From: Arcobacteraceae bacterium
GTDB lineage: Bacteria > Campylobacterota > Campylobacteria > Campylobacterales > Arcobacteraceae
Length of the DNA: 64,000 nucleotides
Direction: 5' to 3'
Assembly: GCA_963662945.1 (NCBI GenBank)
Contig: OY759974.1
Coordinates: 2,112,001-2,176,000, forward strand
Under the pieces are notes generated by a model, which searched no databases, had not been told where the DNA came from, and saw only the letters and a list, made by a program, of their open reading frames with translations. This document shows, piece after piece, positions 1-64,000 of this stretch. Both the position numbers and the translations under genes were made by a program. Each line of letters begins with the position of its first letter. Positions within the stretch are counted from its first letter, which is position 1.

Positions 1-177
1 TTCACCGATTAATTCAAGTGAATGTATGTCAATGCCATTAAAATTAAAAATATAACTAATAATAGTACCAGAAAGGATATATCCAATAATATGTGAGATA
101 CCATATCTTTTAAAAATAATATTGAATATCGTAGCAAATGAAATCGCTAAAAAAATTGCTATAAGTATATTGTTCAT
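1..177 (-). CDS. Cation:proton antiporter (CPA2 family), 5' part; runs off the window
   Basis: Manual translation from ATG at 177: MNNILIAIFLAISFATIFNIIFKRYGISHIIGYILSG...ELIGE, similar to the N-terminus of the CPA2 at 3426..5018. Confidence 0.75.
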   Translation of the reverse strand, partial: MNNILIAIFLAISFATIFNIIFKRYGISHIIGYILSGTIISYIFNFNGIDIHSLELIGE

Positions 178-245
178 GAGTATATTATATCAAATATTTT
201 TAAAAGAATTTCTCTTGAAATGTATTATATTTTATACAATGAATA

Positions 246-1961
246 TTAATCTTTACTATAATGTTTGTGAAGTTCTCTAATTGTTTCATAATCATCTTTT
301 CTAAAGAATGTAAGAATATCAAAAACCTCTTCTCTTGTTCGTCCAAGATTTAGTAGTGTTTCAGCAGCAAGTCTTAAACTACCTTCGGCAGCTTCTGGCA
401 TTGCCCATGTTGCGCCATGTTTTAATAATGCATCACGTGTTTCCATATCTCGTGTTCTTGAAAGAACTTTTAAAATAGGATATTGTGCTCTTATGTGTGA
501 GATTATTTTTGAAGATGTATGGTGATTATCAACTGTTATAATAACTGCTTCAACTCTCTCAAGACCTATTTTATTTAAAAATTCTAGTTCACTAAGTTCA
601 CCATAGTATACAGCTCTTCCCTCTTTTTGTCCTAGTTCTACTCTTTTAGAGTCTATATCAAAAGCAATATAGGGAACACCAGCATATTCTAACATTGTAG
701 CAACTAATCTACCTACTCGCCCATATCCAGCAATGACAACACCTTTCCATAACTCTTCTGGTACATAGGCAGACTCTATTTTGATAGGTTCATTATTTAA
801 TTTAAGAGCAAGTTTATCTCCAATATTTACTATCATTGGTGTAAGAAGCATACTAAAAGAGATTATTGTTACAGCAGCAATAAAAAGTTCATCACTAATT
901 ACACCTAATGCTTTAGCAGAACCAAAAAGAACAAATCCAAATTCTCCACTTTGTGACAAAAGAAATGAAACGGAAGCAGCTGTTGATCTACTATATCCCA
1001 TATATAACATTAAAACAAATAAAGCAATAATTTTAATCCCCATAATTACAAAAAGATGTTGAATTAAAATTAAAGGGTCATTCATCATTGCATGGATATC
1101 GATAGACATCCCAACTGCAATAAAGAACATAGTCATTAAGAGTCCTTTATAAGGTTCGACATGGGCTTGTATTTGATAATGATATTTAGAACTTGATAGC
1201 ATCATTCCCATAATAAAAGCTCCCAATGCCATTGAAAGACCAGCATGTTCCATTGCCCATGCTGCAAAAATTACCGCAAGCATAACAGAAAAGAAAAAAG
1301 CATCACGATTTTGATTTCTTGCTAAATAATCTAAAATTTTTGGAATGATATATTTCCCCAATGCTATCAAAGTTATAATTGAACCAAGTGCAATAAAAAT
1401 TTGTTGCCATAAAGAATGTCCTTGAGAAAGATCTCCCCCTTTGGCCAAAATTGGAACTAAAGCTAGTAATGGAACAACAGCGAGATCTTGCATTAATAAA
1501 ATTGCAAAGCCACTTTTCCCTACAGGGGAATATAATTGTCCTTTCTCTTGTAAAATTTGCATTACAAATGCAGTAGATGAAAGTGCGAATGTAAGACCTA
1601 CTAATAATGCAACTTGCCAAGACTGAGAATAAAAAGTACTATAGATAAAAATTAAAATACCAGATAGAATAATTTGTGCACTTCCTAAACCAAATACTTC
1701 TTTTCTCATATCCCAAAGTTTTTTAGGTTGCATCTCTAAGCCTATGACAAAGAGTAATAAAACTACACCAAATTCAGTAATATGTCGTACCGCATCAACT
1801 TTATTTGTTAAAATTGGACCAGGAGAATAGGGACCTACAATTACACCAGCAATTAAAAGTCCTAATATACTACCCAGACCAAGTTTTTTAGAAAGTGCAA
1901 CAAGTAAAGTAGCAACAGCAAATAGATAGAATGTTAAGTTTAATAATTCAGAATTATCCAA
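246..1961 (-). CDS. KefB/KefC-like K+/H+ antiporter (CPA2) with C-terminal TrkA-N/KTN domain
   Basis: EFGVVLLLFVIGLE, ALSSTA, ILLMQDLAVVP, SQSGEFGFV; KTN motif IAGYGRVG; TTG start. Confidence 0.9.
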   Translation of the reverse strand: MDNSELLNLTFYLFAVATLLVALSKKLGLGSILGLLIAGVIVGPYSPGPILTNKVDAVRHITEFGVVLLLFVIGLEMQPKKLWDMRKEVFGLGSAQIILSGILIFIYSTFYSQSWQVALLVGLTFALSSTAFVMQILQEKGQLYSPVGKSGFAILLMQDLAVVPLLALVPILAKGGDLSQGHSLWQQIFIALGSIITLIALGKYIIPKILDYLARNQNRDAFFFSVMLAVIFAAWAMEHAGLSMALGAFIMGMMLSSSKYHYQIQAHVEPYKGLLMTMFFIAVGMSIDIHAMMNDPLILIQHLFVIMGIKIIALFVLMLYMGYSRSTAASVSFLLSQSGEFGFVLFGSAKALGVISDELFIAAVTIISFSMLLTPMIVNIGDKLALKLNNEPIKIESAYVPEELWKGVVIAGYGRVGRLVATMLEYAGVPYIAFDIDSKRVELGQKEGRAVYYGELSELEFLNKIGLERVEAVIITVDNHHTSSKIISHIRAQYPILKVLSRTRDMETRDALLKHGATWAMPEAAEGSLRLAAETLLNLGRTREEVFDILTFFRKDDYETIRELHKHYSKD

Positions 1962-2132
1962 TTTATATTTTCCTCTTAAAATTATCTTTAGATAATTTAT
2001 AATGATTATTATATCTATTAATCAATTAGAATTGGATTGCATTATATATTGATTAATAAACAAGGTTAATGTTATTTTAATAGATTTTTTATAGAATAAG
2101 CAAAGTTAGTAATTAATAAAAGGAATTTAAGT

Positions 2133-3422
2133 ATGACAAAATATGTTGAGACTTTTCAGGATTTTATATCCAAAGAAGCATTTAGTGGATTTTTACTTTT
2201 TACTGCAACTGTAGTTGCCGTTATTGTAGCAAATTCTTCACTTTCGCAAGAGTATTATAATCTATGGCATGCACCACTTGGTGTAACTATGGGGGATATG
2301 AATATCTCTATGAGTTTATCTATGTGGATAAATGATGGTTTGATGGCACTATTTTTTTTAATGGTTGGATTAGAGATTAAAAGAGAGATGCTTATAGGTG
2401 AGTTAAGCAGTGTAAGAAAAGCTTCTTTTCCTGTAATTGCAGCAGTAGGTGGAATGGTGATTCCTGCACTTATTTATGTAGGATTAAATCCTGAAAATCC
2501 AATTGGTTTTGGAGTTCCTATGGCTACAGATATTGCATTTGCATTAGGAATTTTACTGCTTCTTGGTAACAAAGTAAATCCAGCATTAAAATTATTTTTA
2601 GTAGCACTTGCTGTTGTTGATGATTTGGGGGCTGTTTTAGTAGTAGCAACTGTATACACAAGTGAAATTCATGCAGCTTATTTTCTCCATGCTATTTTAA
2701 TTTATGCATTGATTTGGATACTCAATCTTAAAGGTGTAAAAGCACTTTGGCCTTATCTAATTCTTGGAATTTTTTTATGGGTTTATATACATGCTATAGG
2801 TATTCACGCAACTATTGCTGGGGTATTATTAGCTTTAGCTATACCTATTAGTTCAAAAATTGAAGAGAGAAAATTTATTGAAACTTCAAAAAAAGCAATA
2901 GATGAATTTGAAAAACACATCGATGAGATACCAATTTTAAATCATCATCAAATAGATGCTTTAGAAAATATAGCTTATGGATATGATAAAGTACAAAATC
3001 CATTAGTCAAATTAGAACATCAGCTTCATGGGTTTAGTGCATTTTTTATTATGCCACTTTTTGCTTTTGCAAATGCAGGAGTTGTTATAGATTTTAGTGG
3101 GGTTTCACAACATCTTATGATAGTTTTAGGAGTTGTTTTCGGACTAGTTATAGGAAAACCTATAGGAATAGTAGCTTTTACTTATCTTGCATCAAAAACG
3201 AAACTTATTCATAAACCTGATAATTTAAGTTGGGAAGAGATAGTTGCTGTTGGATTCTTAGCTGGGATTGGGTTTACAATGTCTATTTTTATAACTCATT
3301 TAGCGTTTGTAGATGAGAGTGTAATTAGTGCAGTAAAACTTGGAATTTTTATAGCTTCTTTTATAGCTGGAGTTCTTGGAGTTTTACTAATAAATAGAGC
3401 TTCTAAAAAACAGTGTAGTTAA
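2133..3422 (+). CDS. nhaA: Na+/H+ antiporter NhaA
   Basis: WINDGLMALFF, ATDIAFALG, LAVVDDLG (twin Asp), GKPIG, GIGFTMSIFI. Confidence 0.95.
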   Translation: MTKYVETFQDFISKEAFSGFLLFTATVVAVIVANSSLSQEYYNLWHAPLGVTMGDMNISMSLSMWINDGLMALFFLMVGLEIKREMLIGELSSVRKASFPVIAAVGGMVIPALIYVGLNPENPIGFGVPMATDIAFALGILLLLGNKVNPALKLFLVALAVVDDLGAVLVVATVYTSEIHAAYFLHAILIYALIWILNLKGVKALWPYLILGIFLWVYIHAIGIHATIAGVLLALAIPISSKIEERKFIETSKKAIDEFEKHIDEIPILNHHQIDALENIAYGYDKVQNPLVKLEHQLHGFSAFFIMPLFAFANAGVVIDFSGVSQHLMIVLGVVFGLVIGKPIGIVAFTYLASKTKLIHKPDNLSWEEIVAVGFLAGIGFTMSIFITHLAFVDESVISAVKLGIFIASFIAGVLGVLLINRASKKQCS

Positions 3423-3425
3423 AAT

Positions 3426-5018
3426 ATGTTAACAATTATTGTTGCTACACTATTAATCTCTTTAGTGGCTAATATATTTTTAAAGAGATTTAACCTTCCT
3501 ACAATTATAGGTTATATTGTTACAGGTACAATTATTGCCTATGGATTTGGACTGCATGATGCTGTCCATAACCATGAACTTAAAGAGATAGCAGAATTTG
3601 GAGTAGTTTTTTTAATGTTCACTATTGGATTAGAATTTTCTATAGAACATTTAAAAAAGATGAAATATGAAGTATTTGTTGCAGGTACTTTACAGATAGT
3701 TATTACCTCTTTTATAGTGTATCTTATGGCATATTATATTTTTGATATTACACAAAAAACCTCTTTTATAATCTCTCTTGCAATTGCCTTATCTTCAACG
3801 GCAATTGTTTTAAAAACATTTAATGAAACAGGAGAAATAAATAAACGATATGGACAAAGAAGTTTAGGGATTTTGATTATGCAAGATATTGCAGTAATCC
3901 CTATCTTACTTATTATAGGTTTTATGAGCAATAATAATCAAGGGGAAATCTCATCAGTTTTACTACAAATGGGATTGAGTGCATTGGTTTTACTTGTTTT
4001 ACTAGGAACTATAGGAAAATATCTTTTAGAGCCATTTTTCACTCAAATTGTAAAAACAAATTCTGATGAACTTTTTATTACTACGATTCTTTTCTTAGCA
4101 ATAGGGGCTTCATATTTAGCACATATTTTAGGATTTTCATACTCTCTTGGAGCCTTTATTGCAGGAATGTTGATTGCAGAAACAAAATATAAACATCAAG
4201 CTGAAGCAGATCTTATCCCATTTAGAGATATTCTTCTAGGAATCTTTTTTATTACTGTTGGAATGCAAATAGACTTTAATATTATTTTTTCATATATTCA
4301 TATTATAGCTATGCTATTGGTGGGTGTTGTTGTTTTAAAATTTATAATTATCTATTCAATAGTAAGAACTACTGAAAATAGTAAAATAAGTTTGCAAACA
4401 GCATTAAGTTTGGTGCAAATAGGAGAATTTTCTTTAGCTTTGTTAGAACTTGCTAGAACAAATGGACTTATAGGTCCACCACATGGTCAAATTATGATTG
4501 TTACTATTGTAATTTCAATGATTCTTACTCCAATTATTTTAAAAAACATCCCTTTTATTGTGGATTTATTTATTAAAAAAGAGCAAATAGTTGAGAATCA
4601 AATAGAGTCAAGTGATTATACAAATCATACGATTATTATAGGTTTTGGAGAGTTTGGACAAAATGTTGCAAAAGTATTAAGGAATGATTCATTCCCTTAT
4701 ATTGCTATAGAGAATAACATAGAAACGTACCATAAAGTAAAAGCGCTGAATGAACCAATAATATTTGGAAATGCAGTAAAAAAAGATATTTTAAAAACGG
4801 CAAATGTCAAAGAGGCTAAAAATATTGTAATAGCTATAGATAATCCTAAGAAGCTTTACCATGTGTGTCACACTTTACAACATTTTCTTTCAAATGAAAA
4901 TATAATTGTTAAGGTACATAATAGTGGAGAAAAGCATATAATTGAAGAATTAGGTATTCAAAATATTATAGTTGAAAATGAAATTAGTAGTCAAGAAGTT
5001 TTAAAAAAACTTTTATAA
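3426..5018 (+). CDS. Cation:proton antiporter (CPA2) with TrkA-N domain
   Basis: AEFGVVFLMFTIGLE, ALSSTA, QDIAVIP, QIGEFS, IIGFGEFG. Confidence 0.9.
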   Translation: MLTIIVATLLISLVANIFLKRFNLPTIIGYIVTGTIIAYGFGLHDAVHNHELKEIAEFGVVFLMFTIGLEFSIEHLKKMKYEVFVAGTLQIVITSFIVYLMAYYIFDITQKTSFIISLAIALSSTAIVLKTFNETGEINKRYGQRSLGILIMQDIAVIPILLIIGFMSNNNQGEISSVLLQMGLSALVLLVLLGTIGKYLLEPFFTQIVKTNSDELFITTILFLAIGASYLAHILGFSYSLGAFIAGMLIAETKYKHQAEADLIPFRDILLGIFFITVGMQIDFNIIFSYIHIIAMLLVGVVVLKFIIIYSIVRTTENSKISLQTALSLVQIGEFSLALLELARTNGLIGPPHGQIMIVTIVISMILTPIILKNIPFIVDLFIKKEQIVENQIESSDYTNHTIIIGFGEFGQNVAKVLRNDSFPYIAIENNIETYHKVKALNEPIIFGNAVKKDILKTANVKEAKNIVIAIDNPKKLYHVCHTLQHFLSNENIIVKVHNSGEKHIIEELGIQNIIVENEISSQEVLKKLL

Positions 5019-5043
5019 ACTAGAGGGTTTCCTCTAGTTTATA
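5014..5043. terminator. Bidirectional intrinsic terminator hairpin between convergent genes
   Basis: Perfect 13-bp inverted repeat TATAAACTAGAGG-gttt-CCTCTAGTTTATA. Confidence 0.8.
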
Positions 5044-5046
5044 CTT

Positions 5047-6078
5047 TTAGTTAAACTCTGGTTTTGGAGTTTTATCTGTTATTACCGGTAAAATAGGGTA
5101 AGTTATAGTTGGTTTTTTCCCTGTTAAAGAGTTTAAGAAAGTTACAATTTGTTCACTCTCTTTATCAGTTATTTTAATACCTAACTGAGTAGAACCCATC
5201 TCTTTAACTGCATCTTTTAGTGACCAAATATTACCATTGTGGAAATATGGTGCTGTTTCTTGGATATTTCTAAGTGTTGGAGTTTTTACCATACCATCTT
5301 TATTTCCTTTAAAATCACCCTTTGCATAAGAGTATTTTGCGTGAATTTGGAATGGTTGCATAGTACCACCAAGACCTATATCTGTATGACAAGCAGTACA
5401 ACCTTTATCAATAAATACTTTTAAACCTGTTTTTTCCTCTTTTGTTAATGCATTTGCATTACCATTTAAAAATGCATCAAATCTTGAAGGTGTTATAAGG
5501 GTTCTTTCAAATACAGCAATTGTATCTGTAATAAGTTCAAATGTAATTTTTACATCATCTCCATAAGCTTTTTTAAATTCAGCTACATAATCAGGCATAG
5601 AAGTTACACGTGCAAGAACTAAATCTTTTGGAGCTGCCATCTCTGGACCTGCTTGAACTGGACCTTGTGCTTGCGCTTCTAAGTGAGGGTCTCTTCCATC
5701 CCAAAATTGTACAGCATTTAAAACTGAGTTATAAACAGTTGGAGAGTTTAAATGATGTGGGTTTGCTGTCCATTTGTGACCAATTGCAGCACCAACTCCA
5801 TCAACACCACCCATTGCTAGGTTGTGACATGTATTACATGAAATTAGATTACTTTTTGAAAGTCTTGGATCAAAATAGAGTTTTTTCCCTAATTCTACTT
5901 TACAATCTGTAATAGGATTTTTTGGATTATCCACTAACTTTAATACCTCTAATTTACTTTGTGGGATAGCTTTAAGACCTGAGTCTTTTGCTGATTTGAT
6001 AAGTGAAGTATCACTCATACCAAATAAACTTACACTTGTAAACAATGTAGCTGCAGCTACGATAGATAATTTTTTCAT
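5047..6078 (-). CDS. ccpA: Dihaem cytochrome c peroxidase (canonical bCcP)
   Basis: Signal peptide, CNTCH and CTACH, IGHKW distal His, QFWDGR, PYFHNG...AVKEMG with axial Met. Confidence 0.92.
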   Translation of the reverse strand: MKKLSIVAAATLFTSVSLFGMSDTSLIKSAKDSGLKAIPQSKLEVLKLVDNPKNPITDCKVELGKKLYFDPRLSKSNLISCNTCHNLAMGGVDGVGAAIGHKWTANPHHLNSPTVYNSVLNAVQFWDGRDPHLEAQAQGPVQAGPEMAAPKDLVLARVTSMPDYVAEFKKAYGDDVKITFELITDTIAVFERTLITPSRFDAFLNGNANALTKEEKTGLKVFIDKGCTACHTDIGLGGTMQPFQIHAKYSYAKGDFKGNKDGMVKTPTLRNIQETAPYFHNGNIWSLKDAVKEMGSTQLGIKITDKESEQIVTFLNSLTGKKPTITYPILPVITDKTPKPEFN

Positions 6079-6108
6079 AATTTTCCTTTTTGAATAATTT
6101 CAATAATA

Positions 6109-6146
6109 AGTATAAAGAAAAAAAATGTGAAAATTATGTGGAAATT
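6109..6146 (-). promoter_or_regulatory. ccpA promoter: -10 TATACT plus 11-bp tandem direct repeat (putative OmpR-family site)
   Basis: agtata 6109-6114; atgtgaaaatt 6125-6135 and atgtggaaatt 6136-6146. Confidence 0.55.
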
Positions 6147-6168
6147 AAATTTACCTAAAATAAAAAGA

Positions 6169-7659
6169 TTACTTTTTTAAAGTGATAATAAACAAAGCAC
6201 CACCTTTACTATTTTTAACTTCTAACTTCCCTTTACTTTTTTCAATAATCATCTTTGACATGTAAAGACCTATCCCTAGACCTTTCTCTTTTGTGGTAAA
6301 ATATGGCTCAAATATTTTTTCTAGAAGTTCTTGTTTTATTCCACCTGCATTATCTTTTATCTCTATTTTTATGGTATCTTTTTCACTATATGTATTTATA
6401 GTAATATTTGGATTTTTGATTGATTGTTTTATAAATTGATCTTTTGCATTATTCAAAATATTAAAAATCACCTGTAAAAACTCTCCTTTATATACTTTGA
6501 TAGAGATATTTTCATCTAGAGTACACTTTATATCTATATTATGTGATTTAAAACTATCTTCTAAAAGGTTTATCACCTCTTTTATAGATTTACTCAAATC
6601 AAAAAGTTCTGTTGTATTTGTATTTCTAAAAAAATCTCTAAAATCATCTATTGTATTGGAAAGGTATTTTAACTGTCCATTAGCAAGTTTTATTTTTTTA
6701 TCAAAATATTCTAGGGTTAATTTATCTTTTTTATATGCTGTGTTGAGATTCATTAAAATATAAGAAAGATGGGTAAGTGGCTGTCTCCATTGGTGGGCAA
6801 TATTACCTATCATCTCTCCCATTGATGCTAGTTTACTTTGGTATGTGAGGTTGTGAAGTTGTTTCTGAGATTGTTTCAATTTTCTATAAAAAAGTGTAAA
6901 AAGGGTCAAAAAAAGTGCAACAAGTACAAATAGTATATTCAAAGTTATATAAACACTCTTTTGTACCATATCTCTTTGCTTTATCAGTAACAACTTCATT
7001 TTTTCTAAAAGTGTATCTATGTTTTTATTGATTGCTTCATTTTGATATTGTAATTGAAAATTGATACTACTTTGTAAAGTTTTTACCTCTTTTACAAAAA
7101 TCTCTTTAAATTTATTATCTATTTTTAAGTCATAATACTTCACTAAATCCATATCATAAAACTCTTTTTGCTTATTTGAAAGTAAGTCAAGTCTTATGTT
7201 ATTAAGCTTATTTTTTGTCTCAAGGTCAAAGTTTGCTAGTTCATAGTGTGACCTATCTAAAATAATCGATATTATTTTTTCATCGGTTGCTCTTCTTGCT
7301 TTAAACCTTTCCAACCAAATAACTTTTTGACCAAATTGTATATCTAGTTGATCTAATATATTTATATAAGAGGCTTCAAAATGAACATTTTTTGCATCAT
7401 TTTTTATTTTTTTAATCGATTGTAGACTCAATGTAATATCTTGATTTATAATATCAAAATTGTCTACTTTCATATACCCTTTAATATAATTATTTAATTT
7501 ATTATTTAAAGCTATAAGTGTATTTATTTTATCATTGTGATCAAAAAAAAGTTGTGTATTTTTTTTGTGAATGAGAATTGTATAAAACATAATCAAAAAA
7601 ACTACAAGTAAAGTTATTAATACTATATAGATATTATTTCGTATAAGATATTGTCTCAT
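6169..7659 (-). CDS. Sensor histidine kinase with two TM helices and a ~200-aa periplasmic domain
   Basis: H-box GEMIGNIAHQWRQPL, N-box NILNNAKD, DNAGG, FEPYFTTK, GLGIGLY. Confidence 0.92.
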   Translation of the reverse strand: MRQYLIRNNIYIVLITLLVVFLIMFYTILIHKKNTQLFFDHNDKINTLIALNNKLNNYIKGYMKVDNFDIINQDITLSLQSIKKIKNDAKNVHFEASYINILDQLDIQFGQKVIWLERFKARRATDEKIISIILDRSHYELANFDLETKNKLNNIRLDLLSNKQKEFYDMDLVKYYDLKIDNKFKEIFVKEVKTLQSSINFQLQYQNEAINKNIDTLLEKMKLLLIKQRDMVQKSVYITLNILFVLVALFLTLFTLFYRKLKQSQKQLHNLTYQSKLASMGEMIGNIAHQWRQPLTHLSYILMNLNTAYKKDKLTLEYFDKKIKLANGQLKYLSNTIDDFRDFFRNTNTTELFDLSKSIKEVINLLEDSFKSHNIDIKCTLDENISIKVYKGEFLQVIFNILNNAKDQFIKQSIKNPNITINTYSEKDTIKIEIKDNAGGIKQELLEKIFEPYFTTKEKGLGIGLYMSKMIIEKSKGKLEVKNSKGGALFIITLKK

Positions 7660-8624
7660 TTGATTATATTCACTTCCCCACTTAAAGATTTTAAAAATTC
7701 TTCAATATAAAAGAGCTCCTCTTTTTTTAATTCGATTCCCAATTGAGCTTTTGCAATTAACTCAATAGCTTCTTTAAGGGTTTTTATACTTCCATTGTGC
7801 AGATAAGGGGAGGTAAGTGCTACATTTCTAAGTGTTGGTACTTTGAAATAAAATTTATCATAATCATTTTTTGTTATATTATAAAACCCAAGATTTAGAT
7901 CAATAGTAAAAGAGGAGTTGGTGTCATTATTATTCTGAGAATTATGGTTCAAATCTTTAATAACACTTGGATCAACCAAACCAAAACGGGCATATAAACC
8001 TCCTCCGATATTTATACCGTTGTGACAAGATGTACATCCTTTTTTATAAAAAAGCTTATATCCTTTTTTTTGATCACTATTTAAAGCTTCTTTATCTCCC
8101 ATAAGATACCTATCAAAAGCACTAGGAGTTATAAGTGTTTTTTGAAACTCTTGAAGAGCATCGCCAATATTGTCTTTGGTGATACCATTTTCATACAAAT
8201 TATTAAATAGGGTATTGTAGTTTTTATTTTTTTTAAGATTTTCAATAAGATTTTCAAAGCTATTTCCCATCTCTTTAGGATTTGTAATAGGAAATTGCAC
8301 TTGATGAGACAAACTTTCTCCTCTACCATCCCACATCTGTCTGAAGTTAAATACCGCATTGAGTACTGTTGGTGTATTTATATTTCCCATTTGCCCATTG
8401 ATACCAAAAGATAATGGAAGATTGTCAGTACCACCTAGTTCAAGATTGTGGCAACTAGCACAAGAGATTGTATTATCTTTTGAAAGTATCGTGTCAAAAT
8501 AGAGCTTTTTACCAAGTAATGCTTTTTGTTTATCATACTCTATGGCTTTTGGTAGGGGTAGCATCACCTCTACACCATACAAGTTTATTACAAAAGAAAA
8601 TAATAAAACTAAAAGAAATTTCAA
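7656..8624 (-). CDS. Cytochrome c peroxidase-like dihaem protein with non-canonical ligand residues
   Basis: Signal peptide, CASCH and CTSCH, QMWDGR, FKVPTLRNV, PYLHNG; 4-nt overlap with kinase start. Confidence 0.85.
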   Translation of the reverse strand: MKFLLVLLFSFVINLYGVEVMLPLPKAIEYDKQKALLGKKLYFDTILSKDNTISCASCHNLELGGTDNLPLSFGINGQMGNINTPTVLNAVFNFRQMWDGRGESLSHQVQFPITNPKEMGNSFENLIENLKKNKNYNTLFNNLYENGITKDNIGDALQEFQKTLITPSAFDRYLMGDKEALNSDQKKGYKLFYKKGCTSCHNGINIGGGLYARFGLVDPSVIKDLNHNSQNNNDTNSSFTIDLNLGFYNITKNDYDKFYFKVPTLRNVALTSPYLHNGSIKTLKEAIELIAKAQLGIELKKEELFYIEEFLKSLSGEVNIIK

Positions 8625-8630
8625 AATATT

Positions 8631-9305
8631 TTATCCTGCAAGATTGATTTGATATCCTATACCAGATATATTTTTAATACTTGATTTTGAAGTTTTTTTT
8701 CTAAGTTCTCGTATAACAGAACGAAGTGCATCTTCACTCATATTTCCATCCCATACATAACTATTAAACTCTTCATATCTCAAAGCCCTATTAGAATTTT
8801 TGATCAAATACTCCAAACATAATAACTCTTTTTTTGTAAGTATGATTTGTTTATTCTTAAAAAAAAGTGTTTCATTGAATATATCAAATGTATATCCTCC
8901 AAAAATATGAAATATTGATTGTTTAGCTACAACATCTTCAACACAACTATTTAAAACAGGTAATAAAGTATCTTCCATAATAGGTTTTACAAGATACTTA
9001 ATAAGTCCAAGTTCTATAGCTTCAACTAAATATGAAGTTTCTAAAAAAGCTGTAGCTATAATAATCTTTGTAGTTTTATCAGTTTTGCGTATCTCTTTTA
9101 TCATCTCTATACCATTGAGTTTGGGCATTTTTATGTCAGTGATAATAATATCTGGTTTTAACTCTCTGTATTTTTCTAATCCCTCTTTACCATTAGATGC
9201 TTCATAAACATTGTCACAATAAAACTCAAGATATTCAACTGCATCTGCTCTTATAAAATCTTCATCATCTATATAGAGTATTTTTAAATTTTTTAAGCAC
9301 TCCAT
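8631..9305 (-). CDS. OmpR-family two-component response regulator
   Basis: Receiver IDDE...TDIKMP...KP; winged helix LRSVIRELRKK...GIGY. Confidence 0.92.
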   Translation of the reverse strand: MECLKNLKILYIDDEDFIRADAVEYLEFYCDNVYEASNGKEGLEKYRELKPDIIITDIKMPKLNGIEMIKEIRKTDKTTKIIIATAFLETSYLVEAIELGLIKYLVKPIMEDTLLPVLNSCVEDVVAKQSIFHIFGGYTFDIFNETLFFKNKQIILTKKELLCLEYLIKNSNRALRYEEFNSYVWDGNMSEDALRSVIRELRKKTSKSSIKNISGIGYQINLAG

Positions 9306-9504
9306 AAGTTTCCTTTTTAAATAATCTACACTATGATAATAGAAGAAAAATTACAACATAAACAAATATTCTTATCACTTCTCTTCTATACTTCCATCTA
9401 TTTTTACATATAAAGTATAAATATATACTTACAGAACTATATAAGGACAGCTCTAAAATATTTTGATAACTTGTATGAACCAAATAGTACTTTATTTTGT
9501 AATC

Positions 9505-9540
9505 AAAAAAGGGATATTGAGTTGATTCAATATCCCTTTT
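9505..9540 (-). terminator. Intrinsic terminator of the peroxiredoxin gene
   Basis: AAAAGGGATATTGA / TCAATATCCCTTTT stem followed by a T run on the minus strand. Confidence 0.8.
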
Positions 9541-9561
9541 CATAAATTGACTACACTATAA

Positions 9562-10266
9562 TTATGACATAATCTCTTCAATAGTGATGTAATCACCAAC
9601 TCTACCAGTCATTTGCTCTACATCTGTATTTACTGGAAGTGTTTTTTTACCTGGAACCCATCCTGCTGGACAAACTTCACCTGTTTTTTCTGCATGTTGC
9701 CAAGCTCTTACTTGTCTTAAAAATTCATGCACATTTCTTCCTACCATTGGAGCTTGTACCTCTTGGGCTACTACAGTTCCCTCAGGATTGATTAAAAATC
9801 TTCCTCTAAGTGCAATACCTTCCTCTTCAATCATAACACCAAAAGCTCGACTAACTGCACCTGTAGTATCTGCACCAATTGTAAGTTGTAATCCTTTTAA
9901 TAATGGCTCAGTTTCAACAAATCTTTTATGTGAAAATTTTGTATCTGTTGATACTGCTAATATCTCAACGCCAAGTTCTTGAAACTCATCATATTTTGCA
10001 TTCATTGCAGCTATTTCTGTTGGACAAACAAATGTAAAATCTGCTGGATAAAAACACACTACTGACCATTTACCTTTGTAATCTTCACTACTTACTGTTT
10101 GGTAGTGACCTGTTTTTGCGTTATACGCATCCATTTTAAACTCTGGAGCTTTTCTTAATACTAATGATGAACTCATATTTTTTTCCTTTTTTTCTATTAT
10201 TTTATTTTCGTCTGTAGAGACAACTTGTTTTTCTTCTATTGGTTTTGCACCTGTATCGCAAGCCAT
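9562..10266 (-). CDS. 2-Cys peroxiredoxin (AhpC/PrxU-like) with N-terminal extension
   Basis: FYPADFTFVCPTE peroxidatic motif; GEVCPAGW resolving motif. Confidence 0.9.
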   Translation of the reverse strand: MACDTGAKPIEEKQVVSTDENKIIEKKEKNMSSSLVLRKAPEFKMDAYNAKTGHYQTVSSEDYKGKWSVVCFYPADFTFVCPTEIAAMNAKYDEFQELGVEILAVSTDTKFSHKRFVETEPLLKGLQLTIGADTTGAVSRAFGVMIEEEGIALRGRFLINPEGTVVAQEVQAPMVGRNVHEFLRQVRAWQHAEKTGEVCPAGWVPGKKTLPVNTDVEQMTGRVGDYITIEEIMS

Positions 10267-10403
10267 TTTATTTCCTTTATGTTAAAAGTGATGAAAGTAT
10301 ATCTAAAGGAAAAAAATTATCCTTTAGAAGTAATTATTATAATATTTTATTAAGATTAATATAAGTAAATGATTATTTAATTATAAGGAAAGAGTTGTAA
10401 AGA

Positions 10404-11792
10404 TTATATGAAAAGTAAAAATAATCCCAAGCCAAGGATAAACACTAAACTTCCATACTCAAATACTTTTTTTAAAGTATTGTTTTGTGAGGATTTTTTC
10501 CTTACATTGATACTTAGGTAGGCAGTGATAAAGATGATTAAACTCATCCCTAAGCTCATAAATATAGCACTTAAAAATCCTACATAATAAATTCCAAGTC
10601 CAAAAGTAAAGATAAAGATAGTTACAGTTCCAGGGCAGGGTACAATTCCTGCAGCTAGTATCACCCCTAAATCTTCACTTTTTGTGTTACATCCGCTACA
10701 TCCACAGCTTGGTGCATTTGGATTGTGTATAGAAAAAGTAAGTTTATTTGTAGTTTTATATTTTTTATAGATAAGGTATAAAGCTATAGATATGATAATA
10801 ACAGCACTTAATTTTGTAGCCACATATTCAATATCTGTTATAAAGCTTATAAATAATAAATTAAGAACAAAATATATAAACATAGTAAGTAAAAATGCAC
10901 TAAAAGTATGAACAACCCCTATAAGTAATGAGATATTAAAAGCTTTTACAACAGAGCGATTTTCACTTAAAAAGTAGCTAGAAACTAAACTTTTTCCATG
11001 ACCAGGACCAAGGGCATGCAAAATTCCATAAGCAAAAGAGAAGAATAATAGCCACAAATAAGAGCTAATAGAATTTGTTTGTTTTATATCAGTTAAAAGT
11101 GTTTGAATTTTTTCTTTATAAAGTTTTAATTGCTGTGATAATTCTTGAAACAAATCTGTTTTATGTTTGGATTCTATAACAGTTGTTATATTTTTTTCAG
11201 GAGTCTTTTTTAGTACAATTGATGGGTCATTAAACTCAATTATTGCATAATGTTCAAAAGGTTTAATAATATATTTACCCTGATAGTTTTCTAAAATTAT
11301 ATCTTCTAATTTAAAGTTAAAATTATTTTGCTCATCTAAAAAAGAAATTCTTAATATATGGTTGTATTGAGGCATAAAGTCTGCATCAAAACTAAAAGAA
11401 TAATACATAAAACCATTTTCAAATAACATTTTTTTTGAGTTAGGTTTGATATTTAAAGGTTTTTTTGAGATAAAATGTTTTTGTGCATAGGTTATATGTG
11501 TAAGATAATTAAAATTATTGAGATAATCTTCTAAAGCTTTTGTAATAGCTTCTTGTTCTTCTTTATCAAATTTTCCATTTGAATTTTGATCATATTGCGT
11601 AAGACTTGAAACAAATTTTTTATCAAATTTCCATTGAACTTCAAAGTGTGTTGTGGTTGGAAGTGTGGATACTTTTGTTGTAACAGTTACAACTGGTATA
11701 TCCATTTGACATAAAGCACAACCAAAACTGGCTGTGCTTGTAAAAAGTGTTAATAAAATATAGAATAAAATTTTATTTATTGGCAATTGCAT
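10404..11792 (-). CDS. Fusion of a DUF1007-like periplasmic domain and an RcnA/NiCoT-like metal transporter (ZevA-ZevB-like)
   Basis: Signal peptide, WKFD...D..GKFD in the N-terminal part; membrane part YGILHALGPGHGK, HTFSA, GIVPCPG. Confidence 0.75.
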   Translation of the reverse strand: MQLPINKILFYILLTLFTSTASFGCALCQMDIPVVTVTTKVSTLPTTTHFEVQWKFDKKFVSSLTQYDQNSNGKFDKEEQEAITKALEDYLNNFNYLTHITYAQKHFISKKPLNIKPNSKKMLFENGFMYYSFSFDADFMPQYNHILRISFLDEQNNFNFKLEDIILENYQGKYIIKPFEHYAIIEFNDPSIVLKKTPEKNITTVIESKHKTDLFQELSQQLKLYKEKIQTLLTDIKQTNSISSYLWLLFFSFAYGILHALGPGHGKSLVSSYFLSENRSVVKAFNISLLIGVVHTFSAFLLTMFIYFVLNLLFISFITDIEYVATKLSAVIIISIALYLIYKKYKTTNKLTFSIHNPNAPSCGCSGCNTKSEDLGVILAAGIVPCPGTVTIFIFTFGLGIYYVGFLSAIFMSLGMSLIIFITAYLSINVRKKSSQNNTLKKVFEYGSLVFILGLGLFLLFI

Positions 11793-12666
11793 TTGCTAAT
11801 TGTATTAAATTTTCACTCCATTTTGGATTAAGAGGACTTACTTTTATTACAGGTATTCCAACTTCTTGAGCTATTTGCTTTGCTACTTTATCACTAAATT
11901 CAGGCGCAGTAAAAACTGCTTTTACTTTTTCTTCTTTTGCTTCATCTATTAAATATGCTACTTGTTTTGGTTTTGGATTTTTCCCACCAGCTTCAATTGC
12001 TACTTGTGTAAGTCCATAATCTCGTGCAAAATATCCCCAAGCTGGATGAAATACCATAAATTTTGTGCCACTTGCAGTATCTATCAATATTTTTTTGATA
12101 GTATGATCAGTTTGATTTATTTTTTCCAAAAATTTTTCATAGTTGTTTTTATAATATGCTTCATTTTTACTATCAAGTTTTACCAAGGCATTAAAAATAT
12201 TTTTTGCTATGATTTTTACATTTGCTGTACTTGTCCAGATATGTGGGTCTAATGAGTCATGTTCGTGTTCATGGTCATGATCTTCTTTGTCTGTTTTATG
12301 TTCATGCTCGTGTCCATCTTCCTCATGATGATGTTCACCCATAGGAATTTTTTCAACTCCTTTTGCAAGATTAACAATCTCCATATTTTTATTTTGGTCA
12401 GCAAATTTTGGAAGCCATGATTCTTCAAATTCAACTCCAATAGAAAAATATACATCAGCATTTGAAATATCTTTCATTTGTGATGGTTTTGGCTCATAAG
12501 AGTGAGGAGAACTTCCTGGTTTTACCATTAGAGCTACATTTACTTTATCTGCTCCAATTGCTTTAACAAAAGTTTGTTGAGGCAATACACTTACTACAGC
12601 ATTTACATTTGCATATAAAAAACTTGTAGCTGTAAAAATAGTTGTTACTAGTAATTTTTTTATCAT
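11773..12666 (-). CDS. znuA: Zinc-binding periplasmic protein (ZnuA/TroA family)
   Basis: SPHSYEPKP, His/acidic loop EHHHEEDGHEHEH, DPHIW, VFHPAWGYF. Confidence 0.85.
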   Translation of the reverse strand: MIKKLLVTTIFTATSFLYANVNAVVSVLPQQTFVKAIGADKVNVALMVKPGSSPHSYEPKPSQMKDISNADVYFSIGVEFEESWLPKFADQNKNMEIVNLAKGVEKIPMGEHHHEEDGHEHEHKTDKEDHDHEHEHDSLDPHIWTSTANVKIIAKNIFNALVKLDSKNEAYYKNNYEKFLEKINQTDHTIKKILIDTASGTKFMVFHPAWGYFARDYGLTQVAIEAGGKNPKPKQVAYLIDEAKEEKVKAVFTAPEFSDKVAKQIAQEVGIPVIKVSPLNPKWSENLIQLANAIANK

Positions 12667-12677
12667 TTTCTATCCTT

Positions 12678-13523
12678 TTAGAATTTGTATTTTAACATTA
12701 ATGATGTAACTTTTGTATCTACATCATCTTGTCTTTCTGGTAATTCTTTACCATTTTGATATGAGTATTTTACCATTATATCAAAGTTTTTAAATTGTTT
12801 TCCAAAACTTACCATATAGGTTTTGTCTTGTTCCATTGCATGATGTTGTACTTTGTTTCCATCATCCATAACTGTAAATATTCTTTTCCCAAAAAAAGCA
12901 CCAACACCAGCAACATATCCTTGATAATTCATACCTAGTTTTACACCAGTAGTAAAATAATCTTTATCTTGGAAACTATAAGTTGCATATTTATCACCAT
13001 CTATTTTGATAGTTTTTGCAATAACTGATGCTTTTAATTTTGTTTCACCGATTTTAAAACCTTTGAAAACTGATACATCATATTGATTTACATTAAACTG
13101 CTCATAGTCACTTTTATAGTAATCAAGTGCTACACCAAAACCTTTGTTAATATTATATATTCCACCTAGTCCATATACTTTCCCTTGATCTGTTGGAGCA
13201 AGGTTATCAAGTATTTTGATATAACTTGTTTTTAAAGTAAAAAGTTCATTGAAATTATACTTATAATTTACATTGTATTTTTTTACATGTAAAGTATCAA
13301 TAGGTCTATGAGTAACTGGATTTTCTCTATCTACACTATCTTGCTGATAGTTTAATTGTATTGTAGAGTTTTCATAATTATGCATTGTTCCAACTGTATA
13401 AATTGTACCATCTTTTTTGGTTTTAGAGTTAGTATAGTCTTTGATTCCTGCATCTAAATATATGTTACTATTAGCAGTTAAAAAAGAGCTACAAACAACT
13501 AAACCAAACACTAATTTTTTCAA
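12678..13523 (-). CDS. Uncharacterised outer-membrane beta-barrel protein
   Basis: Start reassigned to TTG 13523 (SD AAGGAG 6 nt upstream); signal peptide, amphipathic strands, C-terminal LKYKF; QHHAME loop. Confidence 0.65.
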   Translation of the reverse strand: MKKLVFGLVVCSSFLTANSNIYLDAGIKDYTNSKTKKDGTIYTVGTMHNYENSTIQLNYQQDSVDRENPVTHRPIDTLHVKKYNVNYKYNFNELFTLKTSYIKILDNLAPTDQGKVYGLGGIYNINKGFGVALDYYKSDYEQFNVNQYDVSVFKGFKIGETKLKASVIAKTIKIDGDKYATYSFQDKDYFTTGVKLGMNYQGYVAGVGAFFGKRIFTVMDDGNKVQHHAMEQDKTYMVSFGKQFKNFDIMVKYSYQNGKELPERQDDVDTKVTSLMLKYKF

Positions 13524-13537
13524 ATACTTCTCCTTGT

Positions 13538-13552
13538 TGCAACTTAGTTGCA
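13538..13552. promoter_or_regulatory. Palindrome TGCAACTTAGTTGCA, putative Zur-type operator (copy 1)
   Basis: Perfect 7-1-7 inverted repeat between the -10 element (TATACT, 13567-13572, minus strand) and the RBS. Confidence 0.7.
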
Positions 13553-13589
13553 TTTAATATTTCGGAAGTATATATGAAAAAATCTTAAG

Positions 13590-13604
13590 TGCGACTTAGT
13601 TGCA
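13590..13604. promoter_or_regulatory. TGCGACTTAGTTGCA, putative Zur-type operator (copy 2)
   Basis: 14/15 identical to copy 1; lies over the -35 region. Confidence 0.65.
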
Positions 13605-13616
13605 TTACAATAAGTT

Positions 13617-14804
13617 TTATTCCTTGATTAAATGCTCATATCTCTTATCAGTCAAAAGTTTCATAAAAGCTACCAAAGCCTCCACTTTTCTTTCACTTAA
13701 AGGCTTTCCAACAGTTAAAAGTTTCATATCATCTTTGGCAATCTCTACTTCTGGTTTATTCCAAACTTTTCCTGTCTCTGGATTTATAGTATTTTCTTTA
13801 TTGGTATATTTATCATAAAACTTTACAACAGTTTTTAAGTCTTGAAATACACCATTATGCATATAAGGGGCTGTTACCGCTATGTTTCTTAGTGTTGGTA
13901 CTTTTATTTTTCCATCGTATTGTTTTGCATTTGGTAGTTTTTTTATCTCTGGATTTTGTAAGAGACCATGATCTACGAAAGTATGTGGATCTACTACATT
14001 TTTTTCCATTAAAGTTTTGTTTTGTGGTACTCCTATATTGTGATACTGGTAGTTTGAAAAAGTTTCTTGAGGTGCATCTTCTGTTTTTAGCATATGACAC
14101 GAAGCACAATTTGTGTTGTTGTTACTAAAAAAGAGTGTTCTTCCCAAATCTTCTAAAGCAGTTAGATCATATTCACCTTTTAAAAATCTATCATATTTAC
14201 TATCAAAAGGGGCAAATTGTTCTGTTTTTTCAAAACTTGCAATGGCTTGTGCCATCATAGAGTAGGCTTTGTCACTATCTTTGAAAATATCTTCCCCATA
14301 GATTTTTTTGAACTCTTGATTGTATGTTGGACTATTTTGAAGTCTTTTTACTAAGTATTGGGCTGAGGGCATTCCCATCTCTACAGAGTTCATAGGAGGT
14401 CCACCTGCTTGTCCCTCTAAAGTATGTTCTCTTCCATCATAAAATTGTCCACCAATATATTGTTTTTTCTTTTTATCGTAGTGAAATTTTGGACTAAACA
14501 TTGCATAAGAGGCAGTGGGTGCATTTCTATCTCCGATACTTTTTCCATCATCTCCTAAGCTTCCTGCCCCTTTTACACCATTATCTCTCTCATCTATAAA
14601 TCCATGTTGTGGATTGTGGCAGGTTGCACAGGATTGGGTTTTGTTTTTGGATAAAATAGGGTCAAAAAAAAGTTTTTCCCCTAATGCTATCTCTTGTTTC
14701 TCTTTTAATTTTGCTGTTTGTGTATCAATATTATTTGAACTACATCCTGCAAATATTATTAGGGTAGTTGCTATTGATAAACCTATTTTAAATTCTTTTG
14801 CCAT
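13617..14804 (-). CDS. MauG/bCcP-superfamily dihaem lipoprotein (His-Tyr type)
   Basis: Lipobox FAGC, CATCH and CASCH, QFYDGR, PYMHNGVFQDLKTVVKFY. Confidence 0.85.
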   Translation of the reverse strand: MAKEFKIGLSIATTLIIFAGCSSNNIDTQTAKLKEKQEIALGEKLFFDPILSKNKTQSCATCHNPQHGFIDERDNGVKGAGSLGDDGKSIGDRNAPTASYAMFSPKFHYDKKKKQYIGGQFYDGREHTLEGQAGGPPMNSVEMGMPSAQYLVKRLQNSPTYNQEFKKIYGEDIFKDSDKAYSMMAQAIASFEKTEQFAPFDSKYDRFLKGEYDLTALEDLGRTLFFSNNNTNCASCHMLKTEDAPQETFSNYQYHNIGVPQNKTLMEKNVVDPHTFVDHGLLQNPEIKKLPNAKQYDGKIKVPTLRNIAVTAPYMHNGVFQDLKTVVKFYDKYTNKENTINPETGKVWNKPEVEIAKDDMKLLTVGKPLSERKVEALVAFMKLLTDKRYEHLIKE

Positions 14805-15705
14805 ATTTAACTCCTAGTTTTTTAAATGGGATAAATAAAAGGTTTGATATTGTTTGAAAATCTTTTATCTCTACTCCAAAATGTATTTTTTCATTGTTTT
14901 TTATTGTGTGTGAAAGTTGTAAAGTTCCAAAAACTTTATCCCAGATTGCTAAATATCCACCATAGTTTTTGTTGTAGTATTTTGTACTATGGTGTAGTTG
15001 ATGTCCATAAGGGGAGATAAAAATATTTTCTAAAACTTTTGGATAGGAAAGTTTGATATGTGAATGTCTTAAATTTGAACCCATAAGTGAGAAAAAAAAC
15101 AATATCACATTAACTCCAACTATCTCAATAACACCAATCATCGCACCAAAAAAGTATATAAATATTCCACTTACAAGCCCAATACTTAAAGAATACCGCA
15201 GTGCAAATAAGATATTTTCTATTGGATGTATTCTATAAAAAGTGAGTGGATTTAATACTTTTGCACTATGATGTACTTTGTGAAATTCCCAAAGAATAGG
15301 GATAGTATGTAAAAACCTATGTATCCAATATCTTGTAAAATCACTCACTAGAAAAAGAGTAATAGTAAAAAGTATCATCACTTCTGTGTAAGAAAAATAT
15401 GTAACTTTTACAAAACCATAATTTTCTAGTAAAAATTTATAAGTCAAAAGTGTTATCTCTTTTGCACTTACAATAATTGGTAATATCAAAAGTGTTTTGA
15501 TAAAAAATGAAACTATAAAATATTTATAGTCTAGTAGGGCACTTTTATGAAACCATAGTTGAGGGCTTAAGTTTATCCTTCTCTCTTTTTTATACACTAA
15601 AAGATATACGGAAGCTATAAAAAGTGATGAGAGGATATACACCCAATAGATTCTTTTACTTGGACTAAAAAGTGCTATAAAAGAATCAACTAAACTAGTT
15701 TCCAT
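14788..15705 (-). CDS. Fatty acid hydroxylase / sterol desaturase family di-iron membrane enzyme
   Basis: His boxes YWIHRFLH, FHKVHH, LRHSH, HQLHH; NYGG...WDKVFGT. Confidence 0.9.
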   Translation of the reverse strand: METSLVDSFIALFSPSKRIYWVYILSSLFIASVYLLVYKKERRINLSPQLWFHKSALLDYKYFIVSFFIKTLLILPIIVSAKEITLLTYKFLLENYGFVKVTYFSYTEVMILFTITLFLVSDFTRYWIHRFLHTIPILWEFHKVHHSAKVLNPLTFYRIHPIENILFALRYSLSIGLVSGIFIYFFGAMIGVIEIVGVNVILFFFSLMGSNLRHSHIKLSYPKVLENIFISPYGHQLHHSTKYYNKNYGGYLAIWDKVFGTLQLSHTIKNNEKIHFGVEIKDFQTISNLLFIPFKKLGVKYGKRI

Positions 15706-15708
15706 ATA

Positions 15709-16668
15709 TCAATCTCCGTCCGCATCCAAGATTTTTGCTGTAACTTTTAACTCATCAATAAGTGAAATATAATAAGCTATATGAAGTTTTTTAAGATTTT
15801 CATATAACTCTTGCGTGTGTGTTAAATCATCATTTTTTATCTTGGCTGTATTTTTCAAGGCATTATTGAGATACTGTGTAGTTTCTTTTAATACTTTTGT
15901 TGCACCATAATCTTGTAAAGTATCTCCAAAGTTTTTAAAACTTTGAGTATCAAGTACTCTTTTGTGTGTTTCAAGGATTGATTGAATTGCTAAAACACTA
16001 TTTTTACTTATAGTATATTCAGCCCTTGAATTATCTGGTTTGTTTTCATGTTTTTTTGTAAAACCAGCTGTATCTCCAACTCTCCACTCGGTAAGTTTAT
16101 AAGAGTTTTCACTCAAAGAGTTTAATATAATAGCATTTGCTTTAAGTTCATTTTTTATAAATTTTTCTTTTTGTTGTAAATATCCATTATAAATCTCAGT
16201 AAGATTGTTTTCCATGGTTTGTAAAATAATAAGTGTAATATCTTTTATTCTTTGATTATGAAGATTTTTTGTAAATAAGATATATTCTAAAGCATTGATA
16301 GTTTTATGTGAGTTTTTATACAAACTTATTTTTAAATCCTCAGAGCTAGCTATAATCAAATCAAGTTGTTCTTTTATATCTTCATTGCCTTGATGAAAAG
16401 TATCTAAATATCTTGGTGTATCTAGATAGTTTTCATCTAAATCTCCCAAGATATAAAAGGCTTCTATGCTTTTCCAACTTTTTACAATATTTTTAAAATC
16501 ATTTTGTACCATACCGAAGTTATCTTGTTTGATATGTTTTTGTAAAGTTTTTACATCTTCTATACTTTGTTTACTATTTTTTAAAATAACATTGTCATAC
16601 AAAGAGATTAAGTTCTCATTTGCAAATAGTGTATTTAGTAAAAATACAACTCCTAATATCCATCTCAT
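15709..16668 (-). CDS. Imelysin-like (peptidase M75 fold) periplasmic protein with degenerate metal motif
   Basis: Signal peptide, TINALEYILF (HxxE His absent), C-terminal DADGD; context. Confidence 0.7.
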   Translation of the reverse strand: MRWILGVVFLLNTLFANENLISLYDNVILKNSKQSIEDVKTLQKHIKQDNFGMVQNDFKNIVKSWKSIEAFYILGDLDENYLDTPRYLDTFHQGNEDIKEQLDLIIASSEDLKISLYKNSHKTINALEYILFTKNLHNQRIKDITLIILQTMENNLTEIYNGYLQQKEKFIKNELKANAIILNSLSENSYKLTEWRVGDTAGFTKKHENKPDNSRAEYTISKNSVLAIQSILETHKRVLDTQSFKNFGDTLQDYGATKVLKETTQYLNNALKNTAKIKNDDLTHTQELYENLKKLHIAYYISLIDELKVTAKILDADGD

Positions 16669-18069
16669 CTATAATTCCTTTATATAGTTTATAATTTTAT
16701 TTCGTTGATTTTCGGTTAAGCTCATAAAATCATTTTTGATTTGTAAAGCTTCGCCTGCGTGCCATAAAATAGCTTCTTCAATAGTTTTTGCTCTTCCATC
16801 ATGTAAAAATTCAGGTTCTTTCCCTAAAGTTAATTTATGTTTTCCTATTCCCCAAAGTGGAGCAGTTCTCCATTCATTTTTATTTGCTTTGAACTCCACT
16901 CTTCCATCACTTAAACCTTCACCCATATCGTGCAGTAACATATCTGTAAATGGTTTTATCACATAGCCAGAGTTCAGAGTATACGAAGGGATATGGCACT
17001 TTACACAACCAATTTGTGCAAAAAGTTTTTCCCCTTCAAGTTCTGTTATAGTTGATTTTGGAATTTTTAAATTTTTTAAATAAAATGCAATAGATTCCAG
17101 TCTATGCATTGGCAAATCAAAAGGTGTGCCAGCTCTTAATGTATCTCCTTTTGGAGCTTTGAGACAATTTTCTTGGGAGCTTGTACAGTTCTCATTTGGG
17201 AATAGGGGAGTTGTGAGACTCATATCATTATGGGCTGCTGCTGCACTTTGGTGTATCACTGATGGTGCTGAAGCTTTATAAGTATATCTTCCAACTTTAA
17301 AAGTTTTTTCAGATGGACTATAGACAATATTTGCTTTTCCTGATATTCCATCATTATTTTTATCTTCTATATCTTCATTTTTTAAGATTTGTTCATCGCT
17401 TAATTGTTCTAAAAGTCCCAAACCTAGAAGGGCAGGGGCAAGTCTAGAAGATAGTGAAACTTTTTCATTCATCTTTCCATAGTTTAAATGGGTAAGTTGA
17501 TTTTCAACTCCATGAAATGGTTGTTTTAGTGTAACTATTTTTCCATCTGGATAGGTTACTTTGATATCTTTATATGCTATAAGTGGCTTTGCTTCAAAAG
17601 GTACATCTTGTGAACCATTGATACTTATTTGTGAACCATAGGTTTCTTCACTTACAAAACCATTGTATTTGAGCATATCTTGATGTTGTTTTGAACCATT
17701 TGAGGGAATTGAAACTCTTAATATATATGATCTTGATATAGAACCATTTTCATTATAAAGTGAGCCTTTGCCATTTTTTGGATGACAGCTAATACAGGTA
17801 TTTGCATTGAAAAGTGGACCTAGTCCATCTCTTGCAGTTGTAGCACTTGGTGCTTCTACCCAAGGGATTCTATAAAAACTTTTTCCTTCTATAAACTTAT
17901 CTATTTGTTCATCATTTAAACCTGAGACTTGTTGTGAAAAAATATTTTTAGAAGAGTTTGTTGTTGTATAAATCTTATCAAGTTTTTCTTGTATTGTTTC
18001 ATTTGATAGAAGTGCAGTGGTAAAAACCACTGTACTTAAAAGAAAACTATATTTTAGTTTCTTCTGCAT
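16669..18069 (-). CDS. Di-haem oxidoreductase (DHOR/DUF1111 family)
   Basis: DGLGPLFNANTCISCH, CVKCH, TDMLLHDMG, WRTAPLWG, LHDGRA...AILWHAGE. Confidence 0.9.
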   Translation of the reverse strand: MQKKLKYSFLLSTVVFTTALLSNETIQEKLDKIYTTTNSSKNIFSQQVSGLNDEQIDKFIEGKSFYRIPWVEAPSATTARDGLGPLFNANTCISCHPKNGKGSLYNENGSISRSYILRVSIPSNGSKQHQDMLKYNGFVSEETYGSQISINGSQDVPFEAKPLIAYKDIKVTYPDGKIVTLKQPFHGVENQLTHLNYGKMNEKVSLSSRLAPALLGLGLLEQLSDEQILKNEDIEDKNNDGISGKANIVYSPSEKTFKVGRYTYKASAPSVIHQSAAAAHNDMSLTTPLFPNENCTSSQENCLKAPKGDTLRAGTPFDLPMHRLESIAFYLKNLKIPKSTITELEGEKLFAQIGCVKCHIPSYTLNSGYVIKPFTDMLLHDMGEGLSDGRVEFKANKNEWRTAPLWGIGKHKLTLGKEPEFLHDGRAKTIEEAILWHAGEALQIKNDFMSLTENQRNKIINYIKEL

Positions 18070-19384
18070 CTGTTACATCTTCAACTGATAATTTGATACC
18101 ATTTGCACCAGCAATATCTACCATTTTATCACCTAATTTTCGTAATTCATTTTTTAGTTTTACGATTACTTTAGCTTGTGGATCAGTTGGATGAATCTGA
18201 TAATCAAAATGTCTACTTGTTTGAGCAATTGCATTGATTGATTCAATTTTAGATTCAATTTGACCTAAAAGTTCTAGTATCTCTTTTTTAGCTTCAACAG
18301 ACAAAGCATCTATAGGAGCTGTTCCATAATCTACACCTTTATATGTTCCCATAAGAAGATTTTTAAATCCTTGATAGTTTGTAGCAATATCTCTATGAGT
18401 ATTATCACTAAAACAACTATGCTCATCCTCTTCACTAGGAGTTAAAACAGCAACTGCAATTCTTTCATTTGCTAGTTCTGATTTTATAAATACACCCATC
18501 CCTGCAAAAATTTGTTTTAAGGCTTCATTTTGAGCAATGTTTTTTGAACTATCACTATTTATTCCTAATATTGCAGCTCTATAGTTTGTCATATCTCCTG
18601 TTTTCCAAGCATCTGAAATGATTGTTAAATCATCAACAATTTTTTGAGCACTAGCTTTTAGGTAAGCTAATCTTCTCTGTGCATTTTTATCTGTAGTAAA
18701 GTCACTTAAAGGTCGCTGACCTGCAGTTAAAGCACCTTTTGTAATTGAATCTTTTACAAAGTTACTATAATCTTGATCTTGTCCCCAAAGTAAAAATTCA
18801 ACAGCATGGTATCCTGTAGCTACATTTGCTTCCCCACCATTTTCATTAAGTGCTGTTATTGCATCAACTGTGATATTTGTCACATCTACACTTGAACTTC
18901 CTTCACCACCTGGGTTGAATTTACCTTTTGTATCTATGATATTTCCTGATGTTTTAGCACCTTTTGCATCAATAGTATAATCAATCATATTTTCATCCAA
19001 TGGCCAAGCATTGATTTGTCCCTCTAGTGCACCATAAGTTTCTGCTACCCAACCTTCTTCTGCATCAATAGGACCATTAGAAAGTCTAAAAGCTTCAGTT
19101 AAACCATAAGATTCTCTAGAGATTAACCAAGCGGCTTTTGCTTCCACTAAAGTATCTTCTGTTGGATTTGCTGTGAATTTATCAATAGCTATTTGTAAAA
19201 GTTTTGCATCATTTAAGGCATCTTTATAGTTGTCTTTAGCAATATTTGCATAAGTTTCTAACAGTGATGGTTCATTTTGTATTTTGGCAGTTGATGGATT
19301 ATTTCCAGTACAACCACTTAAAGCTAAAATAGCAGCAAAGCTTAGTCCTGTAATCATTGTTTTTGTTGTTTTTATCATCATCAT
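18047..19384 (-). CDS. Imelysin / IrpA-like iron-regulated lipoprotein
   Basis: Lipobox LSGC, INAWPLDE, ATGYHAVEFLLWGQD (GxHxxE), EDEHSCFSDNT; three tandem ATGs make the exact start uncertain. Confidence 0.9.
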   Translation of the reverse strand: MMMIKTTKTMITGLSFAAILALSGCTGNNPSTAKIQNEPSLLETYANIAKDNYKDALNDAKLLQIAIDKFTANPTEDTLVEAKAAWLISRESYGLTEAFRLSNGPIDAEEGWVAETYGALEGQINAWPLDENMIDYTIDAKGAKTSGNIIDTKGKFNPGGEGSSSVDVTNITVDAITALNENGGEANVATGYHAVEFLLWGQDQDYSNFVKDSITKGALTAGQRPLSDFTTDKNAQRRLAYLKASAQKIVDDLTIISDAWKTGDMTNYRAAILGINSDSSKNIAQNEALKQIFAGMGVFIKSELANERIAVAVLTPSEEDEHSCFSDNTHRDIATNYQGFKNLLMGTYKGVDYGTAPIDALSVEAKKEILELLGQIESKIESINAIAQTSRHFDYQIHPTDPQAKVIVKLKNELRKLGDKMVDIAGANGIKLSVEDVTDAEETKI

Positions 19385-19389
19385 TCCTT

Positions 19390-19884
19390 TTATTTTGAGA
19401 CTAAAAAGCCAATTTCTTTATCAATTATATGTAAACCGCGACCCTCTAAACCTACAATATCCATCTTGTCAAGGATACCTTTGAATAGCGCTTCTTCTTC
19501 ATGTTGTTCACTTAAATACCATTGAAGAAAGTTAAATGTTGCATAATCTTTTTGTTCTAAAGTTAATTCAACTAATTCATTGATTCTACTTGTAATAAAA
19601 AGTTCATGTTTATATGTTTTTTCAAATACATCTTTAATATCTTTAAAAACAGTATCAGGAGCATCAATACCTGAAATAACCGCTTGTGAACCTGTTTCGT
19701 TGATATAATTGAATAACTTATACATATGTCCTAATTCTTCTTTTGAATGATCTGCTAGAAATTTTGCAGCACCATCTAGACCTTGTGCTTTACACCAAGA
19801 TGACATCGAAAGATATAAGTTTGAAGAGAAATGCTCCAAATTTATTTGATGATTTAATTTATCTAATACCTCTTTTTTTAACAT
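19390..19884 (-). CDS. ftnA: Non-haem ferritin
   Basis: QINLEHFSSNLYLSM, EELGH, HELFIT, FLQWYLSEQHEEE ferroxidase residues. Confidence 0.93.
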   Translation of the reverse strand: MLKKEVLDKLNHQINLEHFSSNLYLSMSSWCKAQGLDGAAKFLADHSKEELGHMYKLFNYINETGSQAVISGIDAPDTVFKDIKDVFEKTYKHELFITSRINELVELTLEQKDYATFNFLQWYLSEQHEEEALFKGILDKMDIVGLEGRGLHIIDKEIGFLVSK

Positions 19885-19912
19885 TGGATTTTCCTTTATT
19901 TATGTTATAATA

Positions 19913-19979
19913 AAGTTCAATATTTTATTGAACACCACAAGTTAAAGATGTGTAGTTTGGCGGCTTACATCTTTAACTT
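19913..19979. repeat. Two-hairpin element, copy A (upstream of ferritin)
   Basis: GTTCAATA-TTT-TATTGAAC, then a 13-bp stem with loop GTAGTTTGGCGGCTT; homologous to 21137..21200. Confidence 0.85.
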
Positions 19980-19987
19980 TTTTTATT

Positions 19988-21097
19988 TTAGAAACTGTAA
20001 ACTAACTGTGCACTATAATAAGTACTATCATCGTTTGCAACATGAGCATCAATATCAGCAAATATTAAACTCACTGTAAAATTTTTATATAATTCTTTAT
20101 CAATTGTAAAGTTAAACTCTTTTTCTGTTTCGTCTACAGTTCCATTTTTATAGTCTGTTGAACCATAAATTGCTCCAAAATCAAATCCTGCTACACTATA
20201 GTTTGCACCTATATAGTAAGTATCAGCATCAGTTCCATAAACTTGATTTCCACTATCTAATGGATTGATATTTTCACCTAAAGCCTCAAGAGTACCAATT
20301 CCTCCATCTTTATCTGTAGTGATATATCCTGCATTGACACCAAATGTATCGTTTGCGTAACTTAAATCTACAGCAGCAATATTACCATCTACAGTTCCTG
20401 CAACATCTTCATCTGTTGTAGTGTATTTAGCAATAGCACCAAAACCATTCATATTAAAATCAATTTTCCCACCAACTGCACTAAATGTATCTTTAGCATC
20501 CATATAGTATGCACCTAATGCTAAATTATCATTGATTGTATAAGTTGCATCTATTACATAAGCACCATCACCATTTGTACCAATATCAGAAAACTTGTAA
20601 AGTGCTTCATCATTTGCACTTGCACTTACTTTATCAGTATAACCTACGATTAAAGTAGTATTTGGAATTGCAGTTATAACTCCAACAGCAGCTTCATGGT
20701 AGTCCGATATCCATTCTAAATCAATCTCTTGTCTACCAAGTGTAAGTGAAAACACATCATTTGCATATCCTACATTTGCAATATTTAACAATGCTTTTGG
20801 AACATCTCTACCATCTTCATAATCACCATTTTCTTTTTCATCAAGTTCAGTACTTGACATAAATCCAACAGCTGCTTTAAATCCATTAAGTGTATCTGTT
20901 TCATAGTTTATGTTGATATGTCCTAGACTATATCCACTGTCAGGTGTAGTTCCACCATTGTCGTTACTTACAGTATACGCTGAAATTTCTCCACTTGTTT
21001 TTCCATTTTTAAATGCATCTTCTAAAGTATTGCTATCAGCTACTAAATTACTTGTAAGTAATGCTGCTGTTAATATGCTTAAGTTGATTTTTTTCAT
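19988..21097 (-). CDS. Outer-membrane porin (Campylobacterota Opr/MOMP-like)
   Basis: Signal peptide, LEDAFKNGKTSG, LGRQEIDLEW, C-terminal LVYSF; acidic. Confidence 0.85.
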   Translation of the reverse strand: MKKINLSILTAALLTSNLVADSNTLEDAFKNGKTSGEISAYTVSNDNGGTTPDSGYSLGHININYETDTLNGFKAAVGFMSSTELDEKENGDYEDGRDVPKALLNIANVGYANDVFSLTLGRQEIDLEWISDYHEAAVGVITAIPNTTLIVGYTDKVSASANDEALYKFSDIGTNGDGAYVIDATYTINDNLALGAYYMDAKDTFSAVGGKIDFNMNGFGAIAKYTTTDEDVAGTVDGNIAAVDLSYANDTFGVNAGYITTDKDGGIGTLEALGENINPLDSGNQVYGTDADTYYIGANYSVAGFDFGAIYGSTDYKNGTVDETEKEFNFTIDKELYKNFTVSLIFADIDAHVANDDSTYYSAQLVYSF

Positions 21098-21136
21098 TTG
21101 ATTCTCTTTCCTTTTATATCAATTCATCGATTTTGT

Positions 21137-21200
21137 AAGTTCAATATTTTATTGAACGCCATTATTAAAGATATGTAATTTGACGGCTGTATCTTTAATG
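21137..21200. repeat. Two-hairpin element, copy B (upstream of porin)
   Basis: 21 nt identical to copy A, then stem ATTAAAGATAT/GTATCTTTAAT with loop GTAATTTGACGGCT. Confidence 0.85.
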
Positions 21201-21221
21201 TGTGAAATTTCCCTTTTTGAT

Positions 21222-21311
21222 TTAATTAGTAAGGTGTTTATGTCTATAATGAATTCCATTTACCTTTGAATTTTTTTTAAGAAAATTAAAAAACTGTCGT
21301 AAAAAGTTCAT
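21222..21311 (-). CDS. Putative 29-aa leader peptide MNFLRQFFNFLKKNSKVNGIHYRHKHLTN
   Basis: Manual translation; strong SD AAAGGAG 9 nt upstream of ATG; below the ORF-track cutoff. Confidence 0.55.
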   Translation of the reverse strand: MNFLRQFFNFLKKNSKVNGIHYRHKHLTN

Positions 21312-21418
21312 AACAATTAACTCCTTTCTAATTAAATTAAACAATGAAATTATAATTATATTAATATTCATTATCAATATGAAATCTTATTATAAATATT
21401 CTTAATTATTTCTTATAT

Positions 21419-21433
21419 TGATAGTTATTATCA
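21419..21433. promoter_or_regulatory. Fur box between the porin operon and the CDF gene
   Basis: TGATAGTTATTATCA (7-1-7); partial second site TAATATTCATTATCA at 21362-21376. Confidence 0.65.
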
Positions 21434-21549
21434 GTATTATTAAAATATTTATATCAATTTAAGTTAGAAATATATACTATACCTAGAATTTAGACTTATT
21501 GGAATACTAGTAGCATATAGTATTTTATATAATAACAGAGGAAAATATA

Positions 21550-22509
21550 ATGGAAAGTTGTAATTTTGGTTTAAATGAACATAAACCTTTTTTCAAAGAA
21601 GAGATGCACCATCACCATCATCATGAACATCACCATGGAGAACATACACATCATCACGAACATTCACACGATCATAGAGGTACAGACAAAAAAGTATTGA
21701 AAATTGCATTAACTATAACTTTTATTACAATGCTTGCTGAGTTTTTTTATGGTTTTTTATCACATTCTTTAGCACTGATTTCTGATGCTATACATATGTT
21801 TACACACTCATTTGCACTTATTATTTCACTTGTTGCAATTATTATTGCAAGTAAAGAAGCACCATTAGAGAAAACATTTGGATATTATAGAGCAGAAGTT
21901 CTTGCTGCATTTATAAATGGAATCACTATTATACTTTCGATTGTATGGATTTTATATGAAGCAGTTGATAGGTTTTTAAATCCACAAACCATAGATATAA
22001 AAACTGCAATGATTGTGGCTGTCATAGGACTTGTAGTAAATATTATTACAGGTGTTATTTTGATGCAAGGGGATAAAGATAATATCAATCTTAAATCTGC
22101 ATTTGTTCATATGTTAAGTGATGCTTTATCTTCAGTTGCGATTATTATTGGATATATTGTTATATCTTTTACAAATTGGTATTTTATAGATGTTATATTA
22201 GCTGTATTGGTTGCTTTTGTTATTGGAAGATGGGCTGTTGATGTTTTAAAACATTCTATCAATACTTTAATGGAAAGTTCCCCTATAGATATAGAAGAGG
22301 TAAAACAGTATATTGAGCAACATAAAGAGGTAATCGAGTTACACGATGTACATATTTGGGAGATAACACAAGATATGTATAATATGACAGCACATGTGAA
22401 GATTGAAAAAAGTTCTTTAGAAAATTATGAAGAGCTTTTAAAACAGTTAAACAATCAATTACAAGAGAAGTTTAAAATTGTACATACTACCTTTCAGTTT
22501 GAATGGTAG
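21550..22509 (+). CDS. CDF (CzcD/ZitB-like) metal transporter with His-rich N-terminus
   Basis: SLALISDAIHMFTH, TFGYYRAE, SAFVHMLSD, LHDVHIWEI. Confidence 0.92.
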   Translation: MESCNFGLNEHKPFFKEEMHHHHHHEHHHGEHTHHHEHSHDHRGTDKKVLKIALTITFITMLAEFFYGFLSHSLALISDAIHMFTHSFALIISLVAIIIASKEAPLEKTFGYYRAEVLAAFINGITIILSIVWILYEAVDRFLNPQTIDIKTAMIVAVIGLVVNIITGVILMQGDKDNINLKSAFVHMLSDALSSVAIIIGYIVISFTNWYFIDVILAVLVAFVIGRWAVDVLKHSINTLMESSPIDIEEVKQYIEQHKEVIELHDVHIWEITQDMYNMTAHVKIEKSSLENYEELLKQLNNQLQEKFKIVHTTFQFEW

Positions 22510-22519
22510 TATACTATTT

Positions 22520-22984
22520 TTATAATGATTTGTTTTGACAATTTTTACATATGCCATACAACATCATAGTATGGCTTTGAAGTAAAAAACCATTTTCTAT
22601 TGCCACGAGTTCTTGTATTTTTTCAACTTCAGCATCATAAAACTCAACAATTTTTCCACACTCCACACATACCATATGGTCATGATGAGAGGTCAGTGTT
22701 AATTCATAAACTTTACTTTCAAAACCATCTATGGATATCCCTGTGACCGTATTAAGTTCTTCAAGTAAATTTAGAATTCTATAAACAGTTGCAATTCCAA
22801 TATTTATATTATAAGTACTTTTGACTCTTTTTGCCACATCTTCAGCACTAATATGTTTATCACAATCAAATAATATTTTTAATACATATTCTCTTTGATT
22901 TGAATTATTTAATCCTAATGATTTAATAGTTCTTCTAAATTTTAATATATATTCATCATAAGATACTGTTAAATTTTTTTTCAT
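22520..22984 (-). CDS. Fur-family transcriptional regulator (paralogue 1)
   Basis: IGIATVYRIL, HHDHMVCVECG, LYGICKNC; start reassigned to ATG 22984 (SD AAGGT). Confidence 0.9.
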   Translation of the reverse strand: MKKNLTVSYDEYILKFRRTIKSLGLNNSNQREYVLKILFDCDKHISAEDVAKRVKSTYNINIGIATVYRILNLLEELNTVTGISIDGFESKVYELTLTSHHDHMVCVECGKIVEFYDAEVEKIQELVAIENGFLLQSHTMMLYGICKNCQNKSL

Positions 22985-23030
22985 ATTGAAACCTTTAATA
23001 ATCATTCTAAAGTAAGTCAATTATCAATTG

Positions 23031-23098
23031 TGATAATTAATATCAAAATATTAACAGAGAGTAACTTTATTTAATCTTAATACTGATAATAGTTATCA
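23031..23098. promoter_or_regulatory. Two Fur boxes upstream of Fur paralogue 1
   Basis: TGATAATTAATATCA 23031-23045; TGATAATAGTTATCA 23084-23098. Confidence 0.65.
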
Positions 23099-23134
23099 AA
23101 AATATTAATATATTTAATGTAAGTGCTTTTGAAA

Positions 23135-25291
23135 TTAAAAAATAACTTTCATATTAAATGTAAAACTTCGTGGAGAACCTACATAATAATTTGTAGTGTC
23201 TTCTAAGATATCCGCACTTCCTACACTTGCAACATATTTTTCATTGAAAATATTTAATAACGATAGTTGTAATGAGAGTTCTTTTGCAAAATTTAATTTC
23301 TTATATGTATATCCATACGACAAATCAAAAGTTACATAATCATCTATTTTTTCTTTATTTTCAATATCAGCATATCTCTCCCCTATGTATCTTCCATTGA
23401 GTGAAAATAGATGATTATCTATTTTGTAAGTTGTTCCTGCTTTTAAAGTGAATTTAGGAGTCTCAGCTACTTCATTTCCTTTGAGGTTATATTGAGTTCC
23501 TGAGTAATCTATATTACTCTTTACTTCACTAAATGTTAGTGCTGGATTGATAAAAAACCATAGATTAGGTGTAGGTTCAATACTGCTTTGTATTTGAGTT
23601 CCGTACACTACTGCTTTACCTATGTTTTGAAGATAATCGATACCAACAGTAGGGTCATATGCCGAACTTAATAAATCATCATGGATATTGTAAAATAAAC
23701 TTAAAGTCGCTTCCCCTTTTTCAAAATATTTTCTGATTCCTACATCAATAAGATCAGAAGTTTCCATATCCCAAGACTCGACAACTGATTGGAGAGTTTT
23801 CCCTTGTGCAAGTAGCTTTGTTCTTAATCCATTTTTGTTAGCAGCATATTGTGCAGCAAAAGAGTATCTATATGGTCTTTGATATCCTTTCCCCCATTTT
23901 GCAAAAAACTCTGTAGCTTCATCAATCTCATATCTAGCCCCAATAGTTGGAAGTAAAAGATTATATTTCATTTCATCTACACTTCCTCCAGGTGCAATTG
24001 TTCCTCGACTAATTGCAATATCATAATCTGATTCTAAATTATTTCCTAGATATGTATCGTTTGCAGCTTCTTTATAGTAAAGATATCGAAGACCAGCTTC
24101 GATTTTTAGTTTCTTGAAATTTTTACTAGCTGAGATATATGGAGAAATAAGATCTGTAGCTCCATGGTTTTTATTAAGCCATTTCCAACCTTGATGAACT
24201 CTAGCAGGTGTAGTAGAAACCTTTCGCACATATTTTTCAAGCCAACTACGTTCTAACCATATACCACTTTCCATGCTAAAACTGTTAAAATCATACTTTG
24301 AATCCAATTGAAATCCAACGCGTTTTGCATCTACTTGTCCATATCCATCCCCTTCATCACTTTTTTCATCATACCCTGAACCGTAAATTTTTAAAAGAGA
24401 ATCTGTTCCAAAAAGTTTTTGTTTAAGTGACAATTGAAGATCATCATAACTTGAATCTGTTTTCCAATAATCATAATAGTCAATTGCATTTGGATTATTA
24501 GATTGGTAATCTTTGTTGTAGTTTGCATTAAGATTTAAAATTTCATTATAGGTAAGTCCCATAAAATTATGTTTTTTTTGTTCATTGTGAGAGTAAAATA
24601 TTTCTATTGGGAAAGTTTCATTACCTGTATTTACCCCAATAGCTAAATTTCTTTTTTCTCCTAAATCACCTTTGCCTTTCCATTTTTTTGCATTTGCTTG
24701 ACTCATTGAGATAAAAGCTTTGGAATAATCATCTATTTTTCCAGTATCAGCCCGTAAAAATAGTTTGTAAAAATCATCTTCACCCATACTTAGTGAAAGT
24801 TCCCCTTGTGTTACATCAGAGGGTCTTTTAAAAATAAGATTTATGAGTCCAGCTTTACTTCCTACACCACTTCCAGAACTTGGATTTAAAGCACCATTAT
24901 AGTGTTCAATAGTTTCTAGATTTTCTAGATCATAAATCCCTTGTCTTGGGCCTATGGGACGAATAGAATAGTTTGGAACCCCCTCTAAACTTATTGCCAT
25001 AAAGTTGTCATCTACTCCACGACTTCTTGCACTAGTTTCACCTAATCCGTATGGATCTTGAGTCTCTACTATAAATCCAGGTTCAATATCAAGGGTTTTA
25101 TAGATAGAAGATTTTGCTTTATTAGAATAAAGATCAATACCATTACTTTTAATCTCATTTTTTTCTCTTAAAGGATTACTATCTTGTGTTGTAGGATTTT
25201 CTGGTTGGTATCCAATAACTGTTATAGGGGCAAGATCTACAGCAAAAAGTGCAGTGCTTGTAAAGATCAATGTAAAAATTTGCTTTTGCAT
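23135..25291 (-). CDS. TonB-dependent receptor
   Basis: Signal peptide, TonB-box-like PITVIG, plug region, C-terminal LLNIFNEKY...GSPRSFTFNMKVIF. Confidence 0.9.
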   Translation of the reverse strand: MQKQIFTLIFTSTALFAVDLAPITVIGYQPENPTTQDSNPLREKNEIKSNGIDLYSNKAKSSIYKTLDIEPGFIVETQDPYGLGETSARSRGVDDNFMAISLEGVPNYSIRPIGPRQGIYDLENLETIEHYNGALNPSSGSGVGSKAGLINLIFKRPSDVTQGELSLSMGEDDFYKLFLRADTGKIDDYSKAFISMSQANAKKWKGKGDLGEKRNLAIGVNTGNETFPIEIFYSHNEQKKHNFMGLTYNEILNLNANYNKDYQSNNPNAIDYYDYWKTDSSYDDLQLSLKQKLFGTDSLLKIYGSGYDEKSDEGDGYGQVDAKRVGFQLDSKYDFNSFSMESGIWLERSWLEKYVRKVSTTPARVHQGWKWLNKNHGATDLISPYISASKNFKKLKIEAGLRYLYYKEAANDTYLGNNLESDYDIAISRGTIAPGGSVDEMKYNLLLPTIGARYEIDEATEFFAKWGKGYQRPYRYSFAAQYAANKNGLRTKLLAQGKTLQSVVESWDMETSDLIDVGIRKYFEKGEATLSLFYNIHDDLLSSAYDPTVGIDYLQNIGKAVVYGTQIQSSIEPTPNLWFFINPALTFSEVKSNIDYSGTQYNLKGNEVAETPKFTLKAGTTYKIDNHLFSLNGRYIGERYADIENKEKIDDYVTFDLSYGYTYKKLNFAKELSLQLSLLNIFNEKYVASVGSADILEDTTNYYVGSPRSFTFNMKVIF

Positions 25292-25364
25292 TATACATCC
25301 TTAGGATTTGATTTTTTGACAGAATATCAATTCTCTTTTAATTAAAGTATAAAAATATCGTTTC

Positions 25365-26138
25365 TTATATACTTTTAGGACTATTATTTTTCAAATGGTA
25401 AATATAACAAGGATTTTGAAAGACATCTTCAAGCTTATTTTGCTTAATAATTTCAGGAGAAAAGTTTTCTAAATAGGTGCTTGCAATGTGGGTAAAACCA
25501 ATATTATCAAGCCACAAAGGATAAACTCCTGCTGAAAAACCAGCAAGTATCACCATCTTTGCTTTTTTTGTAAATTGTAAAAGTGCATCAACTGTTGACC
25601 CAATAAGAGCAGCTCCTGTAATAACAACAATTGAAGCTTCACTTACTGCCTCATATTCAAAGATATCATTATAAACTTTGTTTTGTGAATCTGTTTTTGT
25701 TCTACAAAAAACAGTTACATCATATTTATTTTCTTTCAATTTATTAACAACAGGGGATAAATGTCCTATAAAAACTATCTTGTCAAGTTCATTACTATTT
25801 TTCATAATAAGTTTTGTAAGTTCTTCTCTAAGATTTTCTCTAAGTTCTAGTTTTTCTTTTGAAAGCGTATATTGTCCAATCGCATTAATAGTAGCAAGGG
25901 TTACAGCTCTTAAAGAGATATCATAGGTTTTTGATTGCAATATCTCTTTTATGGAAGAACATTGAATAGTTTCAAGTTGACCTTCCCCTTTAGGGGTAAG
26001 TGCTACTCCTGTAAAAATCTTTTTTTTATCACTAACTCTTACATAGGTAAGAAGATCACATATCTCAAAATCTATGAATTCTAAGTTATTTTCTTTTGCG
26101 CAGTTAAGGGCTTTATTTTTTAAATCGTCTAATATCAT
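25365..26138 (-). CDS. Rossmann-like (DUF364-type) protein
   Basis: LATINA, KIVFIGHLSP, VVITGAALIGST; context. Confidence 0.6.
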   Translation of the reverse strand: MILDDLKNKALNCAKENNLEFIDFEICDLLTYVRVSDKKKIFTGVALTPKGEGQLETIQCSSIKEILQSKTYDISLRAVTLATINAIGQYTLSKEKLELRENLREELTKLIMKNSNELDKIVFIGHLSPVVNKLKENKYDVTVFCRTKTDSQNKVYNDIFEYEAVSEASIVVITGAALIGSTVDALLQFTKKAKMVILAGFSAGVYPLWLDNIGFTHIASTYLENFSPEIIKQNKLEDVFQNPCYIYHLKNNSPKSI

Positions 26139-26932
26139 GGGTGTTCCTTATGTGAATGTATTTGTTCAACAGATTCTTGGTGAATATGTCTAAAAAAAGT
26201 AAATGGATGACCATCTTTCCAAAAAATCTCACAGTTAATACCGTATAAATTATTGATCATCTTTTCATCTACACTTAAACTTGTCTGAAACTCTTGAATT
26301 GTTTTATTATTTATCATTACAATGTTATCTCCATAATGAAGGGCATTTTGAAGATCATGGAGTACTACAAAAGTAATAAGATTATTTTGTTTTGTCTTTT
26401 GTTTGATAATCTCTAAAATCTCAATTTGATTTTTTGGATCAAGGTGGGAAATTGGTTCATCTAAAAGTAATACTTTTGGTTCTTGTATTAAAGTAGCTGC
26501 CAAAAATATTTTTTGTTTTTCCCCTCCACTTAGGGTATCTATATTTCTATGTAAAAACTTTTTTAAATCAAACTCATCAATATATTTATCAATGATTATA
26601 TAATCTTCACGTTGTAAAAGTATGCCACTATATTTTCTACGAGATAGCTCTAAAATATCTATAACACTTAAAGATGTTCCTGTGTTAAATTGTCCCATAT
26701 ATGCTATTTTACGCGATAGTGTTTCTATTGGAAGATTTGAGATATTTTCCTTATCAAGATATATCTCACCCTTACAATTCAAAATTTTAACGATAGATTT
26801 TAAAAGGGTACTTTTCCCTGCACCATTTCGACCTAAAATAATATTTAGCTCACCACTTTTGACCTCTAAATTAATATTTTGAAGTAATATTTGATTGTTA
26901 ATTGAAGTTGAAAGATTTTTTATAACGAACAT
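26135..26932 (-). CDS. Iron-chelate/cobalamin-type ABC transporter ATPase
   Basis: GRNGAGKST, LSGGEKQ, LLLDEP, VLHD; start reassigned to ATG 26932; His-rich tail. Confidence 0.9.
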   Translation of the reverse strand: MFVIKNLSTSINNQILLQNINLEVKSGELNIILGRNGAGKSTLLKSIVKILNCKGEIYLDKENISNLPIETLSRKIAYMGQFNTGTSLSVIDILELSRRKYSGILLQREDYIIIDKYIDEFDLKKFLHRNIDTLSGGEKQKIFLAATLIQEPKVLLLDEPISHLDPKNQIEILEIIKQKTKQNNLITFVVLHDLQNALHYGDNIVMINNKTIQEFQTSLSVDEKMINNLYGINCEIFWKDGHPFTFFRHIHQESVEQIHSHKEHP

Positions 26933-26933
26933 A

Positions 26934-27950
26934 CTACCTCTTTTTTTTGTATAGAAAATATAAAAATAAAGGTGCACCTAAAAGAGAAGTAAATATTCCT
27001 ACAGGGATTACAATAGGCAACATAATAGTTCGAGAAATAATATCTGCAAAAAGTAAAAGTCCACCACCACTGAGTATAGAAAGTGGGATAAGATATTTAT
27101 GTGAACTACCCACAACAAGTCTTACAATATGTGGAGCAATAAGTCCAACAAATCCAATAATCCCAAAAAAGGCAACACTTAAAGCACTTAAAAGAGAAGC
27201 TAACATCATCACTCTAAAGGTAAGTTTTTTGGTATCAATTCCTAAAGTTTTAGCATGGTCATCTCCTAGCATAAGTGCATCAAGCTTCCAAAAAAGTTTA
27301 AAATAAATTAGAAAAATTAAAATAAGTACAATAGCGATAACTCCAACTATATCTAAACCTGCTTTAGAAAGATCTCCAAACGTCCAAAACAAAGTAGCAG
27401 CTGCATCAGTATCATCTGCAAAATACTGTAAAAACATTGTAAGAGCTGAAAAAAATGCACCAAGAGCTACACCAAAAAGTATTAACGATTCAGGAGTCAT
27501 ATTGGAACGTTTTCCCAAAGAGATGATAATCATAGTAGTAAACATACTAACACTAAATGCTAAAAATGCTGTCATAAATCCTGCACTAAAAGTGGAAGAG
27601 ACTGAGTAAACTTGCAATATGATAATAGCAAAACTAGCACCAAAAGCACTTGCTTGCGATATTCCTAAGGTAAAAGGGGAAGCTAAAGGATTTTTTAAAA
27701 CAGCTTGCATTAAAGTTCCAGAAAGTCCAAGTGCTGCCCCTACAAAAAAAGCAGCAAATGTTCTTGGTACTCGAATATCATAAAAGATGAGGGAAAAATT
27801 ATCTGCACTATTATTTAGTCTTGCAATATCACTAAAGTCAATTCCATTATTTCCACTTAATAAAGAGAGAATAAAAAGGAATAGAACGACAAGGGAAAAT
27901 AATAAAATAGTGAAAATTTTATTTTTAGAATATAAAGACCTACTATACAT
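26934..27950 (-). CDS. FecCD/BtuC-family ABC permease
   Basis: IRVPRT, KNPLASPFTLGIS, GIIGFVGLIAPH, IPVGIFTSLLGAP. Confidence 0.92.
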   Translation of the reverse strand: MYSRSLYSKNKIFTILLFSLVVLFLFILSLLSGNNGIDFSDIARLNNSADNFSLIFYDIRVPRTFAAFFVGAALGLSGTLMQAVLKNPLASPFTLGISQASAFGASFAIIILQVYSVSSTFSAGFMTAFLAFSVSMFTTMIIISLGKRSNMTPESLILFGVALGAFFSALTMFLQYFADDTDAAATLFWTFGDLSKAGLDIVGVIAIVLILIFLIYFKLFWKLDALMLGDDHAKTLGIDTKKLTFRVMMLASLLSALSVAFFGIIGFVGLIAPHIVRLVVGSSHKYLIPLSILSGGGLLLFADIISRTIMLPIVIPVGIFTSLLGAPLFLYFLYKKKR

Positions 27951-28972
27951 TATAATTTATAAGGATTATTCTTTTCAAAAATCTCAAATCCTCTCTTCCC
28001 TAAAAACATTTTGTAAATCTCTTTTTGTTTTGCTTGAAAATCTATATCTTTTTGAAGATATGAAGCGATAAGCCAGCTGTTTATAAAGACATTTTCAATA
28101 TTTGTATTGTAAAAGTTATAAGGATAAAGCCAATAAACTTGTTTTTGTTGAAATGCCGTAATGCTATTAAAAATTTTTTTATCTTTTTCTAACTCTTCAT
28201 TGATAATCTTTTTACTTAAATAATCTAGAAATATTATCTGTGGATTATAAGAGAGTAGGGCTTCTTTATTGATAAAAAAATGTCCTTTTTGATCTTCTAA
28301 AATATCATTTTTTAAATGAAGTAGTTCAAATGATGGATAACTACTCTCCGTACTTGTAATCCCTTGAATCCCTTTATATCCAATTCCCCCAATATAAACT
28401 TTTTTATTAGTTAAAGTTAAAGAGCTAAGTTCTTTTTCTTGCTGATTTATAAACTCTATAAGCTCATTTGCTCTTGTCTGCTTTTGTGTAATTTTGGCTA
28501 TAAGTTTTAAAGAGTTTTTTATAGATTGAAGTTTGTTATCTTGTTTTACTCCACCATAAGTAGCTCCATAACTTAAAACAACCACAGGAATATTTGTTTT
28601 CTTTTGGATAAGTTCTACTTGCTCTTTTGATAAAAAAGAGGTAAATATTATATCTGGATTTAGTGATATCAGTGTTTCAAGATTTGGCATTTTACCTGGT
28701 CCACCTTGTCCGACAACTGGGAGTGATTGAAGAGTTTTTTTATCAAATATTGTACGATAGGGAGCTTTTAAATCATATTTTTTCTCCAGCTTTTCTATTC
28801 CTACAATATGGTCTTGAAGATTCAAATAGCTTACAAGCCTTAAGGCACCAGGACCTAAACAAACTATTTTTTTTGTATCTTTAATCTCAACTTTTCTATC
28901 AAACATATCATGTATCGTTATACTTAACAAAGAACTTGTAAATAACATTGCTAAAAGAAATAATTTTATCAC
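27950..28972 (-). CDS. Periplasmic binding protein (FepB/BtuF-like class III)
   Basis: ITIHDMFDRKVEI, KIVCLGPGALRL, PNLETLISLNPDII; GTG start. Confidence 0.85.
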   Translation of the reverse strand: MIKLFLLAMLFTSSLLSITIHDMFDRKVEIKDTKKIVCLGPGALRLVSYLNLQDHIVGIEKLEKKYDLKAPYRTIFDKKTLQSLPVVGQGGPGKMPNLETLISLNPDIIFTSFLSKEQVELIQKKTNIPVVVLSYGATYGGVKQDNKLQSIKNSLKLIAKITQKQTRANELIEFINQQEKELSSLTLTNKKVYIGGIGYKGIQGITSTESSYPSFELLHLKNDILEDQKGHFFINKEALLSYNPQIIFLDYLSKKIINEELEKDKKIFNSITAFQQKQVYWLYPYNFYNTNIENVFINSWLIASYLQKDIDFQAKQKEIYKMFLGKRGFEIFEKNNPYKL

Positions 28973-29144
28973 CTATAACTACCTTTTTTAATTTTTCAAA
29001 TCATAAGTTAACTTTATTAAAACTATTGTTAAAAACTATGATACTTATATATTTTTGGGACTAAATGTTATAAAATTGCTCCAGAATCTTAATAAGTCTA
29101 GATAACTTCTAAAATTTTTTTAAGAATAAGTATTAAAAGGAATT

Positions 29145-30377
29145 TTATCCTTTTATTCCATCAACTCTTGGTAATAATAGAAACTTTCTTGTTTGTATAA
29201 AATACAAAATAAAAGGAAGAATCCAAAATAGTATAGATATATACATCAATATCATAGAGTAGTTCGGAAAAAATGGTATTAAAGTTCTAGATAGTGTTGC
29301 AAAAATAAGTAAAATAACACTAGTGGCTATCCACCAGTTCGATTTAAGAACTCTTCCTGTATGTACATGTGCAATAATAACCATAACCATAAAAAAGGAT
29401 ATTCCAAAAGCACCAGTTGTTAAAAAATGTCTAAAATGAGTTTCATTTCCAAAATTATCTAGATGTGAAAAGCCTAAAAAGCCATAACCTAATGCCATCA
29501 TAATAACAACACAACTTAAATACCAAACAAAAGGTTCTTTTAGTATGGATTCAAACTTGAGATTATAATCATTTAAAATTCCTAAAATTGCAGCAAAACA
29601 AGCAAATCCTAACCAGCTTAAAATAGAATTTGTTGGATAAAAATACTCTATAGTTGCAAATAAAATGACAGTAAATATTGCTAAGTTATAACGAAAAGGT
29701 TTTGCTATAAATACATCATCTAATTGTTTGTGTTCAAGTATTTCATTGATAGCTTCCATATTTACCCGTCTTAGTGCAAGTAAAGTAAGAATCATAAATC
29801 CACCGACACTTACTTTGAGAATCTCTAATGCGTTTAGGGAAATAAGTTGTGCTTTGGAAGCAAAAAAGAGTATCTGTAAAACTGTGAGAAATACTATAGT
29901 ATAAGCAATACTTGCATGTCTTTGTAATTTATCTAAAACTACAGGTTTAAAAGCCCATACTATAATATAAATCCATAATGCTATATTAATAAATCCTACA
30001 ACATAAACACCTACAATATCAATAGACCAAAAGCTTACTCTTCCAGCAATCCATAAGAGAATAATATTACTTAGTCGTTTTCCTACTATAGGAATAAGTC
30101 CAGGGAAAAGTTCTGGAAGACCCGTAAAAATAAAAGCCATAATTCCTGCGACTCCAACTCCAAATAACATTTCATAGATATGCCAACTCAAAGGATCATC
30201 AAAAATATTTAATCTACCGCTAAACACAAAAGCCCATAAAAATATAAGTGTTACCATATAAAGTGGAAGTATTAAAAATATTGGACGAAATCCATAAGCT
30301 AAATAGGGAGGGATATTATCTTCATCTGGATAAAATTTATAATGTTTTGTAGCATTTTGTTTTTGATTAATTTCCAT
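29145..30377 (-). CDS. NnrS-family membrane protein
   Basis: [23 protein letters not shown]-like [24 protein letters not shown]. Confidence 0.85.
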
Positions 30378-31123
30378 TATATTGCCTTTATTTCAAATGT
30401 ATTGATAACATCACAGTCTGTTAAGAACTCTTGTGTTTTATTAAAAATAAATTTATCATCTCTATTATTTTTTTCTTCATCTATTGTATATGTTTTGATA
30501 ATTTCACCGGGGTCACTTTTTAAAAGTAAAATTTTATCACTTAATCGAATCGCTTCCATTAAATCATGTGTAATAAACAGAACACTTGTACCAAACTCTT
30601 CACAACTTTTAAGTACAAAGTCTTGTAACTCTCTTTTGAGACCAATATCAAGTGCTGAAAAGGGTTCATCCAAAAAAAGTAATCTTGGTTTGGTGATTAA
30701 AGCTCTTGCAAAATTAACTCGCTGTTTCATCCCTCCACTTAAATCTTTTGGATATTTTATAAAATCTTTCTCTTCAAGTCCAAATCTTAGAGCTATTTCA
30801 CAGGCTTCCTTGTATGCTGTTGTATATTTTTTTGTTGCAATAATAGGGAGCATTATATTTTCAACTACTGTTTTCCAAGGAAGTAACCTAGCATCTTGAA
30901 AAGCAAAAGCCGATGAGGTAAAACTATTTGTTATCTCTCCTTCTGTAACATCAAGAAGATCACTACAAAGTTTTAATAGAGTTGTTTTTCCACCACCACT
31001 TGGACCTACTATACTTATTACTTCACCTTTTTTTAGTTCAAAATTGATATTATTTAAAATTTGTGTAAATCCAAAGTAAAAATTTAATTCACTTACTTTT
31101 AATCTCTCCTCTAATCTCTCCAT
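30377..31123 (-). CDS. ABC ATPase (NitT/TauB/SsuB type)
   Basis: [35 protein letters not shown]. Confidence 0.9.
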
Positions 31124-31893
31124 GATTCAACCTCTTTTTTAATTGGTTCTAAAACAATATATTCAACAAAAAGTAAAACACCAACCATTGTCATAACTAA
31201 AGCTAAAGCAGTTGGGGTATCAAGATGACTTCTAGCAATTGCTAGTGAAGCTCCAATACCATCATTGGCACTTAATAGTTCTGCCATAATTACAATTTTC
31301 CAACTCATACCAAGTGCTGAAACCCAAGATGGAAAGAGATATGAAAAAAGATGAGGAAAATAAAGGTCTTTGCATTTTTGCCAAAAACTTAAATGAAAAC
31401 TATCCATCATCTCCTTTAAATCTCCTTCTAAAGTTCTACTCCCTTGTAATGCACCAACAAATACAATAGGGAAAGAGGCAATAACAACTGTAAACATCAC
31501 AGTCATATCCCCAAAACCAAACCAAATCATGGCTAGTACGATCCAAGCTATAGGTGGAATACCCACTAAAATAGTAACTATAGGACGACTCATAACAGAA
31601 GCTGTGATGAAGTATCCAGCAATTAGCCCAAAAAATGTTCCAATAGTTAAAGATATTCCAAATCCCATCATGCCTCTTTTTATAGTAAGCAGTAAATCTT
31701 CTATAAACTCTTGTTGTTCAAAAAGTGAAAAAACAGTTAGTAATACCTCTTTAGGGGATGGTAAAACTAAGTCACCATAGATTTGATTTCCCATATCCCA
31801 GAAAGCCAAAAAAAGGAAGATTGAGGCAATACTACCCCAACCACTCCATAAAAACCAAGGAAAATCTTTGAGTATTTTTATAATGGTTTTCAT
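31111..31893 (-). CDS. ABC permease (NitT/TauC/SsuC type)
   Basis: LPSP, IPPIAW, SWKIVIMAELL, GIG. Confidence 0.9.
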   Translation of the reverse strand: MKTIIKILKDFPWFLWSGWGSIASIFLFLAFWDMGNQIYGDLVLPSPKEVLLTVFSLFEQQEFIEDLLLTIKRGMMGFGISLTIGTFFGLIAGYFITASVMSRPIVTILVGIPPIAWIVLAMIWFGFGDMTVMFTVVIASFPIVFVGALQGSRTLEGDLKEMMDSFHLSFWQKCKDLYFPHLFSYLFPSWVSALGMSWKIVIMAELLSANDGIGASLAIARSHLDTPTALALVMTMVGVLLFVEYIVLEPIKKEVESWRD

Positions 31894-32855
31894 TTAAAAT
31901 ACAAACCTTCATCAGGAATTTTTCCACCTATAAGTTTTGGCTCATTTTCCAAAAGTATTTGAAAAAACTTTTCTAAATCTTCTTTAGCATCCATTGCACT
32001 TACCGCTTCAATTTGAACATTTGGTATTGAAAGACTTACTGCTTCTGGTGAAAAGAAATCTATATATTCTTTTACTAAATCCCCAGCTTCTTGTGGATTA
32101 TTTTTATACCAAGAAACAGCTTTTTTATACTCCTCTTCAACTCTTAGGGTTATTTGATTATCAAGTTTACCCACAACAGCAACAGCAGCTTGTGGAATTC
32201 TTCCATCTACTTGAAAAACTTTCCCCCACTCTTTTTGCAAGTTCACACTTCGATAAATATCTGGAGCAATAAGTTTTAAAGGAAATGAACCTGTTTTAAT
32301 CATAGCCATTGAAGTTGCAGGTTCTGCTAAAAGAACATTGTTTGCTCTTCTTAAAATAAGCATCTGCATAGCATCAGGAGGTGTTGGTGCATACTGTATA
32401 TCAAAATCTTTTTTAGGATTGAGTCCCGCTTTTTTCATGATAGCTTGAAGAACAATATCTGGCATATCGTTTCTAAAAGGTACTACTATCTGTTGCCCTT
32501 TTAAATCTTTAATTGTTTTGATATTTTTATCTCTTGATATAATTTCTAAAATTCCCCAAATAGATACATTTAGAATTTTTATATCCTCTTTTTTATTGTA
32601 TAAATTTGCAGCAACATTTGTGGGAATAGCAACGATATGAGCCTCTTTTTTTAAAAGTATGGCTCTTAATTCATCTGGATTTTTCCATAGTCTAAATTCT
32701 ACTTTTGAAGCTACATCAGCTAAAGCTCCACTTTCAATCATTTTAAAAAATGGATGTGAAACTGTAGCAACGGGTCCTGCAATGATAAGTTTATCCATCT
32801 TTTGCATAGCAAAAACATTGACAATAAATAAAAATAGTAATAATAGTTTTTTCAT
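31890..32855 (-). CDS. ABC substrate-binding protein (SsuA/THI5-like)
   Basis: Signal peptide, PTNVAANLYNK, IKDLKGQ, LAEPA; operon context. Confidence 0.8.
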   Translation of the reverse strand: MKKLLLLFLFIVNVFAMQKMDKLIIAGPVATVSHPFFKMIESGALADVASKVEFRLWKNPDELRAILLKKEAHIVAIPTNVAANLYNKKEDIKILNVSIWGILEIISRDKNIKTIKDLKGQQIVVPFRNDMPDIVLQAIMKKAGLNPKKDFDIQYAPTPPDAMQMLILRRANNVLLAEPATSMAMIKTGSFPLKLIAPDIYRSVNLQKEWGKVFQVDGRIPQAAVAVVGKLDNQITLRVEEEYKKAVSWYKNNPQEAGDLVKEYIDFFSPEAVSLSIPNVQIEAVSAMDAKEDLEKFFQILLENEPKLIGGKIPDEGLYFK

Positions 32856-34990
32856 TAGAAACTCACATTCATACCAGCAAAGTAGTATCGTCCACTGCTA
32901 CTTCCAAGTATATCATCGATTTTTTTATCAGTTAGATTATCTATACCAGCATAGAGTGAAATATGTTTTGTATAATCATAGTTGATATTCCAATTTAGTG
33001 TTGTATAACTGTTTGTTGTACTATCTACTATTGTTTCTGTTGGAGTACCTCTATTGATAGTTTCTTGGTAGTATTGCTCCCCTACATATTTTGCCCCAAT
33101 TGAACTATCGATATCTTCAGTGATATTGTAAGCAAGTTTTAGATTTATAATTCTATCTGGATTAAATTCTAGATCTTCATCTGTTTGTTCATTTTTTGTT
33201 TTAAGTTCTGTCCAATTAAATTGAATATCAAGCTTGTTATTAATTTGATGTTGAATACCTAGTTCCATACCATAACTTTTTGCTTTATCTAGATTTTCAA
33301 AAGTATAATAAGTACCTTTGTTTACTTGACTTATTAGATCTTCAATCTTATTGTAAAAAAGTGCAAAATCATATTTTGTATTTTTAATTTGACCATTAAA
33401 GCCTACTTCATAAGTTAAAGTAGATTCAGGTTTTAAATCATAAGTAGTTTTTCCTAAAGTGGCATCTGCTGTGTCGGCTCCTCTTTGCATACCACTTGCA
33501 GTATTTTTAAAAATATACAATTCTCTTAAGTCAGGGGCTCTGTATCCTTGTGCAACATTTACTCTTACATTAAACTCTTTTGAGAAGTTTTTAATAGCTC
33601 CAAATTTAAAAGTTGCTTTACTATCATTATTGCTTATATCATCATATCTTGCACCAAAAATAGCATTAAGTGTATCATCTATAGTCCATTCATCCTGTAA
33701 ATACACCGCTTTATAATCTACATTTTTTTCAGTCAATTCACTAGATTGAGTAAAAACACTTGCTTCTCGCTTCTCTTTTCTTGATTCAATACCAGCTGTT
33801 AAGAGATGACTTTCGTTTAAAAAGTAGTTTGCTAGAGCTTCAAAACTTCTCACATCTACATTTGCCGTCATACCATTTTGAGCAGAGTTTGCTTGACTTG
33901 AATATTTTAGTTCACTCCAATAAGGTGTTGTAGTTGTATTTTTCTTTTCATAATAACTTTTATACCCTCTAAGTTGTACAACTAAATCATCAGTTGCATT
34001 TATTTTAAAATCAATTGCAGTATCGAGTCTTTCATTTTTATCTTCTGAATCTACTGGTATATTATATACAGGTATAAAACCAGCCCCTGCAGCAACATTT
34101 GATGGATGAAAATATCCTATATAGCTTCCATTTCTCTCTTCATCAAATTTATTGAACTCAAATCCAGCTGTTATGCTATCACTAAATTCATATTCAATTC
34201 TTCCACCGTAAGTTAATATATCACTTTCCTCTTTATAAGTAACATTATGAAGGTAGTTATCATTTAAACCATTTAATTGTGCAGATAATCCCACGGCAGC
34301 TGATGGCTTCACATTGGTTACTCCTGTAGGTATTTGTTTTACATAAACATCCGCATTTTCTTGTTGTGTATAAGGTGTTGTTTTTGTTTTATTTATATAA
34401 AAGCTATAACCTAGTTTCTCTTTTTTCCCTTTTACACTTAGATTAATATTTTTATTTTCATCATCTCCATGTTCATTTTGCCCATATCTAATACCAAAAT
34501 TTACTGTAGGAGTAGAAGTTGGTTTTTTTGTGATGATATTTATAATTCCACCTGTTGCGTCAGCACCATATAAAGTACTCATAGGACCTTTTACTATCTC
34601 TATTTTTTCTATTTGACTAGCTGGAATTCTATCTAAGTCATAAGGATTTGATACTTCCCCTCCTAATCTTCTTCCATCAACTAAAATGAGTGTACCATTT
34701 GTACTCATTCCTCTTATACTGACAGAAGATTTTGATTTACTACTTGCATTTGGAAATGTTCCATATTGTATATTTAACCCAGAAGTACGACTTAAAATAT
34801 CCTTGAGTGATTCTGCACCCATTTTTTTAATATCTTGTTCTGTTATTACTGAAACACTTGCAGCTACACCATCAATCTTTTTTTCTGTTTTCGTTGCAGA
34901 TGATATTGTTACAACATCTTCTAATACTATTGTGTCATTTGCCATTAGTAAATTAGAAGCTATGATACTTAGTAATATCGTTTTTTTCAT
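32855..34990 (-). CDS. TonB-dependent receptor
   Basis: TonB box DVVTISS, IEIVKGPMSTLYGADATGGIINIITK, C-terminal NLTDK...GRYYFAGMNVSF; start reassigned to 34990. Confidence 0.93.
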   Translation of the reverse strand: MKKTILLSIIASNLLMANDTIVLEDVVTISSATKTEKKIDGVAASVSVITEQDIKKMGAESLKDILSRTSGLNIQYGTFPNASSKSKSSVSIRGMSTNGTLILVDGRRLGGEVSNPYDLDRIPASQIEKIEIVKGPMSTLYGADATGGIINIITKKPTSTPTVNFGIRYGQNEHGDDENKNINLSVKGKKEKLGYSFYINKTKTTPYTQQENADVYVKQIPTGVTNVKPSAAVGLSAQLNGLNDNYLHNVTYKEESDILTYGGRIEYEFSDSITAGFEFNKFDEERNGSYIGYFHPSNVAAGAGFIPVYNIPVDSEDKNERLDTAIDFKINATDDLVVQLRGYKSYYEKKNTTTTPYWSELKYSSQANSAQNGMTANVDVRSFEALANYFLNESHLLTAGIESRKEKREASVFTQSSELTEKNVDYKAVYLQDEWTIDDTLNAIFGARYDDISNNDSKATFKFGAIKNFSKEFNVRVNVAQGYRAPDLRELYIFKNTASGMQRGADTADATLGKTTYDLKPESTLTYEVGFNGQIKNTKYDFALFYNKIEDLISQVNKGTYYTFENLDKAKSYGMELGIQHQINNKLDIQFNWTELKTKNEQTDEDLEFNPDRIINLKLAYNITEDIDSSIGAKYVGEQYYQETINRGTPTETIVDSTTNSYTTLNWNINYDYTKHISLYAGIDNLTDKKIDDILGSSSGRYYFAGMNVSF

Positions 34991-35040
34991 TTCATTCTCC
35001 ATTTTGTATTCTTACTTAAGATTAAGACAGCCTATTTAGG

Positions 35041-35070
35041 CTATCTACAGCGAATTATTTTTTGTATCAT
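35041..35070 (-). CDS. Possible 9-aa upstream ORF MIQKIIRCR
   Basis: SD AAGGGA, -10 TATAAT at 35087-35092, small hairpin AGCCTA-aa-TAGGCT overlapping the stop. Confidence 0.35.
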   Translation of the reverse strand: MIQKIIRCR

Positions 35071-35099
35071 AGTATCCCTTTTTTGAATTATACTATTAA

Positions 35100-35114
35100 T
35101 GATAATCAATATCA
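35100..35114. promoter_or_regulatory. Fur box
   Basis: TGATAATCAATATCA within AATGATAATCAATATCATT. Confidence 0.75.
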
Positions 35115-35132
35115 TTGACTTATATCAAGATT

Positions 35133-35810
35133 TTATCGTAATTGAAAACTAATAGGTAATATAAGGGTTGTAGTATTTTTTGGTTTTGGTAAATTTTCAG
35201 ATGTAATAGCTTTTACAGCATTAAGCGCGGCATCGTCTAAACGTTTTTTCCCTGATGATTTATGAATGAAGTATGATAGTAATTTTCCTTTTGAATCTAT
35301 CGTAAGTTTTACTTCAGCAACCCCAGTCCATCCCATCCGTTTAGCAATATTTGGATAAATAAGATTGGAGAGTACCATATCACGGATAATGGCAAAATTT
35401 GTTTTGATAAAAGCTTGTTTTTGAGCTTGTTTATTTGGCTGCATTGATTCTGGTTTTACGATATCTTTGACTATTTCTTTAACCTCTTTTTTTATAGGTT
35501 CTGGTTCTTTGATAGGTTCAGGTTTTGGTTCTTGTTTTTTGTGAACTATTGGTTTATGTTTTGGTTCCTTTGTTTTTATAGGCTTTGGTTTTGGTTTTTC
35601 AACTTTTTTTGGTTCAGGTCTTGGTTCTTGTTTTTCAATAACCTTAGGCTTTGGTGATTGATAACTTACCAAATCTATAGAAACCATTTTTTCTTTGTCT
35701 GCTTGTTTTATAAGTTTGTCATCACTTAATAGTACTACTCCTAAAATTATTGAATGCATCAAAAGAGAAAAAAATATCCCTTTTGATTCGTTTGTTTTAA
35801 TCCATGCCAT
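35133..35810 (-). CDS. tonB: Energy transducer TonB
   Basis: SxxxH TM (SLLMH), KP/EP-rich linker, YPNIAKRMGWTG, SSG..LD.AAL; start reassigned to ATG 35810. Confidence 0.92.
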   Translation of the reverse strand: MAWIKTNESKGIFFSLLMHSIILGVVLLSDDKLIKQADKEKMVSIDLVSYQSPKPKVIEKQEPRPEPKKVEKPKPKPIKTKEPKHKPIVHKKQEPKPEPIKEPEPIKKEVKEIVKDIVKPESMQPNKQAQKQAFIKTNFAIIRDMVLSNLIYPNIAKRMGWTGVAEVKLTIDSKGKLLSYFIHKSSGKKRLDDAALNAVKAITSENLPKPKNTTTLILPISFQLR

Positions 35811-35828
35811 TGAAAAATTCCTCAAGAG

Positions 35829-36266
35829 TTAATATGTTATCCAAACTTGCCATTGTTGGGGAGTAAGAATAGATTTAATTTTCATAAGTGCTTCAATTTT
35901 GTATTCTAAAGCTTTTTGTTTGAGATTCGTTACATTGTCAATTTTGTTTTGAAGTTGTGCATCAAAAATAGAGGTTGTTTGCTTTACCTCTTTTTGAATT
36001 GATTTTTCAAGTAAAAATATTTCTTGAATAAGAGGATTGTATTTCCCATGCATAATTGGTCGTACATCATTAGCAAGTTGTACTTGTTGTTCCTCATTAA
36101 GTTTTATCTTTCCTGATTTAAATATTTTTCCACCAGGGAAGGGGAGGGGTACTATATCATGAACCATCATCCTATTTTTTTTTAATTCTTTCATCTTATT
36201 GTCTGCTCCAAATAGAGGGATAGTTATTAATAATAAGATAGTTATAATTATTTTTTTGCTGTACAT
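35829..36266 (-). CDS. Periplasmic Spy/CpxP-like (LTxxQ) helical protein
   Basis: Signal peptide, LNEEQ and ILTPQQ motifs. Confidence 0.55.
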   Translation of the reverse strand: MYSKKIIITILLLITIPLFGADNKMKELKKNRMMVHDIVPLPFPGGKIFKSGKIKLNEEQQVQLANDVRPIMHGKYNPLIQEIFLLEKSIQKEVKQTTSIFDAQLQNKIDNVTNLKQKALEYKIEALMKIKSILTPQQWQVWITY

Positions 36267-36344
36267 ATTTGCAATCCTTATGATAATTGTTTGATTGGCT
36301 GGCTACTATCTTAAATAAATTAGAATTTGCTAGCTATATGAAAT

Positions 36345-36359
36345 TGATAATTGATATCA
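36345..36359. promoter_or_regulatory. Fur box
   Basis: TGATAATTGATATCA. Confidence 0.7.
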
Positions 36360-36417
36360 TATAATAATGTTTCTTAAATTTTTTATAAAAAGAATTTACA
36401 ATATCAAAAAAATAAGC

Positions 36418-37380
36418 TTAATGCCCATCACAATAATTGGAACTATACATATACTTTGAGGTTTCAGGTTGCAATAAAGTATGTGTTACTCCAAAATGTT
36501 GAAGCTTATGACGAATTTTTTCTAAAAGTTGTTCTATCTCTTTTATAGCTTGATTATTTTTCAAAATAATATGTGCCGAAAAATATTTTTCTTTTGATGA
36601 TGGATGTATCAAATGTACATCATGAATTGCTTCAATTTCATCAAATGATAACAACATTTTTTCATATTTTGAAATATCTTCTTTATTTGCATCCATAAGA
36701 CTCATAAAGCTTTCTTGTAAAACACCAAAACTACTTTTTAATATATAAACTCCAAAAAGAAATGTTATGATAGGGTCAATGTATGGAGTATTTAAATACA
36801 TAGTTGCAATTGCTCCAATTATTACCCCAAGAGATATACCCGCATCACCTAACATGTGAAGGTATGCAGCTTTCATATTTAGATCTTCGTTATGAGAATG
36901 TTGGTGATTACAAGAATGGGAATGTTCATTATCATGATTGTGTTCTTTGTGTCCATGATGATGGTGTAAGTGGTGATAGTCTTTAAGTAAATATGCACTA
37001 ATTCCATTTACGATTAAAGCAACAGTTGCCACGAGAATAACACTATTTGTTTCTATAAGTATTGGATTAAAAAACCTTAAAACAGCCTCATATAATATAT
37101 AGGTCATTGTGATACATAAAAATAGAGAATTGACAAAAGCAGCCATCATCTCAGCTCGAACAAAACCAAAAGTCATTTTTGAACTAGCAGCTTTTAGGGC
37201 ATAATATGCGGCAATCAATGCCACAAATAAAGCTAATACATCTCCAAGATTATGCAAAGCATCCGTAATCAAAGCCAACGAATTAGAAATCGCACCATAA
37301 ACCAACTCTAAAATAACTATTGTTATATTTAACATAGCTACAAACATAATTCGTGAATTAACACTAACTTTTTTTTCCAT
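36418..37380 (-). CDS. CDF metal transporter with His-rich loop
   Basis: SLALITDALHNLGD, HHLHHHHGH loop, AAYLHMLGD, IHDVH. Confidence 0.92.
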   Translation of the reverse strand: MEKKVSVNSRIMFVAMLNITIVILELVYGAISNSLALITDALHNLGDVLALFVALIAAYYALKAASSKMTFGFVRAEMMAAFVNSLFLCITMTYILYEAVLRFFNPILIETNSVILVATVALIVNGISAYLLKDYHHLHHHHGHKEHNHDNEHSHSCNHQHSHNEDLNMKAAYLHMLGDAGISLGVIIGAIATMYLNTPYIDPIITFLFGVYILKSSFGVLQESFMSLMDANKEDISKYEKMLLSFDEIEAIHDVHLIHPSSKEKYFSAHIILKNNQAIKEIEQLLEKIRHKLQHFGVTHTLLQPETSKYMYSSNYCDGH

Positions 37381-37419
37381 TAAAAATTTCCTTTTATTAA
37401 AATAAATCTATACTTCATC

Positions 37420-37959
37420 TTATGCTATGAGTATTTTAAGTCCAATAAGTATCAAAACAATACCACCAAATTTTTCTGCATTTTGTTCATATTTAGCTCC
37501 AGTTCTTTTTCCTATATACACTCCTAAATAGCTAAATATAAATGTCGTACAACCTATAACTACTACTGAAACATAAGGATTTAAATCAAATAAATGAAGT
37601 GTAAATCCAGCTGCCATAGCATCAATACTTGTGGCGATGGCTAGTGTTAAAATAATACGATTTGAGACACATCTTATCTCCTCTTCCACTTTTTCTTGAT
37701 ATGATTCATAAATCATTTTTGCCCCAATTAAAGATAATAGAGCAAAAGCAATAATACTATCATATCCACTAATGTACTCTTCTAATCCAACTCCACCAAG
37801 ATACCCAATAAGTGGCATCAAAGCTTGAAATAAACCAAATAAAAATCCTGCTTTGAAAGCAATAATTTTAATGTTTTTTTTCTCTTTTATTCCAAGACCA
37901 ATAGAAACAGCAAAGGCATCCATACTCAAAGCAATAGCTAAAATCAAAACCTCAAACAT
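37420..37959 (-). CDS. mntP: Manganese efflux pump MntP (copy 1)
   Basis: ALSMDAFAVS, FQALMP, ATSIDAMAAG. Confidence 0.88.
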   Translation of the reverse strand: MFEVLILAIALSMDAFAVSIGLGIKEKKNIKIIAFKAGFLFGLFQALMPLIGYLGGVGLEEYISGYDSIIAFALLSLIGAKMIYESYQEKVEEEIRCVSNRIILTLAIATSIDAMAAGFTLHLFDLNPYVSVVVIGCTTFIFSYLGVYIGKRTGAKYEQNAEKFGGIVLILIGLKILIA

Positions 37960-39115
37960 CTGAGTTCCTATAAATCAATAATAACAATATAAAAAATAGT
38001 AATCCACTAAAAACAAAAGGTAAAGAACTCGAAAATCCATATAATATAGTACTCACTAATGGACCAAAAATCATCCCTATTCCATTAGCTGAAGATACCG
38101 TGCCTGCTGCATATCCTTGTTCATGATTTTCAACAGAATTGGCTGTTATTGACATAATAGATGGAAACAAAAAGCCCATTCCCAAACCAAAAAGTGAAGA
38201 GAATAACAAAGAAACCCAAATCTCTAAAGAATATGCCATCCCAATCATTCCCATAGCCAAAAGAATAGTCCCCAATTTCATAAAAGTATGAGGTTGGAGT
38301 GTTGTTATTTTTGTAACAATAATTTGAGCTACTATAAGAGTAAAACCTATACTTCCCAAAATATATCCTGTCACTTTTGCAGCCTCCAGGTCATTAAGTT
38401 TAAAAATATCAAGTGCAAAAAAACCTAAACAAGAATTAATAGTCATAAAAGCAAACATAGCTAAGAAAGCAGAAAATATAGGGATAAAAAGCCTTTTATC
38501 AAAAAACTTTGTTGTAACTTCTTGTTCAATATGAATTTTAGGAGCTCTTTTAATACTAAAATACAAAACAATAGCAGCTATAAATGGCAATATTGCAAAA
38601 GTATAAAGAGGCATTTCAAGCCCGTAAATAGCCAATGCCCCGCCTGCAATAGGACCTAAAACCATACCAATACCATTTGCGGCTCCTAGTTTTGCCATAT
38701 AATTAGATCTAAGATGTGGCTCAACTTTATCAGCTACAAATGCAGCTGAGACTGGCGATATGGCAGAATAAAATATACTAATGGCTCCTCTTGTTAAAAT
38801 AAGAACAATTAAGGATACAATAACTAAAGGAGGATTTTCTAAAGCAAAATCTATGAAAATTGCTAACACAAGATAAGAGATAGCTATCCCTAAAACTCCA
38901 GTTATAAGTACTGGTTTTCTTCCTATTTTATCACTTTTTTTACCCCAATATCTGGCAAAAAACACCCATGCTATTGCTCCAAAAGTTACCGTAAATCCTG
39001 CATGCCATTCTTGTAATCCAAGATTTCTAACTATTGGTCCAACCACTGGCATAAAAGCCATACCGGCAGTTGCACATAAAATATTTGTGAGCATTAATGG
39101 TTTAATTTCTTTCAT
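37952..39115 (-). CDS. MFS transporter (TetA-like)
   Basis: WGKKSDKIGRKP motif A, many TM segments; start reassigned to ATG 39115. Confidence 0.85.
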   Translation of the reverse strand: MKEIKPLMLTNILCATAGMAFMPVVGPIVRNLGLQEWHAGFTVTFGAIAWVFFARYWGKKSDKIGRKPVLITGVLGIAISYLVLAIFIDFALENPPLVIVSLIVLILTRGAISIFYSAISPVSAAFVADKVEPHLRSNYMAKLGAANGIGMVLGPIAGGALAIYGLEMPLYTFAILPFIAAIVLYFSIKRAPKIHIEQEVTTKFFDKRLFIPIFSAFLAMFAFMTINSCLGFFALDIFKLNDLEAAKVTGYILGSIGFTLIVAQIIVTKITTLQPHTFMKLGTILLAMGMIGMAYSLEIWVSLLFSSLFGLGMGFLFPSIMSITANSVENHEQGYAAGTVSSANGIGMIFGPLVSTILYGFSSSLPFVFSGLLFFILLLLIYRNSDV

Positions 39116-40319
39116 ATTCAATTCCTTTAAAAAATAATAATACATACATCATTGAAATAAATGAAAACAAAGAAGCAACAATAATCATAGTGCTATAACC
39201 AAAAGTTCCTGATAAAGATACTCCAAAAGCACTAGCTAGAACTCCTATGAGCATAAAAGGGAAAAATTGTAAAGCATATTCTGTAGTTGGAGATTTTGTT
39301 GATAATTGATCCATCATTAAAGCATGAATAATTGGCATAGATGCACTATAACTTATAAAAATAACACTCATAGATAAAGAAGCAAATAAAATATTTGTGT
39401 ATCCATTAATTAAAAATAATAGTGTTAAAAATCCTAAACATTCAAAGACACTAATACCAATAAGCATCGTTTTTCTTGAGAATATTTTTAATAAATATCC
39501 ACTAATTACAGAAGCAATAATTCCTAAAATACTTCCAACTACTCCATTTATAAAGCCAATTTTATCTAAGCCATAACCAATATCAACCAATATGGGACTT
39601 AATAAAGCATAAGAAATACACATTCCTATTGGATAAAGAATTAACAAAATAAGTAGTAAAACTCGCCCTTTTTTATTCCAAAATTGAAAAAAAAGTTTCC
39701 ATGATATATCATGAGTAGTATGTTCAACTACACATTTTGATTCTTTATAAAGTAACAATTGAATGAAAGTAATAGTTGTAATAAATGCTAAAAGTAAAAC
39801 TGTCAAACTCCAACCAAAATACTCATAAATAGTTAAAGCTCCTCCTACTCCTAAAATATTTCCAATTATTCCTCCAGAAGTTTTAAGTGTTCCTCCTAAT
39901 CCTCTTTCACTTTTTGTTAAAAGTTTAAATGCTAAACCTTCAGCTGCTATATCTTGAGTAGCAGCTAAAAGTCCCACTAAAATTAAAGCAGTGATTATGA
40001 TTAATTTATCTTCTATTACATTAAAAAAAGAGGTAAAAATGATTGAAACTATCAGCAAAAGTTGAACCATTTTAAGAAAACCAGAATAATTTCCATGGTG
40101 TCTAGTAACATATTTGTCTACCCAAGGTGCCCATAAAAATTTTATTACCCAAACCAAACTAATCAAAGAAAAAAACCCCAATTGTTCAAGTGGCATCCCA
40201 CTTTTTCTCCAAATTGCAATAATTGCAATTGAAAAAAAAGAGAATCCTACATATTGAGTAACATATAAACTAGCTAATAATAAAATAGATTGAGGAGTTA
40301 AACAAGAACATTTATTCAT
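39102..40319 (-). CDS. AmpG/RhtX/FptX/YbtX-like MFS transporter
   Basis: KFLWAPWVD, AATQDIAAEG. Confidence 0.85.
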   Translation of the reverse strand: MNKCSCLTPQSILLLASLYVTQYVGFSFFSIAIIAIWRKSGMPLEQLGFFSLISLVWVIKFLWAPWVDKYVTRHHGNYSGFLKMVQLLLIVSIIFTSFFNVIEDKLIIITALILVGLLAATQDIAAEGLAFKLLTKSERGLGGTLKTSGGIIGNILGVGGALTIYEYFGWSLTVLLLAFITTITFIQLLLYKESKCVVEHTTHDISWKLFFQFWNKKGRVLLLILLILYPIGMCISYALLSPILVDIGYGLDKIGFINGVVGSILGIIASVISGYLLKIFSRKTMLIGISVFECLGFLTLLFLINGYTNILFASLSMSVIFISYSASMPIIHALMMDQLSTKSPTTEYALQFFPFMLIGVLASAFGVSLSGTFGYSTMIIVASLFSFISMMYVLLFFKGIEYERN

Positions 40320-42081
40320 TTATATTCCAATCTTTAACTCTTTGTTGTGCTGACCACATACCATAATATCTACCATTTTTTGTTACTAGCTTATCATGTG
40401 TACCACTTTCAACAATTTCTCCATTATCAACCACAAGTATATTATCCGCTCCGGCGATAGTTGATAATCTATGGGCTATAACAATAATAGTTTTATTTTC
40501 TACTAGCTTATCTATGGCACTTTGTACTGCTACTTCACTTTGGGTATCTAATGCGGCAGTAGGCTCATCAAGGATTACAATCGGAGCATTTTTTAAAATA
40601 GCTCTTGCTATTGATATTCTTTGTCGCTCACCTCCACTTAAACTTCCCCCAATATCTCCTATTTTTGTATTGTATCCATTTGGCAATCTTGTGATAAATT
40701 CATGGCAATAGGCACTATTTGCCGCTTCTTCTACCTCTTTGTCTGTGGCATTTGGATTTGCCATACGAATATTGTTTATGATAGTATCATCAAATAAATA
40801 AACATCTTGAAACACCACAGAGATATTTTTCATCAAATCTTCAGGTGTCATATTTTTGATATTTATTCCACCAATTTTGATATTTCCACTTTGTGGGTCG
40901 GCATATCTCATAATCATTTTAGTAATAGTAGTTTTACCGCAACCAGAGTGTCCTACAAGTGCTGTCATTGTTTTATTCGGTATAGCGAAACTTACATTTT
41001 TCAGTACTTTTGTTGCATGATTATGATAAGCGAAACTCACATTTTCAAACTCAATGTTATAATCTTTTATGGTTCCCAATGGTTTGTTTATTTTGAGAGG
41101 TTCAATATCCAAAATAGATTTGATTCTTTTAAATGCTGAATCCATCAAATCAAATACTGATACTACACCTAAAAAGATTGATAATGGTTCAGCAAGTCTT
41201 GATATGACAATAATTGCAGCAGCTAGAGTAATAAACGACAAGGTATTATCAAGAACAAAAAATGCCCCGATAAATACAAGTATTAGTAGTGTTACTTCTA
41301 TCAAAACTCCCATTAGTACAAATGGAACTTGTCCTTTATAAAGTCCTTGTTTTTGCACCTTTTTGACATAAGCTATTGAGTCTTGTAATTTTTGTGCATT
41401 TACACCTACTTTATTGACAGCTTTTAGTACTGGTAAGCCTTGAATATACTCTACAAAATCTGATTCTAATATCCCGTTAGCCTGATTGTATTCACTTTTC
41501 TCTTCATAAGAAGCTCTTCTTTTCCAGCTATATAGTGGAATAGCAAGAGGAAGCATCGCAAGCATTATAAGTGCAAGTCGCCAATCTACAAAAAAAGTAA
41601 CTACAATTATCGTTATAGGTACAATTACAATTTGCAAAAACATAGAAGCTACCATTCCCATGTGTAATACAGACTCATCGACATTACTTGAAAAAGTAGA
41701 GTTAAGTTCACCTGTTTTATAAGTTGAAAGTTTCTCTAATGGCATCTCTCGTAAAGCAATTCCAAGTTTTGTTCTTAGATCATGGGTTACATCGACAATT
41801 TTTCCATTATAGTCAAAATCATGTCCTTTCCATTTTGCCCAAAAAGACAATATGCTAAAAAGTACCATTAAACCAAGATAAAGGACAATATCAGATATTA
41901 CTAGTGTATCTGCGAACATTGATAAAAGTAGTGGATAAAACATACCAAAAGCAAGACCTTGAAATACAAATGCTAAAGTAAAATAGACTAAACTTTTTTT
42001 AAAACCACTTCCGTATTCACCTGCTAACTCTAAAGTTAATTTATAGATAGCATACATAGAGGCAAATTGATTCTTTTTCAT
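40312..42081 (-). CDS. YbtQ/IrtB-like fused ABC transporter
   Basis: EYIQGLPVLK, GHSGCGKTT, LSGGERQR, LDEPTA; start reassigned to 42081 (SD GGAGG, ATGA overlap). Confidence 0.88.
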   Translation of the reverse strand: MKKNQFASMYAIYKLTLELAGEYGSGFKKSLVYFTLAFVFQGLAFGMFYPLLLSMFADTLVISDIVLYLGLMVLFSILSFWAKWKGHDFDYNGKIVDVTHDLRTKLGIALREMPLEKLSTYKTGELNSTFSSNVDESVLHMGMVASMFLQIVIVPITIIVVTFFVDWRLALIMLAMLPLAIPLYSWKRRASYEEKSEYNQANGILESDFVEYIQGLPVLKAVNKVGVNAQKLQDSIAYVKKVQKQGLYKGQVPFVLMGVLIEVTLLILVFIGAFFVLDNTLSFITLAAAIIVISRLAEPLSIFLGVVSVFDLMDSAFKRIKSILDIEPLKINKPLGTIKDYNIEFENVSFAYHNHATKVLKNVSFAIPNKTMTALVGHSGCGKTTITKMIMRYADPQSGNIKIGGINIKNMTPEDLMKNISVVFQDVYLFDDTIINNIRMANPNATDKEVEEAANSAYCHEFITRLPNGYNTKIGDIGGSLSGGERQRISIARAILKNAPIVILDEPTAALDTQSEVAVQSAIDKLVENKTIIVIAHRLSTIAGADNILVVDNGEIVESGTHDKLVTKNGRYYGMWSAQQRVKDWNINE

Positions 42082-43865
42082 TTTATACCTCCTATATGGT
42101 GTATATCCCAATTTTGTGCTTTTTCATAATTACTCCAAAGTTTTGCATAAATACCGTTTTGTATTGTTAAAAGTTCTTGATGTTTACCTTTCTCTTGCAC
42201 TTCTGCGTTATCAAATACGATTATTTGGTCAACATCTTTGATGGTTGAAAGTCTATGTGCTATTACTATAACTGTTTTATTTTTCATCAAATTTGCAAGT
42301 GCTTTGATAATCTCCTCTTCATTTTCAGGATCAGCAAACGCAGTAGCCTCATCAAGCACCACTATAGGGGTATTTCTCAAAATTGCCCGTGCAATAGTGA
42401 TTCGTTGTTTTTGTCCTCCTGAAAGATTTGTCCCTCTATCTCCAGCCATAGTTTCATAACCATTTGGCAAACTTAAAATAAAATCATGGATTTGAGCTGC
42501 TTTGCAAGCTTCTATCATATCTTTATCTGTTGCATTTTCATTTGCCATTTTGATATTGTTTGATAAAGTGTCATTGAACAAAAAGGTATCTTGAAATACA
42601 AATGAAACAGTATCCATCAAAGTTTGTGAATCAATATCTTTGATGTCAATACCGCCTATTTTGATACTACCGCTCGTGACATCCCAAAACCTAGGTATGA
42701 GTTTTGCCACCGTACTTTTCCCTGCTCCACTTGGTCCTACAAGTGCTGTAACAGTATTCGCTTTGACTTCAAAATTGATATTTTTTAGGGCATAGTTGTC
42801 TTTTTCATTGTATTTAAAATCAACATTTTCAAACAGAATATTTGTATTTTGTATTTTTTTATGTGTGTTTGAGTTATGAAGTACTGGTATATCCATAATT
42901 TCTTGTATTCTAATAGCTGCAGCACTTGATTTTTTGACAAAATTGCTCATCCACATTAGAGGCATTAATGCATCAGCCATCCCAGTGCTTACAAGTAATG
43001 CTGCAATAAATGGCGCAAACTCTAAAGTTCCATTCATCAAAAAAAAGAGTCCCATAATCGTAACCGCAAGAAGTGTTGGCATAGGACTAAGAACAGTCAT
43101 TGCTATTTTTGCAGGAGTACTTGTAGAGCCAAACCACGCTTTAAGATTTGTTCTATATTTTGCAAGGGCATCATTGTATCTTTTAAATGAAGTTGTCCCA
43201 TCATCAAAAGTTCGTACAACCGGCATAGCTTGAACAAATTCAATAACAGCCTTGTTGATTTCACTTTGGCTTTGCTCATAGTTTTCCCTATGGCTTACAG
43301 AATCTTTCATCACAAATTTCATAAGCACGGCACCCACCAATAAAATAGCAATAGCAACTAATCCCAAACGATAGTCAATCACAAAAAGTGCAACCATAGA
43401 AGCAAGTGGAGCTACAATCGCCTTGGCAAGCATAGGTGTCGTATCAGCAACAAATGCATGAAGATTTTTCACATCATCAAGAAGCACTTTTTTGATAGCA
43501 CCTGTTCCAAGAGTGATAATATGCCCTAGTGGAATTTGAGCTAAATGGGTAGTAATATCTGTTCTTAAAATTTGTTCCAGTTTAAAAGCACCCAAATGAG
43601 AAATCACAAAAGAGTAAAATTTAGTTAAAAACGAAAGAATAGTGATAGAAGCTAAAAGTATCAATGCTTCTTTAAATCCAAGTTCAAAACCAAATAAATT
43701 GATAGTTCCACCCATAACAAGCCCAATAACATAAGCCAAAAAGACAAAACCCACAACTGATAATATTCCACTAAAAGCAGAAATCACCATAGCCCATCTA
43801 ATATAACTATTTACAGGAGCTATAATAGCCCAAAGCCCCCGTTTTTTAGTATTTTTTGTATTCAT
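42078..43865 (-). CDS. YbtP/IrtA-like fused ABC transporter
   Basis: SHLGAF, GAIKKVLLDDV, EFVQAMPVVRTF, GPSGAGKST, LDEATAFADPENE. Confidence 0.88.
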   Translation of the reverse strand: MNTKNTKKRGLWAIIAPVNSYIRWAMVISAFSGILSVVGFVFLAYVIGLVMGGTINLFGFELGFKEALILLASITILSFLTKFYSFVISHLGAFKLEQILRTDITTHLAQIPLGHIITLGTGAIKKVLLDDVKNLHAFVADTTPMLAKAIVAPLASMVALFVIDYRLGLVAIAILLVGAVLMKFVMKDSVSHRENYEQSQSEINKAVIEFVQAMPVVRTFDDGTTSFKRYNDALAKYRTNLKAWFGSTSTPAKIAMTVLSPMPTLLAVTIMGLFFLMNGTLEFAPFIAALLVSTGMADALMPLMWMSNFVKKSSAAAIRIQEIMDIPVLHNSNTHKKIQNTNILFENVDFKYNEKDNYALKNINFEVKANTVTALVGPSGAGKSTVAKLIPRFWDVTSGSIKIGGIDIKDIDSQTLMDTVSFVFQDTFLFNDTLSNNIKMANENATDKDMIEACKAAQIHDFILSLPNGYETMAGDRGTNLSGGQKQRITIARAILRNTPIVVLDEATAFADPENEEEIIKALANLMKNKTVIVIAHRLSTIKDVDQIIVFDNAEVQEKGKHQELLTIQNGIYAKLWSNYEKAQNWDIHHIGGIK

Positions 43866-43873
43866 TTTTATCC

Positions 43874-45961
43874 TTAAAATTTATATCTGGCACCAATACC
43901 AAAAGTTCTTGGTTCATTGAATCCTGCTATTTGCATTCCTGATGATGAGGATCTAAATGAATCTATATACTCTTCATCGGTGATATTTTTGATATACCCA
44001 TAGATATCCCAATCTTTTATCTTATATCCAACTTTTAGATTTGAGATAATTGCTCCATCAGCCGTAACCATAGTGCTGTTTGCTCCATCAAAATAGCTTG
44101 TGTCTCCTCTAGCAAAAGCATCCAATCTTCCATAAATTCCACTATCTGATACATACGCTATCCCAACATTTGCTGTGTATTTAGGAGTATTTTCTATCCT
44201 TTTACCATCGTAGATGGCGGTTCCTGTATCGTAGTCATCGTACTTAGCATCTATAAATCCTATCGCACCTGAAAGTTCGATATTATCTGTTAAGAAATAT
44301 TTTCCATCTATCTCTATCCCTTGAGTATGGGCTTTTTTAGCATTGTCTGTAATCCAAATAGTTCCTCCACCTGCAACTCTATAGATATGAATATCCTCTA
44401 TATCCATTCTAAATACCGAAGCATTTAAAAGATAGTTTTCACCTGTATATTTCATACCTACTTCATAGTTAGTCGATTTTTGTGGGTCAAAACTATTTTC
44501 AGCAGTTGCTCCACTATTAGCAAAATAGTTAAAACCTCCAGGCATATATCCTTTTGAAACAGAGGCAAAAGTGGTTAAGCTATCACTGTTTTTATATGAG
44601 AGGGCAACTTTTGGTAAAAAAGTATTCCAAGACTTGTCATCTTTATATACAAAATCTGGAAGTGCAACACCACCAAAACTTGACTTCATGGTCAAATCAA
44701 TATCTTTTTTGATTTTTTGGTATCTTCCACCAAGGGTGAGTTCAAACTTCTCAGCAAAGGGAATCATCGTCTGACCAAATACAGCTTGAGTTTTACTATT
44801 CGCTTTGGCATAAGCATCAGATACATAAACAGCTCCCATATTCATCATCTCCATACCATAAGGTCCGATATCTCTTTCTTCATCATCAGCATAAACTCCA
44901 GCTACCCATTTTATATCTTGAATTTTTCCTGAGAGTTTAATCTCTTGGGTCCAAGTATCCGAATTTGTATAATTGAACATTCGTAGCCCATCATTTATGG
45001 TACCAGAGATATAATCTCCGTCATAATCCCCATCTAAGTTAAATTTTTTATGAGTGGTTGTAGAGTCTAATGTTATATTATCAAAATCATAATTTAGATT
45101 TAAACTTTGAGATTTGACTTTTGATTCTTCATAGGTAGGTACATCAAAGTTTGCATTTTTGGCACTATCTCTTTTGATACTACTTATTGGAGTAGAAATA
45201 TCTGCTGTATTAAGTCCATCCATCCAATTTGTTTTTGAATAGTTATCAGTAATAGTTAATTTTGTCGAAAACCTATCTGTTGGTTTAAATAATAAAAATG
45301 CACTTGTTTTTCTCTCTTTATCTTTATCTGCGTTTTTGTCCATCCCTGGATAATTGTTGCTTATCCATCCATCATCAGACATAAAAGAACCATTTATTCC
45401 TGCAAAAAGTTTATTTTCTATCAATGCACCACTTGTATTAAAAGAACTTTGCATATAGTTATTGTTACCATATTCAGCACCAATACTACCACTCCACTCA
45501 TTAGTAGGATTTTTTGTGATGATATTGATAACTGCACCGATTGCATCTTTACCATAAAGTGTCCCTTGAGGACCTCTTAGTATTTCTACTTGTTCAACAT
45601 TTGCCAATGATGGGTCAAAGTCATATCTATCGTAATAGGGCACACCATCTACATAAATAACAACAGGATTGCTATTTGTAAACATTGAAAGATTTAATCC
45701 TCGAAACGAAGTTTGAACACCATTATTTGAACCGCTTGTAATCATATTTGGTACTTCTTTAACTACATCATTGATAGTTTTAATCCCTTTTTCTGCTAAT
45801 ATCTCTTCATCAATTACTGTGATACTTTGCGGAACATCTTTGATGTTTTCCTCTATTTTATTGGCACTAACTGATACATCATCTAATTTGATAGTATCGT
45901 TTGCAAATAAAAAGTTTGCACATACGATAGATATCCCAAGTGCTAATTTCTTTGTATTCAT
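43874..45961 (-). CDS. FyuA-like TonB-dependent siderophore receptor
   Basis: VSVSANK, VEILRGPQGTLYGKDAIGAVINI, GYMPGGFN, PRTFGIGARYKF. Confidence 0.9.
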   Translation of the reverse strand: MNTKKLALGISIVCANFLFANDTIKLDDVSVSANKIEENIKDVPQSITVIDEEILAEKGIKTINDVVKEVPNMITSGSNNGVQTSFRGLNLSMFTNSNPVVIYVDGVPYYDRYDFDPSLANVEQVEILRGPQGTLYGKDAIGAVINIITKNPTNEWSGSIGAEYGNNNYMQSSFNTSGALIENKLFAGINGSFMSDDGWISNNYPGMDKNADKDKERKTSAFLLFKPTDRFSTKLTITDNYSKTNWMDGLNTADISTPISSIKRDSAKNANFDVPTYEESKVKSQSLNLNYDFDNITLDSTTTHKKFNLDGDYDGDYISGTINDGLRMFNYTNSDTWTQEIKLSGKIQDIKWVAGVYADDEERDIGPYGMEMMNMGAVYVSDAYAKANSKTQAVFGQTMIPFAEKFELTLGGRYQKIKKDIDLTMKSSFGGVALPDFVYKDDKSWNTFLPKVALSYKNSDSLTTFASVSKGYMPGGFNYFANSGATAENSFDPQKSTNYEVGMKYTGENYLLNASVFRMDIEDIHIYRVAGGGTIWITDNAKKAHTQGIEIDGKYFLTDNIELSGAIGFIDAKYDDYDTGTAIYDGKRIENTPKYTANVGIAYVSDSGIYGRLDAFARGDTSYFDGANSTMVTADGAIISNLKVGYKIKDWDIYGYIKNITDEEYIDSFRSSSSGMQIAGFNEPRTFGIGARYKF

Positions 45962-46010
45962 TCTTTTCCCTTATCTTTTTATTAAAATTAAAGTAGAACT
46001 ATATTATAAT

Positions 46011-46025
46011 TGATATTAATTATCA
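46011..46025. promoter_or_regulatory. Fur box next to overlapping divergent -10 elements
   Basis: TGATATTAATTATCA; ATTATAAT at 46003-46010 gives TATAAT on both strands. Confidence 0.7.
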
Positions 46026-46079
46026 ATATCTAGATAATGTTATAAGGATTTATTTTAGTGGGAAAAGGATTTTAATTTT

Positions 46080-47072
46080 ATGAGTAGTTTTATATCTTCA
46101 AATGAGTTATGGGATAAAGTGTGCGAAAGTGTTGACTATCCAAACAATCCAAGAGGGAAGACAAATATTAATATAGCACGAGATTATGGTGTGATGAATA
46201 TAAATCATTATAATACAGGGGTTGGTATAAAGTATACCTCCATATCTGGGTTATTTAAAGATGATACTGTAGTAGAAAATACCAACTCTTTTGATATTAA
46301 TTTTTTGTGTTTTAATAGCGGCAATAATATTTATATGGAAGATACAATAAAACATAAAAAGGTCAAGTGGGATTCAAATATATGTTGGAATGGTGAACTA
46401 TTTACAGGGCATAAGTGCAATAGTTTTTATCCAAAAAATCAACTTATTCAGTTGCACCAGATAAGTTTTGATAAAAATTTGTTTCAAGAACTTATTCAAA
46501 ATCATAATAAATTTAAAAATACAAAATCTATACACAAAGGGGATTATATAGATGTGAATTTTAACAATCATATAAATATAAATCAAAAAACACTGCTCAA
46601 TGATTTAGTTCAAACTTCAAATTTAGATGGTGATAAACTCCAAGAACTATATCTAGAATCAAAACTTTTGGAATTGGTCTATACAAGTTTAACTTCAATT
46701 GAGACAAAAGAAAAAACTGATAGTTTTTATTTGAGTCAAAAAGATATAGAGTGTTTATATAATGCAAAAAAAATTTTACTTGAAAATATGACAAATCCTC
46801 CATCGCTTAAAGAGCTATCTCATAAATCAGCATTAAATGAATTTAAGCTCAAAAAAGGCTTTAAACAACTTTTTGGAACAACTGTCTATGGTATGCTTCA
46901 ATCATATAGACTCGATTATGCAAAAAATCTTCTTATCAAAAATGATATTTGTATTCAAGAAGCAGTAACAATGGTTGGGTACAATAGTATGAGTCATTTT
47001 AGTAAAGTTTTTAAAGAAAAATATGGTTTTCTACCAAAAGAGATAAGAAAGAGTAACTTATATCAAATTTAA
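46080..47072 (+). CDS. AraC-family regulator (PchR/YbtA-like)
   Basis: LYLESKLLEL, PPSLKELS...NEFKLKKGFKQLFGTT, VGY..SHFSKVFK..YG..P. Confidence 0.9.
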   Translation: MSSFISSNELWDKVCESVDYPNNPRGKTNINIARDYGVMNINHYNTGVGIKYTSISGLFKDDTVVENTNSFDINFLCFNSGNNIYMEDTIKHKKVKWDSNICWNGELFTGHKCNSFYPKNQLIQLHQISFDKNLFQELIQNHNKFKNTKSIHKGDYIDVNFNNHININQKTLLNDLVQTSNLDGDKLQELYLESKLLELVYTSLTSIETKEKTDSFYLSQKDIECLYNAKKILLENMTNPPSLKELSHKSALNEFKLKKGFKQLFGTTVYGMLQSYRLDYAKNLLIKNDICIQEAVTMVGYNSMSHFSKVFKEKYGFLPKEIRKSNLYQI

Positions 47073-47094
47073 GTAATAAAAATTTGATATAAGT
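47056..47094. terminator. Hairpin overlapping the AraC stop codon
   Basis: Perfect 15-bp inverted repeat ACTTATATCAAATTT / AAATTTGATATAAGT. Confidence 0.6.
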
Positions 47095-47304
47095 AAAATA
47101 TTGCAATATGGCATGAGATATTAATTTTGAGAATTACATAGTGAAAAAGAAAGTGGAACTGATTTTTTTGCTAAATATGTTTACTATTTAGTAAGTATTA
47201 GTTTATTTTCTTTTGTAATTCTCAGTGTATAGATTGCTCCATTATGGAGTATTTTTACCACTTTTTTATCATCAAATACTATTTTTGAATCTATTAGTTT
47301 TATA

Positions 47305-47688
47305 TTATCCTTCATGCTGTACTACCATTGATATTTTTTCTATCCCTTTTTGTTTTAATAAGTCTACAATAAAGACAAATTCCTCGTAAGGGGTGAGTTT
47401 ATCTGCTTGTATTGAGACAATATCTTGTTTTGTTATCTCATTTAGTTTGATTTTAATTTCCTCTTTTAGTATTTTTTTATTGTTAATAAAAAATTCTTTT
47501 TGCTCATTGATAGCTATATCAAATGTTTTAGATTTTATTTTTTCTTGTGTAACTCCACTTGGAAGTGTTATATCAAGTTTTCCCAATGCAATAAAAGAAG
47601 AGATAGTTAGTATTATTGCTAATAATACTAACATAACATCAATAAGTGGAACAACATTAATTCCTTCAACTTTTTTTAATGACTTCAT
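47305..47688 (-). CDS. exbD: ExbD
   Basis: INVVPLIDVMLVLL, IQADK. Confidence 0.93.
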   Translation of the reverse strand: MKSLKKVEGINVVPLIDVMLVLLAIILTISSFIALGKLDITLPSGVTQEKIKSKTFDIAINEQKEFFINNKKILKEEIKIKLNEITKQDIVSIQADKLTPYEEFVFIVDLLKQKGIEKISMVVQHEG

Positions 47689-48100
47689 CTTCCCACTCGC
47701 TTATAATTAAATCAACTTTTCGTAAAAAACCACCATAAATCATAGTTGAAGGAATTGCTACAATAAGTCCAGCTGCTGTTACTTTTAAAGCAAGTGCTAA
47801 ACCTATAATGATTTTTGAAGTATCTATCGCACCTCCACTTAATCCAATATCATAAAACACTAACATAATTCCACCAACTGTTCCTAGTAACCCAACATAA
47901 GGTGCATTAGAACCAATCAATGAAATAATTGTAAGATTTTTTGTTGTTACTCGTTCTAGTTGATTGAGTGTTTTATAACGGGAAAAATCAGTATTTCTAT
48001 AAAATACCCATCGCTCTACCGCGTAACCAACTACAAGGATACTCATAAAAAACAGTATCCCTAAGCTTCCATAATCAACTAATAATTTTATATTTTCCAT
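47666..48100 (-). CDS. exbB: ExbB (short form)
   Basis: APYVGLLGTVGGI, ALKVTAAGLIVAIP. Confidence 0.93.
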   Translation of the reverse strand: MENIKLLVDYGSLGILFFMSILVVGYAVERWVFYRNTDFSRYKTLNQLERVTTKNLTIISLIGSNAPYVGLLGTVGGIMLVFYDIGLSGGAIDTSKIIIGLALALKVTAAGLIVAIPSTMIYGGFLRKVDLIISEWEDEVIKKS

Positions 48101-48143
48101 TTTTTCTCTACTTTTTATTTAGAATTAGGTGTGATAATTTCAT

Positions 48144-48338
48144 TTATGAAATAACTTGTATATCAAAATTTTTATCAAATTTATACAAAACCTTATTTTT
48201 ATCTAGAATATTCTGAATATTTAAAAACTCATCAATGTTTGTCTCTTCTTGAAATTTCATATTGACAACTCGATTTGTATTTTTATCAAATTTAAAAGTT
48301 GTAAAATTATTTATTTCATCAATTGTTTTTTGTCCCAT
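48144..48338 (-). CDS. Small hypothetical protein
   Basis: SD AAGGA; co-oriented between fldA and exbB. Confidence 0.6.
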   Translation of the reverse strand: MGQKTIDEINNFTTFKFDKNTNRVVNMKFQEETNIDEFLNIQNILDKNKVLYKFDKNFDIQVIS

Positions 48339-48351
48339 TACTTATCCTTTT

Positions 48352-48852
48352 TTATAGAATATCATTTCTGATTTGTTCACACCAAGCGATAATTCTTTCT
48401 TGTGTAAGGTTGTCTTGATTATCTTCATCAAGTGCAAGTCCTACAAAACTATTATCTCTTACTGCTAGTGATTCATCAAAAGTATATTCATTAGAAATTT
48501 CCCATCTTCCAATAACTTTTGCCCCATTTTCAATAACTTTGTCGTAAATAGTTCCCATAGCATCAAGATAATTATAAGAATATCCATCTTGATCACCTAA
48601 TCCAAATAGAGCAACTGTTTTTCCTGAAAAATCTATTTTGGTAAAACTCTCCCAATGCTCATCCCAATCATCTTGTAATTCACCATCACCCCAAGTAGAA
48701 GAACCAAGTATCACTTTATCATATTGAGATATTGTTTCTATATCACAAGAAGCTATGTCAAAAGTTTTAAGACCACCTAGAATTTTTGCTATATCTTTAG
48801 CGATATTTGAAGTATTTCCTGTACTACTTGCATAAAATATTGCTGTTGCCAC
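48352..48852 (-). CDS. fldA: Long-chain flavodoxin
   Basis: ASSTGNT, STWGDGELQDDW, FGLGDQ, FVGLALDEDNQ. Confidence 0.95.
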   Translation of the reverse strand: MATAIFYASSTGNTSNIAKDIAKILGGLKTFDIASCDIETISQYDKVILGSSTWGDGELQDDWDEHWESFTKIDFSGKTVALFGLGDQDGYSYNYLDAMGTIYDKVIENGAKVIGRWEISNEYTFDESLAVRDNSFVGLALDEDNQDNLTQERIIAWCEQIRNDIL

Positions 48853-49270
48853 TGCATCTCCTTTTTTTTCTTAATAATGAATTGAGTGAATAAGGTATAA
48901 CTTTGATTATATACTCTTCACTACATGAATCTAACTCTTTGAGTTTAATTTGAATATGTTTTGTAAAATTATCATGTTTTGGATACACAAGATATATTTG
49001 TGGAATATTTCCTTGAAGTATGATATTTTTTGCTGTTTCTATCTCTTGTTCAATATGGAGATTTGTTATATCAATCTCTTTATGAATAGGGATAACTTTT
49101 ACAGGTGAGCTATCAAATGGTGTGATATCAATACTATCACAATTTTTAGTCACATATCTATTTTTTGTGTCCCTTGCTATTTTTTTATATACAAAATCAA
49201 AAAAACTGTTTTGATTGTCTTTTGTAGAATCATATATTCCTAGTAATCTGTTACATTCATTTATACTCAT
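48824..49270 (-). CDS. Hypothetical protein
   Basis: ORF overlapping both neighbours in the operon; no recognised motif. Confidence 0.6.
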   Translation of the reverse strand: MSINECNRLLGIYDSTKDNQNSFFDFVYKKIARDTKNRYVTKNCDSIDITPFDSSPVKVIPIHKEIDITNLHIEQEIETAKNIILQGNIPQIYLVYPKHDNFTKHIQIKLKELDSCSEEYIIKVIPYSLNSLLRKKRRCSGNSNILCK

Positions 49271-49608
49271 TTTATACCTCTTTGTTTACAATTTTCATTT
49301 GCATAGCACTCTTTACAATCTGTAATTCCCATGATTTTTACATATTCTTCATACAAACAACTGGCACTTTGTTTTGAACAAATTACGGGTAAGTCTCTTT
49401 TTTTTGCTTCACTTTTAAAGTGTTTCATAGCATTGTGATTAAGATATGAAGTCAGCATTACTACACACTGTGTATCTTGTGGAATTGTTTTTTTACAAGC
49501 ACTTGATTTGTTTCTTGCATCCCAATGATTAATTTTTGTTACACCTAACTCTTTTAAAACATTACTTAATGTTGTTACTTTGTCACCACCTATAATTAAT
49601 GCACACAT
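49267..49608 (-). CDS. DUF2325-like protein with Cys-rich tail
   Basis: LIIGGD, HWDAR, VVMLTSYLNHN, KSEAKKR; tail CKECYANENC. Confidence 0.75.
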   Translation of the reverse strand: MCALIIGGDKVTTLSNVLKELGVTKINHWDARNKSSACKKTIPQDTQCVVMLTSYLNHNAMKHFKSEAKKRDLPVICSKQSASCLYEEYVKIMGITDCKECYANENCKQRGIK

Positions 49609-49624
49609 AATTATCCTTTCATAT

Positions 49625-49697
49625 TAATAATCATTATCAATATGAAAGTATAAAGAGATTTTGCTTAAATGATTCTTAATATTGATAATAATTATCA
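49625..49697. promoter_or_regulatory. Two Fur boxes in the divergent DUF2325/fur promoter
   Basis: TAATAATCATTATCA 49625-49639; TGATAATAATTATCA 49683-49697. Confidence 0.8.
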
Positions 49698-49758
49698 ATA
49701 AGATATTTAAATTTTTTATGTTATAATCTCTAATAAAGATTTATATTGGAGAGATAAT

Positions 49759-50196
49759 TTGGATAATAGTAAGATAATAGATAAATTGAAACAAGTAATT
49801 AAAGACAAAGGTTTAAAATATACAAAACAAAGAGAATTAATCTTTGAAACTATTTTAGATTGTGAAAAACATTTAAGTGCAGAAGATACATACAATGTTA
49901 TCACAGAAAAATATCCAGATGAAAAAATTGGAATTGCTACAGTTTATAGAGCTTTAGCATTTTTAGAAGAAGCTCATCTGATATCATCAATTTCAGTTGA
50001 TAAAAATATACGAAAATTTGAGACAAATTTTAAAGAACACCATGATCATTTGATATGTACAGAGTGTAATAAAATTGTAGAATTTGTAAATGAAAAAATA
50101 GAAAAAGAGCAAGAAAAAATAGCAAAAGAAAATAATTTCAAGCTATTAAATCACACAATGTATTTGTATGGTATATGTGAAGATTGTAAAAAATAG
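49759..50196 (+). CDS. fur: Fur-family transcriptional regulator (paralogue 2)
   Basis: GLKYTKQRE, HLSAED, IGIATVYRAL, EHHDHLICTEC, YLYGICEDC; TTG start. Confidence 0.9.
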   Translation: MDNSKIIDKLKQVIKDKGLKYTKQRELIFETILDCEKHLSAEDTYNVITEKYPDEKIGIATVYRALAFLEEAHLISSISVDKNIRKFETNFKEHHDHLICTECNKIVEFVNEKIEKEQEKIAKENNFKLLNHTMYLYGICEDCKK

Positions 50197-50216
50197 ATAT
50201 TTGGAAAGGAGAATAG

Positions 50217-50768
50217 ATGTTTGAAGTGATGTTATTGGCAATTGCACTTAGTATGGATGCGTTTGCAGTTTCAATTGGTGTTGGGGTCAAAGCAAAAATT
50301 TTTGATAAATACTTGGCTGTAAAAGTAGCACTGTTTTTTGGTATATTTCAAGGACTTATGCCATTATTCGGTTATCTTGCTAGTATTGGATTAGGAAGTT
50401 TTATAGAATCAATTGATCATTGGGTAGCATTTATACTTTTAAGTTTGATTGGTGGAAAAATGCTTTATGATAGTTTTGGTGAAAATACAGAAGATGAAAT
50501 CTCTTCAACAACAAATAAAGTTTTATTATTACTTGCCATTGCTACAAGCATCGATGCTATGGCTGCTGGATTTACTTTAGAATTAATGAGTCTAAATCCT
50601 TTTGTGTCTATGATTGTTATAGGAATAACTACTTTCATTTTTAGTTTTATTGGAGTGTATTTGGGGACTAAAGGGGCAACTGCTTTAGAAGATAAAGCTG
50701 AAAAGTTAGGGGGAATTGTACTCATAGCAATTGGTTCAAAAATTTTATTAGAACATCTAATGAGTTAA
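50217..50768 (+). CDS. mntP: Manganese efflux pump MntP (copy 2)
   Basis: ALSMDAFAVS, FQGLMP, IDHW, ATSIDAMAAG. Confidence 0.9.
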   Translation: MFEVMLLAIALSMDAFAVSIGVGVKAKIFDKYLAVKVALFFGIFQGLMPLFGYLASIGLGSFIESIDHWVAFILLSLIGGKMLYDSFGENTEDEISSTTNKVLLLLAIATSIDAMAAGFTLELMSLNPFVSMIVIGITTFIFSFIGVYLGTKGATALEDKAEKLGGIVLIAIGSKILLEHLMS

Positions 50769-50783
50769 TATAAAAGATACTTA

Positions 50784-50804
50784 ATATGATAATCATTATC
50801 ATAT
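50784..50804. promoter_or_regulatory. Consensus Fur box upstream of fbpABC
   Basis: ATATGATAATCATTATCATAT; second site TGATAATGATTACTA at 50840-50854. Confidence 0.9.
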
Positions 50805-50869
50805 ATAAGTAGCCTTTAAGATTAGTTATCATATTATTTTGATAATGATTACTAATATAAAGGAATAAA

Positions 50870-51877
50870 ATGTTTCCACATTTAATTTTTTCACTACTAT
50901 TTACTAGTTGTATTTTTGCAAATATACAAGAGGTAAATATTTACTCTCACAGACACTATGATACAGATAAGCAACTCTATAAAATCTTTGAAGAAAAAAC
51001 AGGTATTAAAGTCAATATTGTAAAAGCAACAGCAAATGAACTAATCAAAAGGTTAGAGAGTGAAGGAAAAAATTCACCTGCTGATATACTTATCACATCA
51101 GATGTAGCAAGGTTATATTTAGCACAAAGTAAAGGTTTGTTACAAAAAATAGATTCTAAAGTTTTAGACGAAACTATACCAAAAAATTTACGACATAAAG
51201 ATGGATATTGGTTTGCTTTAACCAAAAGAGCTAGAGTAATTGTTTACAATAAAGAAACCGTAAATCCATCAACAATTATTACTTATGATAGTTTGCTCAA
51301 TTCGGAATTTAAGGGTAAAGTCTTAATGAGAAATTCAAGTAATATTTACAATCAATCTTTACTAGCTTCAATGATTGCAAATTATGGGGAAGAAAGAGCA
51401 CAACAATGGGCACAGGGTATGGTAGACAATTTTGCAAGAGACCCAAAAGGGAACGATATAGATCAAATGAAAGCAGTAGCTGCTGGAATGGGAGATGTTG
51501 CTATTGTCAATACATATTATCTTGGAAAATTATTAAGCTCACAAAAATTCAGTGAAGTTGCAGTTGGAAAAAAGATGGGTATAGTTTTTCCAAATCAAAA
51601 TACAACAGGAACTCATGTAAACATTTCTGGTGCTGGAGTTGTAAAATATAGTAAAAATAAAGACAATGCCATAAAACTCATAGAGTTTTTAGTTTCAAAA
51701 GAAGCACAAAGTTTATTTGCCCAAGCGAATTATGAGTATCCAATAAACAAAGAGGTAGAACCATCAAAGATAATAAAAGCGTGGGGAGAATTTAAAGAAG
51801 ATACACTTCCGTTAGATCAATTAGGTCTCTATAATGAAAAAGCAGTAAGAATATTTAATAAGGTTCATTGGAAATAG
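50870..51877 (+). CDS. fbpA: Fe(III) ABC transporter periplasmic protein (FbpA/FutA)
   Basis: YSHRHY, SPADIL, VNTYY, GTHVNISG, NYEYP. Confidence 0.92.
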   Translation: MFPHLIFSLLFTSCIFANIQEVNIYSHRHYDTDKQLYKIFEEKTGIKVNIVKATANELIKRLESEGKNSPADILITSDVARLYLAQSKGLLQKIDSKVLDETIPKNLRHKDGYWFALTKRARVIVYNKETVNPSTIITYDSLLNSEFKGKVLMRNSSNIYNQSLLASMIANYGEERAQQWAQGMVDNFARDPKGNDIDQMKAVAAGMGDVAIVNTYYLGKLLSSQKFSEVAVGKKMGIVFPNQNTTGTHVNISGAGVVKYSKNKDNAIKLIEFLVSKEAQSLFAQANYEYPINKEVEPSKIIKAWGEFKEDTLPLDQLGLYNEKAVRIFNKVHWK

Positions 51878-51878
51878 T

Positions 51879-53468
51879 GTGAAAAAACTTTATATTGCAT
51901 CAAATTGGATAAGTTTTTCTACAATCATCACACTTATTTTAGTAACGCCTATTATTTTAATTGTACTGAATGCTTTTGGGACACAAAGTGATACTTTAAT
52001 TCATTTGAAACAAACTGTATTAAATGGTTATATCATCAATACGCTTATATTATTGGTTAGTGTTTCTATTTTAGCTTTTATTTTTGGAGTTGGTGGTGCT
52101 TATTTTGTCACTTTTTATGACTTTAAATTTTCAAAGTTTTTTGCTATTGTTTTGGTATTACCTTTTTTAATTCCTTCTTATATTTTGGGATTTATCTATT
52201 CAGATATTTTTGGGTTTTATGGTATTGTCCATATGTCTTTTATGGATATGGGAGGAAAAAATTATTTTGATATACTTAATATGAAGTCAGTTATCATAAT
52301 ACTTTCACTTGCTTTATATCCGTATATATATCTTATTGTAAAAGCTTCTTTTGCAAAAAATTCTAGTTTTTTACTAAATCCAGCATTATCTTTAGGTGCT
52401 AGTAGATTGAAAATATTTTATAAAATAATTTTACCATTATCTCGTCCTGCGATTATTGGGGCTCTTTCTTTAGTAATGATGGAAACAATTAGTGAATATG
52501 GTTTAGTAAAATATTATGGAGTTGATACTTTAAGTACAGCTGTTTTCACAGCATGGTTTGGCTTAAATGATCCAAATAGTGCTGCATATATTTCAACTAT
52601 AGCTATGGTAATGGTATTTACTATTTTAATAGTTGAAAAACTTAATCGTGGAGATGCAAAGTATAAAATTGAAGCAGTGCCTACTGCTATTAAAAAAATA
52701 AAACCTACAAAAGTAGGGCAGTTGGGTATTATTGTTTTTGTATCATTCCCTTTTGTTTTTGGTTTTTTAATTCCTATTCTTTGGATAGCTTTTTATTCTT
52801 TTGAACACTATACTTTGATTGTACAAAATGAGTTTATAACTACAGTTATAAATAGTTTTATAGCAGCATTTCTTTCCGCATTTTTTATTATTTCTATAGC
52901 TATTCTTTTAGGATATAGTGCAAGAGTGTTTGATAATACTTATATGAAATATCTTTTAAAAGTAGCGACATTGGGATACTCAATTCCAGGTGCAGTTATT
53001 GCTGTTGGTATAATAATTTTAAGCACTTCAATTGATAATTATTTAATTGACATTTTTCAAATCAATGGTTTGGTGTTAGGTGGAACATTATTTATTCTTT
53101 GTTTTGGATATGTAGTGAGATTTTTAGCTGTTGGATTAAATAGTGTTGAATCTTCTTTTGAAAAAATTGGTTTTGGAGTAAATAAAGCTTCAAGAAGTTT
53201 GAATAAATCTCTTTTTCAAACTCTTTTAAAAGTAGATTTACCATTGATAAAAAGTGGAGTTGTGGCAGGTTTTATTCTTGTTTTTATTGATATTTTAAAA
53301 GAGTTACCAGCAACATTGATTTTGCGACCTTTTAACTATGATACATTGGCTACTAAAACTTATGAGTTAGCTTCTATTGAGATGGTACAAGAATCTTCTA
53401 TTTATGCTTTAAGCATTGTTCTAGTTTCCATTATACCAATTATTTTTATACTTAGGAATTATAAATGA
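51879..53468 (+). CDS. fbpB: Fe(III) ABC transporter permease
   Basis: Duplicated permease, LPLSRPA, GYSIPGAV, KELPATLILRPFN. Confidence 0.92.
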   Translation: MKKLYIASNWISFSTIITLILVTPIILIVLNAFGTQSDTLIHLKQTVLNGYIINTLILLVSVSILAFIFGVGGAYFVTFYDFKFSKFFAIVLVLPFLIPSYILGFIYSDIFGFYGIVHMSFMDMGGKNYFDILNMKSVIIILSLALYPYIYLIVKASFAKNSSFLLNPALSLGASRLKIFYKIILPLSRPAIIGALSLVMMETISEYGLVKYYGVDTLSTAVFTAWFGLNDPNSAAYISTIAMVMVFTILIVEKLNRGDAKYKIEAVPTAIKKIKPTKVGQLGIIVFVSFPFVFGFLIPILWIAFYSFEHYTLIVQNEFITTVINSFIAAFLSAFFIISIAILLGYSARVFDNTYMKYLLKVATLGYSIPGAVIAVGIIILSTSIDNYLIDIFQINGLVLGGTLFILCFGYVVRFLAVGLNSVESSFEKIGFGVNKASRSLNKSLFQTLLKVDLPLIKSGVVAGFILVFIDILKELPATLILRPFNYDTLATKTYELASIEMVQESSIYALSIVLVSIIPIIFILRNYK

Positions 53469-54415
53469 AACATATCGTATCTTTACAAAATATCTCTAAA
53501 ACTTTTGAAAAAAACAAGGTTTTAGAAAATATCTCTTTAGATATTGATAAAGGGAAAATCATATCTCTTTTAGGAAAAAGTGGAAGTGGTAAGACAACTT
53601 TATTAAATATTATTGCAGGTTTTGAAACAAGTGACAGTGGAATGATGGGATTGAATAACAAAATCATTTTTGATAGCAATAATTTCATTGAACCACAAAA
53701 AAGAAATATAGGTTTTGTATTTCAAAACTATGCACTTTTTCCCCATATGAATATTTTTGACAATGTAACTTTTGGAGTAGATAATAAATCTTTGGAAGAA
53801 AAACAAAAGATTGTAAATGGACTTTTAAAATTGGTAGATTTAGAAGGTTTAGAAAAAAGATACCCACATGAATTATCAGGAGGGCAACAACAAAGAATAG
53901 CACTTATACGTGCTATGGCATTAAATCCTCAACTTATACTTTTAGATGAACCTTTTTCAAGTATAGACAATATGGTGAAATCTACTATACAAAAACAACT
54001 TTTAAGTATACTAAAAAGTAGTCATAAAACAGCTATTATTGTAACTCATGATGCCAATGAAGCAATGGCATTAAGCGATAAGATAATCTATTTAGAAGAG
54101 GGTAAAATAGTCCAATATGATACCCCACAGAATATTTATAAATATCCAAAATCAAAACAAGTTGCAAGTAGTTTTGGAGTAGCTAGTTTTATAGTTAAAG
54201 AGGGAAAAACTTATTGTATTAGACCTACTGATGCAAGTTTTGTGAAAAATGGTACATATAGGACTGTTATAAAAAGTAAATTATTTCAAGGTGAAAAGTA
54301 TATTTATGAGGTAAAGATAAATGATGAAGTTATCATCTTATATTCAACAAATGATATTCAAGAAGAGTATGCAAACATAGAGATAAATTGGGAAAATGCA
54401 TCACTTATTGATTAG
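53465..54415 (+). CDS. fbpC: Fe(III) ABC transporter ATPase
   Basis: GKSGSGKTT, FQNYALFPH, YPHELSGGQQQR, LDEPFS. Confidence 0.9.
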   Translation: MKHIVSLQNISKTFEKNKVLENISLDIDKGKIISLLGKSGSGKTTLLNIIAGFETSDSGMMGLNNKIIFDSNNFIEPQKRNIGFVFQNYALFPHMNIFDNVTFGVDNKSLEEKQKIVNGLLKLVDLEGLEKRYPHELSGGQQQRIALIRAMALNPQLILLDEPFSSIDNMVKSTIQKQLLSILKSSHKTAIIVTHDANEAMALSDKIIYLEEGKIVQYDTPQNIYKYPKSKQVASSFGVASFIVKEGKTYCIRPTDASFVKNGTYRTVIKSKLFQGEKYIYEVKINDEVIILYSTNDIQEEYANIEINWENASLID

Positions 54416-56374
54416 TGTTGGTTTCCCAAAATAATATCCTTGTGCATAATCAACACCAACTTCTTTAATTTTTTCAAATACATCTTTTGAATAAACAAAC
54501 TCACCTATTGTTTTAATATTGAGTTTACGTGCAAAATCAACAATTGTTTCAGTAATAATTTTAGAATCATTATTGACATCAATGTTTTTAATCATAGAAG
54601 CATCAATTTTAATATAATCAACTTTTAATTTCATAAGATATTCAAAGTTTGAATATCCAGTACCGAAGTCATCAATTGATATTTTACATCCATAAGGTTT
54701 AATTTCATTTATAAACTCTACTACTTTTTCAAAGTTTTCTATACCTTCTGACTCTATGATCTCAAAAACTATTTTATTTCCAATATTACTTTGTTTAAGT
54801 CTTTGTTTTATTAGTGTCACAATCTCTTGATTTAAGATATCATCTACACTTAAATTAATTGAAACCATACAATCTAAATTTTTAAAAGTATCAAAAGTTT
54901 TGTTAATAATGATTGTTGTCAATGCACTGTAAAGTTTATTCTTTTTTGCTAATTCAAGAAAATAAGCAGGAGCTATATATTCCCCATTGTCATCTAACAT
55001 TCTCATTAAAGACTCATATTTTACAATTTTCTGAGTTTGACAATCAACAATTGGTTGAAAGAGTGGTACAATTTTGTCATTTTGTATTGCATCTTTAATT
55101 TTTTTTGTCCATTTAAGATTTTGTTCATATTCATGTTCAACTTGCATCGATGGATCATAAATCAAAAAGTGTTGTTTTCTTTTTTTTGCAATTTTAAGGG
55201 CGATATCTGCATTTGTTAAAAGAGAATGATCACCATGTGCAATTCCTATAGTACAGTTTATAAAAATACTATTGTGTAGGTTATCAATATCAAAATTTTC
55301 TTTATTGAGTTTAGAAAGAAGTGTATTTGTGAAAGTTTCAAAATAAGCTAAATCATAATTTTGATTAAATAATATTGCATATTCATCAGCATTAAGTTTA
55401 AAAAGTATTGTATCTTTTTCAAGTTTTTCATTTAAAAATAATGCAAGTTGTTTAAGTATCTCATCACCAACAATGTGACCATAAAGATCATTTATCTCTT
55501 GAAATTTATCTATATTAAGAAGCATTAGTACATAATAGTGTTGTTGGTCAAGGTATTCTATGAGTTTTCTTCTATTAGGTAGTTGTGTTAGATGATCATT
55601 ATAAAATTGAAACTCTATTGAATCTAACATCGTATTAAATACTTCTTGCATAGACCCTATCTCTTCAACATTATCAATAATATTTATTCTTTCACTTAAA
55701 TCGTGACTTTTAGAGATATTATGTATAACTTTAACAAAGTTTTTGATTGGTTGGAGAAGATGTTTATTAAATTCAAAAAAAAGTATCATAAATAATACGG
55801 TAGTGAAAATTATTATAAAATAAATAAAAAAGTTAATCATCTCACTAAGAGAAACTTTTAAATCAACTACAGGGTAGGTTATGTTGATTACTCCAAGTAT
55901 ATCTTTTTCTTTTGCACTTAAGTGACATTTTAAACACTCTTCTTTTGCAATAATTGGATAAAAGTATTCAATATTTTCATTTTCTAAAATATTAAGAACT
56001 TCTTCTCCCTTTAATGCAGTTTGTATTTTTGTATTACTTTCTCTTGCTAGTTTATCTTTTTGAAAATCATCAAAATCTTTTACAACAATTTCAGAACGAA
56101 ATACATCAATTTTTAAATCTTTATTCACTTGATTTAATCTGTAAACTATTTGTGCTAACTCTTCTTTATTCCAACCTTTTGCCATAGCTGAATATAAAGA
56201 TTCAAAGATAAACATACTTGTTTGTTTTGCATCTACTTTAGAAAGTTTATGAATAGAGTCTCGTTTTAAATATTCCCCATATAAATAAGCAACAAATAGA
56301 GTCAGTATTAAAGTAATAGCCATTATTTTTGCTGTAATTTTAGTATATGATGTTTTATTGATAGTATTTCCCAC
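54401..56374 (-). CDS. Membrane c-di-GMP phosphodiesterase: periplasmic CxxCH domain, HAMP, degenerate GGDEF, EAL
   Basis: CLKCH between two TMs; NADEY replaces GGDEF; YESLMR, SINLS, DDFGTGYSN, KID, QGYY. Confidence 0.88.
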   Translation of the reverse strand: MGNTINKTSYTKITAKIMAITLILTLFVAYLYGEYLKRDSIHKLSKVDAKQTSMFIFESLYSAMAKGWNKEELAQIVYRLNQVNKDLKIDVFRSEIVVKDFDDFQKDKLARESNTKIQTALKGEEVLNILENENIEYFYPIIAKEECLKCHLSAKEKDILGVINITYPVVDLKVSLSEMINFFIYFIIIFTTVLFMILFFEFNKHLLQPIKNFVKVIHNISKSHDLSERINIIDNVEEIGSMQEVFNTMLDSIEFQFYNDHLTQLPNRRKLIEYLDQQHYYVLMLLNIDKFQEINDLYGHIVGDEILKQLALFLNEKLEKDTILFKLNADEYAILFNQNYDLAYFETFTNTLLSKLNKENFDIDNLHNSIFINCTIGIAHGDHSLLTNADIALKIAKKRKQHFLIYDPSMQVEHEYEQNLKWTKKIKDAIQNDKIVPLFQPIVDCQTQKIVKYESLMRMLDDNGEYIAPAYFLELAKKNKLYSALTTIIINKTFDTFKNLDCMVSINLSVDDILNQEIVTLIKQRLKQSNIGNKIVFEIIESEGIENFEKVVEFINEIKPYGCKISIDDFGTGYSNFEYLMKLKVDYIKIDASMIKNIDVNNDSKIITETIVDFARKLNIKTIGEFVYSKDVFEKIKEVGVDYAQGYYFGKPTLINK

Positions 56375-56491
56375 GCAAAATCCAAAGTATTAAATTAGAT
56401 TAATAGTATCGAAAAATAATACATTTATCCCTTAAAGAGTCTCAAAAAAGTTTTAAAATTTTTGATTGAAAATTGATATTAAAAAAAGGAG

Positions 56492-56518
56492 AAAAAAGGT
56501 CTTAAGATGACCTTTTTT
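56492..56518. terminator. Intrinsic terminator
   Basis: AAAAAAGGTC-ttaagat-GACCTTTTTT just after the 56523 stop. Confidence 0.75.
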
Positions 56519-56522
56519 ATTT

Positions 56523-57089
56523 TTATACAGCACCCATTAGTACTTTTGTGCTTTCTCCAATTAGTTCACACATTTCTTCATAAGATTTTGATTTCTCTTC
56601 AACATCTGCTTCAAGTAATTCTTCATAAAGTTTTTCAATTTTATCTTCATTGCTTTTGATTGATTTCATATCTGATTTATCTAAATCAGCTAAATCTAAT
56701 AATTCATTCCAAACTGAACTTTCATCAAGCATAAAAGCTGTGAATTTTACACCTTCGTATTCAAATGTACCATTTCCTTCTAAGTCTGTTACATATAAAA
56801 GATTTAATCCATCTTTGCTAAAAAATTGTTTGTATTTTTCAAAAAGAGGTTTGAAATGATTAAAACTTTCTAACTCACAAGCAAAAAATTTGATTGCTTC
56901 ACCTTCATTAATCATAATAACTTGTCTTGCTTGGATTTTTGGAGGTAATTTTCTATCTGGGCTTAATTGTTTTCCCTCTTCAACTATCATAGCTCCTCTG
57001 TAACCATAAAGTCCGTTACTTAATTCACCACTAAAAGATGGTTGCCAATCTAATTCATTTTCTTTCATATACTCAATAACAGTTGCCAT
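56523..57089 (-). CDS. Acidic hypothetical protein
   Basis: SD AAGGA, 188 aa, own terminator. Confidence 0.7.
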   Translation of the reverse strand: MATVIEYMKENELDWQPSFSGELSNGLYGYRGAMIVEEGKQLSPDRKLPPKIQARQVIMINEGEAIKFFACELESFNHFKPLFEKYKQFFSKDGLNLLYVTDLEGNGTFEYEGVKFTAFMLDESSVWNELLDLADLDKSDMKSIKSNEDKIEKLYEELLEADVEEKSKSYEEMCELIGESTKVLMGAV

Positions 57090-57156
57090 TGTAATTCCTT
57101 GTTGTAATTTATCAATTGGCTATGCAAGTATTGTTCCAAAATGTATTATTGAAATA

Positions 57157-58224
57157 TTATACGGCAATATCTATAGAATTTACCATACCAGCTCCACTTC
57201 CATCTTCTTTAAGAAAAACTCCATTACTTTTTTGTACGGCTTCTGTGTTGTCAATACTACTTTGGTATTTAAAGCCACTTTGCACATCTCCTAAATAGAT
57301 TGCACCAACATTTAAATCAAGTAATGAAACGAGTTTACCTTCACCTTGTTCATCTATTTGCCAAATTTTTAATTTGTTAAAAACGTCATCATTTTCATCT
57401 ATCCAGTTATTATGGTCTTTATCATAAATAGACAAATCTTTAAACCCATTTCCTGATTCTGTTCCAAATAGTTCACTACCATTATCTATAATGCCATTTT
57501 CATTTTTATCTAAAGCTAAATATCCAGCACCTTGTTTTAACATTGGAATTAAATCTTTTTTTCCATCATTATTTAAGTCAAATTCAAATTTTAATTCACT
57601 TAAATTTTCAAAAGGATTAACATCGTCATCATAGTTAATCACTAATGGGTCAAGGAAACTTTCATCTCCTATAGATATTCTTGTGCTATGTGATTCGTAT
57701 AATTCTTTGGAATAAGAGATAGATAAATTAATATTAAAACTTTTATTTGGAGTTTTTATTTCTAGTGAGGTACTAAAATCTACAGTTTGTTTTTGATAGT
57801 ACTCTTCTGTTTGTTTATAAACCATTCCAAAAAGTCCACTATTATTTTGTGTTCCATTGTCTCTTTGTACATAAGGATTTTGTTGAGGATAATCTAGACT
57901 AACAGATTTGCTTTTTGGATACATATCTATGGTGGTTTTATCTCCATAAAGTCGACCTAAAAGCTTTTCTATTAGAAGTTTTTTTATTCTATCTTCAAGA
58001 CTCATCGTATCTTCATAATCATAAATGATTCTACTTGAAGATACAGTTGTTGTTTGAGAATAATTAAAATCAAGAAAAAAAGCATTACTCTGTTGACTTT
58101 TATTTGCTTCTTCTTGATTTGCATTATTTTGCCCAAAGTGTATTCTTAAATCAGTAGTCGTAGAATGTGAGTACTGAAATGTTGATTCACTGTACATATT
58201 GACGTTTGCACTTTCTATTTTCAT
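57157..58224 (-). CDS. Hypothetical protein with C-terminal Ca-binding module resembling the FrpC self-processing module
   Basis: DPLVINYD, FDLNNDG, LALDKNENGIIDNGSELFG, DKDHNNWIDEND.VF..LKIW. Confidence 0.65.
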   Translation of the reverse strand: MKIESANVNMYSESTFQYSHSTTTDLRIHFGQNNANQEEANKSQQSNAFFLDFNYSQTTTVSSSRIIYDYEDTMSLEDRIKKLLIEKLLGRLYGDKTTIDMYPKSKSVSLDYPQQNPYVQRDNGTQNNSGLFGMVYKQTEEYYQKQTVDFSTSLEIKTPNKSFNINLSISYSKELYESHSTRISIGDESFLDPLVINYDDDVNPFENLSELKFEFDLNNDGKKDLIPMLKQGAGYLALDKNENGIIDNGSELFGTESGNGFKDLSIYDKDHNNWIDENDDVFNKLKIWQIDEQGEGKLVSLLDLNVGAIYLGDVQSGFKYQSSIDNTEAVQKSNGVFLKEDGSGAGMVNSIDIAV

Positions 58225-58256
58225 TAAAAACTCCTTAATTTAAACTATATCAAAGA

Positions 58257-58285
58257 ATTGTATAATAAAAAAGGGTCTTTGTCAA
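58257..58285 (-). promoter_or_regulatory. Near-consensus sigma70 promoter
   Basis: Minus strand TTGACA (58285-58280), 17 nt, TACAAT (58262-58257); SD AAGGAG. Confidence 0.7.
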
Positions 58286-58313
58286 TACCTATTATTATAA
58301 TTTTTAAAATTAT

Positions 58314-59129
58314 CTAGTTTGGTTTTTTATATCCTAACTTTGTCATAATATCCATAGGACTCATATCATAGTTTTCTGCAACTTCTTTAAATTTATCATC
58401 TTCAGAAGCTTCTATGCCTAAAGCTTTTAGTTTATCCAGTAATTCTTTTGGAGATATATTTAAAGCCATTGCTACATCTTTAATTTTCTTTTTTCCTAAT
58501 CCTGTAAGAGCAACTATTTTTTCTCCACTTGCTTCAAAGTTCTTTTTTAAAAGACTATAAATAAATTGTGGACTAACATTATTTTCTTTTGCTATTTGAG
58601 ATAAGCTTTTTTCTAGTTCATATACAATATTATTTTTTTTGAGTATCTCTTCACTTTTTTCTAAATTAAAACCAACTTTTTTACAAAAGCTTTTTAATGA
58701 TGAGAGTTCTGCATGAGAATAGGGTGCTGTACCATATTGTTTTTCCCAACTCTCTTTTATATCAGAACCAAAATCTAAAAATGTAGAAAATGGTGTAATT
58801 TGGTAGAGAGTACCTGTTAAAAATACTATAGTTAATAAAATAGCTATAATCATATCTTGAGTAAATACTATCATCTCTTTGGCAGTATTTTTCATATAAC
58901 TTGTCATTGGCTTCCAATTATAAAAAACATGTAGTATAGTTGCTATAATAAAAAGAACCATAAAAGTTGAATGTATATCAGCATATTGAGTTTTAGTCAA
59001 TCCTAAAAGTTCCCAATTTGCCCAATTTGCAATTCTTCCAGGAGGTGTTATAAATAACATAATACCAGTATAAGTCATAACTATCATTGATAGTAACATT
59101 GTGAGTGAAGTTGTTTTTTTAAGGTTCAT
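58314..59129 (-). CDS. DUF4405-like membrane protein
   Basis: TGIMLFITP.G, IH...LHVFYNW haem-b-type His pair, then soluble helical repeats. Confidence 0.7.
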   Translation of the reverse strand: MNLKKTTSLTMLLSMIVMTYTGIMLFITPPGRIANWANWELLGLTKTQYADIHSTFMVLFIIATILHVFYNWKPMTSYMKNTAKEMIVFTQDMIIAILLTIVFLTGTLYQITPFSTFLDFGSDIKESWEKQYGTAPYSHAELSSLKSFCKKVGFNLEKSEEILKKNNIVYELEKSLSQIAKENNVSPQFIYSLLKKNFEASGEKIVALTGLGKKKIKDVAMALNISPKELLDKLKALGIEASEDDKFKEVAENYDMSPMDIMTKLGYKKPN

Positions 59130-59140
59130 CTAAAATCCTT

Positions 59141-59638
59141 TTAAAGTTTATTGAGTGTTAAAAACAGTTTACCTTGTATTATAGCAAAGAATAGGATATA
59201 TAAAGTCATTAAGATAGTAAAGTGAATTCCAAATATTCCTATCATAAAAGGAAGCATAGGTATTTTTATAGCACGTGCATAAAAGAAAATTATAAGAAGT
59301 TCATCTTTGACACCTTCCTCTCTTAATTCAGATATTAAACCATACCACGCATACATTGGACCATGACTTATAATACCAGCTACTAATGCGTAGAAAATTC
59401 CTTTTTTTCCACTATTTTCTCCAAAATGTTTGATGATATCTTTTGGTTTTAAAAAATAGTTAATAAATGCAGTTAAAATGATGATAAAGATAAATATAGG
59501 TATGAGTGTATAAAGTATTGAAAAAAAAGATTTTAGGGAGATAAGAGCATTATTTGTGTCAAAAAGCAATAATAAAATATATGTGAAGATAACCACATAT
59601 AAAAATTTTAATCCTTTATATTCTATGGTGTTTTTCAT
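59141..59638 (-). CDS. Predicted permease half (DUF318/ArsP-like)
   Basis: GIISHGPMYAWY; four TM segments. Confidence 0.6.
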   Translation of the reverse strand: MKNTIEYKGLKFLYVVIFTYILLLLFDTNNALISLKSFFSILYTLIPIFIFIIILTAFINYFLKPKDIIKHFGENSGKKGIFYALVAGIISHGPMYAWYGLISELREEGVKDELLIIFFYARAIKIPMLPFMIGIFGIHFTILMTLYILFFAIIQGKLFLTLNKL

Positions 59639-60078
59639 CTAAAAATCTCTAAAGTTAAAACAGTGAGATATGCAACAAACATTGTTGCTCCTAAAGTTAA
59701 AATATTTTTATAAAAAGTAAATTTTAAACCAAATACACTCACCTCTGCTGGAAGTTGGACAATACCCAGTGTTACCCAAGAAAGGATAAAGGCACTGACC
59801 GCGTATAATGATACACCTTGGGTTAGTAATTGATCACTTATGATATAACTAACAGCAGGATTTCCAGATGAAATAGCTCCTATAAAAGTACCTGTAAAAA
59901 TATCAGTTATTTTTCCATATCCAAAAAGATGGGCTAACATATCTGGTGTTATATAGGTTTGCAAAATTCCAATAAACCCAATAACTCCCAACAGCATAGG
60001 TATCATTGATAAAAAATTGTCTAGTGCTTTTTTTAAAGCAAATTTTGGCGTCATATTTTCTTTAATTTTTGTATCCAT
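59635..60078 (-). CDS. Predicted permease half (DUF318/ArsP-like)
   Basis: GAISSGNPAVSY, SWVTLGIVQLPAE. Confidence 0.6.
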   Translation of the reverse strand: MDTKIKENMTPKFALKKALDNFLSMIPMLLGVIGFIGILQTYITPDMLAHLFGYGKITDIFTGTFIGAISSGNPAVSYIISDQLLTQGVSLYAVSAFILSWVTLGIVQLPAEVSVFGLKFTFYKNILTLGATMFVAYLTVLTLEIFR

Positions 60079-60199
60079 TTCTATTCTTTTATAGTATTTT
60101 ATAAATTTTATCGCAAATCTTCTATAAAAGATATTTTTTCATATTTATATTAAGTTCCCCTATGATAATATTCTAAAAATTTTAATATAAGATTTACCT

Positions 60200-60718
60200 A
60201 TGAAAAAAATAGAAAAAACAAATACACCGAATTTCATCGATAGAATATTTAAGAAACTCAGTAATATTGATAAAATACTAGAAAATAAAATAGATAAAAT
60301 TTTATTACAATTGATTAATATTTTAAGATATGTTTTTATTATAACAATGATGTTGTACTTATTTATTTGTATTATGAGTTTATCACATAAAATTATTTCC
60401 CTTACAATTAGTCAAGGTGCTTTAGATTTTCAATCAATAAAAATGATTTTAACTGATGGTTTATTTACTCTAATTGTTATTGCAATTGTAAAAACACTGT
60501 TTATTAAAAATGGTTATGATTATGCATTGACATTTTTAGAGATAGGATTTGTTGTTGTAATACGAAAATTAATTCTTTTAGATGCCTCCCCTGAAGAAGC
60601 TATGATGACAATGACATTAGGCGCGACATCTGCTTTATTTTTTATTCTAATTGTGTATGTGCATAATATAAAAAATAAAGCAAAAAAAGAGGAAGAGTTA
60701 CTTTCCAATAGCAAGTAG
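60200..60718 (+). CDS. PsiE-like membrane protein
   Basis: FLEIGFVVVIRKLILL; four TM segments. Confidence 0.6.
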   Translation: MKKIEKTNTPNFIDRIFKKLSNIDKILENKIDKILLQLINILRYVFIITMMLYLFICIMSLSHKIISLTISQGALDFQSIKMILTDGLFTLIVIAIVKTLFIKNGYDYALTFLEIGFVVVIRKLILLDASPEEAMMTMTLGATSALFFILIVYVHNIKNKAKKEEELLSNSK

Positions 60719-61954
60719 ATAGAGAATATTATTCTCTGTCTTTAAAAACTCTTTTGTTTCCTCATCATAATAAGCTCCAATCCCACTACAACCTATTTCT
60801 CTTAGTTCTGATTTTAAATAAATAATTTGTGCAATAAATCCACTTAAAATATTTACTTTTTGGTATGCATGATTTTCATTTGAAGTGAAGTAAAAAGTTA
60901 CTGCACTTTGTCCTCCAAGGTTTTGTTCTAAGCTTAAATAACGAGATCTTGCACTAAAATCACCTTCACTTTGAAGTTGATTATTTTTATATAAGCCTTG
61001 AGCCATTCCTTGCACTCTATGAACAGTATAAAATATATCAATATTATTAGAAGTAGCAAATGTAAAAAGACTTTGCGTGATAAATGCAAAATCACTTTCT
61101 TCTATAGGTAGTTCTCTAAATGCTCTAATAGAACGACGATTTAAAATAGCACTTTTTAGCTGTTCTTTAGGAATTGAATCAAAAAAAGTTAGATTCGTAA
61201 TATCATCGCTTAGATAGTTTGCAGTTTGTTTATATTCTTTTTCTATAAATTGATTTGTTTCTAAAAAATCACAACCACTCACAAATGGTAATCGTTGTCG
61301 TAAAGGTTTTGTTTCTTTATCAGTTTGAGTTGTTGAAGAGATTACACAAGTAAACATCTCATCATCTCTAAACCCAAAGATATCATTTAAACTAAGTTTA
61401 TCAAAATCAAACACTATTTTTGATTCTTTCTCCATTACACAAAGTGCTGCATAAATGCTTCCTAAAGCATGACCAGAATCTAGAAAAATATATCGAATAC
61501 TTCTATCTCTATATTTCCACGAACTTCTAAAATAAATAGAAGAGATTAAAAAAGTAATCCCTTTTTGTTTTGATTTATCTTTAAAATAATATTCGACTCC
61601 ATCATTGTCAATTTCTTGGAGTAAACATAATGATTTAGTATGAGGTTCATAATGATATACACCACTTATCAGTCCATTGATACCTCTTAATTGTACATAT
61701 ATTTCACAAGGATATAAAGCTCCTGCACTAGGATTTGTTCTAAGATAATATTTCCCCTCAGGATACTCTTTTTCAAAAGTAATCCCACCTATTAGATTGA
61801 GATTTTTTAACTCAGGATAATCATCTATAAAAAATCTTTGAGAAAAATGAGGATAAGTTTTAAAGTTTTTAGGTTGCGTTCTCCAATCTAAAAAGTTGGC
61901 ATTTTTACGAATACTCATATAAGAATGGTTTGTTTTATTATGTTGATGTGACAT
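60698..61954 (-). CDS. SagB/ThcOx-like nitroreductase-family protein (two domains)
   Basis: RTNPSAGALYPCE, WKYRDRSIRY..LDSGH, RRSIRAF, GCSGIGAYYD. Confidence 0.85.
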   Translation of the reverse strand: MSHQHNKTNHSYMSIRKNANFLDWRTQPKNFKTYPHFSQRFFIDDYPELKNLNLIGGITFEKEYPEGKYYLRTNPSAGALYPCEIYVQLRGINGLISGVYHYEPHTKSLCLLQEIDNDGVEYYFKDKSKQKGITFLISSIYFRSSWKYRDRSIRYIFLDSGHALGSIYAALCVMEKESKIVFDFDKLSLNDIFGFRDDEMFTCVISSTTQTDKETKPLRQRLPFVSGCDFLETNQFIEKEYKQTANYLSDDITNLTFFDSIPKEQLKSAILNRRSIRAFRELPIEESDFAFITQSLFTFATSNNIDIFYTVHRVQGMAQGLYKNNQLQSEGDFSARSRYLSLEQNLGGQSAVTFYFTSNENHAYQKVNILSGFIAQIIYLKSELREIGCSGIGAYYDEETKEFLKTENNILYLLAIGK

Positions 61955-62047
61955 TATTATAAATCCTTTAAATTGGATTATACATATTATATACCATAAT
62001 TATATTTAACTATTTAGTTACTAAAAAATTTTATAAATTTTTTTATT

Positions 62048-63865
62048 TTACCAACAATAAACTCTATTTCTACCTGTTTCTTTTGCTTGATATAAACCTT
62101 TATCTGCTTTTTCTAAAATCATTTCAAAAGTTTCAAAATCATTTTTTGCACAACTTAGACCAAAAGATGCAGTTACATTTTTTACTTCTGGAAAAGTATG
62201 CATTTCTATAGCTTTTCTTATTTTTTCTGCAATTTTTTGAGCAGTTAGTATATCTGTATTCGTTGTTACTAATACAAATTCTTCTCCTCCCCATCGAGCA
62301 AAAATATCGTATTCTCTAATTTGTTTTTTTACTATAGTAGCTAGTTCTTTAAGAACTTCATCTCCTACACCATGACCATAAGTGTCATTTATATTTTTAA
62401 ACTTATCTATATCTATCATCATCACACACATAGAACTTGTAAAAGGATTGATATCTTTTAGTCTTTCTTCTAAAGCTCTTCGATTGAGTATTTTTGTAAG
62501 AGAATCTATTTCTGCTTTATTTTTTAATGTTATGTTTATTTTTTTTAGTTCTATTTGTTTTTTTTGTAAAATAGTTAAAAGATAATTAAAAAATTTTGCT
62601 ACAAGTCCAACTTCTGTTCCTCTTTCTTCATGTATTTTACTTTGAATATTCCCTGTTTTCATAATCTTTACAATACTTTCAATAGTATCTACCCAAGGAA
62701 GTTTTGCATTATGTTCACTTACATTTAAACCTAATACTTCATGTCTTTTTCGTACTCTTAAAAGACCTATTTTTGCTAAGAAAAGAAAAAAAGCTATACC
62801 AATAAAAAAAGCAAAAACAAAAGCCGTAGAGATACCAAGAGTTTGTACTAAAATATACTCTATACGAGTTTGTCCTTCTTGAAGTGGTGCAAAAATACCA
62901 ACAGCTAATGTTCCCCAGATACCTGCAAATCCATGAACTCCAACAACACTTAAAGGGTCATCTATTTTAAACTTCTTTAAGATAAGTTGGTCAAAAAAGA
63001 ACATAATAAAAGCTGACATTAAACCAACAAAAGCTGAAATATGTGTTGTAAATTGATCACAACCAGCCGTAATACCTACAAGACCTGCAATAAGACCAAA
63101 TGAGAAAATTTCTACACCAACTTTATCTTTATTGATAAGACTTATGAGCCATCCTCCAAGTCCACCAAAGGCAGCTGCAATAGTTGTATTTAAAAGAATT
63201 GTAGTTACGAGTGGGTCAAATTTGAGTAAACTTCCTGCATTAAATCCAAACCAAGCAAAAAAAAGTATAAAAACACCAAACACAATGAAGTTATGATTAC
63301 TTGGGGCAAAATAATTTATACGACCATGTTTAAATTTTCCTAATCTTGGACCTAATATTAATGCCCCAGCTAATCCAATCCAAGCACCAATGGAGTGTAC
63401 AACTGTAGAACCTGCAAAATCTTTAAAACCTAGATTTTGAAGCCATCCATTTTCTCCCCAAGCCCAATGTCCAAAAATAGGGTAAATAAAAGAAGTAACA
63501 ATAATTGCAACTACAATATAAGCATTAAACTTCATTCTTTCAGCAACAGCACCCGATACGATTGTTATGGCAGTTGCTGCAAACATTGCTTGAAAAAAGA
63601 AAAAGCCATTTTCATTTAAGTTTGTTCCCTCAATTGCAAAATTACTAAAACCAATAATTCCACCAATATCAGTACCAAACATCAGTCCAAAACCAATAAG
63701 CCAAAAAAAGATAAGACTAAATACTGTATCAATGAGGTTTTTCATAGCTACATTGATAGTATTTTTTGATCTTACTGTTCCAGTTTCAATAAGTGCAAAA
63801 CCAAGTTGCATCATAAACACCAAAAATGCACAAAGCAGTATCCAAAGTAAATCAATATTTTCCAT
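62048..63865 (-). CDS. Ammonium transporter (Amt) fused to a GGDEF diguanylate cyclase
   Basis: FMMQLGFA, SGAVAER, DFAGSTVVH, WFGFNAGS, DDPL..VGVHG; C-terminal DSLT, REYD I-site, RWGGEEF. Confidence 0.93.
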   Translation of the reverse strand: MENIDLLWILLCAFLVFMMQLGFALIETGTVRSKNTINVAMKNLIDTVFSLIFFWLIGFGLMFGTDIGGIIGFSNFAIEGTNLNENGFFFFQAMFAATAITIVSGAVAERMKFNAYIVVAIIVTSFIYPIFGHWAWGENGWLQNLGFKDFAGSTVVHSIGAWIGLAGALILGPRLGKFKHGRINYFAPSNHNFIVFGVFILFFAWFGFNAGSLLKFDPLVTTILLNTTIAAAFGGLGGWLISLINKDKVGVEIFSFGLIAGLVGITAGCDQFTTHISAFVGLMSAFIMFFFDQLILKKFKIDDPLSVVGVHGFAGIWGTLAVGIFAPLQEGQTRIEYILVQTLGISTAFVFAFFIGIAFFLFLAKIGLLRVRKRHEVLGLNVSEHNAKLPWVDTIESIVKIMKTGNIQSKIHEERGTEVGLVAKFFNYLLTILQKKQIELKKINITLKNKAEIDSLTKILNRRALEERLKDINPFTSSMCVMMIDIDKFKNINDTYGHGVGDEVLKELATIVKKQIREYDIFARWGGEEFVLVTTNTDILTAQKIAEKIRKAIEMHTFPEVKNVTASFGLSCAKNDFETFEMILEKADKGLYQAKETGRNRVYCW

Positions 63866-64000
63866 GAGTATTTTATGTCCTAAAGTTATTTTTTTATTCT
63901 AGCACATAAAATAGTTGAAGAGTTTATAGGGATTATATACTTTTTATACAATATTTATTGTTTTACTATTTCTTGAAGTTTTGAAATATTTAAAAGTGTC

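Follow-up and report, generated by a model that had tools for sequence, protein, structure and literature searches.

Two consecutive genes of an Arcobacteraceae genome, one for a ferritin (ftn) and one for a porin, are each preceded by a copy of the same two-hairpin module. What does this module do, and in which strand do its hairpins act? A sequence-only reading of the 64-kb stretch of DNA that was analysed (the window) had described a duplicated element with compensatory base changes in the leaders of the two genes, and had proposed that it acts as a cis-regulatory RNA. Here, we describe the module in the window, in the whole genome and in relatives, and we suggest that it may be a small-RNA gene read from the opposite strand.

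Two copies of the module in the source genome

Both copies are present as first described, with copy A at positions 19913-19979 and copy B at 21137-21200 (Table 1). They lie 28 nt from the start codon of ftn (19884) and 39 nt from that of the porin gene (21097), respectively. Hairpin 1 is the same 8-3-8 palindrome in both copies. Its exact sequence occurs at two sites on the two strands of the window, against a chance expectation of 0.18, and none of 100 shuffled sequences equalled this; genome-wide, the palindrome pattern has two exact sites and four with two mismatches, and the reversed control has none. Hairpin 2 differs between copies A and B by the two G-C to A-T double changes noted earlier and by one T-A to T.G change, with the T.G pair of copy B pairing on the + strand only. 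In copy A, hairpin 2 comprises an 11-bp stem and an apical 4-bp extension, which likewise forms on the + strand only.

Matches to the full element in the 2.50-Mb genome (GC content 28.9%) are confined to copies A and B (E 2.4e-39 and 8.8e-12), and the remaining matches are fragments of at most 47 nt with E values of at least 0.015. With two full copies in 2.50 Mb, and one or two per genome in relatives, the module is not a REP/MITE-like dispersed repeat. Nor was a known Rfam family found for it: comparison of the region 19000-22000 with Rfam 15 returned seven matches at E <= 10, all far below the gathering score and none overlapping either copy. Both points agree with the sequence-only reading. 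Recombination sites were rejected by inspection. In integron attC sites, the GTT...AAC core has the opposite order. With regard to attC or IS200/IS605-type hairpins, the two hairpins are unlike each other and no recombinase was seen in the flanks that were read.

In the window, the − strand gene upstream of each copy (the porin gene or a small ORF) ends 8-22 nt from the module, and no recognisable terminator was seen in the sequence between the gene end and the module. The small ORF, which has no Pfam match, has orthologues in the relatives G006, G009 and G043. The porin gene is missing between the small ORF and ftn in G006, and a likely relative of the small ORF in another genome, G015, stands directly before ftn without the module.

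Table 1. Coordinates of the module and of neighbouring features in the window
Feature	Position	Strand	Description
Extended -10 box TGTTATAAT, copy A	19903..19911	+	Proposed small-RNA promoter
Mirror -10 box TATTAT for ftn	19907..19912	-	Putative bidirectional promoter with the + strand box
Hairpin 1, copy A	19915..19933	+	GTTCAATA-TTT-TATTGAAC; 8-bp stem, 3-nt loop
Linker ACCACAA	19934..19940	+	Unpaired; only the leading ACAC(C/U) is common to the copies in alignment A5
Hairpin 2, copy A	19941..19977	+	Arms GTTAAAGATGT/ACATCTTTAAC at 19941-19951 / 19967-19977; proposed terminator hairpin
T-rich tail TTTTTTTATTTT	19978..19989	+	Follows hairpin 2; runs into the porin stop codon (19988-19990)
Predicted small RNA, ~68 nt	19918..19985	+	Ends inferred from -10 box and T tail
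Hairpin 1, copy B	21139..21157	+	GTTCAATA-TTT-TATTGAAC, as in copy A
Hairpin 2, copy B	21164..21199	+	Arms ATTAAAGATAT/GTATCTTTAAT at 21164-21174 / 21189-21199; compensatory changes
Ferritin gene (ftn)	19390..19884	-	Downstream of copy A; Pfam Ferritin, E 1.3e-41
Porin gene	19988..21097	-	Between copies B and A; Pfam Porin_4, E 8.3e-09
Small ORF, 29 aa, basic	21222..21311	-	Directly upstream of copy B; behind a Fur-box-bearing promoter
Promoter-like site of small ORF	21377-21349		Upstream of small ORF
Fur-box-like site	21419-21433		1 mismatch; upstream of small ORF

Distribution and gene context in relatives

Covariance-model scans found 11 copies of the module in 9 genomes belonging to three Arcobacteraceae genera, in which it occurs in 6/28, 2/5 and 1/11 genomes. 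Ten of the 11 copies lie upstream of a gene start at a fixed short distance, and the downstream genes encode six porins, two ferritins, two imelysins and one periplasmic protein. All 11 copies sit in metal loci marked by Fur, TonB or DUF4198, which bears out a connection to iron and metal genes. Model R1, applied to 151 genomes sampled across the order, gave no match beyond the source genome itself. A metagenome scan with the 18-nt palindrome yielded at least 120 stretches, 80 of which were made into loci; R1 matched 3 of the 80, and no new variants were found. Among these 80 loci, built from the matches listed, one is identical to the G009 copy, and the two weak matches (35.7 bits) lie on GC-rich contigs, are apparently unrelated and were set aside. 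Two weak matches from the scan of the family were rejected as copies: that of G146 (E 0.044) reads as a plain terminator-like hairpin, and that of G211 (E 0.09) does not adopt the two hairpins of the model.

Selection on the paired structure

The structure proposed for the two window copies is retained in the relatives. In the 11-copy alignment, 95.6% of cells pair and 8 pairs are changed on both sides, a result reached by none of 500 shuffles, while slid controls pair in 33-46% of cells. Three pairs with changes on both sides lie in the hairpin 2 stem. In hairpin 1, a symmetric stem change is found in G013, and the stem is lengthened to 9 bp in G232 and G218a. The covariation counts lean towards structure, since alignment A5 was fitted to the covariance model and its 11 copies are few and mutually related. 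Element identity to copy A is 0.92 for G006, 0.86 for G009 and 0.85 for G043, against four-fold-site identities in the adjacent genes of 0.66, 0.73 and 0.69, respectively. Compensatory changes have preserved both hairpins, and selection acts on the structure, as the sequence-only reading had argued.

The loop of hairpin 1 varies considerably among the copies. Its length is 3, 4, 5 or 7 nt, the count depending on whether one includes a closing U-A pair; in G041, G266 and G218b, which carry an insertion of that length, it is 29 nt. This tolerance would fit a nucleic-acid hairpin and not a dimeric operator.

Putative promoter and terminator signals flanking the hairpins

The motif TGnTATAAT is present in 9/11 copies, and TATAAT in 10/11, always 3-4 nt ahead of hairpin 1. 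Within the longer motif n alone varies, being T, A or G. TGnTATAAT is rare in the 2.5-Mb genome, with only 383 sites on the two strands. The -10 box of C. jejuni and H. pylori is described as gnTAnaAT (PMC3847290), and the box of copy A matches it. The -10 hexamers of the two strands (19906-19911 on the + strand and 19912-19907 on the − strand) are arranged so that -7T and -11A pair reciprocally. The mirror hexamer TATTAT is kept in 8/11 copies, with CAAAAT in its place in copy B; in G009 and G043, it is the gene-sense box that has degraded, to AATTAT, while the + sense box is perfect. Start sites are predicted at 19918 (+) and 19900 (−) and would be 18 bp apart, the + site being placed from the -10 box with T at -7, following the account in PMC3847290. 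A separation of 18 bp is given as the commonest layout of bidirectional promoters (PMC10268837).

At the other end of the module, the 10 nt that follow hairpin 2 contain 9, 4, 6, 8, 8, 8, 5, 9, 7, 6 and 6 T in the 11 copies, that is, 6-9 T in 9/11. Read on the gene strand, this tail is a mere A run ahead of the hairpin. The tails of G006, G041 and copy B would make poor terminators, and a simple terminator scan did not call hairpin 2, whose stem is A/U-rich. Copy B has neither a + strand -10 box (the 9 nt upstream are TCGATTTTG) nor a T tail (GTGTGAAATT). Two other readings of these flanks were tried and rejected. A gene-sense promoter directly before hairpin 2 would rest on -10-like hexamers that the A run creates and that differ from copy to copy. 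A leader peptide M-[V/A]-FNKILN... across hairpin 1, readable in some of the copies, has no Shine-Dalgarno sequence and its frame breaks in G013 and G041.

A candidate small RNA opposite the metal genes

These features suggest that the module combines a small-RNA gene with a bidirectional promoter. Transcription would start near 19918, on the strand opposite ftn and the porin gene, directed by the extended -10 box. The resulting RNA would have hairpin 1 as its 5'-terminal stem-loop, followed by the short unpaired linker and by hairpin 2 with a U tail, with hairpin 2 serving as its intrinsic terminator. A product of ~93 nt would be expected in relatives with the hairpin 1 insertion. The mirror TATTAT on the − strand would start a short-leader mRNA of the downstream gene. 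Because the upstream gene ends nearby with no recognisable terminator, the small RNA would be fully complementary to any read-through transcript, and it is 84% complementary, as the copy A RNA, to copy B in the porin leader. Antisense pairing and the opposing promoter may thereby make expression of the metal genes that follow independent of the Fur-controlled transcription arriving from upstream. The module, its conservation and covariation, the promoter and terminator motifs and the neighbouring genes are observed, whereas production of the RNA, its two ends and its mode of action are points that we infer from sequence. None of the six sequencing runs found to contain the locus is recorded as RNA. 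We put the probability of this reading, an RNA of ~68 nt (~93 nt in the long form) from a promoter shared with ftn, ended by hairpin 2 and antisense to read-through, at about 0.5.

Some details fit this reading less neatly. The predicted start, C19918, falls inside the 5' arm of hairpin 1 and would leave a 5-bp stem, yet all 8 pairs are conserved. No single-stranded seed longer than ACAC(C/U) is conserved in alignment A5. A search for targets complementary to the linker at start codons gave 337 sites, of which 3 have a Shine-Dalgarno sequence and an ORF of at least 50 aa, and none of these is metal-related by position.

A broader proposal, which we offer tentatively and consider unlikely as a whole, is that the module is a portable metal-locus cassette of the Arcobacteraceae, carrying a symmetric promoter, a ribosome-binding site and a structured antisense RNA. 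Such a cassette would have been placed before two porin families, ferritin and imelysin, would insulate these genes from Fur-driven read-through by RNA-RNA pairing and promoter collision, and, in those genomes that have two copies, would allow cross-talk in trans between them.

Strand of action and alternative explanations

The choice between the two strands rests on several asymmetries. Among one-sided pairs, 8 cells are G.U on the + strand, versus 4 A.C cells that pair on the gene strand only; three of these four fall ahead of the predicted start, in the two outermost hairpin 1 pairs, and the fourth belongs to hairpin 2 of G006. The apical helix of hairpin 2, a + strand feature, has undergone a G-C to C-G swap and contains U.G in 8/11 copies. 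Predicted folding energy is lower on the + strand in 10/11 copies, by a mean of 3.9 kcal/mol, and equal on the two strands in G006; the G+T-rich composition of the + strand is in itself a cause of lower predicted energies. Orientation, which the sequence-only reading had left open, thus appears tilted towards the + strand, although the loss of the + strand promoter from copy B keeps it from being settled. Together with the promoter and the terminator tail, the G-U pairs and folding energies weaken the original proposal that the hairpins act in mRNA leaders. An mRNA-sense cis-element stays a live rival, since copy B lacks both the + strand promoter and the terminator tail. For this copy, either + strand transcription is not needed for the structure to be maintained, or the copy is a target or a relic.

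As such a cis-element, the hairpins would act between cistrons in the − strand operon mRNA (small ORF, porin, ftn, imelysin), possibly as a processing or stability signal, as the 3' end of the upstream cistron, as an attenuator, or as a docking site for a protein or sRNA that sets read-through. At least 10 of the 11 copies lie between same-strand genes, and the module is found 8-35 nt past the upstream stop codon in the four copies where this was read (the two window copies, G006 and G009). Since the genes share a strand and no recognisable terminator was noticed before the module where it was read, − strand RNA through the module is almost certain, and the small ORF is preceded by a strong promoter-like site and a Fur-box-like site. 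The retention of both hairpins in copy B favours this explanation, as do the A.C cells and the folding of the − strand, which is far below that of shuffled sequences (z = -5.4 for copy A and -2.8 for copy B, compared with -6.0 and -3.6 on the + strand). We nevertheless judge it rather unlikely. The − strand loses the G.U cells and the apical helix and folds with worse energy in all copies but one; it has no U tract after hairpin 2, and the tract that follows hairpin 1 is nothing other than the promoter and is of poor quality in G009, G043 and copy B. The strict TGnTATAAT with its free n, and the T tail, would be left unexplained.

The sequence-only reading had also allowed that the invariant palindrome is a DNA operator. 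More generally, the module could work as a promoter cassette at the DNA level, with repeats that bind a protein, for example a metal-responsive repressor over both mirror promoters, or that extrude as a cruciform; the "compensatory" changes would then reflect symmetric evolution of half-sites. Stem-base sequence is indeed kept beyond the need for pairing, with TTCAATA/TATTGAA in 9/11 copies and TTAAAGA/TCTTTAA in 6/11, the rest having single-position variants. Moreover, one-sided transitions occur in both strand senses (8 vs 4), and the stretch between the start site of one promoter and the -35 zone of its opposite is occupied by hairpin 1. Half-sites of the TTCAATA/TATTGAA type in hairpin 1 are separated by 3, 5, 9 or 31 bp, however, and this variable spacing argues against an operator of fixed spacing, as a dimeric DNA-binding protein would not tolerate it. 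The arms of hairpin 2 are 14-19 nt apart with differing fillers. The Fur box has the 7-1-7 consensus TGATAATnATTATCA, to which 32 sites in the window correspond with at most 3 mismatches; none overlaps 19900-19990 or 21130-21210, and the nearest good site is the one that precedes the small ORF. The window, G041 and G218 have Fur-family genes near the module, but the paralogue adjacent to it in the latter two shares only 28-29% identity with the window Fur and has no counterpart beside the window copies, and it was rejected as a consistent partner. An action on DNA appears distinctly improbable. It is very unlikely that the module is a by-product or a relic. In the first case, the + strand RNA would simply be what a symmetric promoter inevitably yields in the other direction, with hairpin 2 kept for the sole purpose of halting it before it runs antisense into the upstream gene; in the second, the module would be what is left of a small mobile cassette that moved between metal genes with a promoter and a ribosome-binding site. 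Non-coding divergent RNAs are described as common products of bidirectional promoters (PMC10268837). Also in favour, non-homologous genes follow the module with the same leader and Shine-Dalgarno sequence, its occurrence among the genomes of the three genera is patchy, an A/G-rich Shine-Dalgarno-like sequence lies on both flanks, and the window copies flank a porin gene that is missing from this place in G006. Against these explanations, hairpin 1 would have no role, although compensatory change has preserved it, and conservation of the element exceeds that of neutral sites; copy number is also low, at one or two per genome, and no terminal inverted repeats or transposase were noticed in the flanks read.

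Comparison with known systems

Regulatory RNAs of the Arcobacteraceae are essentially uncharted. A literature search for Arcobacter and sRNA found no study of such an RNA, and a genome-wide motif survey of one Arcobacter genome is described as leaving most motifs unnamed (PMC6429828). A covarying RNA candidate at ferritin, porin and imelysin genes offers a testable entry to post-transcriptional control of iron and metals in this family. Should no RNA be produced, what remains is a conserved and structured intercistronic element, well defined, in a Fur-linked operon; if the module is indeed a portable cassette, it would represent a new RNA family and a new wiring of iron storage against iron uptake.

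The hairpin just upstream of a ferritin gene recalls the iron-responsive element (IRE) of eukaryotes and bacteria, a hairpin bound by aconitase/IRP, and an IRE-like switch had been among the first suggestions. An IRE has an apical CAGUGN loop with a bulged C below it. No CAGUG loop is found on either strand of any of the 11 copies, there is no IRE_I or IRE_II hit at E <= 10, and the apical region of the module is apparently paired, as opposed to the open hexaloop of the IRE. The switch is not supported on these grounds.

Several bacterial RNAs share parts of the proposed arrangement. The micF gene is divergent from a porin gene and adjoins ompC. RNAs of the RyhB/PrrF/FsrA type, which regulate ferritin among other iron genes, are short and finish with a terminator hairpin. 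In the fat operon of Vibrio anguillarum, which serves iron transport, read-through is limited by RNAbeta, an antisense RNA encoded within the operon. The module has no sequence relation to any of these at the level of Rfam families, none of which matched at E <= 10. It has no Fur box at its proposed promoter and no evident Hfq-type seed. To our knowledge, the phylum lacks Hfq and has no known RyhB.

A closer parallel is CjNC140 of Campylobacter jejuni, a 73-nt RNA with two stem-loops, the second of which lies in a Rho-independent terminator (PMC10470494). It is linked to iron through direct activation of the mRNA for the p19 iron transporter and is described as belonging to no Rfam family and as limited to a narrow clade (PMC10470494). 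Compared by published description, CjNC140 and the predicted RNA of the module are alike in size, in having two hairpins, in lying next to a porin gene (porA for CjNC140) and in their link to iron. CjNC140 uses a CU-rich loop (CUCCUU) that pairs with a Shine-Dalgarno-like AAGGAG (PMC10470494), whereas the short-form loops of the module are of the UUU and UUUGA type, with no CU-rich single strand.

Bidirectional bacterial promoters, reportedly the subject of a study by Warman et al. 2021, provide a comparison for the proposed promoter. In such promoters, -7T and -11A of opposed -10 boxes are paired, and an mRNA is made in one direction and a short non-coding RNA in the other (PMC10268837). The sequence of the module fits the same reciprocal -7T/-11A arrangement and an 18-bp spacing, here between predicted start sites. 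Its putative divergent product differs in being structured, in having its own candidate terminator and in covarying in three genera, which would not be expected of incidental divergent transcription. The module may represent a natural bidirectional promoter whose "other" product appears to be under selection.

Sequence, structure and distribution of the module

Two copies of a two-hairpin module lie ahead of the ferritin gene (ftn; copy A) and the porin gene (copy B), and are 84% identical over 64 nt. The sequence is as an earlier sequence-only reading had described it: the 8-3-8 palindrome of hairpin 1 is identical in the two copies, and the 11-bp stem of hairpin 2 differs at three pairs, two of them double changes from G-C to A-T and the third a change from T-A to T.G. 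The palindrome would be expected to match 0.18 times by chance in the window, and the observed number was reached in 0 of 100 shuffles; on either strand, the folding energy of each copy is far below that of shuffled sequences. In the 2.50-Mb genome, only copies A and B match the whole element, and the palindrome pattern has two exact sites and four with two mismatches (reversed control, 0). No Rfam 15 family overlaps the module, even at E <= 10. BLAST of 41 related genomes, followed by the covariance models R1 and R2, located 11 copies in nine genomes: 6/28 of the window's genus, 2/5 of a second and 1/11 of a third. With R1, none of 150 other genomes sampled across the order carries the module. 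Two weak family-scan matches were dropped after their sequence was read, and among the matches listed from a metagenome scan there was no copy beyond one identical to that of the relative G009.

Identity of the element to copy A is 0.92, 0.86 and 0.85 in the genomes G006, G009 and G043, compared with 0.66, 0.73 and 0.69 at four-fold sites of adjacent orthologous genes; the margin is small in G013 (0.66 versus 0.59). On these identities, the element is conserved above neutral sites. The 18-nt palindrome also occurs twice in an unrelated metagenome contig (L194:9567-9584 and 11043-11060), each time as part of a longer perfect hairpin (CCCCTTTGG...CCAAAGGGG), and the sequence beyond the hairpin is identical at the two sites; they look like a different repeated terminator-like element that matches by chance.

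In A5, an alignment of the 11 copies, standard pairs fill 95.6% of cells (33-46% with partners slid), 8 of 19 pairs are changed on both sides, and 0/500 shuffles reach any of five measures, although the pairing counts lean towards structure because A5 was fitted to the model. All five double changes in hairpin 1 come from the G013 copy, where both arms are symmetrically shortened by one base to GTCAATG/CATTGAC. The range of hairpin 1 loop sizes is more telling than the double-change counts. On the same stem base, the loop has 3 nt in six copies, 4 nt on a 9-bp stem in G232 and G218a (one of two copies in G218), 5-7 nt in G013, and a 29-nt insertion forming its own small helices in G041, G266 and G218b. 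Judged from the pairing counts and this variation, the structure is under selection, in agreement with the sequence-only reading. The insertion of the long form (loci L044, L249 and L252) comprises two helices, CTCTC...GAGAG and GC...GC, and its presence in three genera suggests an old split into two forms, or intergenus transfer.

Gene neighbourhood

The genes downstream of the 11 copies are not homologous: six copies precede porin genes (of two or more families), two precede ferritin genes and two imelysin genes, and one precedes a gene for a periplasmic protein with a weak LTXXQ match. Metal genes of the same orientation flank the module in 10 or more of the 11 copies; in G232, the exception, far-side DUF1007 and NicO-like genes are on the + strand of the locus, opposite its porin gene. 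The neighbourhood of both window copies is iron-rich, with Fur, ferritin, imelysin and TonB-dependent receptor genes. In the window, the gap between gene end and adjoining module is 8 nt for the porin gene and 22 nt for the small ORF, and neither has a recognisable terminator of its own ahead of the module.

Features of the window around the two module copies
Feature	Coordinates	Strand	Remarks
Di-haem oxidoreductase	16669-18069	-	
Imelysin	18047-19384	-	
Ferritin (ftn)	19390-19884	-	
Module copy A	19913-19979		among minus-strand genes
Porin	19988-21097	-	Porin_4
Module copy B	21137-21200		among minus-strand genes
Small ORF	21222-21311	-	29 aa
Promoter-like site	21377-21349		ahead of small ORF; strong, near-consensus
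Fur-box-like site	21419-21433		ahead of small ORF; 1 mismatch
Cation-efflux gene	21550-22509	+	
Fur-family gene	22520-23020	-	
TonB-dependent receptor	23135-25291		
Further Fur-box-like sites	23031-23098, 35100-35114, 46011-46025, 49625-49697, 50787-50801		0 or 1 mismatch

The small ORF has a strong Shine-Dalgarno sequence and no Pfam match, and its product (MNFLRQFFNFLKKNSKVNGIHYRHKHLTN in the window) is very basic, conserved and 29-30 aa long. Orthologues occur at L041:1389-1478, L043:1600-1692 (-) and in L042, where the orthologue forms the final 30 codons of an ATG-called ORF (1323-1475); a likely relative directly precedes ftn in L018, from G015, a genome that lacks the module. The product may be a small protein under Fur control or a ferritin-operon leader peptide. 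Besides the site ahead of this ORF, a further eight sites in the 64-kb window resemble the Fur box, differing from TGATAATnATTATCA at one position or none; two of them lie between the Fur and TonB-dependent receptor genes, and the window appears rich in iron-regulated promoters.

The gene order in G006 (locus L041) is small ORF, one module, ftn; that of the window is small ORF, copy B, porin, copy A, ftn. The G006 module and copy B have homologous upstream flanks, so the porin gene looks inserted, or lost in G006, via recombination between two module copies. Divergent Fur-family paralogues (L044:938-1435 in G041 and L252:364-837 in G218), 28-29% identical to the window Fur, lie ahead of the module in the same orientation, directly in G041 and with a ferritin gene intervening in G218; no counterpart adjoins the window copies.

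Evidence for the proposed transcription opposite to the genes

Four lines of evidence (promoter, tail, G.U pairs, and apical helix with folding energy) point to the + strand, which runs opposite to the genes. In 9/11 copies this strand carries a perfect extended -10 box (TGnTATAAT) 3-4 nt ahead of hairpin 1, with only n varying (T, A or G), and a tenth copy has TATAAT alone. The genome has 383 TGnTATAAT sites on both strands together, making chance placement that recurs across genera unlikely. The box equals the gnTAnaAT element with T at -7 described in C. jejuni and H. pylori (PMC3847290), which predicts a start near C19918. Directly after hairpin 2 comes a T-rich tail, with 9, 4, 6, 8, 8, 8, 5, 9, 7, 6 and 6 T per 10 nt in the 11 copies, compared with about 3.6 expected from 28.9% GC. 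Eight cells of A5 are G.U on the + strand; another four are A.C there and would pair on the gene strand alone, and of these, three belong to the two outermost hairpin 1 pairs, upstream of the predicted start. On the + strand, the "conserved GC-rich loop" of the sequence-only reading is predicted to fold into a short apical helix of hairpin 2. In G232 and G218a a pair of this helix is swapped from G-C to C-G, and 8/11 copies have U.G at one position, which becomes C.A on the gene strand. Predicted folding energy is lower on the + strand in 10/11 copies (mean 3.9 kcal/mol; 7/7 in a seven-copy comparison), in part because this strand is G+T-rich.

On the gene strand, the complement of the -10 region is TATTAT; the -7T of this hexamer pairs with the -11A of the + strand box, and its -11A with the -7T. 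The predicted starts, 19918 (+) and 19900 (-), are 18 bp apart, as in the arrangement most often found among bidirectional promoters of bacteria (PMC10268837), and the start at 19900 would give ftn a 16-nt leader with AAGGA. The segment from start codon to -10 box, with its Shine-Dalgarno sequence and short leader, is alike in all copies but copy B (10/11). The gene-strand hexamer has degenerated to AATTAT in G009 and G043, where the + strand box is still perfect.

Proposed mechanism and alternatives

We favour reading the module as a candidate for a new small-RNA family, coupled to a bidirectional promoter, that certain Arcobacteraceae carry at metal-homeostasis loci; we give the + strand RNA reading as a whole a probability of about 0.5. 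The predicted RNA would be ~68 nt long (~93 nt in the long form) and end at hairpin 2. Given the lack of a recognisable terminator after the porin gene or the small ORF, minus-strand read-through RNA should carry its exact complement. The small RNA and the opposing promoter would limit or process read-through from upstream minus-strand genes, leaving ftn, porin or imelysin driven mainly by the module's own promoter. This antisense-insulator mechanism is more tentative than the + strand RNA reading.

The main rival is that of the sequence-only reading, a cis-regulatory element in mRNA leaders on the gene strand. A structured, conserved element is upheld; the leader role is not the best reading, since promoter, tail, G.U pairs and energy favour the + strand. 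Copy B, however, keeps both hairpins with compensatory changes and is devoid of the + strand box and of the T tail, with a weak CAAAAT at the usual position on the gene strand. Structure is therefore maintained there without an evident + strand promoter, which fits a gene-strand role, a DNA-level role or a role as the target of copy A RNA. Also against a + strand RNA, the predicted start cuts into hairpin 1, the stems are A/U-rich, some tails are poor (G006, G041) and the related copies are a small sample; start, ends and the RNA itself are all predicted. A DNA-level role as an operator for a dimeric protein, also raised for the palindrome, is hard to reconcile with half-site gaps of 3 to 31 bp, and no Fur-box-like site overlaps the module. 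An iron-responsive-element-like switch is not supported.

Known systems for comparison

Analogies of function only are provided by the micF-ompC arrangement, by RyhB-type iron sRNAs and by RNAbeta, an antisense RNA of the Vibrio anguillarum fat operon. A Breaker-lab survey of Arcobacter sp. L describes unnamed motifs confined to the genus (PMC6429828), and the module's intergenic region might be among them. CjNC140 of C. jejuni is described as acting via a CU-rich loop (PMC10470494), whereas the short-form modules here have no such loop. By its published description, this 73-nt RNA of two stem-loops sits directly ahead of porA and is an activator of the p19 iron-transporter mRNA (PMC10470494); among the published systems considered, it is the closest analogue of the module.
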